Part shown: positions 1-64,000 of the stretch, one piece after another
Layout: each line of letters starts with the position of its first letter
How positions within the stretch are numbered: position 1 is the first letter of the stretch
Assembly: GCF_963921235.1 (NCBI RefSeq)
Contig: NC_086097.1
Span: 27,220,001-27,284,000, forward strand
Source: Mobula hypostoma
Taxonomy: Eukaryota
Direction: 5' to 3'
DNA length: 64,000 nucleotides
Notes under the pieces: generated by a model
Databases searched by the model: none
The model's input: only the letters and a program-made list of their open reading frames with translations
Told to the model about the DNA's origin: nothing
Made by a program: the position numbers and the translations under genes

Positions 1-649
1 TATAGCAGATCTACTTTTGCACAATGTAAAAACAAATACAGTAATAAGGCATGTGTAGTGGTATCAGAAGTTGAGTCCATTCAATTTGGCACTTTTGCAG
101 TGCCATTAATTTCATTCTCAATTTTGGAATATGCACGTTGATCTGTAATTTCTTGCATTGGTCTCCCTTCCGAAGATTAATAAAAGGGGATTGACTTGAG
201 TGTGCTTGGGAGATGAAGACTATCAGTCAAGATAACAAATCCACAGTTCTTAAAGCTTTGCCGTACAGATTGTTGTTCACAATCTTCAATCTTTTTGAGT
301 TAAGTTTGGGTTTGGTTTTTTTATCTGATTCATTTGATAGATCCATTTTGTAGCAACTTCAACTTTAACCTTGGTGCCACATTCTGATAAATATTTAAAA
401 TATGAGGGTGGAGATCTTCGTTACATGACCTTGCACTGGAAGTTTCTACCACTCAATTTGTATTTTTACTCTATGGTGTGGTCTTAGTTTTACACAACTG
501 TTTCAATTGCTTAACATAAAATGTAATTTTACTCAAAATTGAAAATTACCCTGGTCCTGAAAAGCTTTAGTTTATAGGGTGTAATAGACTGCTCTGGGTT
601 TAATATCTTAATGGCATGTATCAGTTAAGTTGTGTTTTTTTCCTTGCAG

Positions 650-680
650 GCTGACCAGCTGACTGAAGAACAGATTGCTG
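650..680 (+). CDS. calm1: Calmodulin coding exon 2 (ADQLTEEQIA + first base of E)
   Basis: ttttttccttgcAG acceptor at 648-649, 31-nt exon GCTGACCAGCTGACTGAAGAACAGATTGCTG, GTGAGT donor at 681. Matches the canonical vertebrate calmodulin exon structure; ATG-only exon 1 is not in the window. Confidence 0.97.
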
Positions 681-2269
681 GTGAGTAGTTTATATCTCTG
701 GAGTTTGGCTGGGCTTGTATGCAAGCAGAAATATCACACTTTTGTGGCATTCTGTTTGCTGTATGTGTGAAGTTAATGATTATAAGTGATATATCAAACA
801 CAATTGTGATTAGGGATCTAGGATTTGGACTCTTGATTGTTAACCTTCATTTTCCACCAAAGTACACATGGCCAGGCAAAAAAAACTGTCTAACCTTGTA
901 ACTAGTCTTTTTCAGTATGACTACATGGCTGTTTGCGATACATTGATACTGGATTTGCTTAGAACTAACATATAGTAGAGCTAGTCTGAGAACTAACAAA
1001 TCGAATTGCTTGTATGAATATCTAGATTTTTAGCATATTGAGCCTATGAAGTTTTAATGTCTTGAGGAATACTGGGATGGAATTAAAGCTTTTTAAACAA
1101 AATTTGGGCTAAGGTAGCCATATTAGAATTGAAATTGAGTGTGGACTGGTGTGGAATGTAAATGTGGTGCAATAGATGTTCTAGTGTTTAGAGACCTTGT
1201 ACCCATGCCCACTATAGCATGTGCAGGAAGTCTATTCTGGATTATGCTTCAAGTTTTGTTGTCTCTAATGGAGTTTACATATTGCCTGGGACTAGTAATT
1301 TGAAGCTACCTGTAAGCATCATTATTCGATTTGGTTTAGATGTGTATCACAAATTGCTCTGTAATTTTGGTTTTAATATATATGTAAGCGGTGTTTAAGC
1401 CATCCAAGTGCATATGTCAACTTTCTCCCCATGATGTGGCCATCTTGCTTCAGCCTGACATGCTGTTCCAGCATTTTGTGTGCTTTTGGATTTCCAGCAT
1501 GTAGAATTTCTAGTGTTTGTGATTTGCTTCAGTAAAGGGGTTAATCTAGGTCCATCGATGCACTCAGTTGATGTAGTGTATGATGCATGACAATGGGTTC
1601 TGACAGCACTGACCAGATAGTTCCAGAAAGTTCAGAGGCAGTCAAATAATTTGCTCAGGTTAAGGTCAGTCATACTTCTCATGAAAAGGTCCATGGGATG
1701 TCCTGTTGGGTTGTTGCAAAAAAAAAACAACCTTGCTGCATTTGTGTATTCATTATATTGGCTGCAAAGTAGTTGCCAAAGGCAAGTTTGCAGAATTATT
1801 GATTTGTTCTGTTGCAAAGATATTTTTCTTTGAATTAAATCAATGTAGCCTACATTATTTCTGTTTCAAATGTGGATCTTAAAAAAGAAAGTCCATGTAT
1901 CCATTTAAAGCATCCTTGCATTTGGACAAGTTTGAGTGATTAGTAATTTTAGTAAAAGGTGAGAAAGGGAAGTGATGTTTGAGTGGTTTGAATTTGCTGA
2001 TGCACTGATTTAGCTACTGACACTGAGTGCCATGGTTCTGGGTTTAGAGTTCTTGGATATTTGCACATTCTCCTATGCCCTCGTGGTTTTCCTGATTGCC
2101 CCACACACAATGCTGGAGGAACTCAGCAGATCAGACAGCACTGATGGGAGTGGAATTAAAGAGCTAATGTTTTGGACTGTGTCCCTCTGTTCTGAATTTC
2201 CTGTCATAGAAAAGTACAGCAAAGAATTAGGCCCTTTGGCATCCAGACAATGGCCCTCATACCCCTTCT

Positions 2270-2675
2270 GTTCACGTATCTATCCAAACTTAAATGTTGC
2301 AGTCAAAATCACTTGAGTTGGCAGCTCGTTCCACATTCTGAGACACTTTTCCCTTGTGTTCCCCTTGGACATTTCACCTTTAGTCCATGACTTCTAGTTG
2401 TTGTCTCACCCAACCTCAGTAGTGGGGGGGAGGGGAGGGGCAGGAGAAGCTGCTTGTATTTACTTTTGTCTATACATCTCATAATTTTGTATACCTCTAT
2501 CAAGTCTGCTTTTAATCTTCTATGTTTGAGGGAGTAAGTCTCTAACCTATTCAACATTTCCTTATAACTCAAGTCATCCAGTCCCAGCAACATCCTTGTA
2601 AATTTTCTCTCTACTTCAATCTTATTTACATCTTTCCTGTAGGTGGATGACCAAAACTGCACACAGTACTCCAGT
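2270..2675 (-). mobile_element. CR1-type LINE 3' fragment (decayed)
   Basis: Minus-strand translation LEYCVQFWS..YRKDVNKIE.ERKFTRML..LSYKEMLNRL..YSL..RRLKADLIEVYKIM is the typical CR1 ORF2 C-terminus. Confidence 0.85.
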
Positions 2676-2812
2676 GTCTGCATGTCTCTTGTGCTTATGG
2701 TTTCCTTAGTGCTCATATTTCTGCCATACATCAAACATCTGCTTTGATAACAACACACATAAAAGTGGCTGGTGAACGCAGCAGGCCAGGCAGCATCTCT
2801 AGGAAGAGGTAC

Positions 2813-2848
2813 AGTCGACGTTTCAGGCCGAGACCCTTCGTCAGGACT
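2813..2848 (-). ncRNA. Minimal type I hammerhead ribozyme motif (intact core)
   Basis: Minus strand reads AGTC-CTGACGA-AGG(GTCTCGG)CCT-GAAAC-GTC-GACT: helix I AGTC/GACT, CUGANGA box, helix II, GAAA box, palindromic ACGU in place of helix III, GUC cleavage triplet. Confidence 0.8.
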
Positions 2849-3096
2849 AACTGAAGGAAGAGTGAGTAAGGGATTTGAAAGTGGGAGGAGGAGATCCAAA
2901 ATGATAGAAGACAGGAGGGGGAGGGATGGAGCCAAGAGCTGGACAGGTGATAGGCAAAAGGGATAAGAGAGGATCATGGGTATCACCTGTCCAGCTCTTG
3001 GCTCCATCCCTCCCCCTCCTGTCTTCTCCTATCATTTTGGATCTCTCCCCCCCCCCCCCCCAACTTTCAAATCCCTTACTCACTCTTCCTTCAGTT

Positions 3097-3132
3097 AGTC
3101 CTGACGATGGGTCTCGGCCTGAAACGTCGACT
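3097..3132 (+). ncRNA. Minimal hammerhead ribozyme motif, sense to calmodulin pre-mRNA
   Basis: AGTC-CTGACGA-TGG(GTCTCGG)CCT-GAAAC-GTC-GACT. Core boxes intact; first helix II pair mismatched (T3108). Predicted cleavage after 3128. Confidence 0.7.
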
Positions 3133-4141
3133 GCACCTCTTCCTAGAGATGCTGCCTGGCCTGCTGCGTTCACCAGCAACTTTTATGTGTTGCTTGAATT
3201 TCCAGCATCTGCAGAATTCCTGTTATCTGCTTGATAAGCTGGCTACCTTTTGATCAATGCAGGTGTATTAGAATCTGGAGTTCATGAATATGTAAAAAAA
3301 TTTTTTAAAGAAGGTTCAAGGTAACATGGTAGTTGATGGTCTGTGAGGACTGTGGCTGAAAGGGTCTTGTTTACATACTGCTTTCTCTGATGGACAGTAT
3401 GTATAGCCTAGTCTAAACTAGATTGAATGGATCTAATTGCCTGAGGGGAAGCCAAACAGTTTCATTGTAACTGTATAATGACAATAAAGATCATTCAATT
3501 CAATATTAACTGTGCATGTTATTTGATCATCTTCACTTTTTGGTCTTGAACAATGGAATTAACTGCTAAATTAGTGAGTTATGCAGGCAAAATTGAGTTA
3601 CTTTGAGGCTCTGCTGCCTTGTAAAGTGTTAAGTGACCTGGTACTTCCATGAAAATGCAGTAAATGCCTAAAAGGAATGATGGTCCATGGTAGTAAATGA
3701 TAATAGTTGTGTTCTTGTGAATGAGAACTTGAAATACAAGATCTTTTGATGGTTTTAATGCCTGATAACTTGTGATAGTATTATTTAATTTACAGAATTA
3801 TGTAACATGACCATAATTGTGACCTGAATGGTAAACTCATAATTTCTCCTACTACTTGTGTTTAAGAATGAATCTAAAGGTTGTCAAGTACTCAGGTTCT
3901 GAGTTCGGTTGCAAGCCTGATGTTGGCCCATCAACCAGATTTAAGTCGTATCATTGCAACAGGGAGTATCATATTGAAGTGTAAATGCCAAGAGTGGTGG
4001 TCAGTTTTCTTCCCTGTTGGAAGAATAGATTAGTATCAATTTAAATATATCCTAAATTTTGGATGTTAAAGTAGTCATCAAGTGCAATTAGTTTTGAATT
4101 AAATATTTTGAAGTGTAGAAAACTGCGTGTAGTTCATTTGA

Positions 4142-4336
<195 letters not shown>

Positions 4337-5239
4337 TGAGACTGCATTTGCCTTGCAATTATTCTACTTAAATGCTTATGTTATCCAAACCTAGCATGCT
4401 TTAAATGCCAGTTATTGGTGTGCTGATCATCAATGTTTAGCTGTGATTTTTTTTCAGTGCAATGTTTTATTGGGAAAATCTTGCATTATGCAGTTAAGAA
4501 CATTTAGCATAAGACTTGGTGACTTTAAAGTTTTTTCTCATTAAGATTGAAGTAACAAGTTCTTGTACCATTTGTGCGGAAGTTAACTGAAAGTCATGCC
4601 ATTAATCTTTCAAGTAATTTACTGTTCTGATGCACTTGTCTTCACTGCAATTGGCATTGACTTTTTTAGTGAAGGTTCTTTTTTAAAGATTTGAACTTTG
4701 TTTTTGTTATTTACCTGACACACAGCTGATCACAGCATTCTTTGGCCTTGTGGGATTGACTGTGGGGAATTTGCTTTCGCAGAGAAAACAGTGTGCCCAT
4801 CTGATTTTTTTTTTTCCCCCTCTCTGCCTGTGCAGTACTTCAGTTGAGCTGCCTAGGCTTACAGCATTGACAAATAGTGTGCATTCCGTGTTTTGGGGAA
4901 GGAACTTATTTTTGTGCAGGTGTAACAGGAGTATTCCGTCAGACCGTTTTGAGTCTGCTCTGCCTTAAAGTTGTAGGGTAAAAGATGTTAAGATTCATGC
5001 CCATGTTCCCTCAATGAGCATAATCAGTTTGAAGGAAATGACTGAGCTTCCAAAGCTGCCCAAAGTAATACAACATCTAAAACATTGACGTTGATCAGAT
5101 TTACCGTTTACCAATTAAATTTGCGATTAATTAAATGTATTGTAATGCAAATTGTATTTTGATAGTACAATAGAGAAGGCTGGTTAAGATGCCAGTAACT
5201 AAATCTGAGAGTTAGTATTAGAGCTATAGTTTTTAAAAA

Positions 5240-5400
5240 TGCAAACACGAGGACATTTGCAGATGCTGGAATTTCAAGCAAGACATAAAAATTGGTGAAC
5301 GCAGCAGGCCAAGCAGCATCTATAGGAAGAGGTACAGTTGACATTTTGGGCTGAGACCCTTCGTCAGGACCCACTGAAAGATGAGATAGTAAGAGATTTG
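5240..5400 (-). mobile_element. Penelope-like 3' fragment with degenerate hammerhead
   Basis: Same repeat as 2751-3224. Minus strand CTGACGA-AGGGTCTCAGCCC-AAAATGTC, with the GAAA box mutated. Confidence 0.75.
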
Positions 5401-6859
5401 AGAATCCGGAAAAATATGCAAATGGCACAATATATTTAGGGTTGACAGTACAGGTCAGTGACTTTCTGAGGCTTGCATTTGGCAATAGACCACCTATTGG
5501 GGTTAATGACCTGAAAAGCTTTTCTGCACAGATGCTGCCCGGACATGTACTTTGTGTATAATTTTTCTTCTTTCTTCACAGCAATTTGGTTGGGTGGGGG
5601 TGTTGAGGGAAACTGGGGATTTTATGGTGAAAGTTAAAGCTTCAAAGGCAAAGGTGTGTTCAAACTTGCATTGGTCAATAACTTCATTTGATCTAGACTT
5701 GTACAAATTCTTCAGTGAGTGGGGGTTAAACTCAAATGACAATGACAATCAATGGGTGGTTCTGACTGGAGGGCAAGATTTAATTAGCAATTGAAAAGGT
5801 AATTGAGTTGAAATTTGTGCTTCATAGATGCTGCCTGACCTAACATTTTGTTGTTTTAGTTAGCTTAAGGTCTTTTAAAAGTACTTGTATTGAGTGGATG
5901 CACAGTTAAATTAGGTCATTTCATTTTTTTTGATTATTAGTTTCTAAACTTAGTGCATTCAACAGGAACAATTTAGTGTGGAGGAAGTGGTATCAATTTT
6001 AATTGGCAGTTGCATATAATAGAGAAGAAATGACACATTGGGCAGATATGCTCAGACATTGGATTTCTAACATGGACAATGAAAGTCATTGTTTATATTT
6101 AACAGCTGTCTACTTGGCTTGTAATTAGTAAAATCTTCCCAGAATACAATTAAAGACAGTGCCAATGCTGACTAGTATCTGCCCCTTATCAATTGTCCAA
6201 CAGTGTGGTGTTTTATTGAATGCAGGATCAATTGGAGAAGAATTCTTGGTATTCTAATATCAATAAGTCTTGAGTTTAGGTTGGTAATCTCTGCAGTATG
6301 TGTATGTTCTCATTTATGAATTTCATCCAAGTGCTATAGACATCTGGAAAAGAGCAGCCTTGGTCTGCTTTTTCCAGTTTAGCTTCTACAGGTAGGAGGG
6401 GCATGTTTCTATCAAGTGGCTTGTTTCTGCCTAAATAAAAAGCATTGGTAGATGTTTTTCCTAACTGAGTCAGTAGGTTTTGGCAAGTCCTGAGGGAAAC
6501 ATGATTAACCAGGCTAGGGTTGCTGTTGCTGTCCTTGTTTAATGTGCTGTTTTTAGGATTTTAAACTAGACCTAATGTGTTCAGTAGATAAGATTTTCGT
6601 GTGCAAAATTGGTGACTTGTTTCCCATATGTGCATTTCAGAGCTGTACTCACTGGCTGTAGAATGCTTTAGGTCATTGATAGTCAAGAAATTTACTGCAA
6701 AAGCTTCAGTTAAGCCTAACATTTGTCACAGTATTCACTTGTGACAGGTCATCGAGCCATAAGTATGATGGCTTTGCAATCTGTTTCTCCTAATTTCCCA
6801 GTAATGTTATTACTGCTGCATTGTCATTGATTCTATTCCCCACTACACTAACGGCAATT

Positions 6860-7030
6860 TACTTCAGTGAACTAATCTGCTAGACTTGGAGATGTGGGAG
6901 GAAACCACATCACCCAAAGGAAATCCATGTGGTTACAGGAGAAGGTGCAAACCTAAACAACATGAATAAGGTCTTGATAGAAATCATGTTACTGGAGGTG
7001 AGGCAACATCTCTACCAGCTGCAACAGGAT
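6860..7030 (-). mobile_element. V-SINE/HE1-like SINE (decayed)
   Basis: TGTGGGAGGAAACCAC...GGAAATCCATGTGGTTACAGGAGAAGGTGCAAAC is the reverse complement of the V-domain core. Confidence 0.65.
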
Positions 7031-8347
7031 TAATAAATTTAATTGTCACTGGCTGAGTGAGGGCAAATTTGGGTGTAGCTATGGAAAAATTGGTTTTGAA
7101 TTTACTCTCGGTAGCTCACCGCTGGGTGTACTGAAGCAGTAAGAAGTAAGCAGTAAGTTTAATTGACCTGAAACAATTTTGAGACCTGCTCTTGTTAGAA
7201 GGTTGAATTTTTTTTTACAAAAGCATGAAGATGTATGAAGACCATTGAAGATAAAAGTTGGACTGTTTCCTTTTGATTCTCTGGTTCACTTCACCCTTTC
7301 CCAAGTAATTTTCAAGCAACAGCATCTTTGGTTATACTTGCTGCTTGTACAGGATTGGTGGCATTTCTACACAGCAGCTGTATGATCTGCACAAGCCCAG
7401 GTCATGAATTTGAGTCCTACCTCAATATTTGATCTCTTCACTATTTTGGAAAATTTGTATTAATTTTCCTCGTGCTGTACAACTGCAAAATAACAAATTT
7501 CTTTTCGAATGGTGAGCGTAAAACTGATTCTGATTCAGTTTTGAGCTTGTTGCTGGGATGTGAAAGTTTTGGAATAACCCAATGGTGCACTTGGGATGTT
7601 TACAATCAGTGCAAGCTTACATGTTGTCTTTCCAAATGGGAAAAGGATAATTAGTTCAGATCCTGCTAACTGCACTGTATCCTGGTTAATAAGGTGAAAG
7701 TTGTGCTGTAAGGTACAGTTGAAATGAGAGCAATGAAAACTATTATAGAAGCTTAATTAACTGTCAGCTTTCTTTCTCATTAACTTGGTGTCATCCTGAA
7801 CCCATCTAGCTGGATAATTTCAGTAAGATCTATTAATATCTTAATGAGATTGGCTCACAGCTTTAATTAGGTTAACAGATACTGTATGGGGTCACATCCT
7901 GATTTAGAATACTAAGTTGGTAGCTTTGGGCAATGTTTCATTGTGCCCAACCAGCATTTTAATTCCTACACAATGGAGAAAGTAGTTGCTTGTAAATATT
8001 ATTTAACTTTGGCATCTTATCTTTCATGGACTCTTTAAAACATGATCTCAGTATTTTCATTTTTTTATTTGCACAATCTGCCGCCTTCACGTTGGTTGTT
8101 TATCAGTCTGTTTAGGAATCCTTTTTTGTAAATTTAGGAATCCTTTTTTGTAAATTTTATTATTTTCCTCTAAGTGCCTGTGAGATGAATCTCGGTAGTA
8201 TATGGTTCCTATTTATGTACTTCAATAGCAATTTTTACTTTGATTTTGTGTTATAAACCATCTTGCCATGATTGAAGTTTTTTTTTCTGTCCCAGATACA
8301 GCAAACTGACTAGTCCAACCTGCCAACACTAATTTATTCTCCATTAG

Positions 8348-8515
<168 letters not shown>

Positions 8516-8595
8516 TAGTAGGAGGGATGTGGACTGCTGGTATAATATACATTGTAATCATTCGAAGGGTCTAATCCTATTGGGTGAATATTTCA

Positions 8596-10170
8596 TAAGA
8601 CATAAGAGTGGAATTAGGCCATTTGACTCATTGAGTCTGCTGTGCTATTTCATCATTCCTCAGCCCCAATCTCCTGCCTTCTCCTTGTATTCCTTCGTGC
8701 TCTGACTAATCAAGAATCTATCAACCTCTGCCTTAAGTACACCCAATGACCTGGACTCATCAGCTGCCTGTGGCAAAGAATTCCACAGATTCATCATCCT
8801 CTGGTTGAATAAGTTCCTCATCTCTGTTCTGAAAAGATGTCCCTCTATTCTGAGGTTCTCTGGTTTTAAACTCCCACCATAGGAAATAACCTCTCCATAT
8901 CCACTATCTTGGCCTTTCACCATTTGATTCAATGAGGTTGCCTCAAATTCTTCTGAATTCCAGTGAATACAGGCTCAGAAGCATCAAAGTCTTCATAAGA
9001 CAAGCCATTTAAATCTGGAATCATATTCGTGAACTTCCTTTGAGCCCTCTCCAGTTTCAGTACAACCTTTCGAAGATGAGGGACCAAAAAGTGCTCACAA
9101 TATCCAGCAAGTCCTCACCAGTGCTTCATGAAGTCTCCATGTTGCTTTTATAGTAGAGAGCTTGAAGACGACCAGGGATATGGTGCTTAGTCTTTATAAG
9201 GCTCGGCTCTGGTGAGGCCTCACTAAGTACTGTGAACAGTTTTGGGCTTCTGTCTAAGAAGAGATGTGCTGGCATTGGAGAAGGTCCCAAAGCAGTTCAC
9301 AAGAATGATTCTGGGAATGAAAGGGTTATCATATGAGGAAAGTTTGGCTCTTGGACTGTACATTGGAATTTAGAAGGATGGGGGGTTTCATTGAAACTTT
9401 TGACCGTTGAAAGGCATGGAGAGAGTAGGTGTGGAAAGGATGTTTCCCCATGGTGGGAGAGTCTCGGAAGAGAAGGCACAGCCTCAGAATAGAGGGATGT
9501 CCATATAAAACAGATGCAGAGAAATTTCTTTAGCTACAGGGTGGTGAATTTGTTATCACAGGCAGCTGTAGAGGCCAGGTCATTGAGTGTATTTAAGATG
9601 GAGATAGGTTTTTGATTTGGCACAGCATCAAAGGTTATGGGGGGGAAGGCTGGTGAATGGGGTTGAGGAGGGGAAAAAGGATCAGCCATGATTGAATGGT
9701 GGAGCAAAACTTCCTCTTTTGGTTGAGTATATTCTGTGCCTTCCAATTTGCTGCTGGAAATTTCGGCCATTGATGTTCCACTGTCATCCCTGTCAATGTT
9801 CTTTTCAAATCAGTTTTGGCCAACTCGTCCCTCTTTAATTCCCTTTACTCCACTGTAATGCTGATACATCTGACTTTAGTAGCTTCTCAAAATTCAGGGT
9901 GATTTTGTTCATATTATGATTTTCTCATAAGGGTTCTCTAAACTTAAGCTCCAATCCATTTCAGATCATTGCACAATACCCAATCCAGGATATCTTATCC
10001 CCTAGTGGGCTCAACCATGAGCTGCTCTAAAAAGCCATCTTGTAGGCATTCTAAAAACTCCCCCTCTTGGAAATCCAGTACCAGCCTAATTTTCCCAATA
10101 TTGAAATCCCTCATGACTTTTGTGACATTGTCATTTTGCCATGCAACTGTTGCAGTTTGACCCATCAAGG
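8596..10170. mobile_element. Compound CR1 LINE fragments in intron 4 (minus 3' end 8596-9150; plus 3' end 9160-9705; minus endonuclease region 9720-10170)
   Basis: CATAAGACATAAGA tail. Minus ORFs FRTEMRNLFNQRMMNLWNSLPQ and RDFN..EFLECLQDGFLEQLMVEPTRG; plus-strand CR1 C-terminal motifs. Confidence 0.8.
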
Positions 10171-10609
10171 TCTTGTCTCCTTTCAGGTATATTTCAGATG
10201 GATATATGGATTGTGGGCCAAATAGCCTGTTCCTGTGCTGTATTATACAACACAGAATTGGACCTTTTGGCACAACTCTGCAAATTAGAAATAAAAGATC
10301 TTAATTCACGAACATTGAAGTGTTGTCCTGAATGACACAGGTTTTGTTGCTTAAAGTAAAACTGTCAGTAATGGTCACTTAACTGCCATCACTAATTAAA
10401 ATATTGCTCATTGCTTTGACCACTTATCAAAGGTCATTAAATGCTATATTGCTGTTTCTAAGTACTTCCTGACCTGTTCCCAATTGCTCTACTGACCTTC
10501 AAATTTGATTGCAAATTGGGTTGAATTCCTTGTAAGAGCAGATATTTAAATTGGAGTCCTGGGCTTTTTTGATGGGAAAATGCAAAGGGAGTAATGTGGC
10601 TGCAAGACA

Positions 10610-10812
10610 GCATGGCACTTTGCACAATGTAATTTCAGCTCAGCATCTGAGTTCAGTTCTGTAAGAAATGTGTATGTCCTCCCCAAGTGCGCCGGTTTCC
10701 GCCCATAGTCCAAAGATGGAGCTGTGGGTTAATTGGACTTTGGTGGTTGGGTTGGGGTCAAATAGGGGTTGCTTGGCTGTAAGGGCCTACACTGTTGTAT
10801 CATTAAATAAAT
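10610..10812 (+). mobile_element. V-SINE-like SINE (decayed)
   Basis: CCGGTTTCCGCCCATAGTCCAAAGATG...GGTTAATTGG core and TAAATAAAT tail. Confidence 0.55.
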
Positions 10813-11189
10813 GAACATGCAGTTAGATTGCAAGGCTTTATCTACACTTTAAAAGTGCTTTTTAAAGACCAAAGAGATGATTGTGCAAGCTGGCCACTCT
10901 TCACTGCACATACATTGCTCATCTGTGCAGAGTTAGGAGCACAAAGTTTGAGTGCATATGATCTCACCTTTTTGCTCAGGCTCTCCTTCCTCCCCACCAA
11001 AATTCACAATTTTACAGGAGCACATCAAGTGTTCTTCCCAGCTGCATCACTGTACAGGAATTGTGAAACATAGCTGCAAGTACTGCTGAGACGATGGAGT
11101 TCTCTGATCCATCAGATTTATCAGGGCCCTTGGCATTGTCAATGATCCTTCCCATCTATTCAATGATCTTTGATCCTCTACCAAGTGGA

Positions 11190-11400
11190 TCTATCTGTGG
11201 AATGCTCTGCCTCAGAAGGCAGTGGAGGCCAATTCTCTGGATGCTTTCAAGAAAGTTAGAGCTCTTAATGATAGCGGAGTCAAGGGATATGGGGAGAAGG
11301 CAGGAACGGGGTACTGATTGTGGATGATCAGCCATGATCACTGAATGGCGATGCTGGCTTGAAGGGCTGAATGGCCTACTGCATCTATTGTCTACTGTCT
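11190..11400 (+). mobile_element. CR1 LINE 3' end
   Basis: CTGTGGAATGCTCTGCCTCAGAAGGCAGTGGAGGCC...GATCAGCCATGATC..GAAGGGCTGAATGGCCTACT and a TCTATTGTCTACTGTC tail. Confidence 0.75.
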
Positions 11401-11618
11401 ACCATCAGGCAGGATGTACTGTAGCATTAGGACAAGAACTGTTAGAATGGGAAGTAGCTGCTTCCCCCAGGTCTTAAGACTATAGTGCCCATTATTTGTT
11501 AATTTACTAGTAGTACTACTTGTGTGTTGCTTGGTCTAGAGGAGCATTATTTCATTTGGCAGTATACATGCATGGTTGAATGATAGTAACCTCAATTGAA
11601 CTCTTCAGGACTTGCTGA

Positions 11619-11810
<192 letters not shown>

Positions 11811-12108
11811 TAGAAACCAAACTGAAAATGGAACCAAGAAGCTTGATGTCTTGGTATCAAAATGAAACATCCCTATGACATGCCTGTCATTGTGAAGCTA
11901 CTGAAATGGGAAAATGCTGTAAAACAATTGTGGTTAATGACTGGTGCAGAAACCCTTCAGTATTTCAGTTAAGGTTTTTTAAAGTTTGATTTACAGGAGT
12001 TGTATGCCAATCAAATCTGGAAGTTAGAAGAAATGGCAAAGGAATATTATATTTTCCATTTCCTCTACTTTTTTCTGGAAGTATTGGCCATTGGATAGAC
12101 TATACGTA

Positions 12109-13309
12109 CAGTGTGCAAAAGTCTTGGGCTCCCTAGATTTTTTAATATAAATTGTTAGATGCTTTGTTTTTTGCAATAGTGTTCTGAGACAGAGGCCTAC
12201 TCGCCTGCCACAGCAAACTACACAGCAATAGGCTGCTGACAGAATCCTTTGGCAGCAATCCAAAGGAAGGTGCTCGGCACTGAAACTTGTTCACTTGCGG
12301 ATTCAATGTGTCAGTCTACCTCAAGGCTTTAATTAGCGAAATGGATTTGAACAGTGGCCTGTCCCTGTCTCAAAGTTTCTTTGCATTGAGGCCATCCAAG
12401 TTGCACTTGGTTCCCAGAATCTTCTCAGACAGCAGAGCTGGATCCACCTAATGATCTCCAAACTGTAAATCTCAGGCCCTAACTCTTAACAGTCCCAGGT
12501 ACATGTTTAAGGTGAAAACAGCTGTAAAAGTAAAAAGAATATTTTTGTGCTATCTGGAAGATGTGGACCGAGGGAGCTTTGTACACTAGCACCACCTTGA
12601 CTGGAAAAAGGACTGGGGTGCTGAACAGTGGCAGCAAGTGTTCGGGAATGATGAATCAAAAGTTTCATTTTTTGGCATAAACAGGAGGCAATTTGTGTAT
12701 TGGTGAGTGGTATGTGGATGAGTATCTGCAGCCAACAGTGAAGCATGGCAGGTTTTTTGTAGTTTGGGGCTGCATTTCTGCAAATGGAGTTGGTGCTCTG
12801 GTCAGAATTAATGGAATCCTCAGTGCTGAGAAGTAAAAGCAGATTCTCGCCCAATTAGGAAGGCATCTGGTCCCAATTTCATTCTGCTGCAGGACCCCAA
12901 CTTGGCCAAGGTCATAAGGATCTATCTTCAGTGAAAAGAAAAGGAGCGGTGCAACATATGGTATGGTCCCCACAAGAGCCTTGGTCTCAACATCATTGAG
13001 GCTGTCTGGGATTACCTGGAGAGACAGAAGCAAGTGGGACAACCCTGCAGAAGAACTGCGGCAAGTTCTCCAAGATGCTTGGATAACCTGCCAGCCATTT
13101 TTAAAAATTAAATGTGTATGAATGTATGTATTATTTAGTTGTGTGTATATGTGTGTGTGTGTGTGTGTATATCTCTCACAACTGAGAAGAATTGATATAG
13201 TTTAAAGGCAGAGGGTAGTCTGTTTTTTGGTACTTTTCATTCCCTTATTTTTGAAAGCATCTTGGCATTACAATTTTTTACATGTGCCCAAGACTTCTGC
13301 ATAGTACTG
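12109..13309 (+). mobile_element. Decayed Tc1/mariner DNA transposon in intron 5
   Basis: TA at 12107-12108; left TIR CAGTGTGCAAAAGTCTTGGGC and right TIR GCCCAAGACTTCTGCATAGTACTG. Broken transposase motifs WQQVFGNDESK, LQPTVKHG, VWGCISANGVGALVRINGIL and LNIIEAVWDYL. Confidence 0.88.
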
Positions 13310-15572
13310 CATGCTTATTTTCAGTTTGTTTTATGGATATTTTCTAGGTTTAATGTTAAAATTGATAGTGTCCTGTTAATGCCACTGGGATTGCTTTAAA
13401 CTTTATACAAACAGGCTGGGAGAATGGCTGAACCTACCTAATAAGTGGCTACACACTGGGCCATACTGCTTGTAGTGGTGCTTAATATGCTATCTGGTGT
13501 AGATTATAAAGCAACAGGTAGCTATGGAGGAATTTGACAAATTAATATATTTTTGCTACATTTTTATTTCCATGCATTTGTGAAACGTGCACTTTATAAA
13601 GCTGCATGATGTTTCACTTTCCACTCTATAACTGGAAAGTGTTTTTGGCTCTTGCTTAGATGGTCTTCTATAATGAGCTAGACAAGGTTCCAAGTTTACC
13701 CAGTCCATTGTAATGGTCAGCTTTAGCTGCTGGTCTCAATTTACACCATGGATCACTTTTGTAGATTAAACTGTCTGGGATTTAAATAAGTCCAATTGGA
13801 CAGTGAGCATATGAATGTTTAAAAAAAAAAGATGGCTGTTGTGGAACCACAAAACAATGTATTCATTTGCCTGATTCAGAATCAAAGAACTTGCTGTTTA
13901 GGTTTTGCATATTACTTTGCAAAGCATTGACATAAAACGGGGAGGGCTCCTAATTTCACTTGGAGTGCTGTCTAAGCCTTGCCAGCTGAGATTGTCCAGT
14001 TAGCTTGTTGTCCATCCATTTTCCATGGCAAGTTTCCTTCTATTTACAGCTTTTGAACTTGATACTACTTTGAGAAAGTTAACTATTGTAAAACTGGTGC
14101 AGAGATTTCCCAAATGTAATGGTGTTCCATCTCCAGAATTTAATTTTCTTGGTCTCCATTGTCCACACTTAAAGCATTGAGCCGTCTAACTGATCGTATG
14201 CATAGGTCTTGATTTGGTCAATTGTAGTTGTATTGATGCTCTTTGCTGTAATTACCTTGTGGTGTGAAATCTCATTTCTGTGTAAAGTTATTCAATAATT
14301 TGCCCTTGCACACTTGTGAAGCCCATGCAGGTTATGTATGCCAAAGTTTAAATCAAGTGGCCATTTTAATGAATGGCATGATAGAGCCTGTAAAAATTCC
14401 AAATGCTTGAGATTGGAAGCAGTACATTTATGATGCCAGGCTAGAGACAGTAGGATTGGTGCCTTTTCTGGAATAGTTGTTTGAGATATTGCCTGCTTCT
14501 TGACTAGATTCCTTCCTTTTCTACTTGTGCCTAGCTTCTGCGTTTAAAGAAAAACAATTTTGACATGTTCAGTCACAACATTTCGGCATTTACACAGTCC
14601 AGAGCAGAATGTCAAGAACCAGTATGTAAACCAGGCGTCTGTTGCAGATGATGGGTATAATTATATGAAGCAGATGCTGTGCTAATCAGATAGGAAACAA
14701 ACTCAAGACTTGTGCTGAGTCAGAATGTTGACAATTTAAAGATCATAGGGTTTGCAGTAAATTTTGTTTTTGAATTGATCTTGTTTTGCTGACTGCTTGT
14801 GGGTGATGTGGCTTGCGTTGTGTTTAATTCTCATCCTAGATTCTTCTAAATGCAAGGAGTTGCTTTATGGGATTTGGGAAGCTTGTGAGCAGTGTGTTGT
14901 ATACAATTTAAATTCAAATCCATCAGTATAGTTGGTCCTGGTTTTTTGAGGTTGAATTCAATTTTAAACTAGTCTGTGTGTCAGTCTGACGCTTCTAGAT
15001 CAGGTTAGACCTTCACCCGTTAAAAATAAATAATTTGGGGCAGAAATGGTGGAGCAGAATGGTTGAAGAAAGGTTTCTCTGGATTACCACTGTTCCTACT
15101 TGACCTCTTTGCAGTATACAGTATTACCACATGTAACTGAGCGAGGTACCTTCAAGTTGGTCACACTGAACATGACGGTATTGGGTCAGTGATGCAGAAT
15201 AATGAACAGGGCAACTGGCTGCTGTTTATTGGCTCTATGCTAAATGAGAGATTATTTTGTTGCTTTGAGGCAATTGCTTGTCCTTTGAAATGATAGTCAT
15301 TTACATAATTACCTTGACAGTGGTGATAATATTTTCAAATCTTAGTGCTTGAAGTTCTTCTGCTCCTTTTACTGCAATTGGTTATGTTCTAGCTTTCAAT
15401 TCAGAAGTATTGCAGGCTATTCCAAATTTGCAACAGTCTGTTGCATTGAAATGTGTGTTACACTGAGTCTGGGTATATTAGATCTATTTGAAGCTGTGCG
15501 TGCAGACATGTCTGAATTATTACTGATATTTTCAAAACAAACCAGTTCATCCTTGTCTGTTTCCCTCCACAG

Positions 15573-15601
15573 AATTCGTACAGATGATGACTGCAAAATG
15601 A
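15573..15601 (+). CDS. calm1: Calmodulin terminal coding exon 6 (EFVQMMTAK*)
   Basis: ttccctccacAG acceptor and TGA at 15599-15601. Exons 2-6 total 447 nt; with an upstream ATG this gives 149 codons plus stop, matching canonical vertebrate calmodulin. The paralogue call (calm1) rests on recalled 3'UTR similarity, not on the protein. Confidence 0.97.
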
Positions 15602-16314
15602 AGACTTTTACCTTTCCCCTTCCTAGAAAAGTTGAAATCTTTTACTTACCTCTTGCAAAATGTTCATTTATTCATTCTGTTTCTGTATAGCAAAAGTTAC
15701 TGAATGTCAAAAAAATAAAACCTGTCCACAAACTCTGCATGTAAAATGATCAGTGGTCCTGTCCCCAAAGATCTTCAAGCCATGCATCAGTAAAACTTGT
15801 ACTACCTTAAAAACAAAGCACTTGGACTCTATGAAGTTCCATGCTAATAACTACACTGTTTGGGCTGGCCAGTTTTTCATGCATGCAGCTTGACAGTTGA
15901 GCACAGCCTGGCTCTTAATTCCACTTTATGTTCTTTGTGGGAATAGCTTAGTTTTTTCCGGTTGTATATTGTACAGGATAATTGTTCCTGAAAAGTTGGT
16001 TAATTTTGTGTGCTACGGCAAACTACAATAGAGGGTTGTAATTGTGTGACGGCCCCTGGAGTGGAATCGTTCTCATACTTAACAGTGTGCTCAAACAATT
16101 ACCAGGACTGAAGATCTTATTTTAAATATTAAAAAAAGGATGGCATGTCTGTATAAAACTTGGTTAAAGTGTCTGCATTGCACTATAGTGAAACGGATGT
16201 CAGGCAATTTACCGTTCACTGAATTTTTAAAATAACCTATGAAAAAGGGGGTGTCTTGAACTCTCATGTTTATCTTCTGTTCTATACCATAACTTGGAGC
16301 AGTCAGATTATATA

Positions 16315-17426
16315 CAGTGCCTTGTAAAAGTATTCAGTCCCCAACTCTTTAATTCACATAAATGAGTATTACAAATGGGGATTTTGATCAATTTCACTGA
16401 GAATTTGTATTTGTGAATTATGCTCTATTTCCCCCACAATAGAGCCCCCAAAAAACAGGGAAAATTGCAAAGCATGGTAAACTAAAAATTTAAAAAAACA
16501 AATGTCAGCACTTCAAAAGTATTCATTCCCTTTTGCTCATACTTAGTTGAACCACCTCTTGCAGCTATTACAGCCACAAGTCTTTTTGATAAGTCTTTGT
16601 TTAGATTTGCACAACATAAAGCAAGATATGCCTGTGCCTTGCAAAATTGCTCAAGCTGTGCTAGGTTAGTTGGGCAGCAGGGGTAGACAACAGTGTTGAG
16701 GTCTTGGCAGAGATGTTGGATCAAGTTAGTTCAGGACTCTGGGGCACTCAGTGATACAATTTTCTAAATTTGCAGCTACTGTGTGGTTCTGGCAATATTC
16801 TTTGGGCTGTTCTGTGGAAACACTACCTTCCTTCCCAATTTAAGCTTTGACAGGCTAGCAGGTTGAGATCAAAAATTTCCACTTCAGTCTCAACTGACCA
16901 CAGATCATCTTCCACATCTTTACAGTATGTTCTAAGTGATGCTGTGGTTTCACATTTTCCCATGTTTTCATGATGGACTGCACTGAGCTCTGAGATACAG
17001 TATGTTCAGTACCTTTGAGATGGTCTTGTACCCTTCCCTAAATTCTCTTATCATTACCCTAACTTATCTTGAATGTTCTTTTGTCTTCATTTTGGTTTGG
17101 TGAAAATTTATAATACTGTTGGACCTTACATGGAGGTATTATGAATTCATTAAAAACAGGTAATCCTCTGATTTTCTACATTAAATTTGGTGAGTTGATA
17201 TGGTAATGTAAAATATTGCATCTAAGGAAAGTTAGCATAGCAGTTACAAAGGGGATGAATACTTTTCAGCCTTAAACATTTTGGTTTTGATTTTTCAGGT
17301 TTTGGAATTAGTTTTGATTTGACATGCACAATGTTTTGTAGATTAGCTCAATCCTATTTAAATATATTTTAAATTTAGAGTAAAATGTGAAAATAGTTGA
17401 GTTCTGAATACTTTTTCAAGGCACTA
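16315..17426 (-). mobile_element. Internally deleted Tc1-like (IR/DR-type) transposon inside the calmodulin 3'UTR
   Basis: TA flanks at 16313-14 and 17427-28. TIRs CAGTGCCTTGTAAAAGTATTCAG / CTGAATACTTTTTCAAGGCACTA (21/23 match); inner repeats AAAAGTATTCAT at 16515 and reverse at 17255. Minus-strand transposase relics MKTKEHS..GYKTISKVLNI (from 17090) and NLAQLEQFCK..KRLVAVIAARGGSTKY. Confidence 0.92.
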
Positions 17427-17514
17427 TACATAGGATTTCAGCACAATGACGACATGGCTGTTCAGCAAATTACAATTATGTTCATTCCAAGTTGTAAATG
17501 CTAGTCTTTTTTCC

Positions 17515-17520
17515 AATAAA
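17515..17520 (+). terminator. AATAAA polyadenylation signal of calmodulin
   Basis: AATAAA within the conserved 3'UTR block, followed by U/GU-rich sequence. A further AATAAA lies at 15714-15719. Confidence 0.7.
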
Positions 17521-20500
17521 AGACCATTAACTTAAGTCTCTTTGGTGCCAAAATTATTTGCTATTAATTATTTGCACAAACTGTACATGACTTCAAATTG
17601 TTGGATTTTCATAATGACCACTGCTTCAACCTAAAACCAGTAAGTAAATATTTGTAATACATGATTTTATTAATAACTTTGGTGGTCTTATTTGCAAAAG
17701 CTGATATGCAGCAAAATCAAACCACATGTAATTTAATGTTGGTATGACCTGATTTAAATTTCTTAAGTTAAATGGTCACTAGTTAATTGCTGCAAATTAT
17801 ACATTCGTACCAAACCAAGCAATTTCCAATTTTTTCTTAAAAAAGGTTCAAGTCTTCCTGCTGTATGGGAAAATTCAAGGTTTTGAAAGCTTAAGTAACA
17901 ATGCTAAACTATGTTGGCTGTTGAATTTGTCATCCTTTCAGGTAACTGCAGAAATGTATACTTTGGCCTATCTCTTTGCACACTGCTATCAAGGGTGTTA
18001 TTTCTTCCTTGACCTGAGGTGTCTTTAATGTTCAAAAGATGAAGAATAGTTATGGAAGTCTGCTGCTAATCAAAAGGAAACTGGAGATGAAACAAAACAA
18101 GGCCTGCTTGCCCCTTCCGTGCTTCCATCCCCATTTGTATCACCTTAAAACCCAAGGTTCTTGATATTTTATAGGGTTGGATTACATTCCTCCCTTCCTC
18201 CCAATTCGGACAGTGCATAGGCCTGGGGGTTCTTGAGGGCAGCTTTGTCCTTACTGGTTGCAGATGTGCAGTTCCAGTCCTGCAAGTACTCATTAGCATT
18301 CTTGAATTTGAACCACAGCCAAGGCCATGATAAACTGGCACTGAACTGTTTATCTAAAGATGTAATTGTTTTTGGGATTGATAATGATGCATCTGAAATA
18401 TTGTAGGCAGGTTGTATGCTGATAGTGCATCTTTCTTGATGCTGTTAGATGTGGAGATGCTCGTTTCTCAAACGTGTTATCAGATGAAATTTAATGTTGC
18501 TATGTTGTAAATATGCAGACCAAACTTGATGCTTTCTGTATTAAAGTTTTAGCAAAAGCAACACCAATAAACTGAGCCAGTAGTGCTATTTGTGAATAGC
18601 ATTGTGAATTTGTCAAATTTTTCCCAGCTTGTCTACAATTAGTACTTTGTACCTTGAGGCAGTGCATTTTCACTCACTAGACCAATGTTCATTGACATTA
18701 CTTTGAAATGCGATTTAACATTTGTAAATTTTTTTTGAAGTGAATGCATAGTCTACATCTAACCTTGACTGAAGTACAAATGATTATGGGGGAAGTGGAA
18801 TGACAATTTCGTTGTTCCAAACAAACGGAAGCTGTTTCTTTTTACGTGTTACTTTGAAATCTGAGGGTGGGGCATTGGTGATGTGATTGCTGAGCCAGCA
18901 CTCACTTGATAAAGCAAAATCTTTAATAAGAATGGAAAAGAAAACTGTCTAGTCATGTTCATAATCAACTAAAACATGAGGCACTTGTTCCTGCTTCTAA
19001 ACATATCTGGGGCAGCTTTGCACCTTTTTTTCATGAGGTACATGGAAAGGAAGGGAGGGTTTGGGCAGATGTGATGGCAACGATTAAGATTATTTTCTGT
19101 TAATGCATTTATATGGGGGGCGGAATATAGGATATGTGCAAGCAAATGGACTGGGAGTTTATTTTTGATGGTTGCTTCAATAGGGTGGGGCTGAAAAACC
19201 CATTGGTTTGGTGTGCTTTATCTTGGTCCTATGTTATATTTAACCTCTATATACCAGCACTATATTCTATCTGCTTGGAGATGGTGGGTACTGTTTGCAC
19301 AGATTATCACTGAATTTTTCATGTTCATGCTACTGGTAAAGCTAGCATTGCCCATACCTAGTTGCCCCTTAACTCAAAATTCAACTGCACCAGTGTCTGG
19401 AATTGTATGGCCAGATTAGGTAAGAGTGCTTGCTATATTAGCAATCCAGTTAGTAAGTATTCGCCATTGCTAGGTAGTCTTCCTTCCTTCCTCCCTCCCT
19501 CCCTCCCACCCATGCTTCCAAGCAGCTGGTGCATATCAATGGCTCTATTTTTGATTTCTATTATCTTCAACTATTACATACTGCTATGGAGATTTAGTGA
19601 TCAATTTTCTTTGGCTACTATCTACAATGAGCGTCAGTTGTGTTTGTGGGCTGCAGAGTTTGCCTAACTCAATGATGGCCTAGTGATTTGGTATATTTAA
19701 AATGGCTATTAGGGTATCAGGTTGTGGGGAGAAGATGGGGAATGAGGTTGATGGATAATAAACTGCCATAGTAAAATGAAGATTTGATGGGCTGAATGGC
19801 CTAATTGTGCTATGTTCTGTCTTATTGCAACCAATGTTAAGCTGCCACCCATTTCCTACTTCAATTTTATTGAACAAACAATGCAGGAATATTACTCCGA
19901 CCTAAGTAGCTCACACATGTTTCCCTTTTGAGCACATAAGCAGTCACTGGAATGATGTGCAGAAGCCATTTGTGCACAAGTTGAGCTGTTTGGAAAGATC
20001 GATTGAACAAATTTTGACACCTTTCCTGATGATATTCAAAATTAATGCACTCCTTTTGAATTGTTTCAGGCAACATCAGATGGCAATTAACTTGTGTAAA
20101 GTATTCACCCAGTCAATCTGGTTTTGCCAATCTGCATTGCAAACTGTTTGGAAATGCCAGCGCATGTTTCAGAATAAACAGTCAAAGTAGGATTTGATGA
20201 CTCCACCTTTGCTGGATGTGGCAAATGTCCATCTCTATCCTGTGGTCATTTGGTTCCTTGCCACCAGTGGGCATGGTGTCTGAAATTTTGTGCCCTTGCA
20301 AATTAATCTTGGTTTGTTTCCAGCTGTCTTTCAATATCAAGGACTTCTGTATTTGAGTTGCCCAATAATCCTAAATTACTTTTCCCATTGGGTTTTCAGG
20401 CTCACATGAGAACTGCAGGTATGGAGGGATATTAGATTCAACTTTATTATCATTGTGCCAAGTACACATGCAAAGTCAATGAAATGCAATTAGCATCTGA

Positions 20501-20864
20501 CCAGAAGTGCAAAAGAATAGTATTATTTACAAAATAATTTAAGTGCTACAGCATACAAATATAAAAGTACTGAGACAGTCCAGTATGAGTGCAATTCTGC
20601 TTAGCGCTGTGATGTGAGGTGCAAGCAGTTTAAATTGTTTGGTATGGACTAGATGGGCAGAAGGGGCTGTTTTGTGCTGCTCTTTCTATGACCGGGAAGT
20701 TTGATTTTCAACGACCCAACCCCAGGTAGTGCCAGCAACTACAATTGATAGCCTGTAGTTGTGATAATGGAAAGTTTGCATGTTTATTCAATGCATTCTC
20801 AGTTAATCTTACTAAGATAATGAATTAAAGACAACCAATACTCAAACTGAAGTTAGTCTACTGT

Positions 20865-21620
20865 AGATGAGAAAATCTGCAGATGCAGGAAATCCAAGCA
20901 AAATGCTGGAGGAAATCTGCGGGCCAGGCAGCATCTATAGAAAAGTGTAAACAGTTGATGTTTTGGACCAGAGTCCTTAATCAGGATGGGTTGGGGGTGG
21001 GGGGGGGGGAAGGATGTACAAAGTTGTAGGTGATAGGTGAAATTGGGGGAAGGGGGGAAGTAAAGAGCTGGGAAGCTGATCAGAGAAAGGGCTGGAGGGG
21101 GAGTCTGATGGGAGAGGACAGAAGGCCTGGAAGAAAGGGAAGGGCAGGAGCACCAGAGGGAGGTGATGGACAGGTAAGGAGATGAGGTGAGGGGAAAACA
21201 GGAATGAAGGGGGGCCAGTTACTGGAAGATGAAGAGATTGATGTTTGTGCCATTAATTTGGAGGCTACCCGGGTGAAATGTTCCCCCAGCCTGAGCATAG
21301 CCTCACTGCAGCAGTTGCAGAGGCAATGGACTGACATGTTGGAATGGGAAGAATTAAAATGGGTGGTCTCCAGGAGATTCCACTTTTTCTGGTGAAGCAA
21401 ACTCCCAATCTGTCAGGTCTTGCCAATTTATACAGGAGACTACACTGAGAGCACTTAATATAGTAGATGATCTCAACAGACTCAGATGAAGTGTTGCCTC
21501 ATCTAGGACTGTTGGGGCCCTGAATGGTAGTGAGGGGGATAGTGTTGGGACAGGTACGGCACTTGTTCCGGCTGCAAGGATAAGTACCACGGAGTTCAGT
21601 GGGGAGTGAGCGATCCCTGT
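20865..21620 (-). mobile_element. Penelope-like retroelement relic: GIY-YIG endonuclease C-terminus plus 3' region with degenerate hammerhead
   Basis: Minus strand CSRNKCRTCP..TTIQGPQQS, then ESVEIIYYIKCSQCSLLY/IGKT (GIY-YIG motif, 21416-21483, one frameshift), then THFNSSHSNMSVH..EAMLRLGEH. Hammerhead relic at ~20952-20987. Confidence 0.85.
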
Positions 21621-22559
21621 ATAAAGTGGGAATGGAAAAATGTGCTCCTGTCTCCATTTTATTACACAACTACTCTTCCTATCCAAGTAAAGGTCAGTAT
21701 CTATTTGCCTTATCTGGGTGCATCTGCTACATCCAGATAAAGCAAACATGGATACAAGTCTGTTGGTCTGATGAGTCCGGACTCTGGTCCCAATTTCCTG
21801 CTTTTGGCCCATGTCTGTCTCAGCCCAGTAGCCCTGATGTAACTATGCAAGTGCTTCTTAAATGAAGCTATTGTATCTGCTTCAACTACTTTTGGCAGCT
21901 TGTTCCACCCTTTGCATGAAAATGTTGCCCCTCAATCACTTTTCAATCTTTCTCCCTAAATCTAAGCCACTTTGGTCTTTTTTGGCAACCTTTTAAACCA
22001 GAATTTAATTTTCTTTACTAAATTGCAATCACATGCCTTTCAAATGAGTAATTCAAGACTGTTCTTGGTTGCAATCATAAATAAAAGGGGCTTTCAATGA
22101 AAGCTCTATCATTTTTGTTTGGTCTACACTTGCCATCACAGAAGTAAATTGCTAGAAAGCATATTTGGACCAGGTGGCATTTGTAGAAATACAGCACCTG
22201 AAAGGGGGTTAGAGGCAGAAAATATCACTGTATATCCAAGTTATTTATAAACATTTGCAGAAATGGTGGGTGTATAGACTCATCAAGGAAGTGGAATAGC
22301 TAGAAGTAATCCATTGTTGACTTGCATGGATACATCAGGCTAGGTGTACCCCTGCATATAAAGTTCTAATTCAACTTCATAAAACTGGCAGGCAGGTAGT
22401 TGAAGTGTGAGCTCTTCCTAAGTATCAAAATGTGCTAGATCTTGCAATCAATATTGCTGTTTCTTGCCTATTGAACTAGAAAGGAAAAAAGTGCAGTGGT
22501 TCAGCACATTGAGATACGTAGGTGTGTGTGTGTGTTGCAAAATACTTGACATGAGATCT

Positions 22560-22925
22560 ACAAATGCTGGAGAAACTCAGTTGATCAGCCACATTCATGG
22601 AGAGGAATAAGCAATTGACATTTTGGACAGAGACTCTCCATTAGGACTTGAAAGGAAGGGAGCAGAAACCAGAATAATAAGATGGGGGAGAGGAAGAAAT
22701 GCAAGCTGTCAGGTAGTGGGTGAAGCCAGGTGAGGGGGAAGTTAGGTGGGTGGGAAATGGGTGTATGAAGTGCCTTCCCATTCACCTGCCAGCTTGTACT
22801 CCTTTCTCTTCCCCATCTTATTCTGGCTTCTCCCTTCCTTTACAGTTCTGATGAAGGATCTCAGCCTAAAATTGGACTCTTCATTGTTCTCGGTAGATGC
22901 TGCCTTGCCTGTTTTCCCACCACTG
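22560..22925. mobile_element. Older Penelope-like inverted pair with two degenerate hammerheads
   Basis: Left arm AGAAACCAGAATAATAAGATGGGG pairs with right arm CCCCATCTTATTCTGGCTTCT; CTGATGAAGGATCTCAGCCTAAAATTGGAC at ~22848. Confidence 0.7.
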
Positions 22926-23039
22926 AACTTGAGCTTGTGAGAACATAAACAGCTGTCCAAGCACAGCATTCAAGTCCTTGAAGTTTGTGGCATTCATGGC
23001 AAAACTGGCTCCCTGGGGCTGCTCCCTTACATTGAGCCC

Positions 23040-25960
23040 AATGATTCCTTTAACCATGACCTTTTTCACATGTACGTTAAACATAGTGAGTACATTATTG
23101 GTATCAATAGCCGACAGCCTGAAGAGCTGGAGAACAAATTTGAGGACCTAAGGCCAAGATCACTGTATCAGAGAGAAATGGAAAATTGCTGTGCTCTGAG
23201 ATTCACAGAGACATGGCTCACTTTGGACACTAGATATGTCGATCAGATCTGAGGACTTCTTGATTCACAGGATGGACAGTGCTGTTTTGGAGAAGACAAA
23301 AGGTGGCCCAGAAGATCTGTTTCATGATAAACTCTTTGTAGTTCTTGGACACAGTGGTCTTTGTTGTACTCTTGTTCACCCAATCTGGAGCATCTAATGA
23401 TTAAGTGTTGACCATTATACTTACCGAGAGTTTTCCGTGATCCTGACTGCAGTTTACATTCTGCCACCAGGCTCTCGAAGTATTGAATGCTGCCTTCAGC
23501 AAACAAGAAAAAATTATACTGATGCCTTTCAAGTCATTGTCAGAGACTTTAATCAGACTTGTTTGAAGAAATCCCATGCATCAGAATCATCAATGTAGCA
23601 CCAAGGATCCGAACACACTTGACTACTGCTACATGACAATTAGATATGTCTACCATTCTATCCCTGGAGCACACTTTTTTTTTGGCTATCCTGCCTGCAT
23701 ACAGATAGAAGCTATAGAGCAAAGCTCCAAAGATAAGGACAACAAAGAGGTGGTTGGGGGAAGCTGAAGAACAACTTTGAGTCAGTAGACTGGCCTGTGT
23801 TTAAGGATCTGAATGAATACATTAAGGAGTTTATAAAAATAGTCATAAACAAGTGTGTGTGTCCCCACAAAACCATTTAGTCTTCCCTAACCAGATGCCC
23901 TGAATGAGCCTCAACCTGCTGAGGGCCAGTTAAGTGGCATTCATGTCTGGTGACCGAGAGGTCAAAGTATGATCTCTGAAAAAAACAATTTCATGTGCGA
24001 ACTGGCAATTCTGGACCAAGCATGAGTCGCTGAAGGATGCTCGACAGCTGTGACGGAGTGAAACCAAGCCGATGGGGACAACAAGGCTTTGTTCCCAGAG
24101 GAGCTCAATGACTTCTATGCTTATTTTGACCGTCAAAACATGAATGGGCCTTCATGAGCTACTACAGCCTCCGATGACCCTAAATTTCAGTCCTGTGGCT
24201 GATGTGAGAACATCCTTCAGGAGGGTGGACCTACAGAAAACATCCAGTCCAGCTGGAGTATCTGGCTGAGTACTAAAGACCTGTGCTGATCAACTGGCTT
24301 GAGTATTTACTGATATCATTACCCTCTCACCTTCAACTGTCTGAACTTCAAACAGGCTTAATTTATACCAGTGCCTAAGAAGAATATGGTAGCATGTCTC
24401 AATGGCTATCATCTGGTAGCGCTTCCACTGTAATGAAGTTAGTGATGAAACATATCAACTCCTGCCTGAGAAGTGACTTGGATCCACTCCTATTTGCCTA
24501 GTGTCACAATAGGTCCACACCAGATGCCATTTCATTGGTTCTTCTCTAACCCTGGAATATCTGGTCGGCGAAATGCATACATCAGGATGCTTTTCATCGA
24601 ATACAACTTGACTTTCATTACACAAACATGAGGAATTCTGCAGATGCTGGAAATTCAAGCAACACACATCAAAGTTGCTGGTGAACGCAGCAGGCCAGGC
24701 AGCATCTGGCTGGCCTGCTGCGTTCACCAGCAACTCTGATGTGTGTTACTTGACTTTCATTACTATTGTTCCCGCAAAACTGATAAATAAGCTTCAATAC
24801 CCTGGCTTCAGTACCTTCTTGTGCAATTGGGAAAAAAACAGTCAGATTGGCAACAACATCTCCACAATCTCCATTAGCACAGGTGTACCACAAAGCTGTG
24901 TACTTAAACCCCTGCTGTACTCACTTTACACTTATGACTGTGAGGCAAAGCTCAGCTCCAATGCCATATTTAAGTTTGCTGATGACTCCTCGCTGTCATT
25001 GGCTGAATCAAAGGTGCTGACAGATCAGCATATAGGAGGGAGATTGAAAATCTGGTTGAGTGGTATCACAACGACAACCTCTAACACAAAGTCAGCAATA
25101 CCAAGGAGCAGCTTATTGACCAGGAGGAGGAAACGGGAAGTCCATGAGCCAGTCCTCATTAGGAGATCAGAGGTGGAGAGGATCAGCAGCATTAAATTCC
25201 TCAGTGTCATAATTTCAGAGAATCGGTCCTGGGTCTAGCGCATAAATACCATTATAAAGAAAGCACAGCAGTGCCTCTGCTTCCTTGGAAGTTTGCAAAG
25301 ATTCAGCATGTCATTTAAAACTTTTGACAAACTTCTGTAGTTTTGTGGTGGAGAGTATACTGACTAGTTACATGACAGCTTGATATGGAAACACTAATAC
25401 CCTTGAATGAAAACTCCTGTGGGGGGCAGGGGGAAAGTAGTGGCTATAGTCCAGTCCATCATGGGTAGAGCCCTCCCACACCATTCAGCAGATCTACATG
25501 GAGCGCAGTTGCAGGAAAGCAGCATCCATTATCAAGGATCCCCACCATCTAGGCCATGCTCTCTTCTCACTGCTGCCATCAGAAGGTAAAGGAGCTTCAG
25601 GACGCACCACACCAGCTTCAGGAACAGTTATTATCTCTCAACCATTAGACTCTTGAACCAGAGGGAATAATTTCACTCAACTTCACTTGCCACATCACTG
25701 ATCTGTTCCCATAACCTATGGACTCACTTTCAAGGATTCTTCATCTCATGTTCTTGATATTTGTTGCTTATTGATTTTTTTTTGTATTTACAGTTTGTTG
25801 TCTTTTGCACATTGGTTGTTTGTTCATCTTGTTGGGTGTGATCTTTCACTGATTCTATTGTATTTCTTGGATTACTGAGTATGCCTGCAAGAAAATGAAT
25901 CTCAGGGTTGTATATGGAAGCATATAAATATTTTGATAATTTTATCTTGAAGTTTGAGCT
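23040..25960 (+). mobile_element. Decayed, near full-length Rex1/Babar-type LINE (APE endonuclease, RT, 3'UTR)
   Basis: ENKFEDLR..CCALRFTETWL (endonuclease), STGVPQSCVLKPLLYSLYTYDC..FKFADD (RT), C-terminal SSIKFLSVIISE, family 3'UTR ending near TTGAAGTTTGAGCTTTG. Many stops and frameshifts. Confidence 0.85.
24622..24747. mobile_element. Short Penelope-like fold-back insertion inside the Rex1 RT, with a 16-bp TSD
   Basis: TSD ACTTGACTTTCATTAC at 24606-24621 and 24748-24763; 38-bp inverted arms 24661-24698 / 24710-24747. Confidence 0.85.
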
Positions 25961-25984
25961 TTGCCCACGTGTTGTCATGTTACA

Positions 25985-26185
25985 GCTGCCAACATAGAAT
26001 GCCCACAACTCACTAACTTAAACGATACGACTTTTGGAATGTGGGAAGAAACTGTAGTATCTGGAGGAAGCCAGTGTGGTCATGGGAAGAATGTAAAAAC
26101 TTACAGCGGTAGAAATTGAACCCAGATCTTCTGTTTTGCTGGCATTGTAAAGACTTATACTAACTGCTACACTACTCTGCCACCC
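25985..26185 (-). mobile_element. V-SINE-like SINE
   Basis: CTTTTGGAATGTGGGAAGAAACTGTAGTATCTGGAGGAAGCC (reverse V-domain) and AATTGAACCCAG (reverse B-box-like). Confidence 0.65.
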
Positions 26186-26614
26186 TGGATCTGTAATATC
26201 AATCCAGAAGTTATCTCTGTCATGAATGAACACAGTGAGCTGCTGAAGTAGAGAACTCCTAAAGTTTACCATCCCGTAAGTGAAGAAACAAACGCCTCCT
26301 CATCTCAGTCTTAAGCAGCCTTATTCTAAGATCTTTACTCCTGGTTCTGCACACCTCACCTAGTGCCTGCATCCAGTCTCTCAGGTCCTTTAGAATTTTG
26401 TTTGTTTCAATGTGATATCACAGTGTGCAGGCCATCTGCTCAATCTGTCGTTGGAGTTAGTCTAGTGATTTTTTTTAAATTGCACACAGGAAAGTGCATA
26501 GTTTCTTAGAGACCCAGACTATATCCAATACTTCAGGGGCTGTCATAGACTCGTAGAATGATACAGCATAGGTTCAGGTCCTTTGGTTCAGCTGGTCCCC
26601 TGACCACAGCAGAA

Positions 26615-28425
26615 GACCATAAGATACAGGAGGAGAATTGGGCCACTTAACCCAAGAAGTCTGCTCCGCTGTTTTATCATGGATGATCCATTTTTCTTCT
26701 CAGCCCCAGTCTTCTGCCCCCTCCCCCATATCCCTTTATGCCCTGACCAATCAAGAATCTATCAATCTCTGCCCTAAATATACATGAAGACTTGGCCTCC
26801 ACCGCTGCCTGTGGCAAAGAATTCCACAGATCCTCTACTCTGGCTAAATAAATTCCTCCTCATCTCTGTTCTAAAAGGACAGCCCTCTGTTCTGAAGCTA
26901 TGTCTGCTGGTCTTTCACCATTAACTTATCAAGGCCTTTCACCATTCAATAGGTCTCAATGAGTTCTTCCCTCATTCCTCTGAATTCTAGTGAATACAAG
27001 CCCAGAACTATCAAACACTCTGCATATGAATAATTTTCTTGAAACTCCTTTGAACCCTCTCCAGTTTAATCACAACTTTTCTAAGATAAGGGCCTAAGAC
27101 TGCTCACAATTCTCCAAGTGAGGCCTTATTGGTGCTTTGTAAAGTCTCAACATTGCATCCTTGCTTTTATATTCTAGTCCTCTTGAAATGAATGCATCAG
27201 CCTTCCTCCCCACAGGCTGAACCTGCAAATTGACCTTTAGGGAATCCTGCACAGGGACTCCCACATCCCTCTGTGCCTCAGATTTTTGTCTCTATTTAGA
27301 AACCCTTCAGTTCTTCTACCAAAGTGCATGCCCTCTCTTTGGCTTTTATGTTGGTTTTGACTTCCCTCGTTAGCCATGGTTGTTTCATCTAATCTTTAGG
27401 ATGCTTCTTCTCTTTGGGATGTATATATTCTGTGCCTTCCAAATTGCTTCCAGAAATTCCAGCCATTGCTGCTCTGCTGTCATCCCTGCCAGTGTTCTTT
27501 TCCAATCAATTCTGGCCAACTCCTCCCTCGTACCTCTGTATTTCCTTCACTCCACTGTAATATTGATACATCTGACTTTAGCTTCTCCTTCTCAAATTTC
27601 AGGGTGAATTTGACCATATGATCACTTTCCCCTAAGGATTCTTTTACCTTCAGCTCTCTAATTAATTCTGGTTCATTACACAACACCCAATCCAGAATAG
27701 CTGATCCCCTAGTAGGCTCAACCACGAGCTGCTCTAAAAAGCCATCATGTAGACATTCTAGAAATGTCCCTCTTGGAATCCCACACCAACCTGATTTTCC
27801 CAACCTACCTCCGCATTGAAATCCCCCCTGACGATTGTAACATTGCCCTTTTGGCATACATTTCCATCTCCTGTTGTAACCTGTAGACCACATCTTTGTT
27901 ATTGTTTGGGGGTCTGTATACAATTCCCATCAATGTCTTTTTACCCTTGCATTTCTTTAGCTCTAACCACAAAGATTCAACTCCTTCTGACCATATGCTA
28001 CCTCTTTCTAATGATTTAATTTCATTATTTTATCAACAAAGCCACGCCACCTCCTGTGCCTATCCTTTTGACACAATGTGAATCCTTGGACATGAAGCTC
28101 CCAGCTACATTTTTCTTTCAGCCATGATTCAGTGATGCCTATAACATACCTGCCAATCTGCAACTGTGCTGCAAGTTCTTCTACGTAATTCCGTATACTA
28201 CGCACGTTCAAATATAACGCCTTCAGTCCTGTATTCACCCTTTTCGATTTTGTCTGCCTTTTACATTGCAGCTCATCCTGTTGACTGCCCTATCGCCAGC
28301 CTGTCCCAGCTAGGAGTCTCCCTACACATTGGCTCTGTTTGTAAACCAACTACTTCATCTTCAGCACTATCACTCCAGTTCCGATCCTCCTGCCAAATTA
28401 GTTTAATCCCACCCGAACAACTCTA
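26615..28425 (-). mobile_element. CR1 LINE with endonuclease domain and 3' end but no RT core
   Basis: Minus ORFs LKALYLNVRSIRN..VIGITESWL and FLECLHDGFLEQLVVEPTRGSAILDWVLCN..LGESDH; CR1 3' end and tail at ~26615. Confidence 0.85.
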
Positions 28426-29419
28426 ACCAACATCCCCTCGACTCGTCCCAGTTGCCCACATTCAGCCCAGAACCCCATGAAGCTCCTCCCCTCTATGTAC
28501 CTATCCAAATACCTCTTAAATGTTACAAATGTACCCAGCTCAACCACGTCACACCTCATTCCAAATACTCAGTACCTGTGTAAAGATTCATTTATTTATC
28601 ATGTGTACATTTAAATGTACAATGAAATGTATTATTTATGTTGACAAGCAATACAACCTAATGATGTGCTGGTGAAAGCCTAGGTGTGTCACTACAAATT
28701 CTGGCAGCAACACAATGTCCACAATGTTTACAGAACAACACAGGCATCACAAACAGCAGCAACCTCTTCCCCCACACACCCACACATGCATACCCAACCT
28801 CAGAACAGGCTGCCTCTGGCCCTTCAACCTCCCATCCCCAGCCCGGATTTATCGCCATTGGGACTCTGATTTCTGGCCATGCCGGCCCAGGGCCTTCAGC
28901 GATTAGGTCTTGAACTCTGGACTTGCTGATTTTTGACCTTTGGTATCCGCACCAGGACTCTCTGGTAATGGGACTTTGACCTCTGGACATGAGCGGTATT
29001 TTGACCAAGGGACTTGCCAATCTGTTGGGTGGAGGGTGGGGAAGCAGTCATTGTCCTCCGTCCATGGTGCCCACTGACCTTGGTCGATAAACACGGGCAT
29101 CGCTAGACTTCATTTTCATCACCTGCCCACCCTGCCTACCTGCTGAACACATCTCGTACCTTTTTTTTGTCCTCCTGACTTCCTTCTTAAGACTGCACTT
29201 AAATTTTATGTATTTTATTTATTTTCATTTCATTTTAGAGGTACAATACAGAATAAGCCCTTCTAACTCTTTGAACCAGCATCCCCTGACAACCCCCAAT
29301 TTACAGGACAATGACCAGTTAGCCTACTAACCAGAGAAAAACGTGCCTTCCATGGGGAGAACATATAAGCTGCCTAAAGGATGCCAGGATTGAACTCCTA
29401 ACTCTGAAACCCTGAGCTG

Positions 29420-30480
29420 TAGTCAAAGTTCTAAGTAAAATTTATTATCAGAGATTCTTTGTCCTATGGACATACTTAGCAAAGCTATGGAATCAATGAA
29501 AGAGCAAGTCTAATACAGAAGGCAACAAACTGTGCAACTATAAATAAATAACAATAGATTACGAGAGTGTGAAATAATAAGATAAAGAGTGAGATCATTG
29601 GTTGTGGGAACATCGCAATAGATGAGTGCAGTTATCCTCTTTTGTTCAAGAGGCTGATGGTTGAGGGGTAGTATCTTTTCTTGAACCTGGTGGTGTAACT
29701 CCTGAGGCTCCGGTACTTTCTACTTGATGGCGGCATTGTGAAAAGAGGATGGTCTGGGTGGTGAGGATCTTTGATGATGGATGCTGCTTTCCTATGACAG
29801 TGTTTCATGTAGCTGTGCTCAGCGGTTGGGAGGGCTTTGCCTGCCCTTGTAGGATTTTCCTTGCAACTGCTTTGGTGTTCCAATACCAGGCTGTAATGCA
29901 CAATTTCCACTACACATCTATAGAAGTTTGTCAAGGATTTTTGATGTCACGCTGAATCTCTGCACACTCCGGAGGAAGTAGAGGTGCTGGCATGCTTTCT
30001 TTGAAATTACATTTCTATGCTGGATTCTCTGAGAGAGTGATACCCAGGAATTCCTTCACCACCCAGACCATGCTCTTTTTTTCCAATGCTGTCATCAGGT
30101 AGAAGGTACAAGAGCCTCAGGAATTTCACCACCAGGTTCAAGAAAAGTTACCACCCCTCACTCATGCTACTGACTCTCTCCACTGATCTTCCAATGAGGA
30201 CTGGGTCACGGCCCTCTGGTTTCCCTCTCTTGGGGTCTACAATCATTTCCTTGGTTTTGCTGACACGGAGGGGTTGTTGTTGTGACACCACTCAGCCAAA
30301 TTTTCAGTCTTCCCCCTTGTACGCTGATTCATCACCACCTTTGATTTGGCCGACAGCAGCGGTGTCATCAGCAAACTCGAATGCGTTGTTGGAGCTGTGC
30401 TTATGTACACAGTTATAGGTGTAAATCTGGTTGAGCAGGGGGCTAGGCACACAGCCCTGTGCTGCACCTGTGCTCGTGGC
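29420..30480. mobile_element. Rex1/Babar LINE fragments (mostly minus strand)
   Basis: Minus ORFs TNFYRCVVE..RKAASIIKDPHHP..RKYRSLRSYTTRFK and STGAAQGCVPSPLL..FEFADDTAAVGQI. Confidence 0.8.
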
Positions 30481-32262
30481 TTTTGTGGAGGAGATTTGCA
30501 TTAGCTGCTATGCTACTGTGACACCCGTATTTTAAAGAGCGAGAGACTAACTTTATTCGTCACATGTACATTGAAACGTGCAGTGGAGGGTATCATTTGC
30601 TGGGGAGTTCTGCAAATTTTGCCATACTTCTGGCACTAGCATAACAAGTCTGCGCCTTAACCCTAACTTTGGAATGTGGGAGGGAACTGGAACATCTCGA
30701 GGAAAGTCACGTGGAGAACAAACAAACTCCTTACAGGTCAGCAGTGGTAACTGAGCCCCTATCTCACAGCAGGCACCACTACACTACCACACTGCCTCAA
30801 AATTTCTCAAGGGATTTACTTGTACCCGGTGGCTTAAACACCAATGTCCTCAAGTCTCTGAAGCATATAGGTTAGTAAGACTGCCAGAGACAAGTGTTCA
30901 AATCCTTTACTGCAAAAGCCTAACATAATATTTGCCCTCCCCTCCTAATTGCTTGTTGTATCTGCATTGACTCTGCAAAGTAGCAGCAGTTTACATCTAT
31001 ATAATACCATTTAATGTAATAAATTGCCCCAAGGTATTGCAAAGAGTTAACAGATGAAGTGCCAAACCACAATCGTAGATAAGCCAGTTGGCAACTTCAT
31101 CCAACTAGCAGAACCAGTTCATAAGAAAGGGTGGTGGAAGAAGTTCAGAGAGTGAATTCCAGAGTTGAAGTTTCTGGGCACGGTGGTTGAAGGAATTAAA
31201 TACAGACTGTCCAAAAAGCCAACACTGAAGGAGCCCGGATACTTGGCAGAAGCTGAGTAGGCTATTTGGCACTTTGTGTCTCCATATACTCTAATGTCCT
31301 TATTGTTTAAAAGTATTTATTTCCAAATGGCTGCCTGATTTACTGAGTCTGACACTTTCTAGACAGCACACTCAGGAGAAACTCCACCCTCTTATTTATT
31401 TTTGACAAGCTCAAGAATTTTGCACAGTTCAATGTTATCATTTCCCGTACTGGAGAGGAATGGACCATAGATTCGTAAAGCAATACAGCAAGGATAAGGG
31501 CCTATTGCCCCAACCAGTCTATACTGACCACGATGCCCACCCAGCTAGTCCCAATTTCGAGTCATGGAGCACTACAGCACAGAGAAAGGCTCTTCGGTCC
31601 ATCTAGTCTAGGCCTAACTATTATACTATTCTGCCTAGTCCCATTGACTTGCACCTGGACATATCCCTCCATACCCCTCCCATCCATGAACTTATCCAAA
31701 CTTCTCTTAAAAGTTGAAATTGAACCTGCACCCCCACGTTCTCTGGCAGCTCATTCAACGCTCTCTTTACTCTGTGAAGAAGATCGCCCCCAGGCTCCCA
31801 TGCAACACAAGGTATAAAAGCACATACCACCAGGCTCAAAGAGAGCTTCTACCCACTGTTATCAGACTCTTCCTTCGTACAATAAACTGGACCCTTGTCC
31901 TCACGATTTACCTCGCTGTGTCCTTGCGCCTTACTGTCTAAGTGCTCTGCACTTTCTCTGTGCCCGTGACACATTATTCTGCATTCTGTTACTGTTTTCC
32001 CTTGTACTGTCTCAGTGTACGGGGTAATGATTTGATTTGTATGAACAACATACAGGACATGCTTTTCAATGTATCTGTTACACGTGACAATATTAAACTA
32101 AGTTACCTACAGTATTTAGACTGGCTTGGCCTTACCCATGTTTAATTAACTTGACACAGTTTGTCAAATAATCCCTTCACAAGTCGTAGTGAACTGTCCC
32201 CCAAACTATCACAGAAAATGCTAAATCTGCCACATTTAATTTCAATTGGCACTGTCTAAGGA

Positions 32263-32436
32263 GTTTGTGAGTTCTCCCTGCGACCGCGTGGGTTTGTACG
32301 TTCTCCCTGTGACGGCGTGGGTTTACGTGTTCTCCCTGTGACCGCGTGGGTTTGTGCGTTCTCCCTGTGACCGCGTGGGTTTGTACGTTCTCCCTGTGAC
32401 GGCGTCGGTTTACGTGTTCTCCCTGTGACCGCGTGG
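32263..32436 (+). repeat. 29-bp x6 minisatellite made from the V-SINE core
   Basis: Unit GTTTGTACGTTCTCCCTGTGACCGCGTGG repeated 6 times within a SINE; normal SINE sequence resumes at GTTTCCTTTGGGTGTCCTGG. Confidence 0.9.
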
Positions 32437-33424
32437 GTTTCCTTTGGGTGTCCTGGTTTACTCCCCATTCCAAGGAAGTACAGGTTAGGGTTAGTAAATT
32501 ACGGGCATGTTATGTTAGCGCCAATTGTGGAGGACAGCCTGTGTATAAATGTCTCTCTCCAGCAGACTTCATCATGATCATCATGACTCCAGTATTTCTA
32601 CCATTTTTTAATGTTTCTTAATTGTACACATGATTTTTTTTTGTGTTCTATCGCTGAGCAGCAGTGAACCATCTGATTGGCCTATCAGAGTTCTCTTTGG
32701 GGACTAGTTGACTTGATCAGCATTTCTGATCTGGCTATTGTTCACGGTTGCACTTAATAAAAAAAACGCATGGCATCATTTGTAGGCTGCTCCCGGTCTG
32801 TGTCGGCACAAATGATGCATTTCACGGTATGTTTCGATGTGCATGTGATAAACAAAGCCTGCCTTTGTATTTCAGGACTTTAATCATGCATACCCGGTAG
32901 ATTTTATTTTAGATGTTCTTGCTCCCAATATTCCAACACATTTTAACTCACTTTCTTCAGACACTGCCCAGTGCTGTGATAAGTTTGCCAGTGAACCTGT
33001 CCAGTTTAAAAAGGAGAGCAGGAACTGGGGTCCCGGTAAACTTAAAGGAAGCATGGGAAGCAGGATCCCAGTGAGTGTAAGGGAAATGTGGGAAGCCAGA
33101 TTCCGTACCATTGGAAATTTCCGTTGGTGGACTATCAGAGATTTTCTGTATTTTCCAAGTTCCCGGGTCAGACTTCATAAATTATACATTCTAACATTAA
33201 TAGAAGAGGTTGCAGTGATAGAGAGGGCCAAGCTGATTTGAAAACTGGAATTAGAATTTTAATGTTGAGACAATCCTTAAGCAAGAACCAGAATCGGCCT
33301 GTGAGTGTATGAACATATGGAAGGACATTATGTTGTTGGCCCGGTGACTTGGCTAACTTTCCTCATTCAACAAATCTTGGCCAAGTTCTCGTTCCTTTGT
33401 GTATTCTTTTTATTTTGAGATTGG

Positions 33425-33750
33425 TGCGTTGCTGGCACTGAGGTGTAGCAGCTGGCGGAATGCTTCGCGGCACCAGTGATTAGAGCTCAGTTCCCGCCGT
33501 TGCCTGCAAGGAGTTTGTACGGTCTCCCTGTGACCGAGTGGGTTTCCTCTGGGTGCTCTGGTTTCCTCCCACTTTCCAAAGACGTGCGGGTTAGAGTTAG
33601 TAAACTGCGGGCACGCTATGTTGGCACGTAAGTGTGGCGATGCGTGCGGGCTGCCCCCAGCGCACGTCCTCGGATGGTGTTGGTTGTTGCACAAATGACA
33701 CATTTCACTGTTAAGTTTCAATGTACATGTGACAACTAAAATTAATCTTA
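33425..33750 (+). mobile_element. tRNA-derived V-SINE/HE1-like SINE
   Basis: GGTGTAGCAGCTGG (A-box-like), CAGTTCCCGCC (B-box-like), GGAGTTTGTACGGTCTCCCTGTGACCGAGTGGGTTTCCTCTGGGTGCTCTGGTTTCCTCCCAC core. Similar copies at ~35150-35390, 42900-43120, 44095-44235, 60405-60735 and 62530-62705. Confidence 0.8.
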
Positions 33751-35566
33751 TTGCTCATCCCAAATTGAGAAGATAGTATTGGTGTTGGTTTATTACTGTC
33801 ACGTGTACCAAGATACAGCGAGAAATTAGTTTTTGCATACTGTGGCAGCCGGCCAGTACAGTCACTTTGGCGACATTAGAGTCATAATGCGGTTGGGAGG
33901 CAGTTCTGGTGACATTAGTGTCAAGGTGCCTTTGGGAGGAAGTTAATGTCCAATGATTACTGTGACGTGGTGATATATTACCAGGTCAAAGTGGTACATG
34001 ACAGGGAGGAGAACCAACATATCGGTGGGTTGCCCATGTACCTGAAGCCCTTGTCACAGCCTGGTACAAAGCAGAAACAGTTTTGCTCATCTACACCAAT
34101 CCCATTCGCCCAGTTAGGGCCACTTTCTTCCCTGCCTACATTTATTTTTGTTTTTTTTATTTAGAGATACAGCATGGTGCCAGGCCCCTCCAGCCCAACG
34201 AGCCGACCCCTCCCTTTGGTACCGGTTTATTATTGTCGCATGTGCCAAGGTACAGTGAAAACCTTGTCTTACATACTGTTCATACGGGTCAGGTCTCTGT
34301 ACTGTGCTTTCAGCTGGGATAAAGCAAACTAATAACAATGCAGAGTAAAGTGCAGAGATCAGCAAAAGAAGTGTGGTGCAGGTAAATGATAGCAGTGCAA
34401 GATCCTCATGGGGTAGATTGTGAAGCCAAGAGTTCATCTAATTGTACAAGAGCACTGTTCTGAAGTCTGATAACAGCGGGATAGAAGCTGTCCCTGAGCC
34501 TGGTGTTAGCAGGATTTTCTCTTCCTAGAGATGCTGCCTGGACTGCTGCGTTCACCAGCAACTTTTATGTGTGTTTTGTATCTTATGCTCGATGGAGGAG
34601 GGGAGAAGAGAGAAAGTCTGGGCCTTTGATTGGGCTTTACTGAGGCAGTGAGAAATGTAGACAGAGTCCATGGAGGGGAGGCTGGTTCCTGTGATGTGCT
34701 GAGCTGTGTTCACAACTCTGCAGTTTCTGTGGTCACGTGGGGAACAATTGTCATACCAAGCCGTTATGCATCCAGGCAGGATACTTTCAATGGTACAACT
34801 ATAAAAATTGGCAAGAGACAGTGGGGTCATGCCAAATTTTCTTAGCCTCAAGCCTGGTGGTACGTGCTTTCAAGCTTTTGTATTTTCTGGTTAATGGGAG
34901 AGGAGAGAAGAGAGAATGTCCCTCTCACTTCTTATCGCCTCTTATACATTGTAGTTTTATCTGATACCACCACTTGGCCTGATAGCGTGTTCCAGATGAC
35001 AACCACACCCCGTGTAATAAACTTAGCTAACAGATCTCCTTTAACATTAATTATTCTCACCCTAAAACTGCCCTCCTGCCTTTGATAACTGTTCTACCCT
35101 GCAGGAGAAGTTTTTAGAAGTCTGCCCTATCTATGCCTCTCATAATGAGGGTGGCACCGTAGCAGAGCAGTTACGGTGCCAGCGGGCTGGGTTCGATTCC
35201 CGCCAGTGTCTGTAAGGAGTTCTTCTTGTGATCTGGGGGGGCGGGGGGGGGGGGTTCCCTCTCACATTCCAAAGACGTAAGTTAATTAGTAGGTTAATTG
35301 TTCAGATGGGTGTGATTAGGTGCTACGGGCTTGTTGAGCCGCAAGGAACTGTAACGGTGATGTATCTCTAAATTAAAAAAATAAATAAAATAATGTTTTA
35401 TGTGGTTATCAGGTCACGCCTCAGCCTCCTTGTTTCCAGGGAAAACAAGCCCAGACTATCCTGTCTCTCATCGTAGATAAAGTCCTTTCTGCTCGTATGT
35501 TTCTTTAAGCACAACGTCATGCTCTTGCCTGATCAATCTGTGTAACAGCTTTCCCAATTTAGCTTT

Positions 35567-35713
35567 CCCTTCGTCCTGACCCTTCGATGGGTCTCGGCCT
35601 GAAACGTCGACTGTACCTCTTCCTACAGATGCTGCCTGGCCTGCTGCGTTCACCAGCAACTTTGATGTGTGTTGCGTGAATTTCCAGCATCTGCAGAATT
35701 CCTCGTGTTTGCG
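35567..35713 (+). mobile_element. Young Penelope-like 3' fragment with a rearranged hammerhead 5' half
   Basis: GGGTCTCGGCCTGAAACGTCGACTGTACC...CCAGCATCTGCAGAATTCCTCGTGTTTGC, nearly identical to 3109-3224. Confidence 0.8.
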
Positions 35714-36109
35714 TTTTTATTCATTAACCCTTTCGTTCCCATGATGAATTTCCTGAAACCTCTCTGGACCCTCTCCAATGCCAGCACATCATTTCTTTGA
35801 AACACTGCTCACAAAGCTCCAAACACAGTCTGGCCAATGCCTTATAAAGTCTTGACCCTTGAAGGATTGTTGAGCGTTTTGGAGCTTGATTGGGCAGGGA
35901 CTTTGTCCAGATTCATTTAATGTTGTTGAGCCCAAAATCATCTGCTCTAATTGTATTGAAGAAGGGTAATTGGTTTGTCATTGTCAAATGTACAGTGAAA
36001 AGGCTTTTGTTTGCATACACCCAGGCAGATCACTCCACACTAAGTACACTGAGGTAGAACAAAACAGAAGTGAAGCAAAGAGGAATATAGTGCTTGCAAT
36101 TACAGAGAA

Positions 36110-36560
36110 AGTCAAAGTAAATTTATTACCGAAGTATATACAATATATGTCACCTGAGATTCATTTTCTTGCAGGCAATTACAAGAAAGTTTAAAAAAAT
36201 AGAATTTAAAAAAAAACCAAAGACTGACAATCAATGTGTAAAAGAAGTCAAATAGTATAAATTTGAAAAATTAAGTAATACTGAGAAATGAATTTGTAAA
36301 ATCCCTGAAAGTGAGTCTGTCAGTTGTGGAGTCAGTTCAGAGTTCATGTGAGTGAAGTTATCCATGTCGGTTCAGGAACCTGGTGGTTGAGGGGTAATAA
36401 CTGTTCCTGAACCTGGTGGTGTGTGACCTGAGGCTCCTGTGAGAAGAGAGCATGGCTCGGATGGTGGTGATGGTGGGGGTCTCTGATGATGGATGCTGCT
36501 TTCCTGTTGGAGCGCTCCTTGTAGATGTGCTCAGTGGTAGGGAGAGTTAGTCTGTATCCA
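36110..36560 (-). mobile_element. Rex1/Babar LINE 3' fragment
   Basis: GGGGTAATAACTGTTCCTGAACCTGGTGGTGTGTG and GATGATGGATGCTGCTTTCC are the reverse of the family C-terminus/3'UTR seen at 25500-25950. Confidence 0.7.
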
Positions 36561-36759
36561 GCACTCGAGAGATGTAGTGAGACAACTCAGGTGCAGGGGC
36601 TACGATGAGGCAGACTGAGGGGTCAGGAGTTCTTTTTTTAGCATACAATAGATCTGTTCAGGTGGGGAATCAGAATCAGATTTAATATTGTTGACATATG
36701 TTGTGAAATTTGTTGTTTTATGGCAGCAGTACAAAGTGACACATAAATTATTTTTACCA

Positions 36760-36885
36760 GGAGTCCTGATGAAGGGTCACAGCCCGAAGCTTCGACTGTT
36801 TCCTCTTTTCCATAGATGTTGCCAGGCCTGCTGAGTTGCCCCAGCATTTTCTGTGTATTACTTTTTATTTCCAGCATTTTCTCTT
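36760..36885 (+). mobile_element. Penelope-like 3' fragment with variant hammerhead
   Basis: AGTC-CTGATGA-AGGGTCACAGCCC-GAAG-CTTC-GACT at 36762-36797. Confidence 0.7.
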
Positions 36886-38939
36886 GTTCATAAAAATGAC
36901 TATATGTTACAATAAGAAATAGAAACAAAAAACTAGTGCAAATAAAGAGCAAAATAGTGATACAGTGGTGATGGACCATTCAGAAATCTGAAGGTGTGTG
37001 TCTTCAGGCTGCTGTACCTTCCCCCTGATGCTACTTTCGACAAAAGGATATGCCCTGAGTGCTGAGGATCCTTAATAATGGATGCTGCTTTTGTGAGGCA
37101 ATGCCTTTTGAATACGTACTCGATAGTTGGGTGGCTAGAGTCCGTGACGGAGATGAGTGAGTTCACAACCCTCTACTGCTTTTCCCATTGGTCCTCCATA
37201 CCAGGAGTGATGCAGCCAGCCAGAATGTTCCCCACAGTGCAACGACGGAGATTTCCTAGACTGGACGGGAATGGGGGATGAAAGGGAGGTGGGTTGTAGA
37301 ATGGGTGAAGAGGATGTATGCAGGTTTATGAGTAGGGATGGACATGGAAGGGTCTAGTTTGTGGACAGGCGTGAATCCAGAATCCTTATTTAAACTGAAC
37401 AGGTGGTGACCCAGAGCTCTGGTATATTCCTGGTTATTTAAAAAGAGCTACAATTTCAGGAACAGCTTTAATCACTTTGATTGCCTAATGCACAAATCCT
37501 CTTGCAGAAATCAAATCACACTGACTGCCACAACGCTGACAGGAGGGGAATTAACTGAGTTCATAAAGCCGCGGTAATGTGGCACCGGTGCCTTGGAGGT
37601 CACTGAGAGAGAAGTGGGGCTGATAAACTTCAAGAATGGAAGCTGCAACACTAACTTTTCAGTGATGGAAACTGGTCTGATGGGTGGAGCGCTACAGAGC
37701 AAATCTGTGGGAAATAATCTGGGAGAAACTGATTGCGCCTCAAGGAGGCAAAACAAAGATGCTGATTAGTGATTTTTTATTAATGTCACATATACTGAGG
37801 TGCATGAAGTCATAGAGCACAGAAGTAGGCCCTTCACCCCATCTAGTCTGTGCCAAACTATAATTCCTCCGAGTCCCATCGACCTGCACCTGGACCATAA
37901 CCATCCATACTCCTTCCATCCATGTACTTCTGCCCATTGGAAGGGGGTCGGAGACATAATGACCATGCAGAGTGGGCTCTTTGATTATTTTGGCTGCTTT
38001 CCCAAAGCAGCGTGAAGTGTAGGCAGAGTCCATGGATGGATGTTAGTTTGCATGAAGTACTGGCGCCCGCACGGCATGACCACCAGCTTCAGTAGAACAA
38101 CAAAACTAGCCCCGTTCCTCCATCCCACCCACACATGTACATACCCAGGCCATGTTCCTCATCCTCCAGCCTCCCGCAGCCTTATAGAATCACAGACTTT
38201 TGGCCTTCAACTTCCCCAACAGACTTGTAGAGATTCACAGACTCCAGGCTCGCACCATTGAGTCTTGATTTCTGGACTTCTGATCAACCTTTGGGCTTCG
38301 CTCTGGACTTCTGATTGACCTTTGGGCTTTGATCTGGACTTCCGATTGATCTTTGGTCTCTGATCTTTGATATCAACCCAGGGCTCGCTAACGGCAATGA
38401 ATGAGGACCCTCGACGTGGACCCGAACTCCAGGTCTGGAGCTCGAGACTTTCCAGTGATGGGTCCCCAAACACTCGGCCTTGAACCGGGGTCTCATAGTT
38501 CGCATACCTAGGGAGTCACTGCCCCTCGATCCTCGTTGGTCTGCCAGCCAGAAATCTGACATTTCCACATCACTGACCTTCAGATGCAGAGTGCAGGCTT
38601 AAACTCTGGCCTGTTCTCTAAAATCCCCACATCCCTGTCCCCTAATCCCTAACTCCCCTCTCCTAAACCATCTCCGCGAACTTAAAAGATCCTAAAAAAC
38701 AACCAAATTTGAGCCGTAACCTTGACAAGAGACCACTGCTCGGCGCCATCGTGATTTCTGCCTGTCTCAGGCTCAGTGGCCTCGGAGTTGTCACTTCTGT
38801 ATCCACCTTGCTGATAGTCCCCGAGAACACATCCATGAAATAAACCTCGTTAGTTCCAGGGAGGAACGTGTCTCCTCTCATTCAGGAGACACATTCTCCT
38901 GTCCACCCACTCGTCATTAACAACTCTACAGTTAGCACT

Positions 38940-39960
38940 GTTTCCAACGTTCAGGTTCCTGGGCATCATTATTTTGCAGAACCTCATGTGGGAGAATCAT
39001 ACCTCCTCCATTCATAAAAAGCCTCAGCAGAGGATGCACTTCTAGCTGGTAAAATAATATCTTCCCCAGAATATACCGGTGCAATTGTACTCCACCATCA
39101 TAGAGAGCATCCTCACATCAGCCATTACTGTCTGGTGTGGGGCAGCATCCTCTCTCAATGCACAGAAGCTACAGTGAACAGTCAGGTCAGCAGAAAACGT
39201 CATTGGCTGCAGCCCACCATCACTGCAGGACTTGTATGTGTTCAGGACAAAGAAGTGGGCAGGAAAATCAGTCTGCGGACACTACCAACCCTGCAAACTG
39301 TCTTTCCCAAAATCTCCCTTCTGGACACTGCTATAGGACCATTAAAACAAAAACCTCACGCCATCTTAAAAGTTGTTTCCTGCAGGCACTTATACTGATC
39401 AACCATTCTAGTTATCCCCCTCCTACCCCCTCTGTCTATTACCCCCATCAACTTAAACCACTTTTATTTTCTTGCTGGCGGTTTGATGTTTATTTTTAGA
39501 AAGCTTTTTGTATGACGCATGGCTCCGGGGTTGTACATCTAATGGGTTCTCTTTTTTTTTCTCACGTTCCTGCTCAGTAGGTTTTTTTTTTGTTATCACA
39601 AAATTTTGTTTTCAATCTTTAAGATGATGGGTTTTTTTGAGGCATTGTAAGTGTTGTTACTTCGATGTACTCATGTTATTTTTCCTATATATATACAATA
39701 AAAAGATTTGAAAAGAAAGAACTTAAACCACTTTTTATAAAGCTGTTTACATTGTAAATACACGCTAATGTTTATGTGTTTCTATACATTTTATTCCATA
39801 TCTGTACTTATAAAGTTAGTATTATATAATTCTTTATCCTGTATAATGGTTAAATGTTGTTTTTGTTACACGTCGTGCCCTGATCACCACATCACAGCAA
39901 ACCCCTAATAGGTGTAAATGTATCTGGTGAATAAAATTGATCCTTGAATCTTTTAATGAA
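38940..39960 (+). mobile_element. Rex1-like LINE 3' portion (different subfamily)
   Basis: TTCAGGTTCCTGGGCATC (FRFLG), CAGCAGAGGATGCACTT (QQRMHF), ATAGAGAGCATCCTCAC (IESIL); ends AATAAAATTGATCCTTGAATCTT. Confidence 0.7.
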
Positions 39961-40189
39961 TAGGCAGGAAGGCGAGTGGACTGCTTGATAATTTTGAGTG
40001 GCCTCTTAAAAAGGATAAGACATGGAGAATGCCTGCGCGTTGTCAGCACTGGGACACAAGAGGCTTATATCATGAGCTGAACGAGATCTGTCAAATGTCA
40101 GCAACCTGCACAGGCTCCAGCCGGCAATCTCTTTATGATAATTTCAAGCCATCTGCTCTTGCAGATTGACCACGATTCTGGTCACATAC

Positions 40190-41975
40190 CTACAGGAAAG
40201 ATATCAGTAAGATTGAAAGAGCACAGAGAAACGTTTACAAGGACATTGCTGGGATTTGAGGATCTGAGTTGTAAGGAAAGGTTGAATAGGTTGGAACTTA
40301 ATTCCCTGAAGTGTTGGAATGAGGGGAGATTTGATACAAAATTATGAGGATAGAGTAAATGCAAAAAGTCTTTTTCCATTGAGATTGGAACTAGCGTTCA
40401 AGGTTAAGGGTGAAAGGTGAAATGTTTAAGGGGAACCTGAGTGGGAACTTCTTCACTCAGAGAGTGCTGAGAGTGTGGAACGAGTTGCCAGTGGAAATGA
40501 TGGATGCACGTTCAATTTCAACACTTACGAGAATTTTCAATAGTTTGGATATGTGGATGGATGGGAGCAATGTGGAGGGATATGGTCCAGATGCAGGTTG
40601 ATGGGGCTAGGCAGAAGAACAATTCAGCACAGACTAGATGGGCTGAAAAGTCTATTTCTGTTCTATAGTTCTCTATAACTCTAAAGGGAGTTGAATGAGT
40701 TTAAGTTGGCTCCCTGATGCTGACACTGAATGGAAGGGAATGGTCATCAGACTGCTCTGTCCTTTCCTTGGTGGAAGTCAAAACGATGCTGGAATTTCAA
40801 AGTTAAAGTTCTCAAAAGACAAACAGTTGGAACTCCACAGTCAGGAGCTTTTTTGCAAGGAAATAAACAGTCGATGTTTCAGGTTGAGGTCCTTCTTAGC
40901 CCATCAGAAAGGCCTGGACCTGAAGAGTTGATCATAAGACCATAAGACATGGTAAGAGAATTAGGCCATTTGGCCCATTGGGTCTTCACCATCATCATGG
41001 CTGATTTCTTATCCCTCTCAACCTCAATCTCCTATCTTCCTCCCATAACCTTAGACACCCTTACATATCCAGAACCTATCAATGTCTGCTTTAAATATAC
41101 CCATTGACTTACCCCCCACAGCCGTCTGTAGCAACAAATTCCACAGATTCTCCACGCTCTGGCTCAAGAAATTCCTCCACATCTCTGTTATAAAAAGATG
41201 TCTTTCTATTCTGAGGCTGTTCCCTCCGGTCCTGGACACTCACTTAGGAAACATCCTCTCTGCATCCCCTCTATTTAGGCCTTTCAATATTCAATATGTT
41301 TCAATGAGATTACCCCATATTCTAAATTGTCCGCTTCCCTCCACCAATCCTGCTTATCCCTGGTCTCGTTACTTTGACAGTGAGCTATTTACTTTATTGT
41401 TTACTGTTTACATGTGGTGCACTTTACTACATGCATTGTGAATGATATTTCATTAACTTATTTATAGTACCGTATTTCAGTTTATGTGTTGTGTGGGTGC
41501 ACTGTGGTCCAGGGGAATGTTGTTGTGTTTGTTAATATATATGTACAGTCAGATGACAACAAACTTGAACTGGAACTTCACTTCCTCCAGCTGTTGGTTT
41601 CTTGCTCCAGATTCCAGCAACTCCCGTTTCTTGTGTATTCCAATACTTAAATGACGGTCAAAATCTAGTCGCCTCATTATAGGAAGGACGTGGAAGCTTT
41701 AGAGAGGGTGCAGAGGAGATTTATCAGAACTTTGCCTGGAATAGGAAGCATATCTTAAGAGGATAGTTTGAACGAGTTAGGTCTTTTCTCTTTGAAGTGA
41801 AGGAATATGAGAGCTGACTTGAAGATGTGTGCAAGATGATAACATATTGAGTGGACAGCCAGAGACTTTTCCCCAGGGACAGAAGCTGTTAGATAGGTAC
41901 ATGGATGATAGAAAATTGGAGGGCTTTGTAGGAGAGAGGTGTTATATTGATCGTGTAGTAGGGTAGAATGTTAGC
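40190..41975. mobile_element. Cluster of CR1 3' fragments (plus 40190-40685, minus 40933-41330, plus 41650-41975) with Penelope-like pieces at ~40780-40930 and ~41575-41640
   Basis: ORFs ETFTRTLLGFEDLSCKERLNRL, FKGNLSGNFFTQRVLRVWNELP and minus NFLSQSVENLWNLL. Confidence 0.75.
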
Positions 41976-41977
41976 AC

Positions 41978-42617
41978 TGTTGTGTATTTAACATTTCAGT
42001 AATATTTGAGAAATATTGTAAATATGTTGTTTGATTAAACAATCTCTGTTGTTTACATAATTCATTATGGGTTATATGTAAAAGTATGTAAATGGCATAC
42101 GTCATGACGCCACCACATCATCTGTACAGGCCTCACTAAATTAAAAACTAAGTTCACATGAGTTATATCCGGACCCATGATTTTCTTTCGATTAGTTTTA
42201 TGTTTTGGAGTTACAAAACAGAACAGTGGTAACAAAGACGCTTTAAAACAAACCCGAGATGACTACCTACCTGTTGAAGCACAGTATATCTTTTCTTCGC
42301 AGGGTTGGGGAGAGACTTTCAAGTTTTAAAAAAGCGCTGCATATGTCTGTCAGAAGCACAGCAAGATATTTGATTTTAAAAAAGGCAGAAAATGGATGAA
42401 ATTCACAGGTTCATAAACAGTGAATACCAAGTGATAATTATATTAAATAAACAAATAAATAAATAGAAGCAGAAATGGCTGGCTACATCAGAAAGATAGA
42501 TGTGTTTGATTGCATAAGAGATAACTGGATTTTGTATACTGTGCGAATTGAGTGGTATTTTGAAGCAAATGAAGTAACTAATGAAAAGTGAGTGCTAGTT
42601 TTGCTGAATACATTAGA
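41978..42617 (+). mobile_element. Ty3/gypsy LTR retrotransposon relic: 5' LTR, PBS-like site, gag N-terminus
   Basis: Candidate LTR TGTTG(41978)...AACA(42225) followed by GTGGTAACAAAG (degenerate TGG PBS). From 42475, MAGYIRKIDVFDCIRDNWILYTVRIEWYFEANEVTNEK*VLVLLNTL resembles gypsy gag N-termini (W..Y.ER.E.YF.AN). Confidence 0.75.
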
Positions 42618-44809
42618 TTAACTTGCCTCACCTCATCCATGAACTGATTCCACAACATATGGACTCACTTTCAAGGACTCTACAACCCATGTTTTCAAAA
42701 TTATTGGTTACTTCTTCATCTTGGGCCCTTAGCTCCCAGTGAAGCATAGGCCATCGATGACCTCCTGTGTCCATCGTCCTCTGAAGTCGATGGTGTGGTT
42801 GGAGTTCATCAATCAGCAATCCATTGCATCCACTCTATAAGGGATTAGTCTATACAGCTTCACTGGACACCTGCTGTGTGGCCTTGCCCATTTCTTCACC
42901 TGGTTTCCTCCAGGTGCTCCTGTTTCCTCGCACCTTCCAAATATCTACAGGTTAGTAAGTTGTGGGCACAGCATGTTGGTGCTGGAAGCATGGTGACACT
43001 TTCGGGCTGCCCCCAGCACGTCCCCGACTGAACTGGTCGTTGATGCAAATGAGACATTTCACTGCAAGTTTAATTGTTTTGGTGTACACGTGATAAATAA
43101 AGCTGATAAAGCTAATCTTTAAGAATACTTCTGGGAATAGTGCCAGAATTCGAGGGGCTAGACTACAGGGAGAGGTTGCGTAGGCTGGGACTTTATCCCT
43201 CCGAGTGTAGTGGAGATCTGATAGTGATGTACACACAGACAGGCTGAATGTACAGAGTCTCTCTCCCAGGGGAGGGGAATCAGAAATAGAGGGCAGAGGA
43301 TTCTGGTGAAAGGAGAAAGATTAAAAGGGATCTGAGTGCCGCAGGTGGTGGTGGGCATCTGGAAGTAGCCCCCAGAAGAAGCGGTTGAAGCAGGAACAAT
43401 GACAACACTTGGGCAAGTACATGAGAGGAAGGGTTTAGAGAGAAACGGGCCAAAAGCAGGCAAAAGGGAGTCACTTAGATAGTCGTCTGGATCAGCAGGG
43501 GAAAGTTGGGCCAAAGGCCTGTTTCCCCTCTGTGCTCCTCAGTGACTCTGTGTGTGAGGGAGAGTATGGGTGTGGGTGTGTGTGCGTGCGCAGAGCAGTT
43601 AACTTCATGGTCCTATTCACTTTATAAATTGCTGATTAAAGATGCATCGGTATCATTTTCCCATGACCCATTCACCCCCCCCGTGTCCCTTTAACACTGA
43701 CCTTGTACTCAGCCAAGTGGGTTAAGGATACAGCTGATTAGCTGACTGAGGTTCCCTTTTTTAAATGAAGAGTTGTTTCGAACAGGATGTTGTTTCTTAA
43801 TAAAATGATGTACCTTTTCTCCGTCACCCCTTTATTAAGTCAGAGGTGGTGGAGAGCAGAATAATTGGGGCGGGGGGTCGTTGCTGTTGGAAGACCAGAG
43901 GGAAGAACTCAGACCGTGCTCGGGTTAACACTGCAAACTCAGTGGTTTTGCTGTCAGTGTTTGAACACAAGTACACAAGGAAACGACAGCACTTTGGTCC
44001 CACTACATTTTGCATCATTCTGTTATTTTGCGCTGGTCTCTGTGATTATTGTTGAACTCAGTACACACTAGTGCACATAATGATAAACTAGCTACCTGTA
44101 GCGTGACGCTTTACAGTGCCAGCAACCCGGGTTCAACTCTCACCACTGAGTTTGCACGTTCTTCCCGTGACCCTGCGGGTTTCCTCCAGGTGCTCTGGTT
44201 TTCTCCCACAGTCCAAAGACCTAGAGGTTAGGGCTGTGGGCTTACCAAAGTCGAGCTTATCATCATCTGCACGGGTCCACAAATGCACAGGAACAATGAA
44301 AAACTTACTCACAGCAGTGTCACAGGTGCAGAGCATCAGATAAACAGCATTCAGAAGAAATACGTACATTAAACATAAATTACACACGTTTTCACAAGAA
44401 AGAATGGAGCTTGAATAAAACAAGTCCATTGTAGTGCCAAGTGATTGGAATGGCTTTGGTGTTGCTAAACTGTAGTGATTAGGGTTGTGCTGGTTGGTTC
44501 AAGAACCGAATGGATGAAGGAGGTAGCTGTTTCAGAAGCTGCTCGAGTGGGACTTCAGACTTCTGTACCTCGTATCCGATGGGAGCTGTGAGAAGATGGT
44601 GAAAAGGTGACCAGCCCTTTCGCTTTAAACTGTGTCCCCTCATTCCAGACTCTCCCACTAGTGCACTAGACATCTATCCTGTCACACCCACCCCCATAGG
44701 ATCTCATCATTTATTGTAACTATTCTCCCCTTATTCTTCTAAACTCTAAAGCATACCTGTTGAACCTTCTTGATAGGACAACCCTTTAATCCAGCAGTTA
44801 CCTCAGTTT

Positions 44810-47190
44810 GATGGCTCTGGGCCTGTACTCATTGGAATTAGAAAAATGAGGAGGGATCTCATGGAAACCTACTAAATATTGAAAGGCCTGGATCGAGTGG
44901 ATGTGCAGAGGATGCTTCCAATAGTGGGGCAGTGTTGGATTAGAGGGCACAGAATATTAAGATATCCCTTTAGAGTAGAAATGAGCAGGAATTTCATGAG
45001 CCAGATGGTAGCGAATCAGTGGAATTCATTGCCACAGAGGGCTGTGGAGGCCAAGTCGTTGAGTATATTTAAAGCTGAGGTTGACAAGTTCTTGATTAGT
45101 AAGAGTGTCAATGATTATGGGGAGAAGGCAGGAGAATGGGGTTGAGAGGGAAAGTAAATCAGCCATGATTGAATAGCGGAGCAGACTCGCTGGGTTGACT
45201 GGTCTAATTAGGCTCCTTTCTTATGGTCTTACAGTAGATATAACTGCCTCTCTCTCTCTTCATGTCTATCCTGTCTCTATCTCAGCTCTATCTCCACAAA
45301 CAGATATAGTCTGTTCAATATTCCGTATTTTAGCCCTAGTTTCTTACTAGCAATAATGTCATACTGTCATTCGTCTATCAGTCTATTCACAGTTATATTC
45401 ACTGTACTCTGGGGAGTCTTAATGAATTGTTTAGTATGGTGGTGTGTTCAGTGTAGGCTCAGTCAGCCTCAGAAAGAATCATGCAATGCTGCCAGTGAAT
45501 ATGTCTAAAGCTCGCCTTATAATGTATTCACTGCTCTGCTCACATCCAGACTGAACTGAACAGATAAAATTCTCACAGATGCTGTGAAAAATGTCCCTGA
45601 ACTGTTGTTATTAACATATAATTTATTCAGGAAAAGGATTTGTCATGTTTGTCATTTCCCAATTAAAGTACAAGGTTGCTTTTCTGAGTTTGGGTGACGA
45701 ATTTTAAAGATTTTTTTTGGTTTTCTTTTGCATCCTATTTTTTCTGTAAGGTGACTGCCCTTCCTCACCTGGTCGGTGGGTTGTCCCGAGGAATGAATTC
45801 TAGCCACAGACTGATGCTGTTAAGCTGACTAATTGAGCCTGGTTGAAACATTTGAGGAAGTGATAGAAGATATCAATGACAGCAGAGCAGTGGATGTGGT
45901 GTATATGGATTTTAGTAAGGCATTTGACAAGGTTTGCCACGATCGACTCATTCAGAAAGTCAGGGATGCAGGGAAACCTAGCTGTGTGGTTTCAGAATTG
46001 ACTTGCCTACAGTAGTTATGTATAGATAGAGTATTCTGCCTGGAGCTTGGTGACCAGTGGGATCTGTTCTGGGGTGTCTGCTTCTTGTGATTTTTGTAAA
46101 TGATTTAAATGAGGAAGTGGAAGGGTCGGTTAGTAAGTCTGCAGATGACATTAAGGTTGTCATAGAAACATAGAAAATAGGTGCAGGAGTAGGCCATTCG
46201 GCCCTTCGAGCCTGCACCGCCATTTATTATGATCATGGCTGATCATCCAACTCAGAACCCAGCCTTCCCTCCATACCCCCTGACCCCTGTAGCCACAAGG
46301 GCCATATCTAACTCCCTCTTAAACATAGCCAATGAACTGGCCTCAACAGTTTGCTGTGGCAGAGAATTAGGTCATAGGTTATAGCAGGACATAGATATGA
46401 TGCAGAGCTGGGTTGGCACGTGGCCAATGGAATTCAATCAGAGAAGGGTTAAGCTATTCACCTTGGATGACTGAATTTGGAGGCAGAGTATAAGATTAAT
46501 GGCCGAATTCTTAGCAGAGGGATCTTAGGTCCATGTCCATTGATCCCTCAAAGTTTATGCACTAGTTAAGAAGGTGTGTAGTGTGTTAGCTTTCATCAAT
46601 TGGGTTATTGAATTCAAAATATTTGAGGTAATGTCACAGTTATCCTGGTAAATCCTGGTTAGACCGCACTTGAAATATCGTGCTCACTTCTGGTTGCTTC
46701 ATTATGGAAAGAATGTGGAAGCTTTAGAGAGGGTGCAGAGGAGATTTACCAGGGTGCTGTCTGGAATAGAGAGCATGTCTTATGCGGACAGGCTGAGCGA
46801 GCTGGGGCTTTTCTCTCTGGAGCGAAGGTGGAGGAGAAGTGACTTGATAGAGGTGTTGCAAGATGATAAGAGGCATAGATTGAGTGGACAGCCAACCACT
46901 TTTTCTCAGGATGGAAATGGCTATTATGAGGGGACGTAATTATAAGGCGATTGGAGGGAAATGTAGCGGATGTCAGGGATAGTTATTTCACACAGAAAGT
47001 GTAGGTGCATGGAACGCACTACCAGTGTGGCGGTAGAAGTGGATTGAGGGACATTTAAGAGACTCTTAGATTGGAACATGGATGATAGAAAACTGGAGGG
47101 CTATGTGGGAGGGAAGGGTAAAATTGATCTTGAGTAGGTTAGAAGGTCGGCACAACAGGTAAACCGAAGGGCTTGTATTATGCTGTACTC
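44810..47190 (+). mobile_element. CR1 LINE fragments (44810-45230; 45835-47190 with a minus-strand CR1 3' piece nested at 46160-46370)
   Basis: ORFs FEEV..SRAVDVVYMDFSKAFDKVCHDRLIQKV, SKSADD, ERVQRRFTRVLSGIESMSYADRLSELGLFSLERR. Confidence 0.82.
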
Positions 47191-47835
47191 TTGAATGTAC
47201 TAAGTTTTCACTGGTTGTCACTGTCCAGGACATTATGATATTCCATTGACTGCCACTTGTGACAGAATTGATGTTTCGTTTCTCTGTACGAAAGCGCTGA
47301 ACATAAGATTTTTACAGCAGTCCCTAATCCCATCCTCATTAGAAAGAGAACTTTATTTAATTCATCAGCAATTGTTAAAGCACTTAATCTTGTTAAACTA
47401 ACAAGGTAGGACCTCATTAGCAATCAGCCAAGCCTGATCGTAGATTGACCTTGGTACTCTGCTCTGGGAGGGGTAGTGGTGGTGTTAACCAAAGCCGTTC
47501 ATCCAAGCCTGGTGCGGGTCAGGTTGCAGGGATGATAAAGTGGTGACCTCAGGGAAGGATGTGGAAGATGCCTCTTGGAATCTGGGATTGTCATGGTGAT
47601 GTTCAAAACAAGCTTCAGGTGGGGGCTTGGTGGGGCAAGAGCCTGCATGAGGGTGGGGCTCTGCACGTGTGCATGGTAAGGCATCGGAGGGGCTCTGTAC
47701 GGTTGAAACTCTGTGCGGCTGGGGTACACTTGGCCGGTGTTAGTGTCGGTGGAGTTCAGTGTGGACGTGGCTCTGTGTGTGTGGGGTGAGCCATTAGGCC
47801 AGGGAGGAGCTCTGTGAGTGGGATTAGATGTGGAA

Positions 47836-48102
47836 GAGTTTCAGTATGTGTGGGGTTCAGTGTGAGTGAGTTTCAGTGTGGGTGGGGTTCAGTGTGAGTG
47901 AGTTTCAATGTGGGTGGGGTTCAGTGTGAGTGAGTTTCAGTATGTGTGGGGTTCAGTGTGAGTGAGTTTCAGTGTGGGTGGGGTTCAGTGTGAGGGTGGT
48001 TCTGTGTGGGTGGGGTTCAGTGTGAGGGTGGTTCTGTGTGGGTGGGGTTCAGTGTGAGGGTGGTTCTGTGTGGGTGGGGTTCAGTGTGAGGGTGGTTCTG
48101 TG
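47836..48102 (+). repeat. G/T-rich 32-bp minisatellite (two 16-bp subunits)
   Basis: About 8 units: GAGTTTCAGTGTGGGTGGGGTTCAGTGTGAGT switching to GGGTGGTTCTGTGTGGGTGGGGTTCAGTGTGA. Confidence 0.9.
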
Positions 48103-48419
48103 CGCGCAGAGCAGTAGAGACTCTTGCTTTGGAATGCCACTTGGTTCAGTAATGTCTGTCAGGAAGAAAACTGAATGGAGTGATGCCCTTGCATGTCCCT
48201 CAGTCTGAGCACAGATAGGAATGGGGAATAAGTACCAGCCTAGTGATGTCAGAATCAGAAACAGGTTTAATATCACTAACGTATGTCAGGAAATTTGTTG
48301 TTTTGTGGCAGCAGTACAGTGCAATAAAATTCTGACAAGTACAATAAGAATATATATTTTAAAACAGCAAAAAAGTTAGCAAAATACACTTTGTAATTAG
48401 GTAGTGTTCATGGGTCCTT

Positions 48420-48960
48420 AAGACCATAGGAGTAGAATTAGGCCACTCAGCCCATCAAGTGTGCTCCATAATTTCATTATGTCTGATTTATTATCCCTCT
48501 CAACCCCATTCTCCTACCTTCTTCCCATAACCTTTGACACCCTGATTAATCAAGAACCGACCAATCTCTGCTTTAAATATACCCGGTGACTTGGCCTCCA
48601 CAGACACCTGAGGCAATGAAATCCACAGATTCACCACTGTCTTGTTAAAGAAATTCCTCCCCATCTTTGTTCTAAAGAGATATCTCTCTCTGCTGGAGCT
48701 GTTTCCCCACTATAGGAAACATCCTCTTCACATCCATTCTGTCTAGGCCTTTCAATATTCGGTAAGTTTCAATGAGATCCCCCCCTTATTCTTTTTAACT
48801 CTAGCAAATACTGGCCCAGAGACATCAAATGCTCCTCATTTGCTAACCCTTTCATTTCTGGAATCATTCCTGTGAACCTCCTCTGGGCCCTCTCCATTGC
48901 CAGCACATCTTTTCTTAGATAAGGCCCCAAAACTGCTCCAAGTGTGGTCAGACCGATGCC
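48420..48960 (-). mobile_element. CR1 LINE 3' fragment
   Basis: AAGACCATAGGAGTAGAATTAGGCC tail and reverse-strand CR1 C-terminal motifs, similar to 8596-9150. Confidence 0.75.
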
Positions 48961-49293
48961 TTACAGATGGTAGCAGTAAGGAAAGGGCATATCCTGGGGG
49001 GGGGGGGGGGTGAGGTCCTTAGTGATGGATGTTGCCTTCTTGACGCACAGCCTTTTGAAGGTGGCCTCAGTAGTGGGCAGCTTGTGTCCATGATGGAGCT
49101 GGTTGAGTTTCCAACCCCCGCAGCTTTTTCCCATCGTGTGCAGTGGTGACTTCATACCAGGCTCAATGCAACCAGTCAAAACCTTCTCCGAGATCAAGAT
49201 CCAGATTGTTTAATGTCTGTCACTTTCTGTACACAAGTATAAAGCAGAACAAAGTAATTGTTCCTCTGGATCTGATGCAGCATAAAAAATTAC

Positions 49294-51998
49294 CATAGAA
49301 CCATAGAACCATAGAAACTACAGCACAGAAACAGGCCCTTTGGCCCTTCTTGGCTGTGCCGAACCATTTTCTGCCTAGTCCCACTGACCTGCACACAGAC
49401 CATATCCCTCCATACGCCTCCCATCCATGTATCTGTCCAATTTATTCTTAAATGTTAAAAAAAACCCGCATTTACCACCTCGTCTGGCAGCTCATTCCAT
49501 ACTCCCACCACTCTCTGTGTAAAGAAGCCCCCCCTAATGTTCCCTTTAAACTTTTCCCCCCTCACCCTTAACCCATGTCCTCTAGTTTTTTTCTCCCCTT
49601 GCCTCAGTGGAAAAAGCCTGCTTGCATTCACTCTATCTATACCCTTCATAATTTTATATACCTCTATCAAATCTCCAGTCATTCTTCTACGCTCCAGGGA
49701 ATAAAGTCCCAACCTATTCAACCTTTCTCTGTAACTGAGTTTCTCAAGTCCCAGCAACATCCTTGTAAACCTTCTCTGCACTCTTTCAACCTTATTTATA
49801 TTCTTCCTGTAATTTGGTGACCAAAACTGAACACAATACTCCAGATTCGGCCTCACCAATGCCTTATACAACCTCATCATAACATTCCAGCTCTTATACT
49901 CAATACTACGATTAATAAAGGCCAATGTACCAAAAGCTCTCTTTATGACCCTATCTACCTGTGACGACACTTTTAGGGAATTTTGTATCTGTATTCCCAG
50001 ATTCCTCTGTTCCACTGCACTCCTCAGTGCCTTACCATTAACCCTGTATGTTCTACGTTGGTTTGTCCTTCCAACATGCAATACCTCACACTTGTCAATA
50101 TTAAACTCCATCTGCCATTTTTCAGCCCATTTTTCCAGCTGGTCCAAGTCCCTCTGCAGGCTCTGAAAACCTTCCTCACTGTCTACTACACCTCCAATCT
50201 TTGTATCATCAGCAAACTTGCTGATCCAATTTACCACATTATCATCCAGTTCATTGATATAGATGACAAATAACAATGGACCCAGCCCTGATCCCTGTGG
50301 CACACCACTAGTCACAGGCCTCCACACAGAGAAGCAATTTTCTACCACCACTCTCTGGCTTCTTCCATCGAGCCAATGTCCAATCCAATTTACCACCTCT
50401 CCATGTATACCTAGCGACTGAATTTTCCTAACTAAACTCCCATGCGGGACCTTGTCAAAGGCCTTACTGAAGTCCATGTAGACAATATCCACTGCCTTCC
50501 CTTCATCCACTTTCCTGGTAACCTCCTGGAAAAACTCCAACAGATTGGTCAAACATGACCTACCATGCACAAAGCCATGTTGACTCTCCCTAATAAGCCC
50601 CTGTCTATCCAAATGCTTGTAGATTCTGTCTCTTAGTACTCCCTCCAATAACTTACCTACTACTGACGTTAAACGCACCGGCCTACAATTTCCCGGATTA
50701 CTTTTCGATCCTTTTTTAAACAACGGAACAACATGAGCCACTCTCCAATCCTCCGGCACTTCACCCGTAGACAGCGACATTTTAAATATTTCTGCCAGGG
50801 CCCCCGCAATTTCAACACTAGTCTCCTTCAAGCCCGAGGGAACACCCTGTCAGGTCCCGGGGATTTATCCACTTTAATTTTCCTCAAGACAGCAAGCACC
50901 TCTTCCTTTTCAATCTGTACAGTTGCCATGGTCTCACTACTTGATTCCCTCAATTCCATAGATTTCATGTCAGCTTCCTTAGTAAATACAGACGCAAAAA
51001 ACCTATTTAAGATCTCCCCCATTTCCTTTGGTTCTGCACAAAGCCGACCACTCTGATCTTCAAGAGGACCAATTTTATCCCTTACAATCCTTTTGCTCTT
51101 AATATACTTGTAAAAGCTCTTTGGATTATCCTTCACTTTGACTGCCAAGGCAACTTCATGTCTTCTTTTTGCCCTCCTGATTTCTTTCTTAAGTATTTTC
51201 TTGCACTTCTTATACTCCTCAAGCACCTGATTTACCCCCTGTTTCCTATACATGTCATACAACTCCCTCTTCTTCTTTATCAGAGTTGCAATATCCCTTG
51301 AGAACCAAGGTTCCTTATTCCTATTCAATTTGCCTTTAATCCTGACAGGAACATACAAACTCTGCACTCTCAAAATTTCCCCTTTGAAGGCTTCCCACCT
51401 ACCAATCACATCTTTGCCAGAGAACAACCTGTCCCAATCCACGCTTTTTAGATCCTTTCTCATTTCTTCAAATTTGGCCTTCTTCCAGTTCAGAACCTCA
51501 ACCCTAGGACCAGATCTATCCTTGTCCATGATCAAATCGAAACTAATGGCGTTATGATCACTGGAACCAAAGTGCTCCCCTACACAGACTTCCGTCACTT
51601 GCCCTAATTCGTTTCCTAACAGGAGATCCAATATTGCATCCCCTCTAGTTGGTCCCTCTATATACTGATTTAGAAAACTTTCCTGAACACATTTTACAAA
51701 CTCTAAACCATCTAGACCCCTAACAGTATGGGAGTCCCAACCAATGTATGGAAAATTAAAATCCCCTACCACCACAACTTTATGTTTCTTGCAGTTGTCT
51801 GCTACCCCTCTGCAGATTTGCTCTTCCAAGTCTCGTTGACTATTGGGTGGTCTGTAATACAATCCCACTAATGTGGCCATACCTTTCCTGTTTCTCAGCT
51901 CCACCCATAAGGACTCAGTAGATAAGCCCTCTAATCTGTCCTGCCTGAGCACTGCTGTAACATTTTCCCTAACAAGCAATGCTACTCCCCCACCTTTC
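49294..51998 (-). mobile_element. Young 5'-truncated CR1 (HER1-like) LINE with near-intact ORF2 (APE endonuclease + reverse transcriptase)
   Basis: ORFs 50828-52000 (GGGVALLV, GDFNFP, PTRGDAILDL, SSDH) and 49455-50831 (YMDFSKAFDKVPH, PQGSGLGPLLF, SKFADDTK) joined by one frameshift; (TTCTATGG)n 3' tail; candidate TSD ATTAC at 49289-93 and 51999-52003. Confidence 0.95.
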
Positions 51999-52003
51999 AT
52001 TAC

Positions 52004-54360
52004 AATAAGATAAGGAACACATTAAAATGACAATAAATGTAAGCGCACAAGGTAGCTTATTTACATTGGTTGATTGTATGTCCATAAAGTGACGCCAGAT
52101 GCCGGAGTCTCAGTACATCAGGTGACTGACAGGAAATGACAAAGTGATGGTGGAGGGGGGTGTGGAGGATGGGTTAGTGGATGGAGGTGTCGATCAGCCT
52201 CACTGCTTGGGGAAGGTAACTGGTTTTGAGTCTGGTGGTCCTGGTGTGGATGCTAGGTAGCCTCCTCCGCTATGGGTGTGGACAAACAACCCATGAATAG
52301 AGCGGGTGGGATCCTTCATGATAATGCTTGCTTTTTCCCGACCCCTCTCTGTACACACGTCCTTGACGGTGGGTAGGCTTTGCTGGTGATGCACTGAGCG
52401 GCTTTGACTAGCTTTGTGGGGCCTTCCTGCCCACTGCAGTGCGGTTTCCGTACGACGCAGTGATGCAGCACGTAGGGCTGTTCTCCACTGCGCATCTGTA
52501 GAATTTCATGAGTATTGATGTTCATAGTCCAGCTCTCTTTAGCCTCCTCAGAAAGCAGAGGTGCTGGTGAGCTTTCTCGACTGCCTAGGATGCGTTCCGG
52601 GACCATGAGAGATTGTGTGTGATGTGCACTCCCAGGAGTTTGAAAATCCTCGCAGTTTCCACTGCTGTGCCACCGACGTAAAGAGGGGTGTGAGCGGTGT
52701 GAGTTCTCCCGAAGTCGATAACCACCTCCTTTGTCTTGTTGATATTGAGGGAGAGGTTATTTGCCTGGCACCAGACCTCGAGCTCTTCCACCTCCTCTCT
52801 ACAGGCCGTCTCATCATTGTTGGTGAGACAACGACGTCATCAGCAAACTGAATTATGTGATTACTCAGGAGTCTGGCAATGCTGTCGCGTGTCAGCAGCG
52901 TGTACGGCAATGGGGTCAGCACAGCCCTGGGGGTGGGGGGAAGCCACATTAATGATGATGGGGAGGGAGGAGCAGTTGTTCCTCCTGACTCCTGTTGGTT
53001 AGGAAGTTCAATGCCCAGTTTCACAGTGGTGTACTTAGACTGAGGAGTAGGAGTTTGTTCACCACGTTCTGTGGGACAATGGCGTTGAATGCGTTCTGAC
53101 ATAAGTGTCCTTGTTTTCTGGGTGTGTTCAGGCTATGGCATCTGTTCTACAGCGGTTCTGTCGGTAAGCATGTTTGTGAGTGTCCAGTGTGACAGGAATG
53201 GAATTTTCATTGTGTGCCATTACCAGCCAATCGAAGCACTTCAGAATGATTGGCGTCCGTGCCAATGTGTGGTAGTCGCTTAGCTCTGAAGGTGCAGAGT
53301 TCCTTCGTACATTGATGATGGCCGCTACCTTGAAGCGTGTGGGGACAGCAGCCTGGATGAGTGAAGTTCTGAAGGTGTCTGAGAAGACATCAGTGAGCTG
53401 GTGAGCACAGTCCCTGAGTACTCAGCCTGTGATGTACCCAACATCAATGATCCTCACCACCCAGGCCATGCTCTCTTCTCGCTGCTGCCATCAGGAAGGT
53501 GCTACAGGAATCTCGGGACCCACATCACCGGGTTCAGGAACAGTTATTACCCCTCATCCACCAGGCTCTTGAACCAGAGGGGATAACTTCACTTGGCTTC
53601 ACTCGCCCATTCCTGAACTGGACTCACTTTCAAGGACTCTTCATCTCATGTTCTTGATATTTATTGTCTGTTGATTTTTTACTGTCTTTTTGTTCTTTTT
53701 GTATTTGCACAGTTTGTAGTTTTATTGTGCACATTGGTTGTTTGTCTATCCTGTTGGGCGTGGTCTTTTATTGACTCTACCGTGTTTCTTGTAATTACTG
53801 TGAATGCCCAGAAGAAAATGAATCTTGGGATTGTGTTTGGTGACTTATATGTACATTGGTAATAAATGTATTTTGAACTTTGAACTTTGGGATGTTGTCT
53901 GGCTGGGCATCTGTATGGGGGCTGACACTGCAGAGTCCTTCTCACAGTTACTGGCAGTGGTTGCTCACCCCGGGGGGGTGGGGATAAACGTTGTCTGGAG
54001 CATCAGGGAGGGAGGTGTCACTGTATAGCCAAAGCTGTTTCCCCTGCATATTCAGTAATGCCCTTGATGTCCGGTCACATACACCGGGGATCGTTATTAG
54101 ACGGTGTTCCTGAATTTTTTTCTTTATAGGCACTCTTTGCTCTTTTGGTGCTTAAGATGAGGTTTCTCGTGATGTCTCCAGACTTGAAGACAACATCCCG
54201 GGCTTTTGGCAGGGCCCACGCCTTTGCGTTCAGCCAGAGCTTCTGATTGGACTGTGAGATACCAATGTCACCTACGCCTTTACAGATGTAGCTCTTGATC
54301 AATGAGGCATGTTCCTCGAGGTTTGTGTTTTCTCTTTTTGTGGTGGCCTCCTGGAGCACC
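52004..54360 (-). mobile_element. Decayed Rex1/Babar LINE (RT and C-terminus), with a plus-strand Rex1 3' piece nested at ~53440-53890
   Basis: Minus ORFs LTPLPYTLLTRD..IIQFADD, WCQANNLSLNINKTKEVVIDF..FKLLGVHITHNLSW and NQKLWLNAK. Confidence 0.82.
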
Positions 54361-55608
54361 TACCAGTTAGACCACGATACCTGTGTAGAAATTTGCTCTC
54401 ATCTTTGGTGATCTCCTCAAACTCATGAAATAGGGTGCTGGCATGCCTTTTCGTGATTATGACTGAGAGGGAAAAGGATCAGCCATAATCAAATGGCAAA
54501 GCAGACTAGATGGGCTGAATAGCCTAATTCTGCTCCAATGTATTTTGGTCTTGTCCATGCTGAACTGTCATTCTGCTTAGTCTCAACCATTTGCACCTTG
54601 ACTGTATCCCTCCGTACCCCTCCCATCCATGTACTTATCCAAACTTTTCTCAAATGTTGCAATTGAATCTGCATCCAGCACCCTCTGGCTAAAGAAATTT
54701 CTCCTCGTCTCCGTTCTAGACGGGCTGAAGGTTTGTTTCTGCACTCTTTGACTTGGTAAATCCAAGACCAGTCCTTTCCTTCTCCATGTTGGGCCCAGGA
54801 TAGATGTGAGAAGTTGACACCTGCTTGTCGCCTGTCTGATGTTCGTTCAGTGGGACGTGTGCCATGTACGTGCTTAGTGAAGGGGTCATCCCTAGTCTAA
54901 CACACGTCCCAAGATGGGCAAACGTTTCTGTGCAGATCACAGGGGCAAACCACCTGTAAATTAGGGAAGTGCATTTCAGGAAGGTGATTTTGCTCAGCAG
55001 AAACATAATATCACAACAAAAATGCGCAGGTATGACTCCTTAAATCATACAGTTCCATGTAAAGATCTTCTGGATGAAGCAGAAAGGGTTCTGTTTGTAT
55101 TAGAGATGCCAGGATAAAGGACAGTGGGGGTATCCTGGCTGGCTACATCACAGCCTGGTTTGGAAACACCACTGCCCAGGAATGGAAACGCCTACAGAAA
55201 GTGGTGGACACGGCCCAGTCCATCACAGGGAAAGACCTCCCCATCATTGAGCACATTTACAAGGAATGCTGCCACAGGAAAGCAGCATCAAAGAAACCCC
55301 CAGCACGCAGGCCATGCTCTCCTCTCTCTGCTGCCATCCGGGAGGAGGTCCCCAGGATCAGTTATTACCCCTCAGCCATCAGGCTCCCGAACCAGCATGG
55401 ATAAACTTCGCTCACCAGCACAATAGCAAGCACCACAATATTATAAGGTAATCGTGTCGGGATTCCTTGAGTCTGGTTCTCTCTCTTGTAAATGAAGGGT
55501 TTGGTTACAGATAAGACATCCATGTGGGTTGTAATTACCATGGAAAGCAGGGCATTAAAACAGTGCACTGAGAACCGGTTCAATACACATCGAGTCTATC
55601 TCTTCCTT

Positions 55609-56390
55609 ATACACTCATTAATTACTCCTGTATACCTGCTCGTTAGTGCAAATATCTAATTAGCTGATCATGTGGCAGCAACTCAATGCATAAAAGCATG
55701 CAGACGTGGTCAAAAGGATCAGTTGTTGTCCAGACCAAACGACAGAATGGGGAAAAACTGAGATCTAAGTGACTTTGACCTTGGAATGGTTGTTGATACC
55801 AGACAGGGTGGTTTGAGTATCTCAGAAACTGCTGATCTCCTGTGAATTTCATGCACAAAGTGTGGGTTTTATAAAGGATGGTGTGAAAAACAAACAAAAA
55901 AACAACTAGTGAGCAGCAGATCTGTGAGCGAAAACACCTGCTTAATGAGAGAGGTCAGAGGAGAATGGTCAGATTGGTTCAAGCTGACAGGAAGGTGACA
56001 GTAACTCAAATAACTACATGTTTCAACAGCATCTATGGAAGGAGTCTGATATAAAACCAGGAAACACTGAAGACACTCAATAGGTAAGATAGCATCAGTG
56101 AATAGGAAACAGAGCTAACGTCACAGTTCTGATGAAGGGTCTGGGATTGGAGAGTTGACTGTTTATTCATCTCCATAGAGACTGCCTGACCTGCTGGTTA
56201 CTCCAGCATTTTATGTGTATTACTCTGGATTTCCAGTATCTGCAGATTCTCTTGTGTTTATGCATTCCAGCAGTGGAATGCAGAAGAGCATCTCTGAATG
56301 CAAACTACGTCAAACCTTGAAGTGGACGGGCAGCAGCAGCAGGAGATAATAGACATACAGTATACACTCAGTAGACAATTTATGAGATAC
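55609..56390 (+). mobile_element. Non-autonomous Tc1 derivative (transposase N-terminal HTH region only), interrupted by a Penelope-like insertion at ~56030-56260
   Basis: MGKN*DLSDFDLGMVVDTRQGGLSISETADLL..ERGQRRMVRLVQADRKVTVTQITT, resuming after the insertion as SGMQKSISECKLRQTLKWTGSSSRR. Confidence 0.8.
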
Positions 56391-58214
56391 TTTCTGTAAG
56401 AGCAAACTTTACTGGTGATCCGGTCTTTGGAATCTCCTGGTAGACTGTCAGACATCAGCAGGGTTTATTTCTGCATAACATTCCCCTCCCCTGAGTGATC
56501 TCATGGCATTGGGTTGGGTCCATGGCTCTGTGTGTTACTATTTGGCTGTCAATCCTAATCCATATGGGTGTAGATTGGGAATTATCCTTCCTTAGATCCA
56601 CAACATTGATTAGATGCATTTCATAAGAGGCTTTAAGGACATCAGACCATAAGACATAGGAGCAAATTAGGCCATTTAGCCCATCGAGTCTGCTCCACTA
56701 TTCCATCACGGCTGGACCCCAATCTCCTGCCGCCTCCCTGTAATCTTTGACAGCCTTACTATCCTGTGAATTTGACAGGTAGAAATGGAACTGGTTTATT
56801 ATTGTCACATGTGCAGCGAAAAGCTTATCTCACACATCATCCATCCAGATCAATCTATTACGCAGCCCAGTGCAACAGCACACGGTAAAACAGTAACAAT
56901 GCAGAATAAAGTGTGTAACAGAAAGTGAAATGTCGTGAACAATAAAGTGCAAGATTGTAACGAGGTAGATTGTGAGGCCAAGAGTCTGTTATTGTACAAG
57001 AGACCTCGTCGGGGTTTGATAACAGTGGGAAACAAGCTGTCCCTGCGCCTGGTCGTATGTATTTTCAGACTTTTGCATCTTCTGCCCGATGGGAGAAGGG
57101 AGTATAGAGAATGTCTGGGGTGGGTGGGGTCTTTGACTGTGCTGGGGGCTTTACTGAGGCAGCAGAAGTTTAGACAGATTCCATGGAGTTTCTGTGATGT
57201 GCTTAGCTTTGTCTACACTCTCTGCAGGTCTTTCAATCGCATGCAGAGCAGTTGCTAACCAAGCAGTTATCTTGCTTTCCTCTCAGCCGTGGCACCCCTC
57301 ACTAGATCTCAGGGCCTATCTGTGTTGATGTTAATTGTTTTGAGGGAAATCTGTCACAAAGATAACTCTTGGACCTTAGGGGTTAATTCTAATGGGACAC
57401 TTTACTCTCCTGGTTGGTCTCATTTCCAGGAGGACCACAACCTTGTCGTAGGGTTTGGAGGCTTGTGTGTTGGGGAGCTCTGTTGGCTGGAGTCAGGTCT
57501 TCATGCTTTGGCTCTTGGTAGGGTCACCCATGCCAAACAGGTCAAAGGGCAGAGGCCAGACTAAGCGTGGTAAACTGACCCTGTTCGGGGGTTCAGCTCA
57601 AGGCTAACCACCCTGACCGGTAAAGCAAAACTGTTATGGAAACAACAGTGAGGAATCCTTCTACATCTGAGTGCGAGGGTCCCCACCTGGAACTCGCATG
57701 ACTGACAGTAGTGAAAACCCAGCTACCGACACGATGAAGGAAGTCTGATCAATGCCAGAAATGGAGGACCTTCACTGCTGCTCCAAACGCCAGTGGCATA
57801 ATGGGCAGTAGGTCTGTCCCAAGTCAGTGGTTATGATATAAGTTATAGAAATGCCTTGTCCTGACTAATAGCACTGTCCCACTCTGGCACGGGTCGCCAT
57901 TGAAATTCTCAGTCTTGACTTCTCATCTGCTTGGTTTCAGATTGGTTTCTGTTTCAGACCGGTACTGGCTTATTGTTGACGAGCTTTAGTTCTGCATGCC
58001 AACCGGGTAGATCGAACACGTCGAGTTAGTAGAAAACCAAAACAATAACAGAGAGCAGAATAAAGTGTAACAATTACAGAGAAGGTACAGTACTGGTAGA
58101 CAAAGAAAGTACAAGGGCTACAATAGGGGGATCAAGATTTCATCATGTAGGAGATTCATTCAAGAGACTTACAGCAGCAGGTCAAGGCTGTCCTTGGGTC
58201 TGGTGGGACCTGTT

Positions 58215-58615
58215 TTTGAGGAAAGGATGAGTGAGCCAGGGCATTCCTCTTTGGAGTGAAGGAGGATGAGAGGAGTCTTGATAGAGGTGGACAGCTAGAG
58301 ATCTTCCCCTGGGTGGAAATGGCTCTTACCAGGAGGTATAATTTTAAGGTGACTGGAGAAAGGTTTGGGGGGGCGTCAGATGCAGGGTTTTTTTTACACA
58401 GAATACGGTGGGGGCATGGAACGTGCTGTCAGAGGTGATGGTAAAGGAGGTCATTAGGGACATTTAAAAGACTCTTAGGTAGGCACATAGATGATAGAAA
58501 AATGGAGTGTTATGTGGCAGGGAAGGGTTAGATTGAGCTTAGAGTAGGTTAAAGGGTCAGCACAACATCATGAGCTGAAGGGCCTGTAATGTGATGTAAT
58601 GTTCTATGTTCTATG
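58215..58615 (+). mobile_element. CR1 LINE 3' fragment
   Basis: CR1 C-terminal relic ending in a GTTCTATGTTCTATG tail. Confidence 0.7.
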
Positions 58616-59638
58616 TACATGCTTTCAAGTTTTTTGGTTCTTCTGCCTGATGAAAAAGGGAAGAGGAGGGAGAAGAGAGAATGTCCAGAGTAGGTGTCTT
58701 TGATTACATAGGCTGCTTTCCCAAAGGGAAGGAAGTGTAGATGGAGTCATTGGGTGGGAGGCTGGTTTGCGTGACGGATGGACTGGGCTGTGTTCAAAAC
58801 TTTTGCAGTCTTAGGCAGAGCAGTTTCCCTACCAAGGTGTGATGCATCCGTGAATATTGGCGAGGGTTATCGGAGAAATGCCACATTTCTTTAGCCCTGT
58901 GAGGAAGCAGCTTTCTTGGCTGTGATTGGACCAGGATAGTTGTTCGTGATGTTTACACTGAGGAACTTGTAGTCGTCAACTATCTCCACCTCGGTGACAT
59001 TGGTATGGAAAGGTCTGAGCGCTCCACACGACTTCCTGATGTCAATGGCAAACTCTTTTGTTTTACTGACATTGAGGAGGAGGTTTTTTATCTTGACACC
59101 ACGACACTAGGCTCTCTACCTCTTTCATTGTTTGAGATCTGGCCCACTATGTTATCATCTGCAAACCTGTAAAGTGGAGTTAGTGAATGGACCGTAGTGT
59201 GCTTACTCAACGGAGAGGAATTTTTTCTCATAATATTTCTGCCCAATGGCCTACGATCTTTCTGGCTTGCCCAGGAGGTTTCACTGAGTTTGCTGTTGTA
59301 TAACAGAGGAGACCATGACTCTGTGTGTTTTGAAATGGTTCTCAGTACACCCATACATTCCCTCTCCTTCCAAACATAATTACAACCCACACAGAAGCCT
59401 TAACTGTAACTAAACCCCTCATTACACGGGTGACACCCTAACTCAGGAAAGAAACCTGTCACTGTTACCACATATAATATTGGGCTGCCATTGAAATTGT
59501 CCAACATAATTAGCCTCATGGAAACGATATTTTAAACAAGTAGCTCTTTGCGATTCAAAAACTGCTTCAGTTTTCTTCTGGAATTCTGAGAACCCTGCAC
59601 TCCTTCATGTTTAGCCTTTAGTGTACTCCTGATTCCCC

Positions 59639-59692
59639 ACTCTCTCTCTCTCTCGCGCTCTCTCTCTCTCTCTCTCTCTCTCGCTCTCCCTC
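59639..59692 (+). repeat. (CT)n microsatellite
   Basis: Interrupted TC dinucleotide run. Confidence 0.9.
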
Positions 59693-60899
59693 CAGAGGCC
59701 CCAATTCCACCTACCTGGGTGCCATGTCCTTCCCTCCAGTCACCTGGGTCCCATGTCCTTGTCTTTAGCTGCTTGAGTCCTCAGCTCCAGAATTCCCTTG
59801 TTAATTCTCCCTTATTCTCTTTCTCCCTTCAAGATAATATTAAAAACCTAATGGTATCTGCCCTTGACTGGACTTCAGCTGTCAAAAGTTTGTCCAAGAA
59901 CAGATTCAGATTCAAATTCATTTATTTCTTTATCTCACTGACATCAGAATACACAGAGAGATGAGTTGTTTGTACCACCGAAGGATGTGAGCCCACAAGT
60001 GTTGCCAAACATCCTGGTACCAACCTAGCATAATTCTCAGTAGTACAACACAACAAAAGCAGGAACAAAACAAAACAACAAAAGCAAAACGAGCCCCTTT
60101 CCTTCCTCCCCCCCCACCATATACTCACCCGCCCACACTCACAGACCTGACCTAAGGCCCTGACCACTGGGCCTCTGACTTCCTGACTCACTGTCTTTCA
60201 TCTACAACCTTTGGGCAACACTGCGGTGATGTGCCTTTAGAACTGGAATGGGATTATTATTGTCACAGGTACCAAGACTGGAGTCTTCTGCTCGTGAGCA
60301 TGTTATTGGAAGAGCTCGACAAAGCCAAAAGTTGCAACATTAAAGCTTCCCCTGTTGCACCATTCAGAAAGACAGACATGCGGAATAGTAAACTGTGAGC
60401 AGCATTGCAGCAAAATAGTTAGTGTACCATCTAACAGCGCCAGCAATCCAGGCTTAGTTCCTGCCACTTCTGTAAGGAGTTTGTATGTCCTCCACCCCCT
60501 GTGACCACGTAGGTATCCTCTGGGTGCTCTGGTTTCCTCCCACATTCCAAAGACGTACGGGTTATGGTTAGTAAGTTATGGGTATGTTATGTTGGCACTG
60601 GAAGAAGGCGTCACTTGTCAGCTGCCCCCCAGCAGATCTTCAGGACATGTTGGTCCTTAACGCAAATGACGCATTTTATTGCTCGTTTCAATGATTCGAT
60701 GTGCATGTGACAAAAGTGAAACGAATCTTTAATCTGAAGCGACAAGTGAATCGAGAACTTTCTTCTCAGCAATCCTAATGACCTGTTTCCATTTCTCAGA
60801 CTGCTTTCTATCCAGTTCTCCTAAACGGAGATGGTTGGGTTTCGACCCACTCTGCTCTCTGTGATACCACCAACTGCCCACTGGAAGCAAACTCTACTA

Positions 60900-62120
60900 T
60901 TCAGTGTATCAGCATATAGGAGGGAGACTGAAAATCTGGCTGAGTGGTGGGTGCCACAACAGCTTCTCAATGTCGGCAAGACCAAGGAGCTGATTATTGA
61001 CTTCAGGAGGAGGAAACCAGACGTCCATGAGCCAGTCCTCAGCAAGGGATCAGAGGTGGAGAAGTTAGCAACTTCAAATTTCTCGGTGTTATAATTTCAG
61101 AGGATCTGTCCTGGGCCCTGCACATAAGTGCAATTATGAAGAAAGCACAGCAGTGCCTCTACTTCCTTGTTTGCGAAAATTTGGCATGACATTTCAAACT
61201 TAGGTTCCACACAATCAGTTCAGGAACAGTTATTACCCTGCAACCATCAGGCTCCTGAACCGGTGTGGATAACTTCACACACAACTCTGAACTGACTCCA
61301 CAACCTACAGACTCACTTTCAAGGACTCTTTACAACTCATGCTCTCAGTGACATTTTTATTTGTAGTTTATCTTCTTTTGCACATCAGCTGTTTGTCAGT
61401 TTTGTCTGCTTATGTATAGTTTTTTTTTCATAAGTTATTTTATATCTCTTTATTTTTCTTGTAAATGCCTGCAAGAAAATGAATCTCAAGATAGTATATG
61501 GTAAATTTACTTTGGAGTTTGAACCCACTGTGTTGCAGGAAGAACATGTAGTCTCCACCAGACAGTGGCAGAGGTCAGGACTGAACCAATGTCTCTGGAG
61601 CCGTCTCCTTTCTCATCTGATCTTGAATCAGTCATATTGGATTTATATATGATTATGTTCATTATAGATTTATTGAATCATACAGCTTAGAGACAGGATC
61701 TTCAGCTTAATTCATCGATGCTGACCAACGTACAACGTACAAAGTAAATTTATTATCAAAGTACATATATGTCACCATATACAACCCAGAGGTTCATTTT
61801 CTTGCAGGCATTCACAGTAATCCAAGAAGACAATATAATCAATGAACAACTGAACACAACAGGATGGACTAACAATCAATATGCAAAAGACAACAAACTG
61901 TGCAAATTCAGAAGAAGAAAAAATAATAACAACAACAAATAAATAAGCAATAAATATCAAGAACATGAGATGAAGAGCCCTAGAAAATGAGTTCATAGGT
62001 TGTGGGAATAGTTTGGTGATGGGGCAAGTGAAGTTGAGTGAAGTTATCCCCTCTGGTTCAAGAGCCAGGGTAATAACTGTTCCTCTCCCTGGTAGTGTGA
62101 GTCCTGAGGGTCCTGTACCT
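60900..62120. mobile_element. Rex1/Babar LINE 3' fragments (plus 60900-61520; minus 61740-62120)
   Basis: SAYRRETENLAEW..LNVGKTKELIIDFRR plus family 3'UTR on both strands. Confidence 0.78.
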
Positions 62121-62769
62121 TCTTCCTTAAATCTTTCCCTTCTCACCATCATCTCCGTGTGAAGAGCCAATGGAATGACATCTGTGTGGACCCGCTGTGA
62201 CGGCCAGCAAACTGGAGCAGATCCAAGCTGCTTCTCAGACAGGGAGCTGACAGGCTTCATCACCAACCTCTCACATCAGAAAGGCAGCTTTCTGAGTTGG
62301 TGCCATTTGTCTGGATTTGGCACGTATCCCTAATTAATTAATTAAACCTTTCTTATCCATGAAGGAACCTTGTAATTGCATCTGCATCTGGCATCTCATT
62401 TCATACCCCCACCACTCTCTGTGTGGAAAATATTTCCCCTTAGGTCCCTGTTAAATCTTTCCCTTCTCACCGTCATCTCTGCCCTCTCTCCTAGGGAAAA
62501 AATACCGTGACCATTGAACTTTGGGGACACTACGACACGCCAGCACACCAGCGACCTGGGTTCCATTCCTGTTGCTGCCTGTAAGGAGATTTCCTCTGGG
62601 TGCTCTGGTCTCCTCCCACATTCCCGGTGTCCGGGTTCATTAGTCACATCGGTGTAAGTGGGCTGGAAAGCTCTGTCACTGTGCTGTATCTCTAAGTAAA
62701 ATAAATAAAGATCATTCATGACCCCTGTAATTTCACAAACCTCTGGAAAGTCTCTCCTCAGTGGCCCTC

Positions 62770-63650
62770 ATAGAACTACAGGCCCTTCGGCCCACATTGT
62801 TGTGCTGACCCTTTAACCTACTCTAAGATCAATCTTACCTTTCCCTGCTACGTAGCCCTTAATATTTCTTTCATCCGCATGCCCATTTAAGAATCTCTTA
62901 AATGCCCCTAATGTATCTGTCTCTACCACCACCCCCGGCGGGGCATTCTACGCACGCACTGCTCCCTGTGTAATAAACTTCCTTCTGACATCTCCACTAT
63001 ACTCTCCTCCAAAGTACACTTCACTCCAGGGAGAAGTGTCCCAGCTGACGCTGCCTCCCCTTGTAACTCCAGCCTTCCAGTAACAGCTTACATGTTGGGC
63101 AGATGCACGTTGGGTTCCCATTGACAAGTTTATAGCATTATATGCAGTTCCAGTCACCTACCAACAGGAAATAAATCAATAAGAGCACAGAGAAAATTTA
63201 CATGGATGTTGCCGGCACTTGAGGACCCGAGTGAAAGGGAAAAGTTGATTAGGTTAGGACTTTGTTCTCTGGAGCGTAGGAGAACGAGGGGAGATTTGAT
63301 AGAGCGTTACAAAATTATGAGGGGTATAGATAGGGTAAAAGCATGCAGGCTTTTTCCACTGAGGTTGGGTGAGACTACAACTAGAGGTCATGGGTTAAGG
63401 GTGAAAGGTGAAATATTTAAGGGGAACCTGAGGGGGGTCTTCTCAGAGGGTGGTGCGTGTGTGATACGAGCTGCCAGTGGAAGAGGTGGATGTGAGTTCA
63501 ATTTCAATTTTTAAGAGAAACGTGGATAAGTACATGGTTGGGAGGCATATGGAAGGCGAAGGACCAGGTGCAGGTTGATGAGACTAGGCAGGGTAATAGC
63601 TTGGCACAGACTAGATGGGCTGAAGGGCCTGTTTCTGTGCTGTCTATGCT
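62770..63650. mobile_element. CR1 LINE 3' fragments (minus 62770-63000; plus 63150-63650)
   Basis: ORF 63206: RLGLCSLERRRTRGDLIERYKIMRGIDRV..TRGHGLRVKGEIFKGNLR. Confidence 0.8.
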
Positions 63651-64000
63651 GCCTTTCATTATAACTCTTGCACAGGGGCTGCAATGTCACTGAAAGTCTC
63701 ACTCTCCAGCCAACCAGCCCTTGGATACTGTAAAGCTGGGTCAGATTCCTTTAACAAAGACCAAGCACATTAGTTAAATAAGATCATATGCAAAACAGAT
63801 TAAACATTTAGAGTCCTCCCTCGGGCATATGGCAAAGAGATATAACGAGCTCATGATTTAATTAGCAGAGTTGATGGAATCCCCTGTCATCTGCAGTAAG
63901 ATTAGACTGAGCTCCAGGTGGCTATCGAGCATCTCCTCACTCCCCGTCTCTGTCTAAATTATTCAGTCCCAGATTATACCCGGCTCTTTGTTCAAACCTG

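What the first reader, a model, noticed from the sequence alone, without database searches (positions are those of the whole stretch)
2813..3132. Minimal hammerhead ribozymes in calmodulin intron 2
Seen: AGTC-CTGACGA-[AGG..CCT]-GAAAC-GTC-GACT on the minus strand (2813-2848) and a one-mismatch copy on the plus strand (3097-3132). Both have the hammerhead boxes CUGANGA and GAAA, a 4-bp helix I, a short helix II and a GUC cleavage triplet, but helix III is reduced to the palindrome ACGU. Established: minimal hammerheads with a palindromic helix III occur in the pLTRs of Penelope-like elements and are thought to cleave as dimers. Inference: the plus copy is transcribed within calmodulin pre-mRNA, so an essential gene carries a potential self-cleavage site after 3128.
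Basis: partly seen in the sequence, partly recalled or inferred. Interest (0 to 1): 0.75.

Follow-up and report, generated by a model that had tools for sequence, protein, structure and literature searches.

The report
Self-masked Penelope ribozymes in calmodulin intron
The two ribozyme-like motifs are the mirror-image halves of one short jumping-gene insertion in a calmodulin intron, a known kind of Penelope-like scrap, and the copy in the gene's own direction is predicted to be zipped up by its mirror partner, so it likely does not cut the calmodulin message.

Summary
The motifs are real and at the stated places: 2 hits in 64 kb against 0.03 expected, inside calmodulin intron 2 (681-4160). 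They are not independent copies. They lie in the two arms of one 474-bp head-to-head insertion (2751-2980 minus, 2981-3224 plus) with a 13/14-bp target-site duplication and a 32-nt tail on one arm only, the published signature of Penelope-like element (PLE) insertions. The repeat family is very abundant (84,667 contig pieces laid from one run). An older relative in the window sits behind a decayed GIY-YIG endonuclease, and a related organism likely lacks this insertion. The PLE identification is therefore supported. The self-cleavage inference is not. The antisense arm is transcribed first, and folding predicts the sense motif 97% paired to it, with the hammerhead fold 64-72 kcal/mol less favourable. 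No second intact sense copy exists for a dimer, and published minimal PLE hammerheads are inactive as monomers. No RNA-end data were available, so cleavage itself is untested. Verdict: an ordinary member of a known kind; interest low.

The parts
650..680 (+). calmodulin exon 2 (31 nt); exon 1 lies upstream of the window (numbering by recalled vertebrate calmodulin gene layout)
681..4160 (+). calmodulin intron 2 (GT...AG), host of the insertion
2737..2750 (+). left copy of target-site duplication (14 nt)
   Evidence: 13 of 14 match to 3225-3237; none of up to 3000 random window pairs scored as high
2751..2980 (-). inverted, tail-less 5'-truncated pLTR arm (230 nt). 2953-2980 is its unpaired extra 5' part and forms the hairpin loop
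   Evidence: loose ends before 2982 read as the reverse complement of 2953-2980
2813..2848 (-). minimal type I hammerhead motif, antisense to calmodulin, core intact
2981..3224 (+). direct 5'-truncated pLTR arm (244 nt) with an expanded C-run
3097..3132 (+). minimal type I hammerhead motif, sense to calmodulin. Helix I 3097-3100/3129-3132, unpaired 3108, helix II 3109-3112/3117-3120, predicted cut after 3128. Predicted to be sequestered by the antisense arm
3193..3224 (+). 32-nt 'tail' present on this arm only
   Evidence: family 3' ends pile at 3190 and 3221/3224
3225..3237 (+). right copy of target-site duplication (13 nt)
   Evidence: a contig of organism D begins to match exactly here
4161..4304 (+). 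calmodulin exon 3 (144 nt)
20866..21657 (-). older, decayed relative: broken C-terminal GIY-YIG endonuclease of a PLE ORF (21657-21278) followed by a pLTR related to the finding (62-69% identity). This is the link between the repeat family and PLEs
24606..24763 (.). second head-to-head insertion of the same young family (arms about 24622-24707 minus and 24706-24747 plus), exact 16-bp TSD, 39-nt tail on one arm, truncated below the ribozyme

Best explanation
The two motifs are the arms of one 474-bp head-to-head repeat insertion in calmodulin intron 2, likely a 5'-truncated Penelope-like retroelement end, and the sense copy is predicted to be locked in a duplex with its antisense partner, so it is likely an inert passenger removed with the intron. 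Shown: coordinates, inverted arms, TSD, one-sided tail, high family abundance, and a related older copy behind a broken GIY-YIG endonuclease. Inferred from published PLE biology: an element-encoded GIY-YIG nuclease nicked AT-rich DNA, and the RT began at two internal sites about 30-40 nt apart, giving one arm with and one without the tail; both cDNAs were truncated within the pLTR, and repair left the TSD. Predicted by folding: RNA polymerase makes 2751-2980 first, so the sense arm zips up from the 28-nt loop as it emerges and neither helix I, helix II nor the dimeric helix III can form. The hairpin lies about 2 kb from the donor and 0.9 kb from the acceptor, so splicing is likely unaffected.
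For: Arms match at 195 of 199 aligned bases. The TSD is 13 of 14 here and 16 of 16 at the second insertion. Tails are 32 and 39 nt, against the 30-40 bp tail, inverted 5'-truncated copy and TSD described for PLEs (PMC8557442, PMC3846280 passages). Opposite-strand min-HHR pairs 100-700 bp apart are already reported (PMC4209133). The decayed ORF at 21278-21657 matches stingray proteins P0003/P0004 at E 3e-14 and 3e-15 and two 816-827-aa RT+GIY-YIG ORFs at E 3e-7 and 1e-6. In one search, 84,667 pieces were laid from run X1 with depth concentrated on 2953-3232, and a 983-nt contig of organism D matches from 3225 onward with 107 unmatched letters before it. Mean pairing of the sense motif to the antisense arm was 0.95-0.97 in the full context and all 6 nascent-length folds; every hammerhead pair that could be scored had probability 0.000, and forcing the fold cost 64-72 kcal/mol. 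Motif:antisense duplex is -76.4 against -12.1 kcal/mol for the active dimer. Of 11 aligned window copies, 2 keep an intact core, and helix covariation is no better than shuffles (497 of 500 as high for pairing).
Against: The young subfamily itself was not seen attached to a PLE ORF; the link runs through an older relative only 62-69% identical over 127-201 nt. The degraded peptide alone gave 0 Pfam hits, and the RT and GIY-YIG Pfam scores of the two full-length hits P0012 and P0018 fall below the curated cut-offs. The empty site in organism D is inferred: the 107 letters were not printed. Part of the loose-end pile at 3190 may come from a local 2-nt indel. Folding is an equilibrium model; it ignores RNA-binding proteins, A-to-I editing and helicases. 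That the only two intact cores in the window are this pair fits youth, but would also fit selection.
Confidence: 0.88

Rival explanations
1. The sense hammerhead cleaves calmodulin pre-mRNA after 3128, as a dimer in trans with another family transcript or helped by PLE protein, lowering calmodulin output.
For: The core is intact and the isolated 51-nt motif forms helices I and II with probability 0.84-0.93. Family RNA may be plentiful: 5,170 pieces were laid from X9, a run only guessed to be RNA. An engineered fast hammerhead in a fish intron lowers expression up to 20-fold (PMC11856399 passages). The Anolis PLE ribozyme cleaves when PLE protein is added.
Against: Sequestration by the upstream antisense arm. 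Even without that arm, hammerhead pairs form at only 3-11% in the local context. No second sense motif exists in the window. The monomer was inactive and dimers weak in vitro, and no RNA-seq ends were found at the Anolis cut site.
Confidence: 0.04
2. A domesticated, conserved intronic regulator of calmodulin, like the amniote RECK/CTCL/DTNB intronic hammerheads.
For: Domesticated intronic hammerheads exist (PMC6155905 passages). The host gene is highly conserved.
Against: The motif is minimal, not canonical. It is one copy of a huge dispersed family with a fresh TSD. It is likely absent at the orthologous site of organism D, whose flanking intron differs at only 31 of about 830 aligned letters. 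No covariation signal was found.
Confidence: 0.02
3. The ribozyme is irrelevant, but the roughly 200-bp intronic duplex matters as double-stranded RNA (A-to-I editing, small-RNA source, or altered splicing), much like inverted SINE pairs. That comparison is recalled, not tested.
For: The predicted hairpin is -406 kcal/mol, z = -34, in a transcribed intron.
Against: No read-level RNA data were available. The hairpin is far from both splice sites. Such pairs are common here: at least two more lie in this window. Editing would be a by-product rather than a function.
Confidence: 0.05
4. The inverted repeat is an assembly artefact or a local fold-back duplication unrelated to transposition.
For: No contig spanning both arms was examined; only the right arm and right flank were laid.
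Against: The arms differ by 4 substitutions and several indels, end at different family-typical 3' ends, and are framed by a TSD. The same architecture recurs at 24.6 kb and 22.6-22.9 kb.
Confidence: 0.01

Closest known systems
Minimal type I hammerheads (min-HHR) in pLTRs of metazoan Penelope-like elements (Cervera and De la Pena 2014, PMC4209133)
   Same: CUGANGA + one unpaired base + G-started helix II + GAAA + palindromic CG without loop III + UC cut + short helix I. Dispersed copies, and opposite-strand pairs 100-700 bp apart.
   Different: The 10.1-11.1 pair is G-U rather than the usual G-C (G-U also occurs in several rows of their Fig. S3, e.g. cichlid and Xenopus 1). Helix II is only 4 bp. 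No cartilaginous fish appears among the Fig. S3 or Table S1 rows I read (supplement parts 1-2 of 3).
Inverted 5'-truncated pLTR insertions with a one-sided 30-40 bp tail and TSD (PMC8557442, PMC3846280; mechanism in Anolis Poseidon PAc, PMC11167929)
   Same: Head-to-head arms, tail on one arm (32 nt), TSD, hammerhead about 90-120 nt upstream of the 3' ends.
   Different: No ORF is carried: both arms are truncated inside the pLTR. Clade (Poseidon versus Neptune) was not tested by a tree.
Non-LTR retrozymes (PMC7229834; bioRxiv 10.64898/2026.07.22.740005)
   Same: Type I hammerhead in a short non-coding PLE-related repeat in a vertebrate genome, often intronic (42-44% of copies in Xenopus).
   Different: Retrozymes are head-to-tail tandems that can dimerise and make circular RNAs; this is an inverted pair that cannot.
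Conserved intronic hammerheads of amniotes (RECK, CTCL, DTNB; PMC6155905 passages)
   Same: Type I hammerhead in the sense direction of an intron of a conserved gene.
   Different: Those are conserved across classes and few in copy number. This one is minimal, multi-copy, young, likely absent in a close relative, and predicted to be masked.

Membership tests
PLE minimal hammerhead (min-HHR) | Catalytic boxes CUGANGA and GAAA with NUH cleavage triplet | tested here: met
   both copies
PLE minimal hammerhead (min-HHR) | Unpaired nucleotide between A9 and 10.1 | tested here: met
   A in the minus copy, U (3108) in the plus copy; consensus
PLE minimal hammerhead (min-HHR) | G10.1-C11.1 closing pair of helix II | tested here: inconclusive
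   G-U in both copies; window copies GU 6, GC 5 of 11; G-U occurs in published members
PLE minimal hammerhead (min-HHR) | Palindromic 15.2/16.2, no helix III | tested here: met
   ACGU in both copies
PLE minimal hammerhead (min-HHR) | Covariation of helices across copies | tested here: inconclusive
   11 window copies only; 82% of cells paired versus 18-50% when slid, but no better than shuffles (497 of 500)
PLE minimal hammerhead (min-HHR) | Self-cleavage as dimer or with PLE protein | not testable with these tools
   no raw RNA reads were listed; needs an in vitro assay
Penelope-like element insertion | Inverted 5'-truncated copy at the 5' end (head-to-head) | tested here: met
Penelope-like element insertion | 30-40 bp tail on one end only | tested here: met
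   32 nt here, 39 nt at 24.6 kb; two piles of family 3' ends
Penelope-like element insertion | Target-site duplication | tested here: met
   13 of 14 bp
Penelope-like element insertion | pLTR lies directly behind an RT + GIY-YIG ORF | tested here: inconclusive
   met for an older relative at 20866-21657; not seen for this young subfamily; no genome was available
Penelope/Poseidon clade | RT phylogeny; no Zn-finger-like linker of Neptune/Nematis | not tested
   no tree built; no RT of this family in the window
Non-LTR retrozyme | Head-to-tail tandem with at least two hammerheads on one strand | tested here: not met
   one intact motif per strand in 64 kb
Domesticated intronic hammerhead | Orthologous conservation across lineages | tested here: not met
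   the organism D contig enters at the TSD without element sequence (empty site inferred, one relative only)

The most novel reading that the evidence does not exclude
The head-to-head geometry of Penelope insertions works as a built-in antisense safety catch: solo sense-strand hammerheads in introns cut host pre-mRNA often enough (in trans or with PLE protein) to be purged, whereas those inserted with an upstream inverted arm are silenced and tolerated, even in calmodulin. In this gene 3 of 4 family pieces seen in introns 2-3 are antisense (2101-2198, 2751-2980, 5250-5401) and the only sense one is the masked arm, which fits but is far too few to test. A genome with this many copies would allow a population-genetic test of whether minimal PLE hammerheads cleave in vivo.
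Probability: 0.08. Interest if true: 0.5.

Novelty: new member of a known kind. Interest (0 to 1): 0.13.

Why it matters
As it stands it matters little. It is a typical truncated Penelope-like insertion, and both the motif and the inverted pairing are in print. The useful lesson is for annotation: an intact hammerhead core in the sense direction of an essential gene need not be a cleavage site, because the PLE insertion geometry supplies its own antisense strand. It would matter more if orientation statistics over the family's many intronic copies showed selection against unmasked sense copies, since whether metazoan minimal PLE hammerheads cleave in vivo is still open in the papers read.

Tried and rejected
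No whole genome is held for this window, so there are no genome-wide copy counts or orientation statistics. Rfam found no hammerhead family hit; the weak miRNA matches only reflect the long hairpin and were rejected. Exact-pattern scans for related loci gave 0 hits in viral contigs and 0 in metagenome contigs twice. Sequencing runs: no RNA holder on record was listed and all 24 runs are contigs, so RNA ends at 3128/3129 could not be examined; the empty table of ends says nothing. Only 4 of 24 runs were laid, on the right arm and right flank only (2953-4140). The word-indexed protein search with the decayed endonuclease found 0 of 244 candidates and Pfam found 0 families; the exhaustive search found 28 proteins. 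Its top hit P0002 and P0006 are repetitive proteins without a GIY-YIG match and were set aside; Pfam was run on 8 of the 28. Translating the arm and searching longer proteins gave 1 hit among 179 candidates, a Mobula hypostoma STARD3NL isoform carrying a translated piece of the repeat, not a PLE ORF. No TSD was found for the old inverted pair at 22.6-22.9 kb (score reached by 41% of random pairs). In organism B a contig starts at 3226, which could mean a polymorphic site but has other explanations; it was not used. Literature searches showed no paper on this ray family or this locus; the library lacks most subscription journals and Repbase/Dfam were not available, so absence from print is not shown. 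The preprint's supplements were not seen and may list a chondrichthyan family. Earlier-finding look-ups by sequence and by words returned nothing.

Full report
OBSERVATION. The two motifs are in the sequence as described: 2813-2848 on the minus strand and 3097-3132 on the plus strand, one mismatch apart. A descriptor requiring both boxes, helix I, helix II and an NUH triplet finds just these 2 loci in 64 kb; 300 shuffles gave a mean of 0.027. The host gene is calmodulin. Exons of 31 nt (650-680) and 144 nt (4161-4304) have canonical borders, later exons lie near 8.4, 11.7 and 15.6 kb, and exon 3 is identical to calmodulin in the alignment shown. The intron number 2 rests on the recalled vertebrate layout in which exon 1 ends at the ATG. 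One detail needs correcting: the published consensus has an unpaired base after CUGANGA and a helix II starting with G (PMC4209133 supplement). Read that way, helix II is GGGU/GCCU with a CUCG loop, and the A/T difference at 3108 falls on the unpaired base.

WHAT IT IS. The motifs are not two separate ribozymes but the middle of two arms of one inverted repeat. The left arm is 2751-2980 on the minus strand and the right arm 2981-3224 on the plus strand, 5' ends meeting in the centre, with 195 of 199 aligned bases identical and 16 gap positions, mostly in a C-run. The apparent 28-nt spacer is simply more element sequence on the left arm: contigs of other copies continue before 2982 with its reverse complement. 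The right arm runs 32 nt further at its 3' end. The unit is framed by a 14/13-bp duplication at 2737-2750 and 3225-3237; none of up to 3000 random window pairs scored as high. A second insertion at 24.6 kb repeats the design with an exact 16-bp TSD and a 39-nt one-sided tail, and an old pair lies at 22.6-22.9 kb. An inverted 5'-truncated copy, a 30-40 bp tail on one end and a TSD are the described structure of PLE insertions (passages of PMC8557442 and PMC3846280). The tail reflects two internal RT start sites in the Anolis Poseidon element (PMC11167929, parts 1-2 of 4). Min-HHR pairs on opposite strands 100-700 bp apart were already noted (PMC4209133, parts 1-2 of 4).

LINK TO A PLE PROTEIN. 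A decayed relative at 20866-21260 (62-69% identical to the arms over 127-201 nt, E 7e-11 and 3e-9) is directly preceded by a broken ORF. Read through with X, it found 28 proteins at E up to 0.001. Of 8 scanned with Pfam, 5 have a GIY-YIG match (2 above the curated cut-off) and 2 of those, 816 and 827 aa long, also have a sub-threshold RT match. The best non-repetitive hits are two Hypanus sabinus predicted proteins, which map back to 21278-21657 at E 3e-14 and 3e-15; one aligns with the 816-aa ORF at 41% over 389 aa. A Mobula hypostoma isoform carries a translated piece of the young repeat. The window is therefore likely from a ray. The young subfamily was not itself seen next to an ORF, so its PLE status rests on architecture plus this older relative.

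ABUNDANCE AND AGE. Laying contigs of 4 of 24 listed runs on 2953-4140 put 84,667, 66,407, 5,170 and 10,002 pieces down, with summed depth around 10^6-10^7 on the arm in the two best DNA runs against tens on most of the unique flank. The tool warns that this is no copy number. The best-supported loose ends (24 rows shown, 1094 hidden) pile at 3190 and at 3221/3224 (776 against 321 and 205 in X1), the two family 3' ends; part of the first pile may reflect a local 2-nt indel. In organism D a 983-nt contig at depth 6.5 matches from exactly 3225 to 4122 (31 other letters, one 70-nt skip) and has 107 unmatched letters before 3225. That is what an empty site would give: the contig passes the single target copy and ends about 45 nt inside the LINE-like fragment that stops near 2674. 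The letters were not printed, so this is inference. Within the window only 2 of 11 aligned copies keep an intact core; several have lost it at CpG positions, and helix pairing shows no covariation beyond shuffles. This is the picture of neutral decay, with this pair intact because it is recent.

DOES IT CUT CALMODULIN PRE-mRNA? Likely not. The plus-strand RNA of 2730-3240 folds into one hairpin of -406 kcal/mol (z -34). Because the antisense arm is 5' of the sense arm, it exists before the motif is made. In the full context and in 6 of 6 nascent-length folds the motif is on average 95-97% paired to that arm, every hammerhead pair that could be scored has probability 0.000, and forcing the hammerhead costs 64-72 kcal/mol. 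A minus-strand transcript would mask the other copy equally (0.97). The active dimer is worth -12.1 kcal/mol against -76.4 for the motif paired with its antisense, and there is no second intact sense motif anywhere in the window. Without the left arm the helices still form at only 3-11% in context, although the isolated 51-mer forms them at 84-93%. Published monomeric min-HHR showed no cleavage and dimers little; the Anolis ribozyme cut only with protein, was not needed for insertion, and left no RNA-seq ends at its site. Against complacency: an engineered fast hammerhead in a zebrafish intron does knock a gene down, so intronic cleavage can matter in principle, though the same paper calls most natural ribozymes too slow (PMC11856399 passages). 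These are models and analogies; no RNA reads were available to test cleavage.

COMPARISON AND VERDICT. It works like, and on all but the untestable or inconclusive features is, a PLE min-HHR in a 5'-truncated inverted pLTR insertion. It is not a retrozyme (no head-to-tail tandem; PMC7229834 passages; bioRxiv 10.64898/2026.07.22.740005 part 1 of 5 and passages) and not a domesticated intronic hammerhead of the RECK type (PMC6155905 passages). PMC2377424 (passages) confirms a 34-bp terminal repeat and inverted flanks in Drosophila Penelope. Earlier AI notes on this genome describe the same family; they are leads only, and I reached the reading before seeing them. What is particular here is only that the inverted geometry is predicted to silence the one sense-strand copy. 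The boldest reading left open is that this masking is selected, as a safety catch for intronic insertions; 3 of 4 family pieces in introns 2-3 are antisense and the fourth is masked, which is too few to test. Novelty: new member of a known kind. Interest 0.13.

Noticed in passing
window 24606-24763: Tiny head-to-head insertion of the same young family with an exact 16-bp TSD and a 39-nt tail on the left arm; both arms start downstream of the hammerhead.
   Followed up: yes
window 20866-21657 (-): Decayed PLE 3' end: broken GIY-YIG endonuclease, pyrimidine-rich pLTR and a ruined hammerhead.
   Followed up: yes
window 22561-22915: Old head-to-head pair of the same superfamily (75% between arms), both cores broken, no TSD recognisable.
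   Followed up: partly
window 35565-35703 (+): Young copy whose 5' end falls inside the hammerhead core; it can be read as a 5-nt insertion in CUGANGA or as a tiny fold-back junction. It shares the rare T at the position of 3108.
   Followed up: partly
window 5250-5401 (-) and 2101-2198 (-): Two more antisense family copies in calmodulin introns 3 and 2; in the first, three CpG-type changes hit the GAAA box and the cleavage region.
   Followed up: partly
window 3134: The two arms differ at a site that is also variable across the family (T in 54% of depth in run X1, 98% in X14), which could mean two templates or later conversion rather than a private mutation.
   Followed up: no
window 3434-3503: About 70 bp with high repeat depth that the organism D contig skips: a second small lineage-specific insertion in intron 2.
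   Followed up: no
window 2205-2674 (-) and 49455-52021 (-): Fragment of a LINE-like element just left of the TSD, 78% like the RT end of a long, nearly open endonuclease+RT element at 49.4-52.0 kb (CR1-type by recall, not tested).
   Followed up: no
proteins P0030, P0003, P0004: Public ray protein models contain this repeat or PLE ORFs under unrelated names (STARD3NL isoform, mucin-2 isoform, uncharacterized), i.e. exonisation or mis-annotation.
   Followed up: partly
run X5, window 3226-3492: In organism B a full-depth contig begins one base into the right TSD copy, which may mark a site where filled and empty alleles converge.
   Followed up: no

Follow-up and report, generated by a model that had tools for sequence, protein, structure and literature searches.

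A decayed Tc1 transposon in the 3′ UTR of a ray calmodulin gene, probably carried as a passenger in the calmodulin mRNA

The calmodulin gene and its 3′ UTR

The window, a 64 kb stretch of the Mobula hypostoma genome (64,000 nucleotides; contig NC_086097.1, positions 27,220,001 to 27,284,000), carries coding exons 2–6 of a calmodulin gene with their introns on the plus strand (650..15601). The gene was recognised from calmodulin peptides in five plus-strand exons of a six-frame translation, which also places the stop codon, TGA, at 15599–15601, while the last exon begins at approximately 15573, its acceptor being read from the sequence. We take the gene to be the CALM1 paralogue and the flanks of the insertion to be collinear with the mammalian CALM1 UTR. 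Searches for an orthologous UTR gave 0 matches for a right-flank motif among metagenome contigs, and no orthologous sequence for two flank motifs, on both strands, in the full-text literature. Following the stop codon, the 3′ UTR extends for 711 nt (15602..16312, plus strand; CpG observed/expected 0.25) up to a 1,112 bp transposon at 16315–17426, which lies antisense to the gene within the last calmodulin exon.

Within and beyond this exon AATAAA occurs at 15714, 17515 and 18566, and ATTAAA at 16128, 17149, 17180 and 18540. The most likely main poly(A) signal is the AATAAA at 17515..17520 (plus strand), which has TGTA upstream and a T-rich downstream region (T fraction 0.42, versus 0.26 at 15714). 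The proximal plus-strand AATAAA (15714..15719), 113 nt past the stop codon, likewise has TGTA upstream, followed by a weak T-rich downstream context, and could end a short isoform that lacks the element; it may be ancestral or may postdate the insertion, as a means of producing such a short mRNA. ATTAAA at 18540 and AATAAA at 18566 (18540..18571, plus strand) may serve as distal signals of a longer isoform. Between the element's end and the AATAAA at 17515 lie 86 nt, close to the 90 nt or so given by the initial annotation, and the UTR up to this signal is 1,919 nt long, or 805 nt once the element is subtracted, a 2.4-fold difference that bears out the same annotation's view of a UTR more than doubled in length. 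The ATTAAA hexamers said to be gained with the element do exist, at 17149 and 17180, but they stand at the level that base composition predicts (2 seen versus 1.8 expected, P 0.55), and a meaningful gain was rejected.

A 7-mer at 17483..17489 (plus strand) is presumably a miR-1/206 seed match. Regulation of Calm1 3′ UTRs by miR-1 is described in PMC11204236, the identity of that site with the one at 17483 being putative; a chicken UTR length of 117 nt given there is ambiguous and was set aside. A literature search, with most subscription papers outside its reach, returned no report of the present insertion. If the signal at 17515 corresponds to the Calm1-S signal of mouse, the insert would occupy the part common to both 3′ UTR isoforms and add 1.1 kb to each. 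The window gene resembles mouse Calm1 in having several candidate poly(A) signals and, since the alternative isoforms Calm1-S and Calm1-L have neuronal roles (PMC7491327), an insert in their shared part is of some interest.

The element has company. Intron 5 of the calmodulin gene contains a second, different Tc1 relic with short terminal repeats (12109–13310), its transposase remnant being on the plus strand at 12605–13097 (E 3e-14); with 54 of 154 non-degenerate sites changed (35%), it stands further from the reference set. The 64 kb contains no Tc1 match beyond these two, and the intron-5 relic indicates that such insertions are not rare in the calmodulin gene. Elsewhere in the window, long minus-strand frames of 397 and 464 aa at 49458–52021 presumably belong to a CR1-type LINE, as its endonuclease and reverse transcriptase, and an Rfam scan of the window gave 0 matches. 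An insertion in so constrained a UTR had been called unusual, and it is only moderately so, given the intron-5 relic and the tendency of transposon pieces, seldom found in mRNAs, to favour 3′ UTRs where they are present (PMC3636048). Unlike the transposon-derived 3′ UTR pieces of that source, the present element is a DNA transposon preserved nearly whole, both arms included, and it precedes the probable main poly(A) signal of a strongly conserved gene.

Anatomy, affinity and age of the element

The element is flanked by TA target-site duplications at 16313..16314 and 17427..17428, exactly where the initial annotation had set the limits of a TA-flanked element with terminal inverted repeats. 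Its left inverted repeat (16315..16536, minus strand) is the element's 3′ arm and contains an outer direct repeat at 16315–16349 and an inner one at 16513–16536; its right inverted repeat (17245..17426, minus strand) is the 5′ arm, where the inner direct repeat lies at 17245–17268 and the outer one at 17392–17426. The outer arm pair spans 42 nt at 83% complementarity and the inner pair 19 nt at 95%; an 11-nt core is identical in all four direct repeats, and the whole left and right arms agree at 128 of 181 aligned bases. The arms are thus of the IR/DR type, approximately 180–220 nt long, and not short. TA duplications, arms of about 200 nt with outer and inner direct repeats, and a Tc1-like transposase together are the features of a Tc1/DD34E element of IR/DR type, and the Passport end primer (PMC2651795) agrees by eye with the left end at 19 of 21 positions and with the right end at 18 of 21. 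The element is a dead IR/DR member of Tc1, Passport-like by its ends. Since transposase sequence is present, identity as a MITE was rejected. None of 72,556 plasmids searched matched the element. One metagenome contig (L001:826–1435) covers the 3′ portion of a related IR/DR Tc1, including its end, with 377 of 524 aligned bases identical, and is probably vertebrate host DNA in that sample.

The antisense transposase relic that had been noted is present on the minus strand, from an ATG at about 17090 to 16539. Comparison with 63 near-full-length proteins (of 194) resolves it into three collinear pieces: a frameshifted N-terminal DNA-binding part, approximately aa 1–63, at 16906..17090, placed by alignment to Tc1 proteins; an island around the first catalytic Asp, aa 149–162, at 16862..16903; and the C-terminal third, approximately aa 228–339, at 16539..16856, which contains stops and has 38–47% identity in tblastn. 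Deletions of about 85 and 65 codons flank the island, so that some 150 codons are missing in two deletions. The element has accordingly lost about 450 bp, and adding these back gives about 1.6 kb, the typical length of related families (table in PMC9777934). The first Asp of the catalytic triad has become Val, the second Asp is deleted and Glu has become Gln. Stops, frameshifts, two deletions and the absence of a D-D-E triad set the relic apart from an active Tc1.

With the C-terminal fragment as query, 73 proteins matched at E up to 0.001; DDE_3 was found in all eight matches checked, and six of eight looked-up clusters of matches bear fish names. The nearest intact proteins have 46–58% identity over the relic's two longer segments, and the best-scoring intact transposases begin like Passport/Eagle proteins. 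A tree of 43 rows, whose 42 reference rows came from one seeded search and include no row named Sleeping Beauty or Frog Prince, places the relic, on a long branch, beside proteins of Polypterus, Oreochromis and Xenopus. The element is put down as putatively of Passport/Eagle type, its subfamily unsure because of that branch. It shares with Passport the TA duplication, the IR/DR arms and the end sequence, and differs from it in being dead, with its 450 bp deletion, lost triad and distance from intact proteins; the word 'shark' is absent from the Passport paper (PMC2651795). A Pfam scan of six relic fragments found no transposase family, and a word-index search with the read-through C-terminal frame scored 0 of 209 candidates, both being expected of so decayed a relic. 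A 339 aa protein filed as 'IS630 family transposase [Escherichia coli]' (P0141) groups with fish Tc1 transposases, and the record looks like contamination.

The extent of decay can be approached in several ways. Residues conserved in the family are kept at 54 of 88 positions, which fits approximately 20% neutral change (range about 15–25%); non-degenerate sites are changed at 32 of 154 overall and at 21 of 131 (16%) without a frameshift-scrambled patch; and the comparison of whole arms gives 16% per copy, equal to the coding part. Decay is estimated at about 16–21%, without evident constraint. Against an expectation of 35 CpG, the element has 0, and this, together with the kept residues and the decay, led us to reject a young or active element. 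The earlier description of a decayed and old insertion holds, in view of the two deletions, the lost triad and the missing CpG.

Probable transcription through the element and its occurrence among organisms

A search with 202 sampled words from 15574–17560 listed 24 runs, 20 of which contain the query stretch or part of it. The four runs of organism A (X1–X4, one study, guessed to be RNA, 86–170 million letters) hold 1.00 of the 202 words, and four runs guessed to be DNA (2,243–2,847 million letters) hold 0.73–0.86. The RNA labels of X1–X4 and X9–X12 are a tool's guess, X13–X16 being unlabelled, and the contigs of the runs attest presence, with level, strand, ends and continuity with the spliced exons outside their scope. 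A complete share in X1–X4 implies, if these runs are RNA, that RNA exists which continues past 15714 with the element unspliced; on that reading at least some RNA of organism A probably includes the element in unspliced form. That the mRNA carries the element had been proposed by the initial annotation, and in these probable RNA contigs it does lie end to end.

Only 7% of the words lie before 15745. An exclusive transcript end at the AATAAA at 15714, which the same annotation had named as the case fatal to its proposal, is rejected if X1–X4 are RNA, since 100% of the words are present. On the sense strand, the right arm of the element has donor-like and acceptor-like motifs (GT 17160 to AG 17299), which, if used, would define a 140-nt intron far past the stop codon that could trigger nonsense-mediated decay. 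This candidate cryptic intron overlaps 170 of the 1,957 words, and its obligatory splicing is likewise rejected if X1–X4 are RNA, the unspliced form being present there. A weaker form of both proposals holds that the main mRNA ends at 15714 or splices 17160–17299, leaving the element to a minor long or read-through RNA. This is unlikely: the proximal AATAAA is canonical, with its upstream TGTA so soon after the stop codon, yet its downstream context is weak, and while the contigs carry no levels, the shares stay steady in the smallest runs (0.62 in all four of organism C and 1.00 in all four of organism A), unlike the drop that a rare isoform might produce. The splice-like motifs of the right arm and the alternative poly(A) sites used by mouse Calm1 (PMC7491327) are further points in favour of this weaker form.

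The word shares also bear on the distribution of the insertion. Words confined to the flanks number 815 of 1,957 (0.416), whereas the shares are 0.62–0.68 in the four runs of organism B and 0.62 in each of four unlabelled runs of organism C (21–60 million letters); if the words can be treated as a random sample, the excess of these eight runs over 0.416 has a P of 8e-10 or less. That organism C gives a constant 0.62 at every depth points to divergence, and not depth, as what limits the share. So decayed a copy should have 31-mers specific to this locus, and organisms B and C would then most likely share the insertion. From the word shares, the insertion appears to be common to organisms A, B and C, with one study behind each. 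The three labels differ by about 1.2–1.5% over the stretch, if all of it is present, which would place the insertion long before their split. Another study supplies a fifth run of organism C (X24), whose share is 0.00, as are those of X21–X23, and such values are no proof of absence. Four metatranscriptome runs (X17–X20) have shares of 0.30, 0.16, 0.10 and 0.06, which would suit a filled site that has diverged as well as an empty one, and they were left out of the argument.

Predicted fold and the likely fate of the insertion

The pairing of the terminal repeats suggested by the initial annotation recurs in the predicted fold. The arm duplex has an energy of −103.3 kcal/mol, against −52.8 ± 5.1 for 100 shuffles, and folding of the entire UTR gives 28 outer pairs and 19 inner ones at probability 0.92, the long-range helices ranging over 0.77–0.92. 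Interruptions occur among the outer stem's 28 pairs, and the longest unbroken helix is 19 bp, or 12 bp with Watson-Crick pairs only. The insert is thus predicted to be looped out, bringing the UTR flanks together, with predicted unpaired probabilities of 0.77 for the miR-1 seed match at 17483 and 0.49 for the signal at 17515. Among about 20 motifs tried, two 7-mers in the element, 16317–16323 and 16634–16640, presumably match the miR-124 seed; the first lies in the terminal repeat, buried in the predicted stem (unpaired 0.0), and the second has a value of 0.36.

Duplexes of the kind formed by inverted Alu pairs (IRAlu) run to approximately 30 bp or more, and a 19-bp helix is short for Dicer or PKR; the unbroken helix here falls short of the long, near-perfect duplex of IRAlu. 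The arms, 71% identical with many gaps, set the element apart from inverted Alu pairs in the same way. Inverted Alu pairs (PMC3636048) are nevertheless alike in making an intramolecular inverted-repeat fold-back within a 3′ UTR. Such pairs are substrates of ADAR and Staufen.

A short duplex also weakens the proposal that antisense transposase sequence in an abundant mRNA acts as a source or target of piRNA or siRNA directed at the Tc1 family. The antisense orientation and the probable transcription would suit such a role, while a divergence of 16–21% from the ancestor should leave a poor match to active or sister copies, and we consider it very improbable.

Whether the repeats have been kept as an RNA stem can be asked of the repeats themselves. 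Over 59 sites the terminal and inner repeats show 11 differences, where 22 are expected at 21% decay (P 0.009 with uncertainty, all columns) and 17 at 16% (P 0.08, the scrambled patch left out); the 59 sites are AT-rich and were chosen after inspection. This is a weak and non-robust hint of selection on the stem. It bears on a reading in which the repeats have been co-opted, selected as an RNA stem that joins the UTR halves or binds ADAR or Staufen and so tunes the stability or location of the mRNA. Beyond the deficit of differences, that reading can call on the arm-duplex energy relative to shuffles, the long-range helices, the 11-nt core identical in all four direct repeats and the retention of the element in three organism labels. 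Folding of this kind is, however, general to inverted-repeat transposons, the unbroken helix is at most 19 bp, the sites were picked after being seen, and the whole-arm decay equals that of the coding part. Moreover, CpG decay spares AT-rich repeats, the arms of an element can be homogenised in the DNA itself, and recognisable ends persist in the intron-5 relic too, at a coding estimate of 35%. Co-option is distinctly unlikely. The same low credence attaches to a self-insulating insertion, whose repeats fold the insert out at the RNA level and so permit fixation, with selection then keeping the repeats.

The reading that we prefer, and regard as likely, is that the element is a fixed and tolerated passenger carried in the calmodulin mRNA, since the analysis brought to light no indication of a function. 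In a common ancestor of organisms A, B and C, a Passport/Eagle-type IR/DR Tc1 would have entered the calmodulin 3′ UTR in antisense orientation, at a TA within an AT run. Later changes would have removed about 450 bp and abolished the three catalytic residues, with decay of about 16–20% and no evident constraint. Its sense strand appears to offer no poly(A) signal or splice that would remove the element from all transcripts, so a pool of calmodulin mRNA would read through it, probably to 17515, with a UTR of approximately 1.9 kb in place of 0.8 kb. The arms probably fold back and loop the insert out, leaving the miR-1 seed match largely unpaired, and this looping-out may have eased fixation. 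The 3′ end in use, the fold in vivo and the neutrality of the insert are what we infer.

The element offers a clean presence/absence lineage marker for a group of related species. It is also an example of a strongly conserved gene, calmodulin, taking up 1.1 kb in its 3′ UTR ahead of what is probably the main poly(A) signal, and it offers a natural experiment on whether such a UTR depends on its spacing or on its motifs alone. Were selection on the stem true, it would point to a route by which inverted-repeat DNA transposons come to be tolerated and then co-opted in mRNAs, and if the self-insulating reading were true, one ray lineage would have acquired a new regulatory handle on calmodulin mRNA.
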